From assembly GCF_028641065.1 (NCBI RefSeq), contig NC_073379.1, positions 74,338,001-74,402,000 of the forward strand: a DNA stretch of 64,000 nucleotides. Reading direction: 5' to 3'. The notes below the pieces were generated by a model. It saw only the letters and a program-made list of their open reading frames with translations, did not search any database and was not told the origin of the DNA. The position numbers and the translations under genes are program-made. The stretch is from Leucoraja erinacea (taxonomy: Eukaryota). Below are positions 1 to 64,000 of this stretch, in pieces (within the stretch, counting starts at the first letter, position 1; each line of letters opens with the position of its first letter).

Positions 1-139
1 GTTTTTGATAGGCAGATAGTTGGACAAAGTCCAGAGATGAAAAGATAAAAGGTGTGAGAATAGTCACAAATTGCACAATTATTGGCAAGGAGAAATCCTT
101 GGTTGTTTATAGAGCTATAGAGGCCATTTTCATAAACAA

Positions 140-478
140 AATGAATTGCAGATGTTGGAATCTTGAGCAAAAAACAAAGTGCTGGAGTAACTCAGTGGGT
201 CAGGCAACATCCCTGGAGAATATGGATAGGCAGCATTCCCTCCAAAGGTGCTGCCTGATTTCCTGATTTCCTCCAGCACTTTGTTTTTTCTTGCACAATA
301 TTCCAGCCTTAAGGTCACAAGTGATAGGTGCAGAATTAGATCATTTGTCCCATCAACACTACTCCGTCATTCAATCAGGGCTGATCTATCTCTCCCTCCT
401 AACCCCATTCTCCTGCATTCTCCCCATAACCTCTGACAACCGTACTAATCCAGCCTCTGTAGCCTCTTGTGTCTCCGG
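140..478. mobile_element. Penelope-derived palindromic repeat interrupted by a CR1 3' fragment (310-448, minus)
   Basis: Arms gctggagtaactcag...ggcaacatc and ctgcctga...ctccagcac. The CR1 tail is flanked by an 8-bp direct repeat, tccagcct, at 302-309 and 449-456. Confidence 0.7.
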
Positions 479-481
479 TTG

Positions 482-612
482 TCATTGGCTGATGACACTG
501 CCTGGTTTTGGTGAGTCCCAGGGACTGCCGTGAGAAGCTGCAGCCAGATATTCAATGAGAGTAGCACCGTGACACACTGAGCGGTGATTTTCATCCACCT
601 GCTGTGCTATTT
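482..612 (-). CDS. Candidate terminal coding exon of an unidentified host gene (xIAQQVDENHRSVCHGATLIEYLAAASHGSPWDSPKPGSVISQ*)
   Basis: Strong acceptor cttctttcctgttcttttgcag on the minus strand. Open phase-1 frame to a TGA at 482-484, just before repeats begin. No homology recognised. Confidence 0.3.
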
Positions 613-2026
613 CTGCAAAAGAACAGGAAAGAAGATTGTTTCCACTCCAATTACCCAGCCATAGCTAAGATAAAACAACAAAAATAACATTTGCACAGTC
701 CTGGCAAAAGCACTTCTTTCATTTTGATGGACTTGTAAGTATTCCACTAGGGAGTATAAATGTTTATCAGTAAGACAGTGCAGAGAAGATTTCTGCTACA
801 TTAATTAACAGCTAACATAAAAGCCAAAATATTGTAATAAGTATATAATGTCATTACAAGTCATTCCATTGATGTTGACGCTTTTAAAATGCAGGACTGG
901 CCTTGTCTTCAGTTCTTCTAATAAAATAAATTCCTCCACCACTGACTGCATTTCACGTGGCAGCCATTCTTAGGATAGGTCTCGCTCTCTGCACTCACCA
1001 CATCTTGCCTGACTGAAACATGACAACATGTTATCTCTCCATCAAAACAACCATGTAACCAGAAGGTGTAGCAGGAGTCAGGAATGAATGCCATAGTTAT
1101 CACTCAGTTACTGCCAGTGAATAACAATTCTCTGACCACTGGGATGACAGAACCATGCAGTGTATGTTTGCTCAGACAGATACCATACTGGCTGCCTCTC
1201 CACTTCCTTCCTTGTCAACCTTGGTAATTAAAATACTCTTCATTCTCAGTTAACCCTTCACATTATTGAACTACATACAAACTCTTGCATTGTGGTTGCT
1301 CATTTCTCCCCAAAACATGTTTTACACACACAGCTCTAAAATACTTTTAATTCATTTTAGCAGCATAACGTTACCTCACCATCTTATAAGTTCCCCCTAG
1401 TCTGATCTTACCCTCATTTGCTTTGTTTCCTTGCAGAGTAAATCGGAGTACAACATTTTCCCACAGGTGGGATTGCAGTTGGGCATCCCCAATTTAACTC
1501 CCTCTTATCTCTGAGGAGGTCATGCAGCAATTTGGTCAATGGTTAGGTTAAATGCATCTTGTTAGTGCCAGGATATTGACTAAACGCTTCATTTAGTCTG
1601 AAGCAGTGGACAAGTGCTTCATTTACCTTTCTCCATGTGAGAAATGTGTGAATTCACTATGATGTTCCTTCAACCAACTGGTATAAATTCAGTAGACACA
1701 AAAAGCTGGAGTAACTCAGCGGTTCAGACAGCATCTTTGGAAAAAAGGAATAGGCGACGTTTCAGGTCATGACCCTTCTTCTTAATCTCTTTCCTTTCTT
1801 TTCATCATCAGCAGCTCCACCATTCCAAGCCTGCTCTGCGTATGATAAATCAGCAAACGATACTTCGGTTAGCATTGGTGGACCGTGGGCTGTACATCCA
1901 AAATGGGTCATCATTTTAACTTTTGTGACCCATCTCTGGTATCTCCTTGAAATTTGGCACAGATCTGAATTTAAAAAAATCATTGAGAAGGAATTCATCT
2001 CATCAGTGCAAAAAGTTGCACACTAA

Positions 2027-2237
2027 TTTATTAAGCTAATTAATAGATCTCTATCTATACTGATGTAAAAGCTCAGTGGTATCAAAGAAAATAACATTCA
2101 TGACAAAGTTAATATGTCAAAAAGTCTGCACACTCCGTCTTTTTATTAAGCTAATTAATAGATCTATTATCTATACTGATGTAAAAGCTCAGTGGTATCA
2201 AAGAAAATAACATTCATGACAAAGTTAATATGTCAAG
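2027..2237 (+). repeat. Tandem duplication (~95 bp of near identity, ~115-bp period)
   Basis: tttattaagctaattaatagatct...gacaaagttaatatgtcaa occurs twice in near-identical form. Confidence 0.9.
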
Positions 2238-2269
2238 GAACCATCTACTCTTCATCTGAATCTTCTTCA

Positions 2270-5200
2270 TCAGATTCCATCTTTTGTAGTAAGAGAGATT
2301 CTGCAGTCAACACAATTATTCATACATAATTCAGTACATGGCACACCATGCTGTTGACATGAGCATCTTCCTTTCCCTGTAGTTGACTTCTCATAGCTAG
2401 TTTTCTTGCATGAACAGTAGGTTAGTTCCAGCAAGGTGCTTGGGGCTGGAGGCAGATCACCCCAGTCAATGTCCAATTCACCACCTACAATTTTCCACCC
2501 ATGTCCCTTTGGACTGTGAATTTGTGGGAACTGTGGCAGACATTTTGAATGTACAGTAGCCTGGTAACTTGCTCTCAGGACATGCTTTTTGAGAGAGTCT
2601 GCGGTGAGTTGTTTCTGAAGGTGATCAGTGAGCCTGCCAAATGTTGATGGAATACTTCTCTGGGACAGTTCTTGCATCATAGCCATTCCATCTACAATTC
2701 AGATGCTCTCTAGCAGAATGGCAACTTGTGGAGATGGTTGTACTTGCGATTCGATGTAGTGCAGCAAGGATGATTTTGCAGTTTTGTTAAGTGACCCATC
2801 TGGATGTGCAAGTGAGAGAGGAAGAGGGCCCAAGTTATATGTCAGCATGCTATGGATATCAAGCTTCCATACATTAGCGATGATCACAAGTCTGTGGAAC
2901 AGATTTCTGTCAGCCTTTAACACCACTTCCTTTCCTTTGATTGTAGACTGATTTGCCTTATTCATTGACTGGAAAGTCTTTGTTTTCTACTTCTTTAGCG
3001 GCTTGAACATATCTTCACTGCCCTGGAGACGATCTTTGGAGTATGTGATGAAAGCTGCATCTCCCTTCTCCCACGCAGTGATGTAATCCTCAGTTACATC
3101 CTTGGATGTAACACAGCCAGATGCTATGTGGACTAATTGATCATGGATGTCTTTGAAGGGATTAATCATTGCCTGAAGGACAGATATCTCCTTGCAGACA
3201 TCCTCTTCATCTCTCTGTATTCGCGACTGCTGCAAGTCCTTGAGACCCCTTGTCATCTGGTCTTTTCCTGCCATTTCTTCACATCTGGAAATAGTGGCTC
3301 TTTCTGGCTGGGACAAAATCCATCTTGAGACAGCTCCTTTGTGAGTTGTGAATCCCACTATGCCTTCTTTTGTTTTTGTGTCTCGGTTGCAGGTCTGCTC
3401 TTTGGCTTGATCACAGGCTACAAGTGAAAATCCATGATCAGCCTGCCTCTGTACAGCGAAATGGCCTTTCATGAACTCTTGGTGGACAGCAGGATGAAAA
3501 GATGGGAGGTCACACATTTCAAGCCATGGGCTGGCAGGTAACGGGCATAGATCATGTGATCATAGGCAAACAACCATGGAAGAAATGACCTCACAGCTGA
3601 GAGATGGAAGTTCCAGTTCCCTTCTCTGGTTGCTCTGAGAAACAGTAGCATCACTTCTACCATTTCAATGTAAGAAGACCATTCATTGAATGTTGGATTC
3701 TTCGCCCGATTGTTGACAAACTTATCATACATTGCAGTCATCTTGTGAAATTCATCTGATGACACAAGTTCAGTCAAAGCCTCTTCTGGAAAGGCTGCAT
3801 TCAGTTGGCTCATCAATGTTTGTGCTTGATGTTTATCCTCTTCTATAAGGGAGTCAAGGAAGATCTGCCAGTGGATGTGTTCTATTGCTTCCACCACACA
3901 CATGCATGCGGTCACTTCGATTGTAGTGATGGCCATTCATTGTACCATTCAAAGATCCCTGTGCAACGATCCCTGCTTCTACCACCAAGTTCCCAAGACC
4001 TGCATCTCTGAATCGTTTACCGATACAAGCTAACATGGTTAGAGAAGTGTGGAAGGCACCAAGACGGAAAACTATCTGATCAGAAAATCTCTCATTACTC
4101 CGATCTGCTGGGCTTTTGAGTATATGACTTGATCGAACACTACAACCACCTGTTCTTGCTTCAGAGCATTGCAATTTGAATAGACTTCTCAAGAACGGTG
4201 AAGACTGTGCCATATTCTGTTGGACAAGCATCTATAATTGGTAGATAGATGGTAGACTATCTACATCTAGATAGATGGTAGACTATCCATGATGGTAGAT
4301 TGGTAGACAGGAATGTTACATATTCCTGGAATCTCATTATGTAGAAGTGTTGCAGCCTGTCCATCCAGGGAAGATCCTCTCAGATGGATCTGCCAATTTA
4401 ATTACACACATTTAAAAACTTTGGACTGGTCGATAATATCTGTCCAGAAGATCAACATGTTCGCTGTAAGACTTTGGTCCAATTCTTTTGCTCCCATGAT
4501 ATTTCTTGATGTTAGGAGATGGCGGTTGGACAGATCATTGTCTATCTCTTGCAATGGGTACGGACTGAGATGACTAGGTTGATTCAGAGGTGGTAGAGGT
4601 GGCAGATGGGCACCACTGAAGAAGAATGCCAATTCGTATTGTGTGTGGTTCCCTTTTCACTTAATGTTTCTTCCCCAAAATCATTTGGGGAAGAAACGCA
4701 GTGAAGGTTGTTTGAGCATCAGCTGGAAGTAGGCTAATCTCCTGTTCTATCTGCCTCTTTGCCAGTGCAGTGTCATGTTCCAAGGTGAATGAATTTCAAG
4801 GTTAATTCCCGGGATTGCTGGACTGTCATTGCCGAGAGAATGGAATGGCTGGGCTTGTGCATTCTGGAGTTTAGAAGGATGAGAGGGTATCTTATTGAAA
4901 CATAAAAGATTGTTAAGGGTTTGGACACGCTAGAGGCAGGAAACATGGTCACGATGTTGGGTGAGTCCAGATCCAGGGGCCACAGCTTAAGAATAAGGGG
5001 TGAGCCATTTAGAACGGAGACAAGGAAGCACTTTTTCTCACAGAGAGTTGTGAGTCTGTGGAATTCTCTGCCTCAGAGGCTGGTGGAGGCAGGTTCTCTG
5101 GATGCTTTCAAGAGAGAGCTAGATAGGGCTCTTAAAGATAGCAGAGTCAGGGGATATGGGGAGAAGGCAGGAACGGGATACTGATTGGAAATAATCAGCC

Positions 5201-6514
5201 ATGATCACATTGAATGGCTGTGCTGGCTCAAAGGGCCGAATGGCCTACTCCTGCACCTATTGTCTGTTGTCTATTGTCTATTGTCTAATCTGATGCACAA
5301 TGGCCAAATCCATTGAGCGGCCCGATTAACCTTGCTGAGCCTGTTAAATGTCTGTCTGCCATGGAGAGGGATGTGTGTTTTCCTTCTTTTGGCTTTCAGG
5401 TACATGACATCCTGGGCAACTGACAGCAGACGGTGATGAAGCTCGTCAGGCACATCAACTTTCCCAGATTCTTTGAGCTGACTGTACGCTGTGGTGGTCC
5501 TTGCCAAAAAGTTGCACAGTTCAGCTGGGACAATCTCTTCAGCCTTATCTAATGTTGCGTCTTCAGAAGTTGGGGACCATTAGATGGGGTTTGGTGAGTT
5601 GACGACGCTGTTCTGCACAATCTGGGCTGCATGAAACATGTCTCTGAGGTGATGGGACGGTGATCCTCCTTGTTGACTTTCACCAACAATTTCGCTGCTC
5701 TCACTGTCCTCACTTGAATTATCTTGTACAACACCTTGAACCAGCTCTTCAACAGCAAGTGATTCTACGAATACAATATCACTTTCAACTTGCTTAGATG
5801 GCCTTGTAATACATAAGACAGGAAGTATACTTCAACCCTGCCTTCAAGTGGTCTGTCTTGTGAGACGATGCATCCAAGCCCTCAACTTCTCAAACCTCCT
5901 TGATGAGAAGTTGGTTAAGTTCAGCAAGTCTTAAGATCCCTTTGCCACGGATGATTCTCTCCTCGATGACTCTCTTGCAGAAACTAGACTTCTCATACAC
6001 CTGCTGCTGATTATCTTTTTACTAATTTTCGCAAAATTAGTGACAACTTTTGTGTATCTAAGGTAGAATGATTTATGGTATCTTGCTTCAATAGCTACAA
6101 CATCTCTATCTCTTATATGTAATAGCAAAGCTTCATCTTGCTTCATGGTGGCAGCAGTTAGTAACTGCCCCCATGTTTTGTTTAACATCATACACATTTT
6201 TTTACTTCTTCTTTACCCGTGGCTTGTTCTTTGATGTACTTTGAGCGTTTACAGATGATACAATGCACTGGTAGGACATGCCTGCGGTCAGGGTGCTCGA
6301 CAGTAGCTGTTTGTTGACCATCACATGTCATGGACCGAAGCAGTCTCTTTGGGGCCGGCTCATGTGGTTCGCCATCAGGAACTGCTTCTTGAGGGGATTC
6401 AACTGCCTTATGCTTTTCAGCTTCTGTGGATTTAACACAATTAGAAGAGGAAAAAGAAAATAGAAATGGAAAGTAAAATAATTCAACATCCTCAAATATA
6501 TTTTCATTGTACAA
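2270..6514 (-). pseudogene. Academ-like transposase pseudogene (multiple frameshifts, internal deletion, CR1 insertion)
   Basis: Consecutive ORF fragments 6188-6514, 5931-6197, 5271-5507, 3854-4231, 3469-3936, 2987-3517, 2699-2965 and 2270-2686 lie in colinear domain order. Confidence 0.75.
4795..5287 (+). mobile_element. CR1 LINE 3' fragment nested in the Academ element
   Basis: ORF2 C-terminus (RGHSLRI...FFSQRVVSLWNSLPQ), conserved 3' stem-loop and (ctattgt)n tail. Confidence 0.92.
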
Positions 6515-6949
6515 GATAACAGAATATGATCATAAATACTAATAAATGTTGATTGTGCTATCATATATTTCAGGGCTATTAGTAACAAACTTTGAGCAAC
6601 ATCCAAAACTACATTTAAGTGCATGTAGCAAATTTGTTAAAATGTTTATTTACATGAACCTTGGTCACTATGCCCCAGTTGATGTTTAAAAGCTTTTAAT
6701 AGGGAAACAAATTGCACACATAACATTGATCTATTGACAATTTCTGTAACTATAAATTCTAGTGATGCATTTTATTTTATGTAGTGAAATGTATGTAATC
6801 ATAATTAATGCTTGATGAACTCTACCTTTTTATTGATCATTTTAATTTCAGAATTCACAACATCATAACTTTACAAAGATAAAATAAATACATCATTCTA
6901 TATATCACTGACTTCAAAGCTTAGATTGACAAGTGTGCCATTGGCCTAA

Positions 6950-7531
6950 AGGGCCTGTCCCACTTGGGCGACCTAATCCGCGAGTTCTGGCGAGTTTGCC
7001 CTCATACTCGCAGCATGGTCGACACAAGGTTGTAGGAGGTCTTCGTAACTCTCCTTTGTGCGCGAGTGGTCTCTGCGTACTCGAGGCCTCAGCTAGGTCA
7101 CGCCGTTTTTTTCAATATGTTAAAAATTGCCCGCAAATAAAAAAAGGTCGCCATGGAAAAAATTGCTACTTTTTTTACACGTAGGTTTATTCGTAGTAGG
7201 TCATAGTAGGTTGTAGTAGGTCGGCATATTAGTCGTAGGTAATCGAGGGTAGTCAAAGGTAGTCGAAGGTAGTCGTAGATAGTCTTCATCATAGTCGAAG
7301 GGAGGTTCAAGGGAGGTCGGAGATCAAAGGAGGTCGTCTTCACTCTCCACTATTCGGTGTCCAATTTTCCCGGTTAATCGTTGCTAGTTGTAGTTAGTCG
7401 AAGCTGGTCTTGAACATAGTCGAAGGAGGTGGAAGGAGGTCTTCTACATAGTCGAAGGAGGTCTTCAACATGTCATTTTTTTCAAACTCTTCTAAACTCG
7501 CCAATTAGGTCGCCCAAGTGGGACAGCCCCT
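6950..7531. mobile_element. PIF/Harbinger-type MITE
   Basis: TIRs agggcctgtcccacttgggcgacctaat and attaggtcgcccaagtgggacagcccct. TAA TSD at 6947-6949 and 7532-7534. Internal gtag/tcgaag repeats. Confidence 0.85.
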
Positions 7532-8250
7532 TAAGGGATACTCATCTAAGGGATCTACTATGGAGTGTTGCCTCAAAAAGGGAGTTAATATCATCCTTGA
7601 CCCTTATTATTAGCCACATTAAATGTATTTATTATAAATGATGAGTGAGATGGGCCATCGCAGTGTTTTCTTCCTTTGATACTGGCCATCTAATGAACCT
7701 GTCATCATTAAGGAGGCTGTTATGTTGGCGTGTCTAAGGACAGTGCCAACTTGTGAACAACTCGCTGTGACTGAAAACCATAGAGCATTGCAACCAACAG
7801 ATTGAAGGAGTTGATATTCTGCCAGGACACTTCGTCCATATCTGTCTCACCGTTGCTATTGGAAACGTCACTATGTTGCTTTCTGGTTTCCTTTCTTTTG
7901 TCTCGAATAAAACCAGCAATCTGTTTTGAAATACTCCCCATAATTTAAATCATTCACATTAAAGTAGTGTAGTTGTTGATATGGGCCAAATATCAAACCT
8001 ACCAGCTATTACTATGATTGCTAATTGAACTCTGGCTGCTTATAGCTCAATATGTGTATCAACCAACATGGAAATTATGAAGTAGTTCATACATCATTAT
8101 CAAAACACAAAGTGCAGGAGGAACTCAAAGGGTTAGGGAGCATCTGTGGAGGGATTGGACAGATAACGTTTTGGGTCAGACCCTTCTTCATGACCTCCAG
8201 CATGACCTCCAGCAGTTAGTGTTTTGCTCAAGATTCCAGCATCTTCAGTT

Positions 8251-8497
8251 AGAAACATAGAAACATAGAAATTAGGTGCAGGAGTAGGCCATTCGGCCCT
8301 TCGAGCCTGCACCGCCATTCAATAAGATCATGGCTGATCATCCAACTCAGTATCCCGTACCTGCCTTCTCTCCATACCCTCTGATCCCCTTAGCCACAAG
8401 GACCACATCTAACTCCCTCTTAAATATAGCCAATGAACTGGCCTCGACTACCCTCTGTGGCAGAGAGTTCCAGAGATTCACCACTCTCTGTGTGAAA
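8251..8497 (-). mobile_element. CR1 3' fragment (young ctatgttt-tailed subfamily)
   Basis: Near-identical to 55380-55628 and 61684-61925, with an (aaacatag)n tail on the plus strand. Confidence 0.9.
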
Positions 8498-10654
8498 ATT
8501 CCTTGTGTTTCTCCCCCCATTGTGTTGTATCACCTACTAATGTTTCATGAAGACACAAGAGACAGCAGATACTCAAATCTTGAGCAAAAAAAAATCAAAC
8601 TGCTGGAGGCAACTTTGGGTCATTGGGTCAGGCATCAGTCTTCAGTCTGAAGAAAAGTCCCAATCTGAATTGTCTTCTGTCTATTTCCCTTCACATGAGC
8701 TGCCTGACTTGCTAAGTTCCTCCAGCAGTTTTGTTGTTGTTGCATCTATTAATGTATCTCTGCTGCACATGCCAGTTTTCTATGTGGCAGGGGTTGTGGG
8801 CTAAGAGTTGGAGATGGAGTGCAGGGTTCCATCAGACGGGAAGCCGGCAAATTTCCGTACGAAGGAGCATGTGAGGCGCTCATTGAACTTTTGCCGCGTT
8901 CTTTCTCAGTGAGAATCATCCTCAACATTACCCATTAATACTGAAGCTAATAACACTGAAGTATACAGGAGCAAGACAGAATTGTACATCATAAGATCAT
9001 ATGTTCACGTGATAGGAGTGGAATTAAGCCTTTCGCCCCATCAATCATGGCTGATCTATCTTTCCCTCCTAACACAATTTTCTGCCAGAATCTATCTATC
9101 TCTGCCTTAAATATATCTACTGACTTTGCCTCCACAGACTTCTGTAGAGCAGAGTTATCTCCTCTGGGCCGGTTTAGGAGAGGTGCAGTGAAGGGGAAAC
9201 TTCAAGAGCTTCAAAAAGAACTGAAATAATTGTTAAATTACATTTCAGAATTAGAAATTGGTCTCAGCTCATTATATGGGTTGATATAGACCATTGGTGG
9301 TGTATATGGACATATCACTATCACCAGAGACCACTGTAAATTACAGGGCTAATAATAGAATATGATTATGAAGCTCTAGATTCTATCCCAGAACATTTTG
9401 GTTATGTTAATTACTATTTTATTGCAGAGAATTCAGATTGTGGTAATGTGATCTAATGGAAACATGATTATGAAAATAGGAATTAGAATTGATTAGTCTT
9501 AATATGAAGGTTCTGGCTATGTTTTGACGATCCAACCCAATTGATGAATGACAAAACTATGAGACTGGTTGTCTGTAAACAACATGTTTAAAGAATGAAG
9601 TGCATGTGGTTTACATTAGGCAGCAAGATAAAGCACCCTGGTGAAATGAGAGGGATGGGCATGGAGCATTAGTTTTGACCAACACAAAGAGCAACAATAA
9701 AAAGTCAGCTCTGCTCTCCTAGCTCCAAGCTACTAATGATTCTTTCTAACATTGTCACTGCCATTGGAACGTAGTTAAAGCAGTAACTGAGTATTGAGTT
9801 CAATTGCACCCTTTTAGCTTGCAGGATCATTTAAACTATTGTCACTCACAACTAAAGAAACAGTGAGTGATGGGAAAGGAGATAAGGAATAAACTGGTGG
9901 GGAGACATTCTGAATAAATGAGATTTCAACTTCTCCCCAATTATTTCGAAGTTCTAAAAGCAAGAAACTGCAGATGCTGGTTTATTCAGATGCTCCCCAG
10001 ACTGCATCTCTGGAGAACATGGATAGGTGACATTTTGCATTTGGATCCTTCTTCAATCAGTCTGAAGAAGGATCTCAACCTGAAACATCACCTATCCATC
10101 TTCTCCAGAGATATTGCCTGACCTGTTGAGTTACTCCAGCACTTTGTGTCCTTTTTTTTTCCACTGATGTTCTCCTTTGGGAGATGTGAAGCTTCAAGGG
10201 GGATTACATTTGGTATACTGGTCCCCTCAGCAGGTTCAATGCAGCAGGAACTAACTTCTTCCTCATTTCTTTCTCTAAGCGTTGAATTTTTACTTTAATT
10301 GTCAAGAAATTGGAGATGACTCTCCGATTTTTGAATCCCAATACTTTCATTTCAATTGGATTAATGATTGATGAAATGCCACTGTTGTCTATGTATCTAA
10401 AGGTCCCCCAGATTCCATTTTAGTGTCTAAATATTCTACACATTCTACAACTTTTTCTTAAGAAGGAAATTAATCAATAAACCCATAGAGCATCTATGTA
10501 AAGCACCAGCAGTGTGATAAAAACATATTTTGAGGCTTCAGAGTGGTGCTACACCTCTAAAATACAAACCAGGAAAAGGCTGGTATCCATTCCATCAGAA
10601 GCCGGAGATGGGAACTTGATGAACTTAAGTACACCACCAAGTAAATATGACATC

Positions 10655-11170
10655 AACAAAACTGAACTGGAGGAACAGCACCTCATATTCCACTTGGGTA
10701 GTTACAACCTAACGGTATGAACATTGAATTCCTCAAGTTTAGGTAACCTCTAACAACTCCCCTCCATTTTCTCCCCCATGTCCCCTTTCTTGCTCCTCCC
10801 CTTAACCCCACCAGACCTCACACCTAATTATTCCCCCCTCCCCTCCACCTACATTCTTTCCTTTGTCTTCACAATTCTCAACTCTTCCATCCTTTAATCT
10901 CACACCTGTTTTCTTTCATCTCTGATCTTTGTCCAACCATCTGCTTATCAAACCCACCCCATCTGTGTTCACCTGTCACCTGCAATGCTTTGGCCTGCCC
11001 CTCCTCTCTTCCAGCTTTCTTTCCTCCCTCCCTTACAATCAGTCTGAAGAAGGGCCCCGGCCCAAAACATTGCCTATCCATGTTCTCCAGGGATGCTGTC
11101 TAACCCACTGAGTTACTCCAACATTTTATGTCTTTTTTCGTAAACCAGCATCTTGAGTTCCTTGTCTCTA
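10655..11170 (+). mobile_element. 5'-truncated Penelope-like element: GIY-YIG C-terminus plus 3' UTR/pLTR
   Basis: LEEQHLIFHLGS..(P)NGMNIEF resembles the end of the Penelope GIY-YIG domain. It is followed by a pyrimidine-rich UTR and the ctgaagaaggg...aaac terminal repeat shared with the palindromic repeats. Confidence 0.75.
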
Positions 11171-12360
11171 AAGTCAGAAAGGGGATGGGCAAAGAGAATG
11201 AGTTTCCCCCAACTCTCCATCAAAACTTTTTCTCCCTACTCTCAGTCTGAAGTAAGGTCTCATCCCGAAACGTCACCCATTCCTTCTCTCCAGAGATGCT
11301 GCCTGTCCTGCTGAGTTACTCTAGCATTTTTGTTGAGTTTTGACTAGTTTCTCAACAGGTGATTTAGGTGTGGCATCAAGAAATGAAACAAGCTCAGTCG
11401 GTAATAAAATGCTAATCATCGATTTGACATGGTTCTCTGCTGGCTGGATCCAGAGTCATCACACCCAAAAAGATACAAAAAGAATTCCAAAGATACATGA
11501 ACGCTACACAGACAGAAGGAAATGCTGCTGAGAGGTAGCGGAGCTGTGACTCAGAATGACATTTACAAATGAGAGAATGATGTCAACATGTTCTCTGCCA
11601 GAGGTACAGAATTGCACAAAAAAGACTCAAGAGTCGTTTACTGTTATATGTCCTGGACAAAAATGAAATTCTTATTTGCAGCAGCACAACGGAATATGTA
11701 AAACATAGTACACTGTGAACAATATAATAAACGGAATAAAAAGTTTAGAATATTAAAAAAATTATGATAGTGACTGAAATACCACCTGGACCATGGTATA
11801 CCATGGAAGTTGATTTGTTCATGCAATAAGAGCAGTACATTATAGTTGGAGGATACTATATTCCAAGCTCCCATTCATCAGAAGAATGAAAACTTCGAGA
11901 ATCAGAACAATTAAATACTGCAATTTGAAAGAAATGCTAAACAAATAATTACTGAGGCTGGCAGGTAATTCATGGCTGGAGATTGTTGGAATTTACAGAA
12001 TAGATGTTTCACCATGATGAACTCATCCCTACACTGTACAGGGAGAGAGGCAGTTTCATAATGTTCAGATAGAGAAGCAAACCTTATCCAAAGCAGAGAA
12101 ACAAAGTAAGTTGCAAGCCTTGCTTTATTATTAGTTTAGTACAGATACTGCATGGAAACAGGTCCTGCACTGAGTCCACACCCACCATCGATTATGTGTT
12201 AATTGTTCTGGACTACACTACTTTAGACTGACATCACATAGCAGGCCAAGCAACAAAATGGTAGAAGTAAAACACATGCTTCATGAGACCAAGAAGAATA
12301 TGTTAACAAGTAAAAACATCAAGAGAATCAAGTGTCAATCAAGAATGTTTAATAGAGTTA

Positions 12361-13250
12361 CAATACAATACAATACAATACAATTTATTTGTCGTTTGGA
12401 CCCCGTTGAGGTCCAAACGAAATGTTGTTTCTGCAGTCATACATACAAAATTAAAAAGACCCAAGACACAACACAATTTACACAAACATTCTTCACAGCG
12501 CATCTTCTCCTCGCTGTGAAGGAAGGCAAAAAAAACATATCTCTCCCCTGCACTCCCCTCTCCCCCCCATGTCAGAGTCAAAGACAGAGTCAAAGCCCCC
12601 AGCGGGCGATGTTAAATGTCCCGCAGCCATTAAAGCCACGCCGGGTGATGCAAGGCCAAGCACCGGGTCTTGGTGTTGGAGCCCCGGCGGGCTCTTGGTG
12701 TTGGAGCCCCGGCGGGCGCTCACAAAGTCCCGCGGCAATTCCAAGCCGCGCGGGGCAGGGATGTAAGGCCCCGCTCCAGGTAATCTTCAACCCCGCAACT
12801 CGGGCGGGAGAAGTCGCCGTTGCGGAAGCCCCGAAAAGCGGTCTCCAACCAGGGACCCGCGGGCTCCCGGTATTTCTGTCCACAGACCTGCGGTAGGAGC
12901 TTCCGAATCTCCGGGGGTCGGGCCACAGCAGCGCTCCACCACAGCTCCACCCGCTCCGGACTCGGCCAGCTCCGTGAAGGTGAGTCGTCCGCAGCTCCGC
13001 GACTGGAGCCCCAGGTCGTTCCTGCTGGAGGCCGCTCCACGTAGCAGCCCCAACGACAACGGAGACCCGACAAAGAAAAGGTCGGGTCTCCCGTGCAGGG
13101 GAAAGAATTTAGAGTTTCCCCAACCCCCCGCCCCCCACACACATACCCCGACAAAAAATAATTAAAAACTACATTTAAACGAAACAGAAAATAATAAATA
13201 GACAGACGGACTGCAGAGGCCGCTGCTGACGAGAGTTGCGCCGCCCACCG
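12361..13250 (-). mobile_element. GC-rich non-autonomous retroposon with a Rex1-type 3' stem-loop and (caata)n tail
   Basis: (caata)4 tail and an 11-bp hairpin at 12392-12420. CpG-rich non-coding body. Its 3' region resembles 23660-23850. No tRNA head recognised. Confidence 0.6.
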
Positions 13251-13805
13251 AAATTATTGAGTGATACAGTGTGGAAACAGGCCCTTCGGCCCAGCTACAC
13301 TAGTCCCACCTGCCTGTGCTTGGTCCATTTCCCTCCAAACTTGTCCTATGCATGTACCTGTCTAACTGTTTCTTAAATGTTGGGATAGTCCCTGCCTCAA
13401 CTACCTCCTCTGGCAGCTTGTTCCATACACCCACCTCCCTGGGTGGTGGGTGTTAATGGGTCTGAAGAAGGGTCTCAGCATGAAATGTCACCTGTCCCTT
13501 TTTTGCAGAGATGCTGCACGACCCGCTGAATTACTCCAGCATTTTGTATCTATCTTCAGTGTAAACCAGCATCTGCTGTTTGTTCCTACACAAGAGTGTT
13601 TAATTATCATATGTACAGAAACGAAACAATGAAATTCTTACATAAGCATGTCATGTTAAATGAGTACCTGAGATGTTGAGAGCAAAGCACATTTAGCATT
13701 ATCTGTGAGAACATGGAACTGTGAGTTACATTCATCAATAAAATTGATAAGTTTGTAAATCATGGAGACCGAGACAGGCCAGCAGATAACGCAAAGAAGA
13801 ATTCA

Positions 13806-14612
13806 TCAATGTGAGGTTATCCACTTTTGTGGCAAAAACAGGAAGGCAGTTATTATCTGAATGGTGTCATGTTGGGAAAAGGGGAAGTACAGAGAGATAT
13901 GGGGGTTCTTGTTCATCACTCACTGAAAATAAGCATGCAAGTACAGCAGGCAGTGAAGAAAGCTAATGGCATGTTGGCCTTCATAAGAAGAAGATCTGAG
14001 TATAGGAGCAAAGAGGTTCTTCTGCAGTTGTACAGGGCCCTAGTGAGACCACACCTGGAGTATTGTTTGCAGTTTTGGTCTCCAAATTTGAGGAAGGACA
14101 TTCTTGCTATTGAGGGAGTGCAGCATAGGTTCACCAGGTTAATTCCCGGGATGGCGGGACTGTCATATGTTGATAGAATGGAGTGGCTGGGTTTGTATAC
14201 ACTGGAATTTAGGATGAGAGGGGATCTTATTGAAACATATAAGACTATTAAGGGATTGGACACACTAGAGGCAGGAAACATGTTCCCAGTGTTGGGGGAG
14301 TCCAGAGCCAGGGGCCACAGTTTAAGAATATGGGGTAGGCCATTTAGAACAGAGATGAGGAAAAACATTTTCACCCAGAACATTGTGAATCTGTGGAATT
14401 CTCTGCCTCAGAATGTAGTGGAGGCCAATTCTCTGGATGCTTTCACGAGACAGTTAGATAGAGCTCTGAAGATAGTGGAGTCTGGGGATATGGTGAGAAG
14501 GCAGGAACGGGGTACTGAATGTGGATGATCAACCATGATCACAGTGAATGGTGATGCTGGCTCGAGGGGTTGAATGGCCTACTCCTGCACCTATTATCTA
14601 TTTTCTATTGCC
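13806..14612 (+). mobile_element. CR1 ORF2 3' part
   Basis: ORF 13827-14528 (YRALVRPHLEYC...QFWSP), 3' stem-loop and ctatt tail. An oppositely oriented CR1 piece adjoins at 14613-14815. Confidence 0.93.
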
Positions 14613-15068
14613 TATTAAATCTGTCAATCTCCGTCTTAAAAATATCCATTGACTTGGCCTTTATAGCCATGTGTGGCAATGAATTCCACAGATTCACCAC
14701 CCTCTGACTAAAGAAATTCTTCCTCATCTCCTTTTTAAAGCTATGTCCTTTTATTCTGAGGCTATGGCTTCTGGTCCTAGATTCTCCCACTAGTGGAAAC
14801 ATCCTCTCCACATCCAGAAGTACCAGCACTATCAAGTGGAATTATATATTGAAAGTACCAATTCACCAATATTGTGCATCATATGAGCAGCACAACATAC
14901 CACATTACCCCAACACATCTCTTCGCTGTTACATCACATTACATCATGCTGTTATCAGGCAACTGAACCATCCTACCATAACCAGAGAGCAGTCCTGAAC
15001 TACTATCTACCTAATCGGGGACTCTCGGACTATCTTTGATCGGAGTTTACTCGCTTTATTTGCGCTAA

Positions 15069-15117
15069 GGGGAGGGAGATTGCAACCTTCACGTGCCCTG
15101 TTTCAACGAATGCAATC
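15069..15117 (+). ncRNA. HDV-like (CPEB3-type) self-cleaving ribozyme, degenerate copy
   Basis: P1 GGGGAGG; P2 GATTGCA pairs perfectly with TGCAATC; P3 ACC; L3 TTCACGT (same as CPEB3); P1' remnant GCCCT; J1/4 GT; tiny P4; J4/2 CGAA. P3' is absent (about 5 nt missing). Confidence 0.6.
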
Positions 15118-15203
15118 AACCTGGCGTGCACAATCAAATAAGATCAAATAGAACAAGTTGTCCTAAAACTTTAGGCTGTGCACACCATACGCAAGAGGAA
15201 GAC
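15069..15203 (+). mobile_element. ~135-bp non-autonomous retroposon (Vingi/RTE-type ends) headed by an HDV/CPEB3-like ribozyme
   Basis: TSD ttgcgctaa (15060-15068) and ttgcactaa (15204-15212). 3' end ccatacgcaagaggaaga. The 5' end folds as a double-pseudoknot ribozyme remnant. Confidence 0.7.
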
Positions 15204-15794
15204 TTGCACTAAATGTTATTCCCTTATCATGTACCTGTGCACTGCAAATGGCACAATTGTAATCATGTAATGTCATGTAATTATCATGTAGTGGATGGTT
15301 AGCACACACAAAAGCTTTTCACTGTACCTCGACAATAAACTAAACTGAATAATCATGAGTGCAACACACTTCATCGCCAACAAAATACATCCCCTGGTCA
15401 CAGGGAGTGATAACTATATCCAAGTTTTTGTGCAATGGCACCACCAAGTCTTATCACTTGGTAATGATGCACACAAGGATCTAGAAGTGACAATTAGTAA
15501 CAACGTTTTAAACTAGATCTTCCAAGTTAAACATATCAGGAAAATATATATTTTTTAAGAAAAAAGGTTTGATACGATTATAGGGAACTATATGGTCATA
15601 GGCACAACATTATACATAGGTATAATACATTATTCTCTGTAGGCAGAGTCTTGAAATAAACATGACATAAGCCACAGATGCACCATCTGATAGAGTCCTC
15701 TGCATCATACACCCATGTCCTCTGTGGGAATCTGCTGGGGTTATTCTTCCAGATGAAGGCATGTGCAATGGACTGGGCCATCAAGGAGGCTCAC

Positions 15795-15867
15795 TGCTCC
15801 TCTGTGACGGGGACATGGCTTCCTTCAGTAACCTTGAAACCACCGGGACCTCGTTGTCCCATATTTG
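15795..15867 (-). CDS. Candidate internal exon (QIWDNEVPVVSRLLKEAMSPSQRS)
   Basis: Acceptor tttctttccccctgcaacactgtag and donor gca|gtgagc. In phase with the exon at 24210-24254. An alternative frame reads NMGQRGPGGFK|gt. Confidence 0.35.
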
Positions 15868-16444
15868 CTACAGTGTTGCAGGGGGAAAGAAACTGTTAGA
15901 CTCATATAATCATACAGCATGGCCATGCCGACCAACAAGCGTCGACCCACACTTGCCATCACTGTTTTGACTTTTTAGTACAAGAATTGATTGGAGACAT
16001 GTTAATGATGTTCATTAATTAAAATGCTGCAACCTCATCCTTCCATTAGATATGAAACTAATTACAACCAATGGGTTCAGATAGAATTAACCTCAAGCAA
16101 ACAAATGTGCTCTTTAAGCTTGCATTAATATTAATATTGCTCAGTGATACAGCACAGAAACACCCTCATAGCCCAACTGGCTCATGCTGACCAAGGTTCT
16201 CCATCTATACTGATCCCACCTGCCTGCAAGTGGCCATATTCCTGTAAACACACAAGAGATTAGGGTACAAAATGAGGGCACATTGGGGGTAGGTAATTGA
16301 CATGGATAGAGAACTGGTTGGTAGACAGGAAGCAAAGAGTAGGAATTAACGGGTCCTTTTCAGAATGGCAAGTAGTGAATAGTGGAATTCCACTAGGCTC
16401 GGTGCTGGGACCCCAGTTATTTACAATATATATTAACGATTTAG

Positions 16445-16740
16445 AATAGTAAGATTAAATGAGAACTTACCAGTTTGAAGTTTGATCTTTATTTTATGAG
16501 GAGTTACGATGAGGGATTACGTGAAGACCCCGCCAGCATGCATGCGCGACATTCTTTAAAGCAGCGGTGTGGAATCACTAATAGTAACTGAAATAAACAT
16601 AGTAAGATAAGAAGAACTAATATACCAGTTGACCTTTATAATATAGGGCGGGAGCAGAGGGCACGTAATCCCTCATCGTAACTCCTCATGAAATAAAGAT
16701 CAAACTTCAAACTAGTAAGTTCTCGTTTAATCTTACTATT
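16445..16740. repeat. DIRS ITR/ICR inverted repeat
   Basis: 16445-16523 is the near-perfect reverse complement of 16662-16740. Confidence 0.9.
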
Positions 16741-19700
16741 TTACTTCGGAGTCACGTGAGTGACTAAGTGAAGATTTTAAAGATCTGTGACTTCAAGCCG
16801 TGGAACAGTCCATGCTCCACTCACTGCCGGTCATTCAAGGGAGGAAGTATGTTATCGTATTCAGACATGTATCCAATTCAAACAATAACAATTTATTTTA
16901 ACAAAATAATGCTCCCTAGGGCTAAATATATTACAGAATTCAAACTTGATTCTGCAACACCGCAGGTTTGGTTATTGCTTATTATAAAGAATTGGAAGGT
17001 CTTTCTCTAGACCATCCTGCTGTTGCCAGGATATGGTCCGTAGGCACTTCCATGTCTCTTGCTGCCAGTGTTGCTGTTGCCCTTGTGGATAGAGAATTAA
17101 GATGTCAGTATCCATCCCAGCAGCTCCAAACCCTGTCTGAGCCATCTGGAGATGGTTTGTACTGATACCCGGCCATTAGGTTGTTTATGGCTGTCCATAG
17201 TGCCAATTTACTTCCTCTTAAAGTTTTAGTAGTCTTAAGGTATAGTAGAAGGTGTGTCATTACACACATTCGGGTGTCAGATGGGTAAGCCTGGAATTCC
17301 AAATTTTGTCCTGATGTTCCTGGTCTCTCTTGTTTAACAAGCTCTAATATGCGAAGTTATCTTTTCTGGAGATGCCATCATTTTTTCCAGTCTCAGTTTA
17401 TGTAGAAACTGGACCCTTAGAGCTGAGGCCAGTGCCATCAGAATACTGTTTTTAATGTCAGTTTTCCCCCAGGGACAGGGACAATGCTAGTGCCCCTAGC
17501 AATGTTAGTACAACACTGACGTCTCAGATCTGGGAGTACCTCGCTGTAGGAGGGTTAGTGTAAATAATCCTCATAAGAGGGTGAGATCCCATGGAGAGTT
17601 TTTCGTGGCGCCTACCTCCAGCAAGCTGACAGGACACTCCTGCACAATTATAGTGCTGCAGCTCAGTCCTTCATCTACATGAAGGCTGGACAGGAATTCC
17701 CAGCACGTTGGTGATTGTAGCTGTATTATACGCTACACCAGTCCTTGTTGATTCTTGATAGGCCGCCGTGATCATGCTCATGGTCCTGTCCGCCAGCCCG
17801 GATCTTAGCATGGTGGACTATGGTTCAGAGACTATGTCAAGGACCATAGGGACCCATGGCTGTGTAGGCCAATCAGGTACTTCCAAGACACCTGATGCTG
17901 AGACCATATGTATTTTGCATAGGATCCGACTGATGAGGCAGGAGAGGAAAAACATTGTAAACAATTTTCCCCAATTCAGTGAGAAACGTCCATTGCCGCT
18001 GCCCCAAGTGTGGTTCCCAAGCGACATATGTTGGTAACTGGTGATTGGGTCTAGATGCAAATAGATTGATATCTGGTGTCCCTATCTTTTAGTAATATCA
18101 GCAGACTTTTTTGTGGTCCAACAGCCATTCGATGCTGTCATTGAATTTTCATGACCTGGTGCGTGCCACTGCATTGAGCTTACCTGGTAGGTAAGTTTGC
18201 TGATAGCCAAATATGTAACACACAATTGCCAAATTGTATTGGCCAGATTGACACATAATATCGATTTTATTCCACCCATATGGTTAATATATGCCATCAC
18301 TGTGGTATTATCAATTTGTAGGCGGACATGCAGATGGTGCATTGTGAGCAGTAGGCTTTTAGCCAATGAAATGCACCCAACAGCTCTAAATAATTTATAC
18401 CGAGTGTTTTTAGTAATGATGATTCCTAATGTTCCATCTACCATCAGTTCTGGATACAGTGTTAGTAACTCCCCAGCCATGAGCGCTGACCTCCATTTGT
18501 AATGTGAATGATGATTACTAATAATGATGGGCTGGAACTATGCCAAGTATTCCCTTTCATCATTATAACTCTGAATTGCTTTGGCTGGTAACTGCATAGG
18601 TCGATCAAAGTGATCTGTGAGGTGTTTTTGCTCTTGTACTTTTGCCCTTTTTGAGCTTTGATGATGCAAGGCCCAAACTGAGTAGCTGGAAATGCTGCTA
18701 CTAATTTCCCAATTACTCTTGTCTCCTGTTGAATAGATGGTTTATTTTGTAATAATTAATTTTGTTGTAGGCTTCCACCAAGTCTGCTGCTTTCCTCTTT
18801 GGCAATGTTACAGACATATAGAAAATGTTAATTGTAAATCCCAGAAAGTCCATAGTTGTGGATGCCGTCAACTTAGATTTATCTGGATGGAGATGACCCC
18901 AGAGTTTCAACCCAATGTTTGGTAGCTAAAACTGCTGATTTAGCTAGTTCCAGGGTTTTTCTCCACAATTGATATGTCATCAAGATATGCCATGACAATA
19001 TGTTTTGTTTCCTAAGTATTACCAAGGCCAGTTTTAATATCTTGGTGAACAGTCTTGGGGCTAAAGTTTAGCCCATTAGGCAATGCTATACTCTGCCATA
19101 GTTGCCCCATCCAGTTAAATTTTAGGTATTGACAATGATCGTTCCATGTCTCCCAAAACAAGTGTAACATTCCCCCTGTTAGTACAGGTCGTACACCTTT
19201 GTGTTCTGGAAGGAACCAGATCCACCTACCTCCCTGGTTGCCGGCGGTACGTCCCTTTCTTCAACTTCTGCCTCTTCTGCAGAAAAGACGCCGGAGTGCG
19301 GGTTTGGCACGTTTTCCATGAGGGCCGCTCTGGGCCTTGGCCTAAAAAGGACCTTCGTGGTTGCTGCGCGGCCCTCATGCTTTCACCAGCGTTCTGGGGT
19401 TGATGCCTGCTGGTTGATGCATAGGGGTGCTGCCGTCTGAGGTGTGTGTTCTGCCCGTTGCTGATGACGCTGTCATGAGCCCAATGGCTTTAAACTCTTT
19501 GTCAAGCTTTTTTACTTGTTTAGACAAGTTTCCCCCCCGGTTGTGTTGCAGCTGTTTCGCACAACCCTGCAAATTTGGGGTTTAGTGCAGGTTTACTGTG
19601 CTCTCGCAAGCAATTGATTTCATAGTGGGTATTGCGGAGCAATGTCAGTCCTGCTGAGTGCCGTCATCTCTGTACCATCGTCTGAGCGAGCAACCAATGA

Positions 19701-19970
19701 TATGCCCGCTGTTAGAAGTTTTAGAATCTTCTGTAGTTTGACCTCCTGGGTTTTTGTGCCAGTCCCACTGTATCCCCAGATAGCATTGTTTGCTGCAGGC
19801 ACTTTCACAAAGTAAAGTTCACAGGAAGCATATACTTCTCCGTAATTTCGTTACGTGTTCCTGCAGAGGATGGAAGTACAGGTAGTCGATGCTGGCCGCC
19901 AGCTTGGTCTGTAATGGTACTCCTGCTTTCGTTGATCCGCAAATTTGGTGATCACTCCCAGTAGCTCCTT
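16445..19970 (-). mobile_element. DIRS1-like tyrosine-recombinase retrotransposon, 5'-truncated and decayed
   Basis: gag-like pieces (19146-19808), RT ALPNG/MAYLDDI/DFLGFTI, RNase H IDNTTVMAYINHMGG, methyltransferase-like VPDWPTQPW, and YR FQAYPSDTRMCV...STRA..AA...ILATAGWS. A 79-bp inverted repeat marks the 3' end. Confidence 0.9.
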
Positions 19971-20714
19971 AGGAGGTGCAACGAGACCTGGACGTGCTTG
20001 TACATCAGTAGCTGAAAGTAAGCATGCAGGTACAACTGGCTGTGAAGAAAGCTAATGGCATGTTGGCCTTCATTGCGAGAGGATTTAAGTTTAGGGGCAA
20101 GGAGGTCCTACTGTTGTTGTACAGGGCCCTGGTTAGACCACACCTGGAGTATTTAGTGCAATTGTGGTCTCCTAATTTGAGGAAGGACATTATTGCTATT
20201 GAGGGAGTGCAGCGTAGGTTCACTAGGTTAATTCCCTGGATGGTGGGACTGACATGTGATGAAAGAATGAGTCAACTGGGCTTGTATTCATTGGAACCTA
20301 AAGGGATGAGAGGCTATCTTATAGAAACATATAATAAAGGATTGGACAGGCTAGATGCAGGAAAAAATGTTCCCGTTGTTGGGGGAGTCCAGAACCAGGA
20401 GTCACAGTTTAAGAATAAGGGGTAGGTCATTTAGGACTGAGATGAGGAAACACTTTTTCACCCAGAGAGTTGTGAATCAGTGGAATTCTCTGCCACAGAA
20501 GACAGTGGAGGCCAATTCACTGGATGTTTTCAAGAGAGAGTTAGATTTAGCTCTTAGGGCTAAAGGAATAAAGGGACATGGGGAAAAAGCAGGAATGGCA
20601 TATTGGTGTTAGATGATCCGCCATGATCATATTGAATGGCAGTGCTGGCTCAAAGGGCCGAATGGCCTACTCCTGCACCTATTTAACTGACCTTAGCCAT
20701 CTCCACTATTATCC

Positions 20715-21830
20715 AGTTTAATAATTAAACATTAAACCCACTGATAGAATGCCTCAGAGTAACAGTAACAAACATGGAAAGAGTGCTGCACTCAGCAGCA
20801 CTCAAATCCTTGATGACCATAAAAATTGCTTAACATTTAATACTTCTGCTTTCAAAACAGAATTATTAATAACTTTACCACGGAAGACACATTTACAACT
20901 CATCAAAACTGTTAATTGTATATTTGAAAACCTTAGTTGTGAATTGCTTCCTCTTCAGATTCTCCACACTCTTCCTGCATGCTAAAATGTCCTGTTTTCA
21001 GTTGGGAATTATCTTTTGACGCTTGGCTTAGCAAATAGCTGACAAAATACTATCAAGGAACAACATATGCCTACAAGTGCCGGTTGGATCAAACTCATCA
21101 GATTGGGTGGAAGTAAATGTAACACCTCTATTCAAGAAAGGAGTGGAGAGCAATGGGGAAGCACAGGCCAACTAGCCTGACATTACTTATCAGGAAAATG
21201 TTGAAATCTTTTAACAGGGCACTTATAGAATTATAATAGGATTAGGCAAAGTCAACACGCTTTTATGGCAGCAAAATCATGTTTGACAAAGTCAACAGTT
21301 TTCTTTCGGGATGTAACCAGCAGAATAGATAAGGAGAGAATAAATTAATGAGCTATATTTGGCTTTAGGATAACAGAGAGCAGAGCATGTGGCATACCTA
21401 GACTTTCAAAAGGCACCACAGAAAAAGGTTGTTATGGTTTGTAAAGGTTCAAGGCTTGAGAATCAAATGAACAAAAGACTGTTTAAAGGACAGAAAACGT
21501 TGCAGAAATGAACACTTTTTCCCCAAGTTTGCAGCATTTTGCTCGTGAGGTACCACAGGATTGATTCTGGGCCTTTAGCTATTTACAGTATATTCTATAT
21601 TCTGATTTAAATGAAATGACAGAATGTATTGTAGCAAAGTTTGCTGATGGTACAATATGCGAGGGAAAGAGCCTTAAGGAAGTATGGAAAGATGTGGAAA
21701 TTAAATGAGTAGCCAAAAAGGAAACATATGTGTAACATGAAGTGTAAAATATGACAAAGGAATTTATAAAAGATAAAAATAAACTATTTTAAACAGTGGA
21801 AAACTCGTAAATGTTAGACAAAATATCAAA
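20715..21830 (+). repeat. Old duplicated block (non-CR1 segment plus ancient CR1), copy 1
   Basis: Colinear with 43555-44040 plus 47970-48580, including the junction into the decayed CR1. Confidence 0.75.
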
Positions 21831-21939
21831 TGCCTATGGATGCTGAAATCTCAAATAAAAACTGAAACTTTGACCTAAATATTTCCGGCATTTTTAGTTT
21901 TAGTGAAAATGTTGATGTGCAGATGATTCTGATCTGGTT

Positions 21940-22463
21940 GCTGCATAAAAGGGACCACATCACCTCGATCTTGGCCTCTCTCCACTGGCTCCCAGTACGG
22001 TACAGAATCAACTTCAAGCTCGTCCTATACGTATACAAAGCCCTTAACGGACCTTCCCCCCCCATATCAAAAATATTCTATCCCACCATTCTACCTCCAA
22101 GTCCCTCAGGTCAGCCCACTTGGGGCTACTGACTATCCCTCATTCTAGGTTTAAGCTCAGCGGTGACCACGCTTTTGCGGTTGCAGCACCTAGACTGTGG
22201 AATAGCATCCCGCTCCTCATCAGAACTGCTCCCACCATCGACTCCTTTAAGTCACGACTCAAAACCTATTTCTACTCCCTAGCGTTTTTGAGCCCCTCTG
22301 AGGGGGCGCTGTAAACAGTTTATGTATTGTAATGTTAGGTCTGTCTATCGTTGTATTTATCAAACTAGTACATGCCCTGATGTGAAGCACTTTGGTCAAC
22401 GTGAGTTGTTTTTAAATGTGCTGTTCAAATACAATTATATTATTATTATTATTATTATTATTA
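21940..22463 (+). mobile_element. L2 LINE 3' fragment
   Basis: RDHITSILASLHWLPVRYRINFKL and AFAVAAPRLWNSIP motifs, with a (tta)n tail. Confidence 0.88.
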
Positions 22464-22480
22464 TAAAATACTAAAAGTTA

Positions 22481-23300
22481 TGACCCTGTCTCACGGTGCG
22501 AGTTCACCCACGAGTGATCCCGAGTGAAAGAAAAAATCAAACTCCTGGTTGTCTACGAGATTCCAAGTTTATGTTCATGAGTTTAAACGAGTTCCCAGTA
22601 TCAGTCAGTATCAGTATCAGTATATCTTATTGTTATTTCCTGAGTACTCACATACCCAGAGGAAACAAAAAAACGTTGCTCAACCAGTGTCCGTTCAGTG
22701 TGCAGTACAAATAACAACAAGTAAATAGAAATAAAAATACATATATCATGAACAAATTAGATTAAACACTCTACTCTCTACTAAACATCAACAGGCGTTC
22801 CGATCGACAGCTGCTGCAGTGTGTCCAGGTTGGTGGTTGGTGCGCGATACTTTGGCAGGGGGCTAAGTCCGTTTATCAGTCTTATAGCCTGCGGGAAGAA
22901 GCTGAGGAGCATCCTGCTGGTTTTGCAGCTAATGCTCCTGTACCTCTTCCCAGATGGCAGGATGGAGAATATGTGATGCGATGGGTGGTAGGGGTCTTTG
23001 ATGATGGAGATGGCTCTGTTGAGACATCTCTTCCTGTATATGTCCAGCAAGAAAGGGAGTGGAGCACCAATAATCCTGCTGGCGGTCTTCACAATCCTGT
23101 CAAGTTGGTGCCGTTCGTACGCCTTGCAGCTCCCGTACCAGGAAGTGATGCCGTTGGTTAATGTGTTCCCACGTGTATGTCTAAGTTTGCCGTTTACTTC
23201 TCATTTCTGCGATGTACCAAGTTTCTCTCCCGAGTTACTCTTGAGCCAACAACGACTACCAACGTGTGGAAAAATCACCACATGGCAAAAATGATCCCAT
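22481..23300. mobile_element. Harbinger-type MITE left part, interrupted by Rex1
   Basis: TIR-like tgaccctgtctcacggtgcga...cacgagtgatcccgagt after tta. Its inverse lies at 26349-26393. Confidence 0.55.
22599..23157 (-). mobile_element. Rex1/Babar LINE 3' fragment
   Basis: KTASRIIG...IIKDPYHPSHHIFSILPSGKRYRS...SFFPQAIRL, with a (tatcag)n tail. Confidence 0.88.
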
Positions 23301-24209
23301 GCAGTCTTTTTTTTCACTATAAAAAGCCTCCCATGTTTAAATTTCTTAGGGTTATGGAATCAAGGGATATGGCGAGAAAGCAGAAACGGGGTACTGATTT
23401 TGGATGATCAGCCATGATCATATTGAATGGCAATGCTGGCTCGAAGGGCCGAATGGCCTACTCCTGCACCTATTTGCTATGTGTTTATACCTTTTAAATG
23501 TTTTGACATGCGTTTCAGGATTCCAGCATCTGTCTTTTCCAATATCCCTTTCCCTGTATTTCTCTTGGGCTTTTCCTCTCTTTCCCCGACTCCTATCTCC
23601 TCCGCCAGTCCATCTGAGTGTAGATCGGAAGCCTGGATCGCCTCAACAGAGGGAGAACAAGGAGGGAAGAGACAAGGTCTTTATGACTTTTGCCTTCCAT
23701 CACAGTGAGGAGAACCTGGTAGATTCACTGTGGTAGATGTTAAATCTGAGTTTATTGTGTGTTTTGTTATTTATTCTATGTTATGACTGCAAGGCATGAA
23801 ATTTCGTTCAGACTGAAAAGTCTGAATGACAATAAAGGATACTTGACTTGATACTTGAGATATGAAGTTCATGTTGGCTGCCTACTTGAAGGACTGTCAC
23901 CTTCCCCCAATGTGTCGGTGAGTGGTCGAATGGAGCTCAGGTGGGAAAGTGATGTGAATGCGGGCAGAAATGAGTGTGAGGTGAATGAGTGTTTGACGGC
24001 TGGCTCAGTGGGCCGAAGGGCCTGTTTCCGCCCTTTGGGCCATTTTCACCAGGTGTGAGCACTGCTATACGCGAAGCTTCGCTATTTGTAAAGGTTTCCT
24101 GTCTAATGTACTTTTTTAAACTCACTGAACCCGAGTTTTGGGATAGTACATTTCTCACCCCTGTTTATTCATCGCTCGCAGACTGTATTTCGGGGATCTC
24201 GCCTCACAC

Positions 24210-24254
24210 CTGTACCATTGACCACGTTATCATATCCTGCACTGTTTTATCCAT
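24210..24254 (-). CDS. Candidate first coding exon (MDKTVQDMITWSMVQ) of an unidentified gene; exon 24210-24297
   Basis: Acceptor tttgccaacag, good Kozak gacATGG, donor CAG|gtgtga. CpG-containing unique sequence. Confidence 0.45.
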
Positions 24255-25447
24255 GTCTGCGGATGGTAGCGAATGACCCCAAAGGATATTCCCCTTCCTG
24301 TTGGCAAAGTTTTGCAATAGGTTTATTTTTCACATAAATGCGATTTATTTTTAAGAGTTAGTGTGGATCATTTTATTTTCAATTAATCTTATTCAAACAA
24401 GAGATGGACACAAAATGCTGGAGTAACTCAGCGGGTCAGACGGCATCTCCGGAGAAAAGGAATAGGCGACGCTTCATGTCGAGACTCTTTTTTTTCAGCG
24501 ATGCTGCATGACCCGCTGAGCTACTCCAGCTTTTTGTGCCTGTCTTTGGTGTAAACCACCATCTGCAGTACCTTCCTACACTTATTCAACCAGGAATGCA
24601 TTCACTCACCTTTTTTCACTCACCTTTTTTTTCTCTGTCCAGCTGTCGAGTTAACTCAACGGGTCACGCAACATTTCTGGATAAAAAGAAATCAGTGACG
24701 TTTGAAGGAAGGAAGTTTGGAAGGAAGGAATTTCAGATGCTAGTTTAAACCAAAGATAGACACAAAATGCTCGAGTAACTGCACGGGCCAGGCAACATCT
24801 CTTGAGAAAAGGCGTAGGCGATGTTTCGGGATGGGACCCTTCTTCAGGCTAAGACCCAGCCTGAAGAACGATCTCGACCCTAAACATCACCTATTTCTTT
24901 TCTCCAGAGATGCTGCCTGGCCAGCTGAGTTAGTCCATCATTTTGTGCCTATCTTTGGTTTAAATTAGTATCTGCAATTCCTTCCTTCAAACTTTTAGAG
25001 CAGTTTGTTTTAAGAAACAATCCTTCCAAAATTGCATTCAAAATTCCATTTGAACTGCATTTGTTCAAGGTCTGGCATCAATCATTGAAAGGCATAGGCT
25101 TTTTTGTGTCGGGAGGAACTGCAGATGCTGGTTTACACTGAAGATAGACACAAAATGCTGGAGCAACTCAGTGGGACGCAGCATTTCTGGAGAGAAGGAA
25201 TGGGTGACGTTTCTGGTCGAGTCCCTTCTTCAGACTGAAAAAACATTTCAACCCTTCTCTCCAGAGATGCTGCCAGCTTGGCTGAGTTACTCCAGCTTTT
25301 TGTGTCTAATAAGATTGTTTTATTCCCTTAATTTATCTCTCATCAAAACGTTGGTAAACTTCTAACAAAAAGATTAGGTAAATTGAACATTAACGTTATT
25401 TTTTCCCCCGACACCAGAGGGATAGCAGTGTGTGTGTCTCCACTCAC

Positions 25448-25630
25448 CCACTATGTCTGTCAGAGCAGCCGTCCCACCGTCGCGACTTAAACTGTATAAA
25501 AAGCAGCGGCTCAAAACATTGCTGATTGGGCAGATCTGCCCAGAAACCACCCCTTTCACATTCATCCCACCCCTGGGAAACAAAGCTTTCAGAGCCCTAC
25601 AGTCACCCAATCCCGCCCGCAAATCTCTGA
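25448..25630 (-). promoter_or_regulatory. Putative Pol II promoter and short first non-coding exon
   Basis: GC box (25612-25620), two CCAAT boxes (about 25524 and 25608), CACCC motifs, an AT-rich TATA-like box (25487-25502) and a canonical donor tgg|gtgagt at 25448/25447. Confidence 0.55.
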
Positions 25631-26084
25631 ATGGAAGACAAAGCTCAGATATTCTCTTTAGCAGTGGCGTCCCAGAGTTTCCCAGTGCCTGGCCCAAGTT
25701 TCAATTTAAACTCAGGAAAACTGAGTTTTTATTAAAAATCCGAATACAATTGGCCCTTAATTGTAAATATGAGAATGTTTTCCTATATTGTACGGTAGAC
25801 TATCATCCGGTGTAGATACCTTAATTTATTGGAAAAATATGAGTACACGAACACAGGGGTTAGTTAAAAATTGGAGTCATATCCCATCTACATCTCACAC
25901 TCTCTTGCTGTGTTTCTAAGAAACATCATTAAGGACTTATGTTATGTGTTTTTGCTGGACTGAAACCACTGTTTCTCAGATCCCCGGTGAGTGCTTTTTG
26001 CTCCTTAACAGTGAATTGTTAGATCACTGTAAACATTTTCATTAAGGTCTGGCTAATCTTCAACATTTCACTTCTGGCACTCAG

Positions 26085-26393
26085 ACCAAACCCACGAGTT
26101 ACTCACGAGTCACTACGGTAAACTCATGGGCTACAACGAGTATTACAGCGAGTTTAAAGTTTCACATTTTTCCTTCAAGAGTAAATTTGACTTGTGGAAA
26201 TGTTTCATCATGTTGAAAGATTTTCACTAGTTAACAAGTTTCCCGAGTACCTGCCGTTAGCGTTACGAGTCGCTAAGTTACGTCCACGAATTCCGACATT
26301 CCCGCTACGTTAATTCTACGTGATTACCACGAGTTTGATTTGTTTTAAACTCGGGATCACTCGTGGATGGAATCGCACCGTGAGACGGGGACA
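26085..26393. mobile_element. Harbinger-type MITE right part
   Basis: actcgggatcactcgtg...tcgcaccgtgagacggggaca is the inverse of 22481-22525, with many cgagt repeats. Confidence 0.55.
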
Positions 26394-26669
26394 CAGGCAA
26401 GTTCTCAAATAAAGGAAAACAAAGTCTGTTGTAAAGGAAATAAAATATTGGTTTTTTTTGCAAGGAAGAAAATGTGGATAAAGGAATCCAGCAGCGAACA
26501 TATGAAACTTTGGACTTTGTACCTAAGTAGACACATTTTCCTTCAAAGTGCTATACTGCAGAATCAGTGGATTGTTTCCCAAGTTAAGAAGATTCTGCTG
26601 TGAAGAAAGATTGATTATGATTATTCACTACTAACTGAAGTTTGGAAAAATTAATTACATCTAAAGAGT

Positions 26670-27900
26670 CAAGTCAAATCAAATCAAGTTGAGTAGAGCT
26701 TATTGTCACACACACAAGCTCGATGAGGTACAGGTACCATCAGCATCTTGCTTTCAACAGCAGCACAGACATAGATTCAGACAAACACACAGACATAAAT
26801 TATACATAAATTAGACAGAAAATTCTGCAGACTGTAAAATAATGACGATAAAACAACTAGAAATTAATGCAAAACAAAATTAGAAAAACCAGTGCAAGAG
26901 GTGGCCCATAGTGTTCTGTTGTCAAGGCAGAAGTGTTGGTTCAGGATCATGTGGTGTGTGACCTCAGGCTTCTGTACCTCCTGTCCAATGGTAGCAGCGA
27001 GAAGAGGGCACAGAGCGAATGGTAAGGATTCCTTGATCATAGATGTGACCTTCTTGAAGCAGGACCTCATATGGATCCTTTCAATGGTGGGGAGGCTGTG
27101 CCAATGTTGGATCAGGCTGAGTCCAGCTCTCTCTGCATCTTCTTGAGTTCCTGTGCGTTGCAATAGTTGTACCAGGTCATGATGCTAATTTTCTCTACCA
27201 CAGACCCACCAGTGGAAATTGGTGCGTTGTGTCCTAATTTCCCCTTTCTGAAGTTAAAAATTAGTTCCTTGGCCTTGATGATGTTAAGTAAGAGGCTGTT
27301 GCTGCAACAATGAGTTGTTCTATATCTCTCCTGTGTGCTGACACATCACCACCAATGATTCTGCCAACCACAGTTGTTTTAGAAGAATGAGGGGGACCTG
27401 ACTGATAGCTACCGAATAGTGAAAGACCAGGATAGTGTGGATGTGGAGAGGATGTTTCCACTAGTGTGCAAGTCTAGGACCAGAGGTCATAGCCTCAAAA
27501 TGACAGGACGTACATTTAGAAAGGAGATGAGGAGGAATTACTTCAGTCAGATGGTGGTGAATCTGGAGAATTCATTACCATAGACGGGTGTGGAGGCCGT
27601 CATTGGGTATTTTTAAAGTGGAGATTGACAGATTCTTCATTAGTAATGATGTCAAAGATTATGGGGAGAAGACAGGAGAATGGGGTTGAGAGGAAAAAAT
27701 AGATCAGCCATGATTGTGTGGTGGAATAGTCTTGGTGGGCCGAATGGCCTTATTCTGTTCCTATGGCATGAACATGAGTGGTGTCATTAGTGAATGCATA
27801 AATGATTTTGAAGCTGTGCTTAACCACTCAGTGGTGCGTACAAAGAGAGTAGAGCAGGGGCAGAGCAGGTGTTTTGGTACACCTGTGTTGATGATCATAG
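26670..27900 (-). mobile_element. Decayed Rex1 fragments with a nested plus-strand CR1 3' piece (27378-27770)
   Basis: SLPTIERI..RSCFKKVTSMIK and VGRIIGGDVSAHRRDIEQL motifs. CR1 tail in between. Confidence 0.65.
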
Positions 27901-30339
27901 AGTCATACAGCATCTTCTGATATAGTGAACCCAAGGCTGGCCACTGCCTCTATTTCATATGTCTTATGTACTGCCTATTCACAATAATCTTCAGAAATAA
28001 ATGTAGTTGGAAAGCTAATAAACTAAAAGATGATTAATTACCCTGACTAGAAACAGGATGGAAAAGAAAAATTCCATAGGCCATTTTGAAGTAGTAATCA
28101 ATCCAATTGATAATTATCCATTCCATGATGTTGACTCCTAATGCAGGTGCTAAAAATTGAGGGATGATCTTATTGAAATATATAAGATCCCTAAGGGGGC
28201 ATAACTGTATAAATATCAAGCTGTCACAAACATGTGGATGTGAATTCAAGATTTGTCAGACACACGGATAGAAAATCTTTAGAGAGAAATGGGCCAAATG
28301 CAGGCAAATGGGACCTGCCCAGTATGCCAGTATACCTGTTAGTGCGCTGCACAGCTGCATAGCTGTATAGCTCGATGACTCTGTAAGGGGCTGGTTATTT
28401 AATACTGGGGTGCATAGAAATGTCTTCTTGCGGAGGGCAGTGAATCTTTGTAATTTGCAACCCCAAAAGGTTGTGGAGCCCAGATCACTAGAAATAATCA
28501 AAGTGGAAGTAGATACAGTTTTAAAAGATTGAGGAATTGAAGGATATGGGAAACTGGCATAGAACTGAAATCGTTGGCTGGGATAGATCAGCCATGTTCA
28601 TCTTGAATGAGGATGCAGACTTGAGAGGCCAGGTGACCTATTTTCTTATATTCTTGGGTCTATGTTCTTAATGAAAAGCAAATATGTTGAGAAAAGCTGA
28701 GTGATTTCAGAGGAAGATGAGAGTGAGGGGACAGTTGACTTCTGCACAGACATTTGGACTGTCCACCAAGCATGGTAGAAAACTAATTTAGGAACTTCCA
28801 CAACTTATTGTATGGGGGATAAAAATAAATCATTTTTAGCATTGTGTGGCAGCTTATTGGCTGTGTTACTTGACTAACAGCCCAGGAAGGTGGCTTAACA
28901 ATCTACAGGCATGAGCTGTTATCTCAACACTGCAGCTGCAACATTTAAATCCAGTATGGAAGTAAATTTGTATTAAAAAGCGAGTGCATTGCTCACCAGT
29001 TGACATCACTCTACATGCCTAGTAGCCTCCATGCATATCACAGACTTGGAGAATCAGCACTGAATCTCCCCTGTCAATTTACACAAAAAGTACCGGATTT
29101 TAGATTAATTTAAAAAAACCCATCTAGTATGGAAAAGTATTTCTATGCCAATAGCTGTTTCTGAAGTAAAATAAATATATATTGATGATCATTTTATCAG
29201 GTGGCATTTAATCTTTATTGATGTGCAAAGCCTTTTTTACACCAAGGGATTGCAATGAGATGCCCAAGTGCCCGTAGGAGGATCAACATTGTTATCTTTT
29301 CCTGGATAGAGCTCCATCCAGTGAAATCCCTGCCCTATCAAGTTGCATCCTAAGTTTTACAGGATAAGATTGCCTTCTAAAAATATTCCTGGACATTTGT
29401 TGTTGTTCTTCAGTGGCCATTAGGTACATCTCTGGGAGAAATGGCTTAATTCACTAAAAGAGCCACATTTTGGGGTTGCTGAAGGTATCAGAAGATAATG
29501 TCAGACCCTTTAGAAATTTAGAATGGTAATGCTCGTCATTGAAGTGTTATATCCCTGAGGCAGAGTCTGCAAATCTCACTCGGCCACAGAACTGTAGTGG
29601 AATCAATGCATCTTTGCATGAAGGACCACCTACATAAAAGAAGATAATGTTCAGCAGAAGATTGCTTTGTTTAGCAACTGACCAACATATTTGCTTGGAA
29701 AGAAATAATGAGGCAGTCTAAAACAGGCGGCATTGTAAGTATAGTCTTTGGTTTATTTAGCTCAGGCACATGATTTATGAAAATATTGATTCAGTCAGAG
29801 TTAAATCCAAAATGAAATTATTTATTTACCAAAGATTGAAACCTACTCATTCAACTATTGCAGTGTTTTAACCAAACGTATAATGATCAAACTAACTACT
29901 TTAACAGAGGACAAAATTATGCCCAATGTTTAAATAAAAATGGGAATGACTGTGGCCACAAGGGCAATAAACATGCCCAAAAAATGGCTGTAATGATTGT
30001 CTCTAGTGACTATACATTCAACCTCTTTTGGCTGATTGAGCCATCTTGGTTGTAAAGTCCATTAAATGCTGGATTATCTCAGCGGGCCAGGCAGCATCTT
30101 TGGAGAGAAGGAATGGGTAACTTTTCGGGTCGAAGAAGGGTCTCGACCCGAAATGTCATCCATTCCATCTCTCCAGAGAAACAACCCTTTCTTTCTGGCT
30201 GCAGTAACATGCAAGTCTGTCCAAGCGGTCGGATCGGTTCCAACAAGTGCCCTTCCTCGAAGACCAACAATCTCTTAATTGACAGCAGTAACATGATATT
30301 CCAGATGATGTTTTTTCAGTTTTGGATATCACTATAGCA

Positions 30340-33300
30340 TGAAATATTATAGTTAGAGGAATCTCTAAGCATAGAAAGAAGATAGCAACAGTGCAGGCAA
30401 ATATGTCAGGCGAGGAGGTTGACGAGAGGAAACTACGCAAAACGTTGGAGAGGACGGGACGCGGTGAAGACCTGATGGGTAAGATGATTCAGTGTGATGC
30501 TTGCAGGATGTGGGAGGCCAGGGACACTGATGGTGCCTCTGGCTGCTACAACTGTGATAACTGTGACCAGGTTCAGCTCCTGAAGGACAGTGTTGGGCCA
30601 CTGGAGAAGCAACCTACAGTAAGATTGTCACACCAAGGCTACAGGAAGAGTGAAGGAAGATGACTGTGAGAACGAGGAGTGAGCGTGGAGTGCAGGAAAC
30701 CCCGGTGGCTGTTGCTAATGAAAACATGTACACCCTTTTGGGTGCTGTCGGGCAGACAATGATTCCAGTTTGACAGGTGGACAGATCGGTGACTCCAACC
30801 CAGGCGATGAGACTTGATCAGCGAGACTGACATCAGGCAGAGCTATCGTGGTGGGTGACTCCACTGTCCGAGGTACGGACTGGAGATTCTGGGGTGGCAG
30901 CTGAGACTCGAGGATGGTCTGTTGCCTCCCTGGTGCCAGGGTTCAGGATATCTCGAACCGACTTCAGAACATCCTCGAGAGGGAAGTTGAACAGCCGGCA
31001 GTAGTTGTGCACGTGGGCACAAATGCCATTGGGAAGAAGATGAAGGAGGTTCTGCAACACAAATTTAGAGAGTTAGGAAGAAGTGTTGTATACGAATGCG
31101 CGAAGTATAAGAAATAAAGTGGACGAGCTTGAGGCTCAGTTAGAAAATATGATTTTGTGGGAATTACAGAGACATGGCTGCAAGAGGGCCAGGGCTGGGA
31201 ACTGAATATTCAAGGGTATACATCCTATCGAAATGACAGACAGTTGGACAGAGGGGGTGGGGTAGCTCTGTTGGTGAGGAATGAAACTCAGTCCCATGCA
31301 TGGGGTGACATTGAAACAGGAGATGTGGAGTCAGTATGGATACAACTAAGGAATTGTAAGGGTAAGAAGACCCTAATGGGACGTATCTACAGGCCCCCAA
31401 ACAGTAGCCTGGATATAGGGTGCAAGTTGAATCAACAGTTAAAATTGGCATGTCGTAAAGGTAATGCTACAGTTGTTATGGGAGATTTCAACATGCAGAT
31501 AGACTGGGAAAATCAGGTTGGTACTGGACCCCAACAAAGGGAGTTTGTGGAGTGCCTCTGTGATGGATTCTTAGAGCAGCTTGCACTGGAGCCTACCAAA
31601 GGCAATTCTGGATTTAGTGTTGTGTAATGAACCGGATTTGATAAGGGAACTTGAGGTTAAGGAGCCATTAGGAGGTAGTGACCATAATATGATAAGGTTT
31701 AATCTACAATTTGAGAGGGAGAAGGGTAAATCGGAGGTGTCAGTATTGACAATAAAGCACTCTTAACTCTTGACAGTTGAACAAAAGAGACTATGGAGGC
31801 ATGAGGGAGGAGCTGGCCAAAGTTGGCTGGAAAGATAGCCTAGCAGGGAAGACAGTGGAACGACAATGGCATGTATTTCTGGGAATAATACAGAAGGCGC
31901 AGGATCAGTTCATTCCAAAGAGGAAGAAAGATTCCAAGGGGAGTAAGGGGCTGACAAGGGACGTCAGGGACAGTATAAAAATTTAAGCGAAGAAGTACAA
32001 CATAGCAAAGATGAGTGGGAAGCCAGAGGATTGGGTAACGTTTAAAGAGCAACAGAAGATAACTAAAAAGGCAATACGGGGAGAAAATATGAGGTACGAA
32101 GGTAAGAATATAAAGGAGGATAGTAAAGTCTTCTTTAGGTATGTGAAGAGGAAAAATTAGTTAAGACCAAGGATGGACCCTTAAAGACTGAAAAAGGTGA
32201 ATTTATTTTGGGGAACAAGGAAATGGCAGATGAGTTGAACAGGTACTTTGGATCTGTCTTCACTAAGGAGGACACAAACAAACTTCCTGATGTACTAGTG
32301 GCCAGAGGATCTGGAGTGACGGAGGAACTGAAGGAAATTCACATTAGGCAGGAAATGGTGTTGGATAGACTGATGGGACTGAAGACTAATAAATCCCCAG
32401 GGCCTGATGGTCTGCATCCCAGGGTACTTAAGGAAGTGGCTCTAGAAATCGTGGACGCATTGGTGATCATTTACCAATGTTCAATATATTCAGGATCAGT
32501 TCCTGTGGATTGGAGGGTAGCTAATGTTATCCCACTTGTTAAGAAAGGCGGGAGAGAGAAAACAGGGAATTATAGACCAGTTAGCCTGCCGTCGGTGGTG
32601 GGGAAGATGCTGGCGCATTAGGTAACAGTAACAGGATCGGTTCCGGTCAGCATGGATTTACGAAGGGGAAATCATGCTTGACTAATTTTCTGGAATCTTT
32701 TGAGGATGTAACTGGGAAAATGGACAAGGGAGAGCCAGTGGATGTAGTGTACATGGACTTTGAGAAAGCATTTGATAATGTCCCACATAGGAGATTAGTG
32801 GGCAAAATTAGGGCACATGGTATTAGGGGTAGAGTGCTGACATGGATAGAAATTTGGTTGGCAGACAGAAAACAAAGAGTAGGAATTAACGAGTTCCTTT
32901 CAGAATGGCAGGCAGTGACTTGTGGGGTACCGCAAGGCTCAGTACTGGGACCGCAGCTATACATCAATGATTTAGGTGAAGGGATTCAAAGTAACATTAG
33001 CAAATTTGCAGATGACAAAACTGGGTGGCAGTGTGAACTGTGAGAACGAGGAGCTTGCTATAAGAATGCAGGGTGACTTGGACAGGTTGGGTGAGTGGGC
33101 AGATGCATGGCAGATGTAGTTTAAAGTTGATAAATGTGAGGTTATCCACTTTGGTAGCAAAAACTGGAAGGCAGATTATTATCTGAATGGAGTCAAGTTG
33201 GGAAAAGGGGAAGTACAACGGGATCTGGGGGTCCTTGTTCATCTGTCAATGAAAGTAAGCATGCAGGTTCAGCAGGCAGTGAAGAAAGCGAATGGCATGT

Positions 33301-33942
33301 TGGCCTTCATAACATGAGGAGTTGAGTATGTGAGCAAAGAGGTCCTCCTGCAGTTGTACAGGGCCCTAGTGAGACCACACCTGAAGTATTGTGTGCAGTT
33401 TTGGTCTCCAAATTTGAGGAAGGACATTCTTGCTATTGAGGGAATGCAGCGTAGGTTTACGTGGTTAATTTCTGGTGTTGCGGGACTGTCATATGCTGAA
33501 AGAATGGAGCAGCCGGGCTTGTATACTCTGGGATTTAGAAGGATGAGAGGGGTTCTTATTGAAAGATATAGGATTATTAAGGGTTTGGACACGCTATAGG
33601 CAGGAAACATGTTCCAAATGTTGGGAGAGTCCAGAACCAGGGGGCCACAGTTTAAAAAAAAGGGATAAGCCATTTAGAACAGAGATGAGGAAACACTTTT
33701 TCACACAGAGAGTTGTGAGTCTGTGGAATTCTCTGCGTCAGAGGGCGGTGGAGGCCGGTTCTCTAGATACTTTCAAGAGAGAGCTAGATAGGGCTCTTAA
33801 AGATAGTGGAGTCAGGGGATAGGGGGAGAAGGCAAGAACGGGGTACTGATTGTGGATGATCAGCCATGATCACATTGAATGGCGGTGCTGGTTCGAAGGG
33901 CCAAATGGCCTTCTCCTGCACCTATTGTCTATTGTCTATTGT
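30340..33942 (+). mobile_element. Long decayed CR1 (partial ORF1 fused to EN-RT ORF2)
   Basis: ORF1 CDACRMWE finger, IVVGDS and VVHVGTN. EN GITETWL, YRPP, MGDFN and SDHN. RT SPGPDG, YRPVSL, GVPQGS and FADD. (ctattgt)n tail. Confidence 0.95.
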
Positions 33943-35035
33943 ACCATGTTTCTACCTTTTATGACCCCACCTTCTTAATTATACATTGATATAAGAACAC
34001 AAAGAAGAATTCCCAACCTTAGCTAATTATAGGGTGTTATTTAATTGGTTGAAACAGCCACAATTAAAGGTACAAGGTACAAAGGAGATTTATTATCACA
34101 TACACCAATTGGTGGAGTGAAATTCAAGTTGCATTTGCAGCACACCAATAAAAATAAGACACAACATTAAAGATTTTAACAATCAACATAAAAACATCCC
34201 CCCACAAACAAAAAGGATTGATTGCCTCACAAGCTTGCCTTTGCATCCACAGAAGATAATTTTGCTCAGTCTGTTTGTCCCACCAATCCCTGCTCCCTGT
34301 CTCTCCCTCCTCCCCTGTTTTTCTTTATCCTTCCCTTTGAACACATGCCCAGCTGACCATCTTCATACATCTTCCTGCTCTGCATTTCAAAGAACATAGA
34401 ACAGTGCTGCAGAAGAACAGGCCCTCAGGCCCAAGATGTCCACGTCCAACGTGATACCTAATGAAATAATCCCTCCGCCTGCATGTGCTCCACACCCCTC
34501 CATTCCTTGTATATCCGTGTGCCTATCTAAAAGTTTCTTGAAAGGCACTACTGTTGCTGTCTCCTCAGCCACTTCCTGCAAGAATTACTCTGAACTCCCG
34601 GTCTGGTTCTGATCCATATTTATTTTATTTGACTCCTACCTATGAGAGATCTAGAAGGACTGCACATGTTCAGACACCGTATCTCTTCTTTGAATCACCT
34701 AACAGTCTTCCTAATGGATCAAGATGTCAGTTAAAATCTTACACTGCTCTTGAAGGCCATTCCAAATTGGCCGATGTCTACTTGTGCCTAAACACAAATG
34801 TTCACAGTTTTGTTTCGATTTTTAGACATTAGATTGAAACTAATGGAACCCGTGTTGGAGTACTGCATGTAGCCTATTTTAAAGAAAGGATGCACGGTAC
34901 TTGCACTTGAAGTAGTGCAAATGTACACTGGGTGGATTCCTGAGGTGAAAGGGTTCAGTGTATAAAGAATGTTTTAGCAAAATGGGCCATTGGATAAAGC
35001 CATTGGTGTTTAGAAGACTGAGCGGAGATGCCTTA

Positions 35036-35327
35036 AGGGCCTGTCCCACTTGACGATTTTTTTGGAGACTGCCGGCTTCATATCAGTGTCGCCAAAAGAT
35101 TTTGAACATTTCAAAATCCAGCGGCAAAAAAAAAATGTTGCTGCACTTGAAAAAACACCACACATCATACGTCATCATGCCGCGTCACCACCGCGTCACC
35201 ACCGCATCATACGTCATCACCGCCGCGTCACCACAGCTTCATACGTCATCTTGCCGTGAATTTTTCGGTGACCTGATACATCAGATGCTGGCAGTCGCCG
35301 AAAAAATCAGCAAATGGGACAGGCCCT
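35036..35327. mobile_element. PIF/Harbinger-type MITE inside an old CR1 remnant
   Basis: TIRs agggcctgtcccact and aatgggacaggccct. TTA TSD at 35033-35035 and 35328-35330. Confidence 0.85.
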
Positions 35328-35831
35328 TTATGCTGATGAACCATATAAGGTTCTGAGTGGTATTGACAGCATGTATGTTTCCCCTAGTGGTGTGACTGGA
35401 ACTAAGGGGCATGGATTTAGAATAAGGGATTACCTATTTCAGATGGAGATGAGGAGGAATTTGTTCTCTCAGTAGTAGTGGAGCAGGCTTAAGAGGTGGA
35501 TTGACCTACTCCTGCCTATCTTCATATGTTCTTAGGTGCATAATTGTATCTTCGATTAGTCCTGGATACCTATTTTGTAATTACACATACAAACAACATA
35601 AAGGGGCTGTCCCACTGCGGCGACCTAATCTGTGGCTTTGACCTTCAAGCTCTAAGGCACTCGCCTGGAAAATCTCGAGTTGAAACCGCGAGCTGGATCG
35701 ACCGACCGCACACACACAAACACAAACACATCGCAAAGGTGGGGGGGGGCGCTGTCTGAAATTCATGCCCGCGATGAAGAGGAAGGTAAAAGACGGCTGC
35801 ACAGTGTACGGTAAGTCCTTTTATTAGAGAG

Positions 35832-35863
<32 letters not shown>

Positions 35864-36624
35864 GAGAGGGGAGAGAGGGAGAGAGAGAGAGAGAGAAGGA
35901 GAGAGAGAAGAAAGGAAGGAAGGGGAAAGAGGGGGGGGGGGGGGGGAGAAGGTGGGGAGAAGGTGGGGAGCCACTTCTAAGAAGTATAATAAAGTTTAGC
36001 GGGCATTTTACCTACAGGTCAGTTTCCCTTGGTCCTGAAAACTCCAATGAGCCGATCAAAATGCCCGGTCAGTGAAGGAGATTGCCAACGGCTGCCCTTG
36101 ACTTCCTGTAACTATATAGCGACCCCACTCCATTGCACTTCGAGTTAAAAAGAACCATGCCGACCAAATTTTACTCGCATAAAATTTTTCAACATGCTGA
36201 AAATGTTTCCATGACTTAGTTGAGGCCACGAGTATGCGGGAACTTCCCTCGAGCATGAAGGAGCGTTCCAGTGACCTCATATGACCTCCTAGGACCACGT
36301 GTCGACCATGCTGCGAGTTTGAGTTCATAGAATCATAGAAAGTAGGTGCGAGAGTAGACCACCAGGTCCGTCGAGCCCGCACCGCCATTCGCTCATGGCT
36401 GAACACTAAACAGACACACTTACCCACAAACAGTAGACACAAGACACAGAACACAAGACACTACCCTCCCCTTTTTACCGCTATCACCCCTCTCCACCCC
36501 AAGAACCTCGTGATCTCCTGGGGGAGGCAAAAAACCGGATAAAAACCCAGGTCCAATTCGGGAAAAAAAATCCGGGAAATTCCTCTCCGACCCCAATCCA
36601 GGCGATCGACACTTGTCCAGGAGA

Positions 36625-39548
36625 TCACTCAGGTCTTACTATACTAACCATACCTAGGTCCATATCCCTGCCCTCTCCCCGTAGCCCCTTATCCCCTTGG
36701 CAGCTAAAAAAGCCATCTATTTTAGTCTTAAATATATTTAAAGTTTCTGCTTCCACTGCTCCCTGGGGCAGTGAATTCCATAAATTAACCACCCTCTGGG
36801 TGAAGAAGTTCTTCCTCATCTCAGTTTTAAAAGAGCCCCCCCCTATTCTGCAACTATGTCCCCTAGTTCTAGTTTCCCCGATCATTGGGAACATCCTCGG
36901 TGCATCCACCCGATCAAGGCCCCTCACGATCTTATATGTTTCAATGAGATCGCCTCTCATTCTTCTAAACTCCAAAGAGTAGAGTTCCAGCCTACTTAAC
37001 CTTTCCTCATATGTCAATCCCCTCATTGCAGGAATTAATCTTGTAAACCTTCGCTGCACTGCCTCCAGGGCTAGTACATCCTTTCTTAAGTATGGACCCC
37101 AGAACTGTACACAGTATTCCAAATGTGGTCTCACTAATACTGTGTACAGCTGCAGCAAGACCTCCGTATTTTTATACTCAATCCCCCTAGCAATAAAGGC
37201 CAAAACTCCATTGGCCTTCCTGATTGCTTGCTGCACCTGCATACTAACTTTCAGTGATTCATGTACTAATACCCCTAGATCCCTTTGCATTGCATTACAA
37301 CGCAGCTCCTCCTCATTTAGAGAATAACTTGCCCTATCATTTTTTTTCCCAAAGTGAATGACTTCATTTTTATTAGTATTTAAATTTCATCTGCCAAGTT
37401 GTTGCCCACTCACCTAGCTTATCTATATCCTTTTGCAGACTCTTCCTATCCTCCTCATCCCCTACTTTTCCTCCCATTTTTGTATCGTCCGCAAATTTTG
37501 ATATATTACACTTGGTTCCCTCCTCCAAATCATTTATATAAATTGTGAACAACTGGGGTCCCAGCACCGACCCTTGCGGAACCCCGCTAGTTACCGGTTG
37601 CCATCCCGAGTATGAACCATTTATCCCCACTCTCTGCTTCCTATTTGTTAGCCAATCCTCTACCCATGCTAATATATTACCCCCAATCCCATAATTTTTT
37701 TATTTTTAGCAATAGTCTCTTATGTGGCACCTTGTCAAAAGCCTTTTGGAAGTCCAAGTATACCATATCCACCGGTTCCCCTTTATCCACCCGGGTTGTT
37801 ACTTCCTCAAAGAATTCGAGCAGATTCGTTAAACAGGACTTCCCCTTCACAAAACCATGCTGGTTCTGTCCGATGAAGTCATGTTTATCCAAGTGCCCCG
37901 TTAGTGTTTCTTTAATAATTGTCTCTAACATTTTACCCACCACCGATGTTAGACTAACCGGTCTATAGTTACCCGCCTTCTGTTTACTTCCTTTTTTAAA
38001 TATAGGTGTTACATTGGCCATTTTCCAATCCACTGGGACCGTTCCTGCCTCCAGGGAGTTTTGGAAAATTATCACCAATGCATCCACAATCCCCACCGCT
38101 ATCTCCCTCAAGACCCTTGGATGTAATCCATCAGGCCCAGGGGATTTATCCTCCTTCAGTCTCATTAATTTCCCTAATACCACCTCCTTGGTGATCTTAA
38201 TAGTATTTAGCTCCTCCATTCCTACCGCCCCCTGTTTATCCAGCGTTGGAATATTTTTTGTGTCTTCTATGGTGAAGACTGATACAAAATACTCGTTTAA
38301 TGCCTTTGCCATTTCCATGTTCCCCACCAACAACTCTCCAGCCTCACCCTCCAATGGACCAACGTTCACCTTAGCCACCCTTTTTCTTTTTATATAGCTA
38401 TAAAAACTCTTACTATTAGTTTTTATGTTGTTCGCTAAATTCCTTTCATAGTCTATTTTCCCCGTCTTAATTAATCTCTTCGTTATTTTTTGCTGACCTT
38501 TAAATGCTTCCCAATCCTCTACCCTCCCACTATCTCTGGCTACCTTATATGCCCTTGCCTTCAGCCGAATACTATCCTTTATAGTTTTACTGAGCCATGG
38601 CTGACTGTTCTTACCCTTACCCCTTTTTTTCTTCATAGGAATAAATTTTTCTTGAAGGTTATACAGTATACCCTTAAACGTACACCACTGCTCATGTACC
38701 GTCTTATTCTTGAGTCTGCTATCCCAGTCAACTTTGATCAGCTCAGTCCTCATACCTTCATAATCCCCCTTATTTAGACTAAGCACCCTAGCCTGAGTTT
38801 CAACCTGCTCCCCTTCTATTTGAATATGGAATTCGACCATATTGTGGTCACTTGTTCCCAACGAGTCCCTAACTATGACATTTTTAATTAATCCTGCTTC
38901 ATTACACAGGACCAGATCCAAGATTGCCTCCCCCCTTGTCGGTTCTGTGACATACTGTTCTAGGAACCCGTCTCTAATACATTCTATAAACTCTTCCTCT
39001 AGTCTACCCTGCCCAGTTTGGTTTGCCCAATTAATATGAAAATTGAAGTCCCCCATGATTACAGCAGTTCCCTTTTTACATGCGTCAACTATTTGCAGAT
39101 TTATGTTCTGACTAACAGCGTCACAGCTATTTGGAGGTCTATAAATTACACCCACTAGTGTTTTTTTCCCCTTATTATTCTCTATCTGTACCCAAGCTGT
39201 TTCACTATCCTGATCCTTCAACGCAATATCCTTCCTCTCTATTGCCGTTATTCCCTCCCTTATTTAAAGGGCCACCCCTCCTCCCTTTCTTTCCTGTCTA
39301 TCTTTCCTAATTGTCGAGTACCCCTCTATATTTAACTCCCAGTCCTGATCCCCTTGCAGCCATGTCTCCGTAATGGCCACGATATCATAACTATATATAC
39401 TTAATTGCACCGTTAATTCATTTATCTTATTATGAATACTCCGTGCATTTAGATAAAGCACTTTCAGATGATTTTTACTACCCTTCCTTTCCGTTTTTGC
39501 CCCTTTTACATCTAAAGCTTTATCTTCACACATTCTGTCTCCTGTCAC
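36625..39548 (-). pseudogene. CR1 ORF2 (APE endonuclease plus RT), interrupted in the assembly
   Basis: Pieces 39264-39548, 37677-39221, 37373-37630 and 36625-37290 carry LYLNARS, ITETWL, GDFN, SDHN, GVPQGS and FADD. The breaks lie at A/T runs. Confidence 0.9.
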
Positions 39549-39638
39549 ATTTTGACTTTCCGCTTCCCCACTGATACCCTGCTCTATTTCCTCTACCTCT
39601 GCCGTTATTACCCCCCTTGATACCTCCCCCCCCGCTAC

Positions 39639-40592
39639 TTAGTTTAAAGACCTCTCTACTGCCCTAGTTATATGATTTGCCAGGACCCCAGTCCCAGCAC
39701 CGTTCAGGTGAAGTCCGTCCTTACAGAACAGATCCCCCCTGTCCCAGTACTGGTGCCAGTGGCCCAAGAAACCAAACCCATTATTCCCACACCAGTCTTT
39801 GAGCCACGCATTTAGCTTTTTAATTTTACGTACCCTCGCCGATTTGGCCCGTGGCTCAGGTAGCAATCCGGAGATCAGTACCCTCGAGGTTCTGCTTTTT
39901 AATTTATTCCCTAACTGCTCAAACTCCTTCAGCAGATCCTCCTTCCTCGTCCTTCCTATGTCATTGGTCCCCACATGGACCACGACCACTGGATCCTCCC
40001 CCTCCCTCTGCAAATTTCTCTCCAGCATCGCAGAGATATCCTTAACCCTAGCACCGGGTAGGCAACACAGCCTTCGGGACATGTTCTGCTGGCCGCAGAG
40101 AACCTTATCTACCCCCCGAATAATACTATCCCCTATCACTACGGCATTTCTTCTAACTCCCCCCTCTTGAATGGCCTCCTGATCCACGGTGCTGCAGCCA
40201 GGTTGCTCATCCCTCCCACAGCCCCTGATCCCGTCCTTACATTGAGTAAGAGCCTCGGTCATGCTCGTCAGGGACAAGGGCTGTGGCTCCTGCCGCATCT
40301 CCTCCTGGTTCCCCCTACCTGCCTCGCTTATGGCCACACCTTCCTTTCCTTGCTCACTGCCTACTGAATTAGTTAAACTGGTCGGTGTGACCATCCCCTG
40401 GCACAAAACATCCAGGTAATACTCCCCCTCCCTGATGTACCGCAGCGTATGAAGTTGGGTCTCCAGCTCATCAATGCGGAGCTGGAGTTCCTCTAGCCTC
40501 AAACACTTACTGCAGCTGTAGGGATCTTCTACATCAATGGTGTCGACAAATTCCCACATCTCGCAGTATTGGCACATCTCCTGACCGCCCAT
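39639..40592 (-). CDS. CR1 ORF1: CxxC zinc finger, leucine zipper and SGNH/GDSL esterase
   Basis: Open 317-aa ORF with CQYC..CSKC, heptad leucines, VIGDSIIRG, VHVGTND and DGLHLN. Confidence 0.92.
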   Translation of the reverse strand: MGGQEMCQYCEMWEFVDTIDVEDPYSCSKCLRLEELQLRIDELETQLHTLRYIREGEYYLDVLCQGMVTPTSLTNSVGSEQGKEGVAISEAGRGNQEEMRQEPQPLSLTSMTEALTQCKDGIRGCGRDEQPGCSTVDQEAIQEGGVRRNAVVIGDSIIRGVDKVLCGQQNMSRRLCCLPGARVKDISAMLERNLQREGEDPVVVVHVGTNDIGRTRKEDLLKEFEQLGNKLKSRTSRVLISGLLPEPRAKSARVRKIKKLNAWLKDWCGNNGFGFLGHWHQYWDRGDLFCKDGLHLNGAGTGVLANHITRAVERSLN

Positions 40593-41514
40593 CTTATATA
40601 AGTAATTAACTGGTCCTATTTAAGAATCCCCTACTGTATTGATACACCCCTTATTTATATAATCCTACCTCCTATAAATGGGAAAGTACTCACCCCAGCC
40701 GTAAATTACCTACTGGTTTGGCTGTCTAGTGGTAATTCCGTCCGCTCTTCCTGTCTGGTCCACTGCTCCCTTGCAGTGCGTGGCAAACCTCTTTGCCTCT
40801 CCCAGAATCCTTAGCCTCTCAAGCGTATTGCGTGGTCTCCTCTCCTCAGCGAAGACTCTCGAGCCAAAGACTCACACTTTTCTCACAGGGCACTTCACTC
40901 ACTCTGCTGCTCGCAAGAGTTGAGGGCAAGCACTTCTAAACTCGCAGATTAGGTCGCCACAGTGGGACAGCCCCTTAAGTACATGGACATGTATACACAT
41001 ACATACAGTAATGCCACAATAGTCTGCAGACAACTTGAAAATGCATTGCATTTGCTCCAAAAACATGCCATTGCGATACACTATAATGATTCACTCCATA
41101 TATTGGTTACGTGACAGTTCCCCAAATGTTAGAGAGTTACAGGAACAATTGTATGAAGCTGAAATAAAGATTTTCATGTATCGAACAGTTGCTTTTGCTG
41201 TAGACATTTAAAAATATCAAGCCAAGGTTAACTGACTAACTTCATAAGTATTTATTGATAAATATATGGTCACAATTTACCTTTCTGCTGATCTCAGCTG
41301 ATTGAGACGCATTGCCTTTTGTTTCTTCAGCCAATGTTTTTAAATACTCCTTGGCAAATTGATCATATTACACAGGGCCTAGGAGGTCTAATCCAACACA
41401 AGACTGTAATGTGATTGATGTACCTTTAATAATTATAACATGGTGAACGCAAATTCTGCTTAAACAAGTGTCCATGAGAAACAATTTAAACTTCACTGCG
41501 TTATGTTGTACCAT

Positions 41515-42210
41515 GTGCATGGTTCCTTGAAGGTCGTGTCGCAGGTGGATAAGGTGGTCAAAAAAGGCTTTTGGCACTTTGGCCTTCATCAGTCAGAGTA
41601 TTGAGTATAGAAGTTGGGAGGTCATGTTGCAGTTGTATAAGACGTTGGTCCATTAGACCGCATTTAGAATATTGTGTTCAGTTCTGGGCATCATGTTATA
41701 GGAAAGATATTGTCAACTTTGAAAAGGTTCAGCAATGACATGAGGATGTTGCCAGGATTACAGGGTGTGAGCTATAGGGAGAGGTTGAATAGGCTGGGTC
41801 TCTATTCCATGGTGCAGGAGGATGAGGGGTGATCTTATAGAGGTGTACAAAATCATGAGAGGAATAGATCGGCACAGAGCCTCTTGCCCAGAGTAGGGGA
41901 ATAGAGGACTAGAGGACATAGGTTCAAGATGAAGGGGAAAAGATTTAATAAGAATCCAAGGGGTAACTTTTTCACACAAACGGTGGTGGGTGTATGGAAC
42001 AAGCTGCCATAGGAGGTAGTTGAGGCAGGGACTATCCCATCGTTTAAGAAACAGTTAGACAGGTACATGGATAAGACGGGTTTGGAGGGATATGGACCAA
42101 GCGCAGGCAAGTGGGACTAGTGTAGTGGGACACTGTTGGCCGGTGTGGCCAAGTTGGGCCAAAGGGTCTGTTTCCACACTGTATGACTCTATCTATGACT
42201 ATCTATGACA
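41515..42210 (+). mobile_element. CR1 3' fragment
   Basis: LYKTLV..RPHLEYCVQFW and RGNFFTQ..VGVWNKLP motifs, with a ctatga tail. Confidence 0.88.
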
Positions 42211-42974
42211 CCAATTGAGAAAGTGCATACTCCATTTATCATGTAGCATAGCAGAATACCTGGGACAATTGGGATTCTACTGCTTTATCACCCTATTGGG
42301 GATCTCTCAGCAACTTCCACAGATTGCCAACATCTTCACTGACCTCAATTGGGTCATCTGACAGAGCCATGTTGCAACTGTGTATGATCTTGATGCCCTT
42401 TGACAGGATAGTAATGTATACCATGCAAGTCTTAGCAACATACTCTGCAGGAAAGGAGCACATTAGGCTGCTCTTACATTAATATTTAGAGAGTGATAAC
42501 AAGTAGATTCATCTCAGGAAACTATATGATGAGGTTTTCTCTGTCCCAGGAATACAGAATCCCAAGTTTTGTAGAAACAAGGAACTGCGGATGCTGGTTT
42601 ATACACAAAAGGACAAAAATTGCTGGACTAACTCAGCAGGTCAGGCAACATCTTCGGAGAAAATGGATAGGTGATTTTTGAGTCAAGACCCTAACGACAC
42701 CCATCCATGTTATCCAGAGATGCTGGCTGACATCCCAAGTTTTGTGGTCACTTAATAACTATCAAGGAGGTGACTGTAATTGGGTTTAAGAGGAAGGGAC
42801 CAAACACTAGTGTCAAGAGGAAGCACGCGTAGAAGCACATTGAAAGATAGGCATGTTGTAGGTTTCAAGTAAACGTGCATCAGTTCTGATGTTTTTCTGC
42901 TTGCAAACAATACTTTTTTTAAAGAGTTGAGGATAGTTCTGTGGATAACATGAATGGGACCTTTATAAGCCATA

Positions 42975-43345
42975 GTCAGAGAGTGATATAGCTTGGAAAC
43001 AGGCCTTTTGGACCAACTTGCTCACACCGGCCAACATGTCCCATCTACACCAGTCCCACCTGCCTGCATTGGCCCATGTCCCTCTAAACCTGTCCTATCC
43101 AATTACCTCCCCAAATGTTTCTTGGAGGTTGTGATAGTACCTGCATCAACTACCTTCTCCAGCAGCTCGTTCCATACACCTCTCACCCTTTGCGTGAAAA
43201 AGTTACCCTTCAGGTTCCTATTAAATCCTTTCCCCCTTACCTTAAACCTATGTTGTCTGGTTCTCAATTCCATAACTTTGGGCAAGAGACTCTGTGCATC
43301 TACCTGATTTATTCTCTGCATGATTTTGTAAACTATAAGATCAAA
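42975..43345 (-). mobile_element. CR1 3' fragment
   Basis: ORF 43103-43321, KGNFFTQRVRGVWNEL. Confidence 0.85.
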
Positions 43346-44244
43346 TAGGGAAGGGTTTCTGAATGATTACATGCTAATGAAGGAATAGTCATATTGACCC
43401 AAAAATATTTTGGCCAGATATACTAAATATAAATTCTGTCAAACATTTAGCAACCGTTTGATCTTCCATTCACCAGTCACAAGGATTCTTGAAGAAAGAA
43501 GTAGGCACAATAATAGTCTGATTAGAATGGAAGGAAAAGCCATCCACATCACAATTTAATAATTAAACAATGAACCCATTGAGAGAATGATTCAAAGTAA
43601 CAGTAACGCAAATGGAAAGATTGCTGCACTCAGAAGCACTCAAATCTGTGATGAGTATAAAAATTACTTAAAAACTCAATTATTCTACTTTCAAAACAGA
43701 ATTATTCGTAACTCGACCACAGAAAACCCATTTACAGCCTTTCATAAACCATTAATTGTATATCTGAAACCCTTAACCGTGAAATGCTTCCACTTTTGAT
43801 TTTTCATACATTTCCTGCATACTAAAACAATGTTTTCAGTTGGGAATTACCTCTCACGCTCTCCTTGGGAAATAGTTGACAGAATACTATCGAAGAATAA
43901 CATGTGCCAACGTGCGCTGGTTATATCAATCCCATGGTTGAAATGTAATACAAACTATTCAAAAACGGAGTGGAGAGAAAGGAGGGTGGCACTGATCAAT
44001 TTGCCTGACATTATTTATCAGGAAAATGATGGAATCCAATAGTTCACATGTTATAGGAGTAGAATTAGACCATTCTGTACATCGAGTCTACTCCACAATT
44101 TAATCAGGGCTGATCTTTGCCACAAAATCCCATTTTCCTACCTTCTCCCATAAACCTTGACACCCCGTTCTAATCAAGAACTTGTCTATCTCTGCCTTAA
44201 AAATATCCATTGACTTGGCCTCCACAGCCTTCTGTGGCATGGGC

Positions 44245-44402
44245 NNNNNNNNNNNNNNNNNNNNNNNNNNNNNNNNNNNNNNNNNNNNNNNNNNNNNNNN
44301 NNNNNNNNNNNNNNNNNNNNNNNNNNNNNNNNNNNNNNNNNNNNNNNNNNNNNNNNNNNNNNNNNNNNNNNNNNNNNNNNNNNNNNNNNNNNNNNNNNNN
44401 NN
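44245..44402. other. Assembly gap (Ns)
   Basis: Run of N. Confidence 1.
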
Positions 44403-45301
44403 CATGTTTTGAAAGGGGGGGTGACAATCCCTCCCATGTTTTGCAATCCGGATTTTGAAACTCGGTGAAAAAAAATCTATTAAAATCTCCGCTTTCCGTG
44501 AGACAGTGGGGGTGTCACTGTTAAGCGCTTGTTAAGTGTGTCCATTAACATCGTATTAACACGATGTGTCACCAAATATGTTTTGACCTTCAAGTATTAA
44601 TGAAGATATTCACGGAGAATTCCTTAAAGTTGTCTGATGCGGGGATAATTACCATTTGAACTAATTGGATATATTGGCGGATGGGAAAGATTTAAACGAG
44701 TATCGGACTTAAATGGGTCAGGTCATTAGGATACGGTCGAATTGGTTTCCTGGATGGCTTGCAGGTAAGTTTCTCATTCAGGTCACACGTTATTTAGTAT
44801 GTTTTTCCCATCTCTCTCTCTCTCTCTCTCTCTCTCCCCTCCAAGGTTGGTTCTTCTGTTTGCCTTTATTTGCTTCAGTTTTATTTGTTTAAGTGTTATT
44901 TATCACATTGTAGCTTTTGAAACATTCAAGCGGGTATCAGCCGCTTTCAAAGGTCTGAATCGGCCCCTTCATGCGGCCTTTCATCACCCGGCGTGGTTTA
45001 AATCAAACTGCTGCATTGAGCCGATCGAGGCTCCTGATGTTGAAGACCCTGCCAGCCGATTTTAAGCCACGCTGGACGATGAAAGGCCCCGCGAACGGGC
45101 CGATTCAAGCCCCACGATTCGGGGCGGGCAAAGCTGCTGTTGCTGGAGTTCGGAGTCGGTCACCAACCAGGTCAGCTCCCGAAGGTAGACAAAAATGCTG
45201 GAGAAACTCAGGGGGTGAGGCAGCATCTATGGAACGAAGGAATAGGTGATGTTCCTTGCTGAAACGCTTCCTCAGATCTGGTCAGAGGAAGGTCTGAGGA
45301 A

Positions 45302-45337
45302 GGGTCTGAAGAAGGGCCTCGACCCGAAATGTCACCT
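45302..45337 (+). ncRNA. Minimal hammerhead ribozyme motif (Penelope pLTR type)
   Basis: gggt CTGAAGA agggcc-tc-gaccc GAAA t GTC acct: core, stem II (one mismatch), NUH site and stem I ggt/acc. Confidence 0.6.
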
Positions 45338-45358
45338 ATTCCTTCGCTCCATAGATGC

Positions 45359-47075
45359 CAAAGATCTTATAGCAGAGCAAGATGGCCTACTCCTATGAAA
45401 AACACGTAGTACAGTCATGGGCAGATTCATGGGCGATCATAGGACCTATTTTAGCAACCAGCCTCCGCCATCTTGTTCCGCCATCTTGTTCCGCCATCTT
45501 GCTCTGCCATCATGCTTCTGGCCAAAGATCGGATCTTTGCTTCCGCCTCCGCTCCCGTATTTTCGCTTTGGTCTTTGACTTGGGCGGGAGAGGGGGGTGC
45601 ATGGTCCGGGGCAGCGGGGAGGCCCAAGGCCTTGGCAGGGTGAGGTGGGTGCACGGCCGGGGTAGCGGGGAGAGGAGGTGCGCCATGGGCAGCGGGGAGG
45701 CCTGGGGCCTTGACGGGGAGAGGGGGTGCGCGGCCCAGGGCAGCGGGGAGAGAGGAGGGGAGTAGTGCAAGTGGGGTAGTGGTGACGCAGGAGGGTTGGG
45801 TAGGGCTGGGGGAGGGAGAGAGCAAAGATCTTATTGCGGAGCTCCGCTATAAGATCTTTGGGAGAGAGAGTTGGGGTAGGGGCCGGGGTGCAGAGAGCAT
45901 GGGGAGAGATGTGGGGTCGGGGGCTGGTGGGTTAAGGGACTACAGCATAGGAGGGGGGGAGACATTGTAGTGTGGGGGGAGGCGAGGGAGTGCCGGTGGG
46001 GGGGAGAGTTGAGGGGTGGGATTAGGGCCTAGTGTGTGTGAAGTTGCAGAGAGGTTTACAATGTTTATTATTTAATGTCCCTTGTCTAGTCTGAAATAAA
46101 GTTCATCATTGGATATAAAAATCAGAAGAAATATAATTGTGTGTGTTATATGATTATATACATCTATATCACATTCATGTATGTGTGTTCTTTCCAGCAC
46201 AATCTAATCAGTTGTATGCTCATGGAATAAAACCATCCTTAAGTTATGCATCTTATGGAAATCTTGCTCAAAACAAATTTAATTTTGTGAAATTCTTCAA
46301 TTACATAACCCCACAGGCAGATCTCATTCCACTCTCTGGCTATTGGGAAGACCAGACCCCTTTTTATTTGTGGAAAACAACTCCATAGAAAATAGAAAAT
46401 AAGCACAAAAACATTAAGTAACATTCCATGAACTGGAATCTTCATATTACTATTATTTTCCCAAATACTGCAGATGTGAACAGTGTGATTACATTAATGT
46501 GATTAGTGAAAGAATTACAGAGTGCAAGTGTAATACAAAATCAACTCAAACACAGCATATGAGCCATTTAAAAATAAATGATTTAAAAAACATTAAAAAA
46601 GAAAATTACCAGAGGCAAAATTTATAAACGTTTTATTCTTTAACAAGAATTAACAGAATTATGAACTAACAGAATTATGAACCTAACCCTATATCACACA
46701 CAAAAACTGTTCCCCCGCAACGTTGATTACGTTGCGGGTCGGATCTGGTAGGTTCCGGTTAATACAAAATCAACTCAAATGCAGCTTATGAACCATTTCA
46801 AAAGAAATGATTTAAAAAACATTAAAAAAGACAATTACCAGAGTCAAATTTTATTCTTGACAAGAATTAACAGAAGTATGAACTAACAGAATTACACCAA
46901 AGATCCTATCGCTCAGCTATAAGATCTTTGGATTACATATGCGAGTCGGGTCGGGTAGGTTCCGGTTACTAAAATGGGCGGGGAAAAATACCCAGGATCC
47001 CCTCCGTAGCGTACTACACGTCAGCCCATTTCATTTCGTAGGAGTAGCCTATCTTGCTCCGCTATAGGATCTTTG
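45359..47075. mobile_element. P-superfamily-like non-autonomous DNA transposon
   Basis: ~42-bp imperfect TIRs starting CAAAG (caaagatcttatagcagagcaagat and atcttgctccgctataggatctttg). Perfect 8-bp TSD atagatgc. Confidence 0.75.
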
Positions 47076-47201
47076 ATAGATGCTGCCTCACCCGCTGAGT
47101 TTCTCCAGCATTTTTGTCTACCTTCAATTTTTCCAGTATCTGCAGTTCTTTCTTAAACACGTCAGCTCCCAATGTTACCGTTCACAGGGCCCACAGTTGA
47201 A

Positions 47202-47468
47202 NNNNNNNNNNNNNNNNNNNNNNNNNNNNNNNNNNNNNNNNNNNNNNNNNNNNNNNNNNNNNNNNNNNNNNNNNNNNNNNNNNNNNNNNNNNNNNNNNNN
47301 NNNNNNNNNNNNNNNNNNNNNNNNNNNNNNNNNNNNNNNNNNNNNNNNNNNNNNNNNNNNNNNNNNNNNNNNNNNNNNNNNNNNNNNNNNNNNNNNNNNN
47401 NNNNNNNNNNNNNNNNNNNNNNNNNNNNNNNNNNNNNNNNNNNNNNNNNNNNNNNNNNNNNNNNNNNN
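47202..47468. other. Assembly gap (Ns)
   Basis: Run of N. Confidence 1.
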
Positions 47469-50118
47469 AAGGAATTGTGTCCCCCCCCTTGTTTTGATAG
47501 CAATTTCCGCCCCTGCTCTGTGGCAGCCAGTTCCACAGGATAACTACCCTCTGACTAAAGTTTCTCCTCAACTCCTTTCTAAAAGAGCAGCCTTTAATTT
47601 TGAGGCTATGACATTGGGTTGTAGACTCTCCCACCAGAGGAAACATCCTTTCCACATCCACTCTATCGATGCCTTTCACTATTCTGTAAGTTTCAATGAG
47701 GTCCCCCTCAACCTACTAAACTCCAGTGAATAGAGGTCCAGCGCTGTCAAACGCTCATCATATGCTAACCCACTCATTCCTGGAATCATTCTTGTAAACC
47801 TCCTCTGGACCCTTTCCAGAGCCAACACATCCATCCTCAGATATGGGCGCCCAAATTTGTTCACAGTACTCCAAATGCAGGCAGACCAGCACCTTATGGA
47901 GCCTCAACATTATATTTCTGTTTTTGTATTTTCCAGTCCTCTTGAAATAAATGCTGGCATTAAATTAGCCTTTTAACGATGTGGTAGCAGGACACTTAGA
48001 AATTTAGACAAGATTAGACAAAGCCCACATACTTTTATTAAAGTAAAATCAAGTTTGTCAAATTAAAAAGGATTTTTTTTTGCAATGTAACCAGCAGAAC
48101 AGATAAGAGAATAAATGAATGTGCTATATTTGGATTTAGGATAATGGAGAGCAGAGGATGCAGCTTCAATGGAAATTTAAAAGGCATCACAAGGTTGTTA
48201 TGTAATGTAAGGATTCAAGGCTTGTGGAAATCACATATTAACATTAACAAAGGATTGTTTAAAAGGGCATAAAACAGTGCACGAATTAACCAATCTATTT
48301 CAATATGCAAACCTTTGCTAGTGGGGTATCACAGAATCAATGCTTAGCCTTCTGCTGTTTATAATCTGTATTCTGATTATAATGAAAGCGCAGAATGTAA
48401 TGTATCCAGGTTTGCTAATGGTACAAGCTGTGGGGGAAAGGGGCATAAAAAGGAATGGAAGATTGTGGTTAGGTTAAGCTAGTATCCTAAAAGATGAAGG
48501 AGTAAATGGGAAAATGTGATGTGGAATTAAAAAATAAACAGATCATATTTTAAATAGTGAAAAACTACTAAATATGTAAAAGGATCATGATGTGATTGTC
48601 AATGAAACGTGGAACACATAAATTCAGTAATCTTAGGAAAGAAAGGGGATTTTCATCTTTAATGCAAGGAGGATGGAATATAAGATTAATGAAATCCAGC
48701 AGCAATTACATAGTAATTTGTTAGGAGCATAACTAGAGTATTGTGTGCAAGTCTCCATGCTGTAGAAAGTATGCACTTGCCTTGGAATTGTACATTCACT
48801 GGATTGTTTCCTCGGATAAATTTCATGCTGCATCCCCTTACCTTTTGATTCCTTTCATGTCCAGATAATCTACAATGAAATCATAATTATGTTTAAGCCT
48901 AAAGGAAAGCATAATTAAGTTTGCCAAGTTCAATTATTTAATTGTGCAATTATATTGTGTGTGAACTATATTTTTTCCATCTGATTTTAATAAATTTCTA
49001 CTTGGTGCCGAGTTTCGCACATGAAGGGCAACTTAGATACCGTCAGTGTTTTCCCACTGAAAAGTTTGTAAGAATGAGAGTTTATTCCATTGAAACTTGA
49101 AAAGATCTGAAAAGGTTTAATAGAATAGACACCAAGCAGTTGCTTTTTCAGGTTGTGAATGTGTTAAACCAAGTGGCTTATCTTAGCAGAAGACATTGGC
49201 TATTTAGGGCTATGATGAGGAGAAATCTCTCCACTCGTTGAGTTTTAAACCTTGGGTACATCTTCTGTTCTGGTGGATCAGGCTCAACAGACCATGGCCC
49301 ACAATTGCTTCTATTCCTTACACTTTTACAAACATCATATTAATGCTGAATTGCAGATTTATCAGAAGCAATTCATACTTTATGGCATAATGTAATAACT
49401 ATATATGGTCATGGAAAAATTTGCGTGTCTGAGTCTATGTGCTTGTGATTGAAAGGAAAATAATGAACAAATTGCATTTAGAAAACATCTTTCAGCATCA
49501 ATAAAGTTTTTTGGAAATGTGCCTCCTACTCCAGTCTATAAAAACCCATGGCAGTTAATTGAGGATTTAGATACAGCATTACATTTTCCACGCTGTATCT
49601 CTAAACTAAACTAATCTAAACTAAACTAAACTAAACTAAACTAAAACTAAACTAAAATAAATGATCAATTCATGGGGATAAATTCTCCTTAGTCACATGC
49701 ACTGTGAGGTATTGTTGCATTTGCACCTTTTACTCCTCTCCCAAAATCTAATCCCATTGAAACGGTAATTCATTGTTATTTATTCACCAGATGTGGTTCT
49801 TGTAGGCACTGTCAACAGTATTGTTCACCCAATTGAGGACATAGTTAAGAGCCAGCTACAGTAGATTGGCTACAGCCAGATCAGGCAAGCAAAGGTTTCT
49901 TACCCTGAAGGACGGCAGTGAACCAAAAGTATTTTAACAATGCTCTAATAGTTTCACAGCATCTATTATAAATTCAAGATGGATTTATCTGTAGGAATTT
50001 AAATTCCCTAGTTGCTACAGAGAGATTTGAAGTCATATCTATGAATGAATGTTCTGGAAATGCAACTGCTGGTCAAGCAACTTACCCAAGGCACCGCTAT
50101 GCATCGGTGACCAATTGT

Positions 50119-50440
50119 GGGGCAGCACGGTGGTACAGCGGTAGAGTTACTGCCTTACAGCGCTTTCAGCACCAAAGACCTGGGTTCGATCCCGACTATG
50201 AGTGCTGTCTGTATAGAGTTTTTACGTTCTCCCCGTGACCGCGTGGGTTTTCTCTGAGATCTTTGGTTTCCTCCCACATTCCAAAGACGTACAGGTTTGT
50301 AGGTTAATTGGCTTGGTATAAATGTAAATTATCCTGAGTGGCTGTATGCTTGTGTTAATATCCGGGGATGCTGGTCGGTGCGGACTCGGTGGGCCGAAGC
50401 AGGGCCTGTTTCCGCGCTGTATCTCTAAACTAAACTAAAC
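50119..50440 (+). mobile_element. HE1-like tRNA-derived V-SINE
   Basis: A box tggtacagcgg, B box ggttcgatccc, V-domain gttctccccgtgaccgcgtgggttttc...ggtttcctcccaca, CR1-type tail and (taaac)n. Confidence 0.9.
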
Positions 50441-51039
50441 ATTGAGTTGCCAAGTTCTGTTCTGTAATTATGCACCACAAGGTTGCAATTGTATTGTGTT
50501 GCATAATAGTATGAATAATTTTTTCCCATCTGATTTTAATAAACTTCAACTCAGTGCCTAGTTTCACACATGAACAGTTACTAAGGTGCCTGTCAGAGTT
50601 TTCCCATTGAGTCATCAAAATTACAGATAATCTATTTTGAAGCAGAAAGGCATTTAATGAATTTCATTGGCTCTTGTACCTGGTACCATTACCACTTAGT
50701 GTTTTCATAGCCAATCTCCCATGGTACTTATGGCCGTAAGAAATGTAGCTAACACGCACACTGCGACATTGAAGTGTGGTAGGTCTGCCAGTGGAATTAA
50801 ACATACTCCATGGGGATGATCTTTATGATACAACTGACAGTGATGCTGCATTTCAGAATCAATTACTAATACCATGTTATGATTTCTAGGAATAGTTTTT
50901 AGAGAAACAGATGCATTTCATGCTACTAACACTGGGGACATTTGTGTTAATATAGATATAAAAGGAACAGTGCAGCAAACAAGAATGACAAAACTTTAAC
51001 ATTCGATTATGCAACTATCTGTAAATTTCAATGGTTTGG

Positions 51040-51480
51040 CTCACCTGGGCCTTGGTGCCCACATTCCTTTTAATGCACTGGGGCCTTGATGCCCACACTC
51101 CCTTTAATGCACTGGGGCCCTTCTCTACACTCCTTTTAACGCACTGGGGCTCATTCTCTGCACTCCCTTTAATGCACTGGGGCATACTCTTTGCACTCCC
51201 TTTAACACACTGGGGTCATGGTTCCCACACCCTTCCACAGAGTAGGATCCCACTTCACCTGCTCCATTTAATACATCAGAGCTCTGGTTCCCACTCTCCT
51301 TTTAAACTCACTGGGGCCAAGATTCCTGCACCCCCTTTAAACTAACTGACTTCTGTTTCTCACACTCCCTTGAAACTCACCTGGTTATCTCTCTTGCACT
51401 CCTTTGGAACTCAAGTGATTCTGTTTTCCACATGTCCCCGAAGCATGCCAGGGCCCGTTTCCTGTGTTCCCTTTGAACGT
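51040..51480 (+). repeat. ~31-bp minisatellite (cactccctttaatgcactgggg...)
   Basis: About a dozen progressively degenerate units. It gives the spurious LMHWG-repeat ORF. Confidence 0.85.
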
Positions 51481-51679
51481 GATGGATTCATTTGAAAATG
51501 TGTTATTCTGTTTTGTAAAGTTTTTTTATAAAAGTGAATTAAAAGGGTGTTTCAGTATGAATAGGAAAATTATCCAACAGTTGAATAAAGATTTAGTATG
51601 AGACATAATATCATACTAGTGCTTTAGTATGATGGATATGGCATCTCTGTTATATGGAACTGATATTAGATTTGCTTTA

Positions 51680-52245
51680 TCTGAATAGTTTTTATAATTA
51701 AAAAAATAAACTTTGTTCAGAAAAAATATACATACAAAATATAAACTGTGCAGACATGTGTCATATATTCTCACTGTCTATACATTCAATAGTATCAGAC
51801 TTGGCAGTTCGCACCCATCTTTAAACATAACACCCTTGCTACTCATGTAGTCCCCTGGGGTGATATCCCTCCCCTTGTTTGAGGGGTGTTCCCTTCACTC
51901 TCAACCCCTCAATGTGCAGAAGCAGTGGGACACCACACTGTGGTCCTCCCCTACAGAGCCTTTGTGTTGGCAGCACAAAGCCTCAGCATGTATTCCAGCA
52001 GTCTGGAATGAGCCAGTCAGCAACATTCCATTATGGCATCTCAATGTGCTGGGAGACCAACAGGTTTTGGTCAGACCAAAGAACATATTTCACTGTTGAT
52101 GGTCTTCCAGCAACACTTGATGTCCATCTCCAAGTGTATCCCTGGGAACAGCCCACAAATCAGTCCTCTGTTCTGCAGCTGCTCGGGATGATAAGGACTT
52201 TTGCATCCTTCTCCAGACCCTTTTCGCAAATCTACTCTGCAAATG
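51680..52245 (-). mobile_element. Tx1/L1-clade LINE 3' remnant
   Basis: The minus strand reads FAKRVWRRMQ...GLFPG.H....CCWKTINS..VLWS..NLLV across frameshifts. Confidence 0.65.
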
Positions 52246-54290
52246 GACTTGGTGGGCTAGCACCTGATTCCATGCAGTATCTCTCAAATTACATGAAATT
52301 AAACCTGCATACTAGACAAACAACCAATGAATAATAACTAATTTACATTAAAATGTAGATAAAAGGAATTGATTGTGCTGGTTTACAAAAAAACCCACAA
52401 AGTGCTGGAGTAACTCAGCAGGTGAAGCAACACCTCTGACCAGACTCAAAACATCGCCTCTCCATGTTCTCCAGACATGCTGCCTGACCCGTTGAGTTAC
52501 TCCGGAACTTTGTGTTTTTCATTTACATTAAAACCTGAGTCACTCTAGTAGTTGATTTGTTCTGGAAGGATCTCGATCCGAAACGTCACCTATTCCTTCG
52601 CTCCATAGATGCTGCCTCACCCGCTGAGTTTCTCCAGCATTTTTGTCTACCAGTAGTTGATTTGATAACTGAATACTAATAATCAACAAATGTGACACAT
52701 AACTTGCTGCTGTAATGCTGCAAGAAGTTCCTAGTTTATTTTTTGGCGTATCAAATTATCATGCTTTTGAATTAAATTAACCAAATGTGGATTTTTCATT
52801 TAAAAATAAGCAATTCCATTCCTTAGGTGGAAGATTTCTGATTTTTTGTCAAGCTGAGATTTAAACAAACTTAGTGAACCACTTTAACTTCTGGAAGGTT
52901 CTAAACCATTTTAAAGTACGGTATGTTCCAGGCATAAATGGGTTAGTGGCTATGGAGGCTCAAAAAGATCTGTAGTGGCCAGGATCCAGAACAAGTACTA
53001 GAGCTATAATTGGTCAGCTCTGTTTGTTCAAACCCCCATGATGATATCAGTTCATTACTTTTGTGCGATCTTTTTTTGGTTCTTGGTTTATACAACTTAT
53101 AAAAGAAAGGCAGAGAAAGGAGGAATTTACCACATGCCATTAACAAATAAGATGAGAACTTTACGGGATAAAGTTCATTTGTTCTCACAGTTATTTCCCA
53201 GGCCCGTGTCCACTTTTTTTTTATCAATTAGAATAAAGAAAAATCAACCAAAAAGCTAGTTAAGCTGTTACCATGGAGGCAGCAAATAAATGCTCATTGC
53301 TGCTAATTTTGATGAGACCACCAATAAATAGGTCACTGTGAATTCAGTTGGTCATTCTTATCCCTGCTGAAGAAGCATGAAAGGGCTTAATGTGTTCAGG
53401 GAATTTGCCTCCTTGGTCTAAGTTTTCATTCTCCTTCAACGTACCAGATTTCCATGCTAAACTCTGCAAATAGAATGTATTGAATTGTTGGTCCAAAACA
53501 GAGAGACTTGCTTATAACATCACAAAGAAAAATCACATGGAACACAATTTGGCCATTAAATCCTTCCTTTAAACAGGCTGCATGCTTTGCCAACTGGTTG
53601 AATTTACTAAAGAAAGATTCAGCAAAGGTTCTCATTGTTCCTTTGTGTTTAATGGAGAAATTATCTAACCTTATGTTCTGCATCCCTCATTCCTGATCAG
53701 CCCTTGTCATGCCATGGGATTCCCAGGTTCGCAGCTTAAAGCTGCCTTCAAAAAGATTGTGATGTATTTATTACATAAATCTTAATCCTCTTCATAATCC
53801 AATATTTACATAGCTTTTTATTAGCTCTTTGCATTAGTTATTTTCATTTTCTATGTAATCCTCGTTTAGAAACATATTTCTCCCAGCCTCAAATCTAGTC
53901 TGACACAATCGTGTCTTTTATTGTGGGATTCCAGCATTTTGTAGCATGGATGTTGATCTCTTGCAAGGAATAAGGATTGGGTTCTGTCAGTCTCTCTTCC
54001 TAACAGAAAAACATAAGCCCTAGTGTTATTTTTGTCATTCTCTGAATCATTCCCAACCTCAGCGACCTTTGATACATCCAGTTGGAAAGATTTACGCTTT
54101 GTATTCTTTGTAAACAGATCCATTGTTGTGTTGCACCCAACACAAGAAAAACGGCCTAGGAATGGACTGAGGTCTAAAGGTCGGTTTGTGGAGTGGTGAG
54201 TGGCAGGGAAATGAACAGTTTCTTTGGGGGCTTGATCCAGTATAATTCCATATAAAACCATAGGCAATGTTTTACAAGTTGAAATGATTT

Positions 54291-54310
54291 TCATTCATGT
54301 GCTTCAGCAT
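54291..54310 (-). CDS. Candidate last coding exon (DAEAHE*) of a second unidentified gene, followed by a repeat-poor possible 3' UTR
   Basis: Acceptor tcttctttgtgtacttccag. About 1.6 kb of unique sequence follows on the minus strand (52650-54290). Confidence 0.25.
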
Positions 54311-55202
54311 CTGGAAGTACACAAAGAAGAGCAAGTAATCTGGAAATACTAGGAACTGCAGATGTTGGAATCTTGAGCAGAACACAAAGGAGGAACTCAG
54401 CTGGTCAGACAGCATCTGTGGAGGGAATAGTCTGAACAAGGGTCCTGACCCAAAACGTCATCTGTCCATTCCCACCACAGATGCTACCTGACCAGTTAGG
54501 TTCCTCCAGCTTTATGTTTTGCACCACAGGTAGTCTGAAAGTGTTGGTCTGGTTTGCAAGGTTGTGAGTCATGGAGACAACTGGTCTGGGGATGCCTGGT
54601 TTGTGTTGGAATGTCAGTGGGTGGTCATTGATTTCTATTCTCTGACATCCCAGCACAAATGTGATATTGTGATTTCTAACACAATGGAGAGATAATTAAT
54701 GGTAATGTTAGTAAAATACATTTATTTCAATGCATCTTTATCTTATTAATGCAGTTATTCATCAATTTAAAATAAAATACTTGTTGATATTATAGAAAAT
54801 AAGAGATATGCCTTCTGATTGTTTCAAAGTTTTGTTAGTGATGGCACTGGCAGTAACTTCCAGGTTTTATTTTCATATTCAGCCAAGTCATGAAAAATAA
54901 GATGAGCTTTGTTACATTCCTTTTAATAGCAGTAGATTTGTACTTCAAATACTTCAAATTGCTTTGAAAATACTTTATTTTTCAGCAGTTTTGTTTGATT
55001 TAATTTGTATAGCCATTTCCTCAGAGATCAAAACATTTCCATATTCACAGTTGTATAAAATCATTGTTTCCGCAGTTTTATTATGTTTGGCTATGGTTTT
55101 AATTCTATCAAGCTGAACAATATATTGGTCATGAAAACTCCTGCTATGTCGATGCAAATGCTGACAGGAAGCATCATGTAAAGTCTAGCCTACTTTGTTT
55201 GT

Positions 55203-55628
55203 TACTCGCTAGAATTTAGAAGATTGAGGGGGATCTTATAGAAACTTACAAAATTCTTAAGGGGTTGGACAGGCTAGATGCAGGAAGATTGTTCCCGATG
55301 TTGGGGAAGTCCAGAACAAGGGGTCACAGTTTAAGGATAAGGGGGAAATCTTTTAGGACCGAGATGAGGAAAACATTTTTCACACAGAGAGTGGTGAATC
55401 TTTGGAATTCTCTGCCGCAGAAGGTAGTTGAGGCCAGTTCATTGACTATATTTAAGAGGGAGTTAGATGTGGCCCTTGTGGCTAAAGGGATCAGGGGGTA
55501 TGGAGAGAAGGCAGGAACAGGATACTGAGTTGGATGATCAACCATGATCATATTGAATGGCGGTGCAGGCTCGAAGGCCAAATGGCCTACTCCTGCACCT
55601 ATTTTCTATATTTCTATGTTTCTATGTT
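55203..55628 (+). mobile_element. CR1 3' fragment (young)
   Basis: ORF 55265-55528 and ctatgttt tail. Confidence 0.92.
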
Positions 55629-56697
55629 ACCTTAAAAGATAAGGAGTAGAATATTTGCTTTCATATGTCCACATGTTTCTAATCAATCTTTACCTTACTA
55701 TGAAGCCTTACCTTGACTATCACAGTTTGCTTGCCAGCAACTTATCCCACTTACTTAAACTATCTAGACTTGATGGCTGATAGCAACTTCCAATTATTAT
55801 TTTGTTTCTGTTATCATCATTGAATTTTTACCAATTTGATTCGGCAATTTCTTATTGCAATATTTTCCATGTATTGCAAGTTCAGGGCAGGTGTTGGCCA
55901 TGTAGTCCCCTGCTGCATCTCACCACAGTTTGTTGAGACTTAATGTGCATTTGTGAAATAAATACAAGACCTCCAGTGACAGAGTTGGTTGAGTGCAATG
56001 CAATATTTACATGTCAGGTGGAAATCCTAAAGTGTGATGGTTGGATCTTCAACCTGTGTCAGACACCACCAATACACAACAGGTCTATTCAATCTCGGTA
56101 TTCGGACTGTTTTGGGAATGTTAAAACATAGGAACAGAAAGGTTTTCTTAGTTTAAACCCGCCTCTTCATGAGTGAGAATTCAGGCAGCCAGTTACGTTC
56201 CAGTTCAGTTTAGTTTATTGTCACGTGTACCAAGGTACTCTGAGAGGATTTTATTGCCTGGCAGGTGATGGAATTTTACTTGGGAGGGATTGCAGAGCAT
56301 GGCTGTTCAAGCTGTGGTGAGAGGTTTGAGTTTAGTTTACTGTCACATGTACTGAGGAACGGTAAAAAGGTTTTGTTGAGTGGTAACCAGTCAGCAGAAA
56401 GACAACACATGATTACAATCGAGCCATCCACAGTGTATAGATTCACGATAAAAGGAATAAAGTGAATAACTTTTGTGCAAGATAAAGTCCAGTAAAGTCA
56501 GAACAAAGATAATTCCGAGGTTCTCCAATGAGGTAGATAATGTTGGGTCCTCGCAGCACCAGGCGTTGTTGCGGTAGGTCTTCTGGTCCAAGGAGTCAGA
56601 GAATGGACAGATCTGAGAGGAGATGAAGAAGGGCATAGATAAAGTAAGAAATGTTGCTGTCAGAGTGCTGTCAGAGATTTTGTTGACATCCTTCCTA

Positions 56698-57238
56698 TAA
56701 TTTTGGTCGCCTAATTATAGGAAGGATGTCAACAAAATAGAGAGAGTACAGAGGAGATTTACTAGAATGTTGCCTGGGTTTCAGCAACTAAGTTACAGAG
56801 AAAGGTTGAACAAGTTAGGGCTTTATTCTTTGGAGCGCAGAAGGTTAAGGGGGGACTTGGTAGAGGTTTTTAAAATGATGAGAGGGATAGACAGAGTTGA
56901 CGTGGAAAAGCTTTTCCTACTGAGAGTAGGGAAGATTCAAACACGGGGACATGACATGAGAATTAAGGGACTGAAGTTTAGGGGTAACATGAGGGGGAAC
57001 TTCTTTACTCAGAGAGTGGTAGCTGTGTGGAATGAGCTTCCAGTGAAGGTGGTGGAGGCAGGTTCGTTTTTATCATTTAAAAATAAATTGGATAGTTATA
57101 TGGATGGGAAGGGAATGGAGGGTTATGGTCTGAGCGCAGGTATATGGGACTAGGGGAGATTATGTGTTCGGCACGGACTAGAAGGGTCGAGATGGCCTGT
57201 TTCGGTGCTGTAATTGTTATATGGTTATATGGTTATAT
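56698..57238 (+). mobile_element. CR1 3' fragment
   Basis: ORF 56767-57153 (LYSLERRRLRGDL...FFTQRVVAVWNELP) and (ttatatgg)n tail. Confidence 0.92.
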
Positions 57239-57339
57239 AGAGTAGAGATTTAAAAGAGTGGAGCGATTGTAATACCTGATTGCGGATCCATTTCTGTGAC
57301 TAGCACACAAAGAATCGCCTCCAACTTTAATTATAGGAT

Positions 57340-57592
57340 CTGCACAGTGATGTAGCAGTGGAGCTGCTGCCTCACATCGCTAGAAACCCAGATTCGATCC
57401 TGACCATGAGTGCTCTCCGTGCTGAGTTTGTATGTGCACCCTGTGACACCATGGGTTTTCTCCAGGTGGTCTGGTTTCCTGCCACAAGACGTGCAAGCTT
57501 GCTTGTAGGTTAATTGGCTTCTGTACATTGCTCCTAGAATGTAGGATGCAAAAGTTCCTGGGTTTCCATGCTGTATCTCAAAACATAAACTC
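57340..57592 (+). mobile_element. Decayed HE1-like V-SINE
   Basis: gattcgatcc B box and V-domain similarity to 50119-50440. Confidence 0.75.
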
Positions 57593-59777
57593 GAAACATC
57601 AGGAGGGTGTGAGGTGGAATTGACTGCTTATCCTGCTGCTGGCTTCTCTTGTGGGATCATCCATGATATTTTCACATTGGTGACTTACAATCGAATCCTC
57701 TTGAATGCAGTGCTTTTTTTTTAATCGCAGATCAATTATTCCTTATTTGCTGATTCATCCATTTAAATGTGAAAACTTGGGCAACATTTGGTCCCTTAAA
57801 CAGCATAATTTAAAAAAATACTAGCTCACCAGATAGAGATTCATTGGAAAATCAATCACACATTACGATCTGGAGCTACCAAACCAACCATGAGTGTTGT
57901 GTATGATATTACTATGCAGTGTTGTGCCCTCTCACAAAATATAGTTATTGTGCCTCTCTCTGTACTGAAACATTTCACCCAGCTTGCATTACTGATTCTG
58001 GGGACCTTGGTGTACATAGATTAGTGTTTTACAATAAATATAATCAATACAAGTTATGTGGCATTTATAGTACTTCCCTCATTCCCTCTCCATTAGGGGA
58101 TTTTAGATGGCAGTTAAAAGTCTGAAGGCAGATAAGAGTCAGACCAGGTGGACAATGGATTATTTTCCCTGAAAAATATAAATGAACCAAATGGAATTTT
58201 ACAACAATTTGGTAGATTTGTGGTCAATGCTATTGGGATCTAGTCTTTGGTTTCCAGATTTATCTTAATTTAAATGTATCATTCATGTTGCATATAGGGA
58301 TTTGAACTCATGTCTCTTGATCAATAGTTCAGGTCTCAGGATGTTAATCCAATAATTTAAACACGTTATCCTATCATGCCGAGTACATAATTAAGGAAAA
58401 AAGTCTAATGTTATACTGAGAGTTTTAACATTTCATGAGAAGTTTCCTGAAAGGAAATGTTAAACTGAGACCTTAGGTGGACTTCTAAGTACTTTGTCAC
58501 TTTTCAAAGTAAAGCAGGGAGTTTATGGTAATAAACCTTATGGTAATAAAGTTTCTACGCATTGGTAATGCTCTCCTTTTGACTAGTGCAAATAAACATA
58601 TTGGTTGAGTATAGCTGCTTCTTAAATCTATCAGTGTGTAAGATGATGATCCCTTTGCAAGCAATGCTTGCATCATACCTGAATTTAGGACATAAAGAGC
58701 AATCAGTTTTTGGTTTATTTAATTAGTTTCTGAAATGCCAGCAACAATCCTGTGGCTGATCAAAAAGCAAACTGCTGGGGGAACTTAGCAGGTCAGGCAG
58801 CATCTGTGGAGCGAAAGGGATAGTTAATGTTCCAGTTTCGGATCCCACATCAGTACTGAGAACATTGAGGAAGGATAGCCGAAATAAAGGGGAGAGGGGA
58901 AGGGGTGAGGCAAGGTCTGGTAGGTAATAGATGAGTGAGCGATGATGGATAGATGGAATTCAGTGGAGGAAGGAAATGCGTGGAGTAGGGAGACAGAGGC
59001 CAAAGCTGATAGATAGAAACCTCTGGAAAAGAAGGAAAAGAAAAGACAGAATAAGCCAGACAAGGGATAGTGAAGGCTGGGAAAGAGGCTGGAGGGTGAT
59101 TAATGTCAAGTTGGGTTGAGTTTATGACCACATGCACAAGTATGGTGAGGTACAGGTACAATTCAAATCTTTCTTGCAACAACATCACAAGCACATAGAC
59201 TCAGACATGCACATGGAAACATAAATTATCCACGAATTACATGTACATTTTACAAGACAGTGAAAGAAAAAGAATGTTCATGGAAAACACCATTACAAAA
59301 CAAGTCTATGGTTTTGTGACAGATAGTGTAGACAAATGTGGCAGGAATAGAGAATCTGTGAGCAATGAATGGCATCCTTACAAGAGGCAGGGTGGGAACA
59401 GGTATAGCCACAGTAGCAATGGGAAACAGAGGGTTTAATGTCAGTGAATATTTTCTGCCCTGAAATAGAGACAGAGGGAAAGAGGCAGAGAGACAGAGGT
59501 GTCACAAATGGTCCATGTCAAGATAATGTTTATAATCGTAATGGGCCAGTAATAAATAGTAACAAATCTTCACCATTCTCCCCATCTCTCCATCCAGGAC
59601 CACCTATCTTTTCCTCATGGTTATTCCAAATTATATCTTGGTTGAATCAGTTAATTCAGACAAACCAGCTAATACCTGAAACCTGTAGGGGCAGTGTGAA
59701 TTTTACCAACACTGAAGCAGTTTACATATTTGTCTTAAAAGGGAGCATCTTATCTGCTGCAACTGCTCTATACATGC

Positions 59778-59861
59778 CAGCCAGGGTTAGAGATTCCAGG
59801 TACAAGTGGTCTGGTTTCTTCTCCAGCATCAAGTATTTGGTTTGTTTCTGGATATCCTCCC
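59778..59861 (-). CDS. Candidate 84-nt phase-1/1 exon (xEDIQKQTKYLMLEKKPDHLYLESLTLA)
   Basis: Acceptor ttgtgtttcctctgaaacatag. Requires a GC donor (ctg|gcatgt). In frame with 54291-54310. Confidence 0.25.
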
Positions 59862-61344
59862 CTATGTTTCAGAGGAAACACAAGCTTATATGCCACATAT
59901 TACCAAGTAGGTAAATAAAGCTTTTTCAATGCTTGTCAAAAGATTGCAGCTTGCTTGTTCAATTCCTATTAAATGATGTATGGTAACCATGACGATTAAA
60001 TGAAAGCATTGAAGTCTGATTTACCATCTGGTTAACAAAAAGGCAGGAAAACCTTTATGTCCTTCCTCTTATTCACTAAACTAGTCATGAGTACATTTCT
60101 GTAATTTATTAATGATTAACAACAATCAATCATGGGCTACCAATTTCATTTTAATGGTTCAATCTTTAATTAATAATTCATGTTTTAAAAGCATCTTTGA
60201 CTTGTACTTCAAGTACTGCCATCTATCAGCAAATGAGATACTATATTATTTGATAGGGGGTTGGAAATGATAAAAATGTATAAATCATTAGAAAAACATC
60301 AGAGCTATCGGGAAAAAAAAAGCTCCATAATCCATGTAATGCCTCCATATTGAATCTATTCTTTGAATCTGGTTAGTGTTCTTGGTCAATGCATCAGTTT
60401 GACAGAGGGTCAGATGGAGATATGTCATTAGGATCACATATACATTACATATCAGATGCCACAGCAGTGGTTGTGTGCAGATAAATGAAGGCAGATCAAA
60501 TTCAGAATGTTTGTAGGGCAGGTGACAATCTGTTGGTTAAAGTGTCTAAAACATAAGTTGTTATTGTTCAGATGTAAATGAAAATAAATGTTCCAGCATT
60601 ATTGCATTACAATGGTGACAGAATAAACGGGGAAATCATGTGTAGGAAGAAACTACAGATGCGAGTTTATAACGAAGATAGACATAAAATGCTGGAGTAA
60701 TTAATGGGTCAGGCAGCATCTCTGGGGAAAAAGTTCAGAACCCTTCTTCAAACATCATTATGATGTGTAATTGAGATCTAGATTTTTCATTGTGTTGAAT
60801 TTGGGTACAGCAGATATTTTACTACTCAATTTCAATTTAAAATATATATAGATATTCCTCTTCCATGGAGAAGTAAGATAGGTAGAATTCATGATGAGGC
60901 TAGGTTATTGAAGGAGTAAACTTTATGGAGTAAATAATGCCCTTCTACATTACCTCTTCATGTACATTCTCTCAAATCTATAAGCCAAACAATGTTGTTA
61001 GATACACTAAAGAGTTACTCAGCTAAACCAAAACATAAAACAATTATGAGATACTGCAATAAAAAGGAACTACAGATGCTGGTTTATACCAAAGAAGGGC
61101 ACAAAATGCTGGAGTAACTCAACGGGTTATGAAGTATATCCGGAGAAAATGGGTAAGTGAGTCTGAAAAAGGGTCGAAACATCACTTATCCATTTTCTCC
61201 AGAGATGCTCCCTGACCCGCTGAGTTACTCCAGCATTGTATATCTATTTATGAGATACTGCACTATGTTTTTAAGGGTGAAACTACTCAGGTACAATATC
61301 ACCATTAATTGGTCAACAGCAATCCATTTACACTTATAAACCTC

Positions 61345-62100
61345 TAAAGATGCATGATACATACTGTCAAGTTGTATCACAGCTTGGTTTGGAAGCAGTT
61401 CTGCCCAAGCAAGTGCGGAGAGTAGTAGATGTAGTCCAGTCTATCACACAGGTCAGACTTCCCACCATTGACTTCATCCACACATCACGATGCCTAGTTG
61501 AAGCTGCCGATTTTGTCAGACTTATCCCACCACAGACATTCTTTCTCCTGGCTCCCTTCCGGCCAAGGGTACAGGAGCATGAAAGCGCGCTCCACAAGAC
61601 TCAGGAACAACATATTATCTTCTGTTATCAGGCTTCTGAACAGTCCTTCCATAAGCTAGGGTAGATTTATCTCTACACCATTGGACAGAGAGTGGTGAAT
61701 CTATGGAACTCTCTGCCACAGAAGGTAGTTGAGGCCAGTTCATTGGCTATATTTAAGAGGGAGTTAGATGTGGCCCTTGTGGCTAAAGGGATCAGGGGGT
61801 ATGGAGAGAAGGCAGGTACAGGATACTGAGTTGGATGATCAGCCATGATCATATTGAATGGCGGTGCAGGCTCGAAGGGCCGAATGGCCTACTCCTGCAC
61901 CTATTTTCTATGTTTCTATGTTTGTCTATGGAACTGATGCATGGCAATGCTGAGAATTATGTGGCTTTGCTCTATCTATGGGATTTCAGTTTAACTTGAT
62001 TGTATGTATGTATAGTTTTACCTGAACTGTTTGGGTAGCATGCAAAGCAAAGCTTTTCACTGTACCTCAGTGTACATGACAATAATAAACCTAAACATAA
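61345..62100 (+). mobile_element. Decayed Rex1 3' fragment with a nested young CR1 tail (61684-61925)
   Basis: RRVVDVVQSITQVRLPTIDFIHTSRCL motif. The CR1 tail is of the same type as 55380-55628. Confidence 0.75.
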
Positions 62101-63443
62101 AAAAATCTAAAATCTGCATTTTAAGTGAGCAATAGCAGGAAAAAAGGCTAAAGATATATATTTTTCACTTTTTCGCCAGTTGTGATGTAGCAATTGTTCC
62201 TGTCCACCTTTTTTCATTCATAAACAAAAAGCCAATGTAAGACTGCAGACAGTTGAAATCGAAAATAAAAACAGAATTACTACAAATATTCAATGAGTCA
62301 GGTAACATCTGCAGGCTGAGAAAAATTATTAATGTTTCAAGTTTTGCCAGAACAATGAATGATTCATTTTGTGTCATGGATTACAGTGTGATCATTGAGA
62401 GAGGGAAACTGCAGACATAACAACCCCAAGCTCATCGTGAGTGAGAAACCACCAAACCAGAACATATAGCGCTAAACCCATTTAAGAAACTCTGGGCCCA
62501 GATTAATTGACAAGATAATTGTTAAAAGCAAACCACAGGATTAGAGTGATCAGCATGGGAGCAATTCTGGGAAACTGTTTTGACAAAGATGATCACCATT
62601 TGATCGGTAAAAAAATGGAATACGAGAATGCAAATAAGTTGCAGAATAAGTGAATTCCGTTCTTTGTGTTTCACATAATTTTGACAATTGGTATCGGCAT
62701 TTCACAGATCTATAACCCTACAAGTAGGGAACATTGTTTTGTGTGTACATGTTACACATTTTTTAATCTTGTACACAAAATGGACAGTGGGGGGCAAGAT
62801 AACATTTAAGATAACACAAGTAAGGTAACATTTTACAGCTATAAATTATGAAAGTTGTATTAAGTATGAAAGCAAGATTGCAATTTGAATCTTAAAACAT
62901 AAAATATTAAATATGCAGAATAGTAAGGAAAGTGGTGGCTGATGCAAATTCATTGACTGGAACTATTAACTTTGCTTGGCTTGTTGCAGATGCTACCTGA
63001 CCTGATGAGCATTCCTGATGTTATTAAGGAAATGAGTTGAAGAGTTGGAAAGTTGTTAAAATGTTTAAAAAAATAGTTTGATGGAGGTACAAGGAATTGC
63101 AGATGCTGGAATCTTGTGCAAACACAAAGTGGTGGAGGAACTCAACAGGTTAAGCAGCACCTGCAGAGGCAATGGACAGATGATGTTTCAGGTTGAGACC
63201 CTTCTTTAGACTCAAAGATAGTTTGATTCTGCACTCAAAGCCAGTTACTGTGATTATACTAAAGGGAGTGCTACTGAAGCAACTAAGCAGGTCAGGTAGC
63301 ACCAGTGGAAGGGAATGGATCATTGATGCTAAGTTATGAACCCTCTGAATTCCTCTGACATTAGTTGTTGAGTCATTGCACATTTCCTGTTTTTATTTTA
63401 GATTTCCAGCATCTGCAGTTATTGCTTTGATTTTCAATATATA

Positions 63444-64000
63444 CTAGACTAAGTGGGACCCATTGGGTCTCAGCATCACACAGGAGGGCTGGTCATCCAA
63501 CGCAATATTCCACCTCTCCACCAATTCTAATATTGGTGGCCAGTTGGGGGGGGGGGGGGGGGGGGGGGGGCTTTCTGGAACGCTAGTATGGGTGTTGTGG
63601 GCTGAAGGGACTGGTTTCCAGAGGGTCAGTATGCAAATTGTGAGGCAAATGGATTCTTGGGCTGGCGTCTCAGTCAATCAAGCCTGTTGTGCTGGCAACT
63701 CACTCACTCACGGCTGGTGGGCTGGTAGTTTACTCACGGCTAATTCTTGAAATTCTATTTCAAGCAGGGTATAAGGCCACCAAATTCAAGTGCAGTTTCT
63801 TACCACTTCTAGCAGGGTGCAAGGCCACCAAATTCAAGTGCAGTTTCCTACCATTTGAAGTAGGGTGCAAAGCCACTAAAGACAGTGAGTCGTGACCTCT
63901 CTCCCTCCTCCATCTTGCAGAGACTGAGCCACACCCACATTTCCGTGTTTTATAACCCCTCCCCCCCCCCCCCCCCCCCCCCCCAACTGGAAACAGGGGT
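63444..64000 (-). mobile_element. Helitron-like non-autonomous element, 3' end (runs off the window)
   Basis: The minus strand ends gacccaatgggtc (hairpin) ccacttagt CTAG|T. Internal ~48-bp tandem repeat at 63762-63880. Confidence 0.55.

Follow-up and report, generated by a model that had tools for sequence, protein, structure and literature searches.

The 64,000-nucleotide stretch of DNA analyzed here, referred to as the window, contains at positions 15069–15203 a short sequence bracketed by near-identical 9-bp repeats, and the question raised by this locus is how so small an insert could come to begin exactly at the first base of an HDV-like ribozyme. An initial annotation had described it as a SINE-like retroposon headed by a nearly P4-less relative of the CPEB3 ribozyme. 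The pieces named there are all present, with G1 at 15069, P2 paired at seven of seven positions, the L3 loop, T15099 and C15107 in their places, and target-site duplications (TSDs) whose two sides match at eight of nine bases. The insertion and its duplication are real, because a paralogous copy of the surrounding host repeat at window positions 56336–56560 on the minus strand lacks the insert and holds the target only once in a pairwise alignment. The gap between the filled and empty sites was opened by pairwise affine alignment and not by MAFFT. The parts of the insertion are collected in Table 1.

Table 1 Parts of the insertion and its surroundings, in window coordinates
Feature	Position	Strand	Basis or remark
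Left target-site duplication	15060..15068	+	TSD search, empty paralogous site
HDV-type ribozyme, 49 nt here versus 54 nt in intact copies	15069..15117	+	Predicted inactive here
P1 5′ strand	15069..15075	+	Begins with G15069, the element's first base and predicted site of cleavage; G1·U wobble with T15099
P2 5′ strand (15078–84), P3 5′ strand (15085–87), L3 loop (15088–94)	15078..15094	+	
P1′ remnant (15095–99), P1.1 G and U (15100–01), 5-nt P4 substitute (15102–06)	15095..15106	+	
J4/2 with predicted catalytic C15107, then P2 3′ strand (15111–17)	15107..15117	+	
LINE 5′-end-derived part	15069..15140	+	blastn to LINE copy L153, 79% over 70 nt; compared with L220 and L197
11-bp helix, 5′ arm	15122..15132	+	Pairs with 15177–15187; closes the non-ribozyme half
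Linker	15141..15162	+	Contains a short direct repeat plus one side of a 6–7 bp hairpin
LINE 3′-end-derived part	15163..15203	+	Last three codons, stop 15172–74, 3′ UTR, (AAG)n tail 15193–15203
Right target-site duplication	15204..15212	+	
Older dispersed host repeat, outside the element, extent approximate	14901..15350	+	Both flanks match one contiguous stretch, window 56326–56539 minus

Taken alone, the copy in the window is not recognized as a ribozyme because five bases have been lost after 15094, which removes the P3′ strand and two bases of P1′, and because P1 carries the substitution T5>A. It has no ribozyme match in Rfam, does not pass the HDV structure descriptor, and its folding energy is no better than that of shuffled sequences (z −0.15). 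The deletion of about 5 nt that had been suspected in this copy turned out to be exact, as the 29 best other copies carry five extra bases after L3, mostly GGTCC. The HDV-type fold is a prediction established through the family, not through the window copy, whose own ribozyme is predicted to be inactive.

The family is large. In the 2.19-Gb genome, which one protein match places with the skate-like cartilaginous fishes, 2,454 candidates were collected, and exact matches to a 25-base motif from the 3′ end number at least 2,118 genome-wide, with none in the control. As copies differ by 6.5% from the column majority, the true copy number is higher, probably on the order of 10,000. The consensus is ~140 nt long, non-coding, and ends in an (AAG)n tail, and its copies are dispersed. 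A near-identical sequence occurs in 20 sequencing runs from 10 organisms and 12 studies, and the family may already be catalogued in Repbase or Dfam.

To avoid a bias toward complete 5′ ends, the first 90 of the 2,118 3′-end matches along one chromosome were used as an unbiased sample. Seventy-three of these copies start at the same G (nt 1–4), three start at nt 5–15, 12 are truncated or rearranged, and two belong to a longer LINE, so that the short form accounts for 88 of the 90 sampled 3′ ends. Columns 27–31 read G, G, T, C, and C in 66–69 of the 73 full-length copies, confirming that the family restores the GGT and CC predicted to follow TTCACGT. TSDs scoring at least 8 flank 58 of the 73 full-length copies and measure 8–15 bp (mode 11–12 bp), whereas at shifted control positions any TSD was found in 53 of 354 cases and one scoring at least 8 in only 8 of 354. 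The edge of the duplication in these 58 copies falls at G1 or one base inside in 39 and 1–4 bases before G1 in 18. The bases interposed between TSD and G1 in the latter 18 are mostly pyrimidines and may reflect either a target preference or untemplated addition; over all 73 copies, the base at position −1 is T in 49 and G in 2. One short copy, L316, has an inverted ribozyme half.

The hallmarks of HDV-like ribozymes are a G·U or purine–pyrimidine pair at position 1, C22 and G25 in L3, and a catalytic C within C-N-R-A before P2′. This list agrees with the Rfam alignments, and across the 73 copies the corresponding core features are present at columns 1, 22, 25, 36, 37, 44, 46, and 47. The intact fold totals 54 nt and comprises a 7-bp P1 with G1·U36, a 2-nt J1/2, a 7-bp P2, a 3-bp P3, a 7-nt L3, a one-pair P1.1, a 5-nt segment where P4 would lie, and the catalytic C44. 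Of the 73 unbiased copies, 19 retain the core and every one of the 17 pairs; in these, P1, P1.1, P2, and P3 can form the HDV double pseudoknot, and the frequent variants at nt 8, 32, 42, and 45 all leave the fold intact. The description of the ribozyme as nearly P4-less holds, since the 5 nt between the G-U and the catalytic C leave room for no more than a single pair closing a loop of 4 nt.

Covariance models and energy-based folding gave weak signals. The intact copy L015 aligned exactly to the nearest HDV model, RF02682, over nt 1–54 at a score of 14.4 bits (E 1.9) against a cut-off of 44, and the CPEB3 model RF00622, with its cut-off of 35 bits, gave no hit to L015 or to the window copy. 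Folding of the whole element was weak (z −0.8 and −1.2) with a method that ignores pseudoknots and is uninformative for this one. The 3′ half of L015 does fold better than its shuffles (z −4.0), into an 11-bp helix with a small inner hairpin, and this helix joins the 5′-derived and 3′-derived halves of the element. Relative to the LINE described below, the changes A to G at nt 61 and C to T at nt 59 each extend the helix, which grows from 8 to 11 bp. At nt 59, 33 of the 73 copies have T and 31 have C, and because the CpG partner of this base rarely mutates, the change looks like a helix-favoring subfamily change.

The initial annotation had also pointed to an autonomous LINE as a possible sharer of both ends, and such a LINE was found, ~3 kb long with a single ORF. 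A route through the Exo_endo_phos_2 domain was tried and rejected, as the best 30 loci nearly all belong to one two-ORF family unrelated to the element; this family (L091–L120) is young, with copies ~96–99% identical and several open frames of ~1,200 aa. The search that succeeded used a degenerate motif, which we take to represent the C-terminal zinc knuckle, and returned 1,240 matches in several families against one in the control. One knuckle-bearing family ends in the last ~40 nt of the element at 85–97% identity, including the last codons and the stop. A single LINE copy, L153, holds element nt 8–77 and nt 100–140 at its opposite ends, ~3.0 kb apart after subtraction of a 0.4-kb insert. 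Overall, the element and the LINE share nt ~1–80 plus the last ~40 nt, and a search of five LINE copies for the source of the ~20-nt linker gave no convincing match. Among the LINE 5′-region loci, 17 of 30 reach into the same ribozyme, and two keep the whole first P1 strand. The ribozyme of the LINE differs from that of the element in ways neutral to the fold, with U-A for U·G in P1 and CUAA for CGAA; only one of nine partner-LINE 5′ ends passed the HDV descriptor.

The LINE ORF begins ~50 nt past the ribozyme and encodes an APE, an RT, and a C-terminal CCHC knuckle. Pfam recovered the APE, the RT, and a weak zf-RVT, and detected no RNase H in the 363-aa frame spanning the RT to the knuckle, while a comparison with protein clusters returned RT clusters only. 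The nearest database relatives are single-ORF proteins of ~1,000 aa (45–51%), compared with ~29% for the two-ORF element of the same genome. A single ORF with APE, RT, and a C-terminal knuckle, no RNase H, and a length of ~3 kb is the Vingi build according to PMC13708176, and we classify the partner LINE as putatively Vingi-like, a label that rests on architecture. All LINE copies inspected are broken and mostly 82–91% alike, matching the age of the short family. Given the 6.5% divergence of the short copies and no intact LINE among those inspected, the short element and its partner LINE both give the impression of old families that are no longer active. Many partner-LINE copies (L159, L163, L154, L158, L179, L207, L220, and L223) are 5′-inverted, and the inverted piece extends up to G1 or close to it, which is what copying of the RNA from a second primer as far as a fixed 5′ end would produce.

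Because both its 5′ and its 3′ end come from a LINE, the element is best described from its sequence as a bipartite non-autonomous LINE (short internally deleted element, SIDE) and not as a classical SINE. It shares its 5′ end, and likewise its 3′ end and tail, with the partner LINE, has multiplied with TSDs in its own right, and encodes no protein. The term SINE-like thus stands insofar as it denotes a short mobile retroposon, but the class is the SIDE, a kind already described.

The same fold recurs at the 5′ ends of other LINEs. Upstream of the APE region, the descriptor gave 14 matches over 70 loci, compared with none in 350 shuffles or in the 70 reverse strands, and the matches sit where the copies of a family stop resembling each other, a position not selected by the descriptor. 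At this 5′ boundary, six other LINE families carry the fold, built from stems of different sequence. Once the descriptor was relaxed, the topology was common to seven LINE families and the short element, and over eight representatives 16 of the 17 pairs, including P1.1, change on both sides (0 of 204 shuffles), a count that is partly circular because the descriptor itself selects pairing. The P4 interval is 18–43 nt in the six sister families versus 5 nt in the element. One sister family has U-A for C-G at P1.1, and another begins with A and has a G at both P1.1 positions.

The genome contains no fewer than eight coexisting Vingi-like LINE families (L237–L292). A second tiny family (L384–L397), mostly 160–200 nt long, also has a P4-less ribozyme, which scores 33–39 bits on RF00622, together with an (AAG)n tail, duplications of 7–13 bp around most copies, and a helix that links one half to the other. 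In addition, the locus L269 (1019–3598, minus strand) contains an 860-aa Vingi-like ORF that is 86–87% alike to two bony-fish proteins and 95% to part of a skate record, compared with ~50% for all other relatives, and horizontal transfer between fish lineages is a possible explanation.

Together with the RNA evidence given below, these observations make it highly probable, in our judgment, that the element is a ~140-nt retroposon whose two ends both derive from a Vingi-like LINE, that its predicted P4-less ribozyme cuts before G1, and that the LINE protein mobilizes it. A longer transcript would read into an element copy, and the ribozyme would then cut 5′ of G1 and release an RNA that retains the whole ribozyme. 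The LINE protein would bind the shared 3′ end, probably aided by the helix between the two halves. Target-primed reverse transcription, which is established LINE biology, would start from the (AAG)n tail and yield full-length inserts with duplications of 8–15 bp.

Cleavage at this site should leave RNA ends at G1, and such ends were found in raw RNA reads, sampled at 1–5% of each run, from organism D, which holds the family and is not known to be the species of the window. Two single-cell runs gave 1,650 and 1,368 reads with a loose end before G1 (consensus agreement 0.80 and 0.76), and the consensus of these ends is a 30-base adapter, presumably the template-switch oligo, whose final three G are additional to the four of the element. 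Two bulk runs from another study show the same adapter ending at lower agreement. As estimated from the agreement value, G1 is the stopping point of ~60% of the sense reads that cover the 5′ end; no sharp molecule starts were tabulated in the organism D runs. The tail also shows loose ends resembling poly(A), which were not counted as proof that the RNA is polyadenylated, because the A-rich tail is itself a possible priming site for oligo-dT.

The reads also carry information on the fold. Comparing sense with antisense reads for changes present at 2% or more, with loci pooled, reads not independent, and classes set after the counts were seen, we obtained a median ratio of 0.41 for fold-breaking substitutions (11 of 12 below 1) and of 1.15 for tolerated substitutions (6 of 13 below 1). 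The change of the catalytic C44 to T appears in 3.0% of sense versus 6.3% of antisense reads, whereas the P2-breaking G49>A runs contrary with a ratio of 2.2. CpG decay is depleted in sense reads at C24, G25, and C44 (0.51, 0.52, and 0.47) and undepleted in the loop (0.88 and 0.98), as is decay to a wobble pair. This contrast speaks against a simple surplus of young copies as its cause. The RNA ends and the depletion of fold-breaking changes support cleavage in vivo.

The strongest competing explanation, though an unlikely one, is that an internal promoter sets the uniform 5′ end, with transcription starting at G1, or at G2 if the cap is copied into a G, and that the ribozyme fold is a legacy of the LINE and dispensable or secondary. 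Template switching favors capped ends, and the number of G's would be no different for a capped RNA that begins at G2, yet there is no sign of a copied cap in the genome, where a G precedes G1 in only 2 of 73 copies. Sense reads do outnumber antisense reads by ~3 to 1 in the single-cell runs, but the substitutions depleted among them follow pairing: G6>A, which breaks a pair, has a ratio of 0.28, while C31>T in its partner, which leaves a wobble, has a ratio of 1.30, a pattern that fits RNA structure and not a DNA motif. The contrast in CpG decay between C24, G25, and C44 on one side and the loop on the other speaks against a promoter as well. The near-loss of P4, which could slow the ribozyme, favors the promoter reading; against it, sister family 1 starts with A, at the base predicted by the fold. 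A precedent for a combined function exists in Pr77 of L1Tc and NARTc, described as both promoter and ribozyme in PMC3383444 and PMC8256844, and a dual arrangement of this kind here would be a blend of the promoter explanation and cleavage by the ribozyme.

It is considerably less probable that the adapter at G1 is a library artifact, produced by strand invasion or by stalling of the reverse transcriptase at the run of G, and that the ribozyme had decayed before the family spread. The element's four G, preceded by T in 49 of 73 copies, do resemble the adapter end, but invasion would overlay the adapter G's on G1–G3, whereas the reads add three G to the four, and the internal T-GGG at nt 5–8 is absent from the best-supported loose ends. 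Early decay would agree with the small number of fully intact copies (19 of 73), although the subfamily variants at nt 8, 32, 42, and 45 preserve the fold. Finally, a classical SINE with a tRNA, 5S, or 7SL head, an RNA polymerase III promoter, and a LINE tail would share the short length, lack of coding capacity, high copy number, TSDs, and LINE-derived 3′ end, but is almost certainly the wrong description, as a tRNA search and Rfam found no tRNA gene or other small-RNA head in the element and the head is the LINE's own 5′ end.

With cleavage by a LINE-derived ribozyme as the preferred reading, the relation to the CPEB3 ribozyme can be considered. Of the kinship suggested by the initial annotation, it is the sister families that reach the RF00622 cut-off, whereas the element itself stays below 35 bits. 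Seven of the 20 sister loci scanned score above 35 bits. Genome-wide, at least 48 places, with loci L253, L261, L272, L274, and L355–L376 among them, lie above the cut-off (59 candidates scored), the best at 64.9 bits, while 14 control genomes gave none. A Vingi-like ORF lies within 1.5 kb downstream of 13 of the best 30 matches, and the remaining matches mostly have the same downstream leader, cut short. Moreover, an old family (L369, L372, L381, L382, and L402) is nearly equal to the CPEB3 model at its 5′ end. By hand count, L369 agrees at 43 of the first 46 CPEB3 positions and L372 at 50 of 55, including both P4 strands; the sequence of the P4 stem is free in the other sister families, yet the old family matches it. 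L369 (1512–1760) runs into a Vingi-like 3′ end, 90% alike to L134 over 59 nt, and L381 and L382 adjoin an inverted Vingi-like RT region.

The CPEB3 ribozyme has been reported only from mammals, and sister Vingi-like families nevertheless begin with matches of up to 65 bits. On this ground we think it likely that the CPEB3 ribozyme arose by domestication of a Vingi-type 5′ end, the direction being read from the spread of the fold across families. The broader proposal seems to us just as likely, namely that the 5′ ends of vertebrate Vingi elements are processed by CPEB3-type ribozymes, the most reduced of them 54 nt long, P4-less, and active in vivo, and that the intronic CPEB3 ribozyme of mammals was domesticated from one such element. 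If true, these families give the CPEB3 ribozyme its missing outgroup and mobile source, and its origin is now directly testable. A literature search of incomplete coverage found neither a Vingi–ribozyme link, which the initial annotation had treated as established, nor a CPEB3–Vingi link, although both could already be published; domestication of intronic ribozymes has been proposed in general terms only (PMC7761336).

Several known systems resemble the element. The NARTc, RIME, and SIDER elements of trypanosomatids are likewise internally deleted, join the 5′ HDV-like ribozyme of a LINE to its 3′ end, and have an Ingi-related parent; here the host is a vertebrate, the parent lacks RNase H, and the copies are dispersed in their thousands (PMC4035085). 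Co-transcriptional cleavage has been shown for NARTco and several SIDERs, and compared with the 77 nt of Pr77 the ribozyme of the element takes 54 nt, with P4 cut to 5 nt (PMC4035085). The R2 SIDE and R2/R1 SIDE of Drosophila also combine a 5′ ribozyme with a LINE 3′ end, and they are released from a co-transcript and spread by target-primed reverse transcription in trans (PMC3414825). While R2 SIDEs are rare and site-specific to rDNA, the element is dispersed, has an APE-type parent, and makes duplications of 8–15 bp (PMC3414825). Bipartite Vingi and RTE elements (Vingi-1_EE derivatives, Bov-A, and RTESINE) have the same two-ended build (PMC5786205). In the part of that source available, bipartite elements are reported only from RTE, Ingi, Vingi, and R2, and Vingi is not among the six clades credited with ribozymes (PMC5786205), whereas here seven Vingi-like families pass the ribozyme descriptor and an eighth matches the Rfam CPEB3 model.

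The element type is therefore known from trypanosomes and flies, and what is added is a vertebrate case at high copy number and a minimal ribozyme with a clear job. In minimal (P4-less) HDV-like and theta ribozymes, P4 is essentially gone and the core is short, as in the element; ~99% of them come from gut phage, whereas the heads described here belong to a vertebrate retroposon and its parent LINE, and the origin and role of the non-theta minimal HDV-like forms are described as open (PMC10879173). The CPEB3 ribozyme (RF00622) shares with the element its topology, L3, the G-U after P1, and J4/2, while the element has other P1, P2, and P3 sequences and almost no P4 (PMC8233481). It occurs as one conserved copy within an intron (PMC8233481), whereas the element and the sister families are mobile repeats. 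The reads indicate that intact cores yield RNAs starting at G1, and the thousands of naturally mutated copies offer a ready in vivo mutational scan. Work is under way to engineer Vingi elements as RNA-only gene-insertion tools (PMC13708176), and their short natural derivatives display minimal cis ends.

What the first reader, a model, noticed from the sequence alone, without database searches (positions are those of the whole stretch)
45515..46938. Three head-to-head TIR palindromes resembling P excision footprints inside the element itself
Seen: caaagatcttattgcggag|ctccgctataagatctttg (45823-45860, 19+19 bp, flanked by ggagagag twice); caaagatcctatc|gctcagctataagatctttg (46898-46930, flanks aattacac/gattacat); and caaagatc-g-gatctttg (45523-45539, flanks cttctggc/cttccgcc). 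Each is the outer tip of both TIRs joined. Established: Drosophila P transposase leaves 17-nt 3' overhangs of TIR at the donor site, and P/Galileo excision leaves such palindromic footprints between TSDs. Inference: a fossil record of repeated self-insertion (local hopping) and excision. The ~19-20-nt retained tips suggest a stagger slightly longer than in fly P.
Basis: partly seen in the sequence, partly recalled or inferred. Interest (0 to 1): 0.72.

Follow-up and report, generated by a model that had tools for sequence, protein, structure and literature searches.

The report
Excision scars of a vertebrate P-transposon
The three palindromes sit inside a P-type jumping gene of a jawed vertebrate and match over 4,000 similar palindromes across its genome; they are likely scars left where copies jumped out, and their sharp length limit suggests the enzyme cuts 20 bases inside each end (17 in flies), probably at a sequence mark and not a fixed distance.

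Summary
Window 45359-47075 is a non-autonomous P-superfamily element: about 42-bp TIRs and a perfect 8-bp target duplication. Relatives encode a P transposase with a THAP domain, DDE and 7 of 8 GTP-site residues. The genome holds 4,152 tip-to-tip palindromes (control 4) and about 5,900 intact ends. Of 35 sampled, 28 are flanked by an 8-bp duplication (at most 1 mismatch); empty paralogous sites exist. Arm length stops sharply: 1,597 arms reach 18 nt, 1,084 reach 20, 7 reach 23. Junctions are microhomology, blunt or templated-insertion types, as in fly P repair. So these are most likely excision footprints of a 20-nt staggered cut. In subfamilies whose tip is 18 or 19 nt long, arms stop at 18 or mostly 19, just before the inner AAGAT, so the inner nick seems placed by sequence, not distance. 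Only the 33-bp site has many empty alleles. A new variant of a known mechanism; no biochemical proof.

The parts
45359..47075 (+). Non-autonomous P-superfamily element, 1,717 bp
   Evidence: TIRs and perfect 8-bp TSD; bases 697-1717 shared at 85-86% with transposase-bearing loci L068, L076, L078; many copies in G000
45351..45358 (.). Left target-site duplication ATAGATGC
   Evidence: single copy in the paralogous host repeat at 52605-52612
47076..47083 (.). Right target-site duplication ATAGATGC
45359..45400 (+). Left TIR; 20-nt tip 45359-45378, inferred inner nick between 45378 and 45379, followed by AAGAT
   Evidence: inverted repeat I10; arm cut-off
47034..47075 (-). Right TIR; 20-nt tip 47056-47075
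45464..45514 (-). Four 13-bp tandem repeats, each holding an inverted copy of TIR bases 20-28 (CAAGATGGC); candidate subterminal transposase sites (function inferred)
   Evidence: family D8; motif match
45515..45547 (.). Palindrome A: 17 bp (8+9 nt) with 8-bp flanks; nearly fixed in this lineage, also upstream of the THAP exon in transposase copies
45815..45868 (.). Palindrome B: 38 bp (20+20 nt sharing GC) with perfect 8-bp flanks, in a GC-rich segment
45582..46054 (.). GC-rich segment absent from the transposase-bearing copies examined; stands where they have coding exons
   Evidence: blast gap between element bases 223 and 697
46890..46938 (.). Palindrome C: 33 bp (15+20 nt sharing GC) at target GATTACAC; its left flank is also a deletion junction of about 50 bp
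46531..46965 (+). Two tandem units of about 229 bp; the first keeps the single target (46734-46741 region), the second carries palindrome C
   Evidence: families D5, D9; alignment
45181..45358 (.). Host palindromic interspersed repeat, left part (continues at 47076-47125)
   Evidence: repeats I3, I5, D3, D6

Best explanation
The three palindromes are joined tips of the terminal repeats of a P-superfamily transposon, each flanked by an 8-bp duplication, and are likely donor-site scars: the transposase would cut one strand at the element's end and the other 20 bases inside it, and host end-joining would fuse the two leftover 20-base tails. Shown: element anatomy, the P transposase in relatives, thousands of such palindromes with duplicated targets, empty paralogous sites, the 20-nt cap. 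Inferred: 3' tails of 20 nt; joining mostly through the terminal GC (38 bp), an inner GC (33, 28 bp), CTATAG (22 bp), GATC (12 bp), blunt ligation (40 bp) or short templated synthesis. The three in the window arose when family members inserted into an ancestral copy and left again; descendants then carried the scars. Inferred with less certainty: the inner nick is placed just before the inner AAGAT, so the stagger is 20, 19 or 18 nt depending on tip length.
For: 4,152 palindromes vs 4 in the control; only 282 vs 12 at 42-72 bp, many with templated duplications. 21 of 35 sampled have a perfect 8-bp duplication, 28 of 35 at most 1 mismatch; 7- and 9-bp registers fail. 11 of 75 footprints have a paralogue with the target once and no gap. 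Arms: 1,597 reach 18 nt, 1,084 reach 20, 79 have A at 21, mostly explained by the other arm, none a 21|20 or 21|21 blunt join (read by eye), 7 reach 23, although the TIR runs to about 42 nt and 2,389 intact ends match to 25 nt. Target preference is the same at intact ends and footprints, (G/C)T-N4-A(C/G), like fly P (PMC2577343, passages). Fly P leaves 17-nt tails and the same junction classes (PMC2895639, passages with Tables 1 and 3; PMC7776569, two sections). Transposase: four P-specific Pfam domains, THAP exon, E 1.3e-42 to PDB 6p5a. 18-nt tip variant: 84 of 85 matches do not continue into the next A; 20 of 20 further loci have an 8-bp duplication with at most 1 mismatch; blunt 18|18 and 18|20 joins occur.
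Against: No clean ancestral empty allele for palindromes A or B; A's flanks differ by one base in most copies. C's left flank is confounded by a deletion of about 50 bp. Counts are inflated by scars carried in other repeats. All tip variants end in GC, a favoured microhomology, so trimming of a longer tail to GC could mimic a nick there; 5 of 28 matches of the 19-nt variant continue with A. No biochemical data; no fully intact autonomous copy with clean ends was shown.
Confidence: 0.88

Rival explanations
1. Footprints as above, but the inner nick is set by a fixed ruler: each subfamily's transposase measures its own distance, or a 20-nt tail is always made and trimmed back to the GC in the short-tip variants.
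For: The 18-nt subfamily has its own transposase, about 81% DNA identity to the 20-nt lineage. Every variant ends in GC, which favours joining there. 5 of 28 matches of the 19-nt variant go on with A.
Against: Five blunt joins at 18 nt (four 18|18, one 18|20) and none retaining 19 or 20 nt; 84 of 85 matches do not continue with A. Mixed scars (18+20, 19+20) and elements with unequal tips imply one complex handling both lengths.
Confidence: 0.3
2. The elements collapsed without transposase, by hairpin slippage or aborted gap repair between the inverted ends.
For: A few long arms exist (7 of 1,084 reach 23 nt), and internally deleted elements are common.
Against: The TIR runs to about 42 nt and many ends have a 4-nt self-complementary GGCC at bases 26-30, yet no symmetrical GGCC join is among the 7 long arms. 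The drop from 20 to 23 nt is about 150-fold.
Confidence: 0.04
3. The palindromes are tiny mobile MITEs that insert by themselves.
For: Each has two tips and an 8-bp duplication with the family's target preference.
Against: Idiosyncratic forms always share their flanks: a 40-bp form 9 of 9, a 38-bp form 6 of 6 printed, a 44-bp form 2 of 2, a 36-bp form 14 of 14. They lack the inner TIR, which in fly P is bound by the HTH domain (PMC7776569).
Confidence: 0.03
4. The in-element palindromes are functional subterminal repeats (binding sites), made by internal duplication.
For: A is in 43 of 44 copies, B in 31 of 32; both main subfamilies carry a palindrome 130-190 bp from an end.
Against: Absent from 37 of 50 right ends and from the left ends of other transposase lineages (L066, L085). 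Same anatomy as thousands of external scars. At least ten different internal sites carry such scars in different copies.
Confidence: 0.05

Closest known systems
Drosophila melanogaster P element and its excision junctions
   Same: Transposase domains and catalytic residues, 8-bp TSD with GT...AC preference, TIR tips left between the two TSDs with short microhomology, blunt and templated-insertion joins; self-insertion is reported for P constructs (PMC4744444, passages).
   Different: Cap at 20 nt (18-19 in variants) against 17; TIR about 42 bp of unrelated sequence against 31; thousands of natural scars fixed in a vertebrate genome, where the fly data read here are induced events.
Zebrafish Pdre2 / zfTHAP9
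   Same: Vertebrate P-like elements with 8-bp TSDs and internally deleted copies (PMC7776569, passage).
   Different: 13-bp TIRs; excision in cells gave larger flanking deletions and no integration was detected (PMC10983969, passages); no stagger length appeared in those passages. Relationship to the present transposase was not tested.
P-type transposases of marine invertebrates
   Same: Named nearest hits are mollusc proteins (Batillaria, Elysia) at 35-40% identity.
   Different: Closer hits (57-80%) are unnamed; no named THAP9 among the 120 listed.

Membership tests
P superfamily | P-type DDE transposase with GTP-binding insertion domain | tested here: met
   PF21787, PF21788, PF21789, PF12017 over cut-off in P0001; D230, D303, E531 and 7 of 8 GTP residues aligned to 6p5a, K400 is R (one search read against the residue list)
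P superfamily | N-terminal THAP domain | tested here: met
   THAP exons after the left end; PF05485 E 4.5e-10
P superfamily | TIRs starting CA and 8-bp TSD | tested here: met
   transposase copy L066/L278 has both ends and TSD GTCGTGAC. The CA(N)RG terminal rule is recalled, from no call
P superfamily | Window element belongs to the transposase's family | tested here: met
   shares 1,020 bp of right end at 85-86% and part of the left end with transposase loci; those copies are broken or lack E531
P superfamily | Long staggered cleavage leaving TIR tails on the donor | tested here: inconclusive
   strongly implied by the arm cut-off, not observed biochemically
P superfamily | GTP dependence | not testable with these tools
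   only residue conservation
Fly P mechanism in the strict sense | 17-nt stagger | tested here: not met
   1,084 arms reach 20 nt, including blunt 20|20 joins with perfect TSDs (L005, L127)
THAP9 (domesticated P gene) | Single copy without TIRs or deleted copies | tested here: not met
   38 transposase matches, about 5,900 ends
MITE (self-mobile mini element) | Same unit at many independent targets | tested here: not met
   diagnostic forms share flanks

The most novel reading that the evidence does not exclude
The genome is a natural mutagenesis experiment showing that P transposases do not count bases: the inner nick falls just before an inner copy of the tip motif (AAGAT, tip bases 3-7), which after the cut can re-pair with the transferred strand near its end and loop out a spacer of any length. 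The stagger (17 in flies; 18, 19, 20 here) would then be written in the TIR, which makes the open question of how P ends reach their looped structure directly testable.
Probability: 0.5. Interest if true: 0.72.

Novelty: new variant of a known kind. Interest (0 to 1): 0.58.

Why it matters
[quoted passage not shown] The data here give a second stagger length, read from more than a thousand natural events, and tip-length variants that predict where the nick falls. They also show a P lineage that was massively mobile in a jawed vertebrate (about 3,000 elements, and scars of the same order), with main-exon copies 98.8-100% identical. The scars are a large record of how a vertebrate germ line joins long non-complementary 3' tails.

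Tried and rejected
Empty allele of B: two genome patterns found 0 places; one copy lacks it through a larger deletion (L019). Empty allele of A: 1 place; it lies in a derived, interrupted copy and is likely a secondary loss. A second P family for an independent test of the motif rule: all 16 further transposase loci fetched belong to the same lineage. Sequencing runs for presence/absence between individuals were not obtained, so current activity is open. Rfam gave one sub-threshold hit outside the element. The 12-bp form CAAAGATCTTTG is enriched (1,131 vs 88) but only 6 of 15 have a duplication, so it was left out of the main count. Local hopping: among the first 50 places, 2 private scars lie inside one element copy (L108) and 1 lies 200 bp outside an end; 0 private internal scars in 30 end loci taken in genome order; suggestive only. 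The primary structure paper of the fly complex was not found in the library, so the re-pairing register could not be compared base by base. Papers on Galileo footprints, shark P elements or genome-wide P footprints were not listed. No supplements were read.

Full report
Observation. The three palindromes are present as described: 17 bp at 45523, 38 bp at 45823 and 33 bp at 46898, each with 8-bp flanks that match perfectly (38-mer) or with 2 mismatches. They lie in a 1,717-bp element (45359-47075) with 42-nt inverted ends and a perfect duplication ATAGATGC, inserted in a palindromic interspersed repeat whose paralogue at 52565-52651 has the 8-mer once. The tip octamer occurs 13 times in the window against 3.87 expected. 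The genome carries one intact RAG2 gene, so it is a jawed vertebrate; that the repeats look like those of skates or sharks is my recall and was not tested.

The element is a P-superfamily transposon. A search with the P GTP-binding domain gave 38 matches. Loci L068, L076 and L078 share the element's last 1,020 bp at 85-86%, and L069 also shares part of the left end. A 773-codon exon from the sister subfamily (P0001) has four P-specific Pfam domains and matches fly P transposase 6p5a at E 1.3e-42. Counting along that alignment, D230, D303, E531 and 7 of the 8 GTP-site residues listed in PMC7776569 are kept; K400 is R. THAP exons follow the left end. One copy has both ends and a TSD (L066/L278) but a frameshift in exon 2. 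Another has open exons 1, 2 and main exon but a degenerate far end (L072). Five main exons are 98.8-100% identical, three with different left flanks. No fully intact copy was shown, and the transposase copies nearest the window's own lineage are broken. Intact ends number 5,945, about 3,000 elements.

The palindromes are genome-wide. CAAAGATC-N(0-25)-GATCTTTG matches 4,152 places against 4 in the reversed control; the 42-72 bp class has 282 against 12. I fetched 36 of the first places in genome order (35 distinct): 21 have a perfect 8-bp duplication, 28 at most one mismatch, and 7- or 9-bp registers fail. Five of the 36 are in-family passengers; a few more ride in other repeats, so independent events are fewer than the raw count. 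For 11 of 75 footprints a paralogous repeat among held loci shows the target once with no gap, e.g. 36 empty copies for L124; most others had no paralogue in hand. Targets of intact ends (n=132) and of footprints (75 distinct perfect TSDs) share the preference (G/C)T-N4-A(C/G), close to the fly core GTCCGGAC (PMC2577343, passages).

Arm length has an edge at 20. With one degenerate tip pattern, 1,597 arms reach 18 nt, 1,084 reach 20, 79 have the A of base 21 and 7 reach 23, while 2,389 intact ends match to base 25. Read by eye, about half of the 79 are 20 nt joined to a 9-, 10- or 12-nt arm that begins with A; most of the rest are templated duplications or decayed 33-, 38- and 40-mers; one fits 21|15, two could be 22-nt arms, and none is a 21|20 or 21|21 blunt join. 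Blunt 20|20 joins with perfect TSDs exist (L005, L127). Among 118 footprints with distinct TSDs, a set biased by my searches, 38 join through 2 nt, 13 are blunt, 18 through other overlaps and 49 carry insertions or mutations; 7 of 236 arms need more than the tip. Fly P leaves 17-nt 3' tails and its sequenced joints show the same classes (PMC2895639, passages with Tables 1 and 3). The simplest reading is a 20-nt staggered cut followed by end-joining.

The nick seems to follow sequence. Intact ends come in tip lengths of 20 (105 of 132), 19 (10) and 18 nt (15) before the inner AAGAT (the motif was required by the search). For the 18-nt tip, 84 of 85 matches do not continue with A. One 36-bp form among them is a passenger (14 of the first 19 loci). 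Twenty further places, chosen for other forms, all have a duplication with at most one mismatch. Four blunt 18|18 and one 18|20 join occur, none retaining 19 or 20 nt. For the 19-nt tip, 23 of 28 do not continue with A, 5 do, and 21 of 28 have a duplication with at most one mismatch. Further variants beginning CAAAGATT also end at GAGC in the listed rows. A cut after base 20 exposes AAGAT, identical to tip bases 3-7 and the longest such match for any cut from 12 to 25. In the fly complex the transferred strand loops out and pairs with the 5' part of the other strand, and this pairing is required (PMC7776569). I infer that the same re-pairing sets the nick here. This rests on 5 bp and has no covariation test, since only one P lineage was found; the GC microhomology at every tip end is a confound.

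The three window palindromes are inherited. A is in 43 of 44 copies (the script missed it in L042) and in transposase copies upstream of the THAP exon, but not in the lineages of L066 and L085. B is in 31 of 32 copies of a GC-rich sublineage (the search favoured copies that have it), with no empty allele found. C is in 13 of 50 right ends; 37 keep one GATTACAC, and the C allele also lacks about 50 bp to its left. Other copies carry scars at other internal sites, with empty alleles in sisters (L108; L027 and L200; L286/L287, L246/L252 and fixed scars in the 18-nt subfamily): at least ten internal sites in all, several next to an earlier scar. Self-insertion and excision therefore happened repeatedly in the family's history, but not at this locus, and the case for a local-hopping bias is modest.

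Rivals. Self-mobile mini-elements: odd forms always share flanks. Transposase-free collapse: it would not stop at 20 of 42 nt and should use the GGCC at bases 26-30, which it does not. Functional subterminal repeats: dispensable in many copies; a better candidate for that role is the 13-bp repeat at 45464-45514, an inverted copy of TIR bases 20-28. A fixed ruler in place of a sequence mark remains open (about 0.3).

Novelty. P elements, their long stagger and such joints are known from flies; zebrafish P-like elements are known. Ten literature searches listed no paper on a genome-wide natural record of P footprints or on a stagger other than 17 nt; the library lacks most subscription papers and the repeat databases, where the family may already be entered. 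Verdict: new variant of a known kind, interest 0.58.

Noticed in passing
L077:4174-6375 (G000:C3 near 15.88 Mb): A diverged transposase copy (P0003) with an open 733-codon frame and DDE kept, but no THAP exon found by motif and no paired ends within about 15 kb; nearly identical to a 32-member Logan cluster of 677-aa proteins (P0006). Possibly an expressed or domesticated copy.
   Followed up: partly
L290, L295, L302 (18-nt subfamily, about 140-190 bp from the right end): Two scars in tandem sharing one 8-bp target copy; similar scar-beside-scar cases in L108, L286, L287. Suggests re-insertion at or beside old scars.
   Followed up: partly
window 2270-4231, minus strand: Several open frames that look like pieces of a broken transposase-like gene with a Cys-rich end (label recalled); the piece at 2987-3556 had no Pfam match.
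   Followed up: partly
window 44954-45109: GC-rich hairpin repeat just upstream of the host repeat; weak Rfam match to MIR7533 far below the gathering score (46 vs 230 bits), probably a MITE-like palindrome.
   Followed up: no
window 37677-40619, minus strand: LINE with long open frames (endonuclease and reverse transcriptase domains), fairly intact.
   Followed up: no
window 51034-51374: Degenerate tandem array with a 33-35 bp period (families D1, D2).
   Followed up: no
L276 (G000:C1:34912981-34919006): 6-kb element with CAAAGATCATAGA-type ends, no transposase match and no clear TSD.
   Followed up: partly
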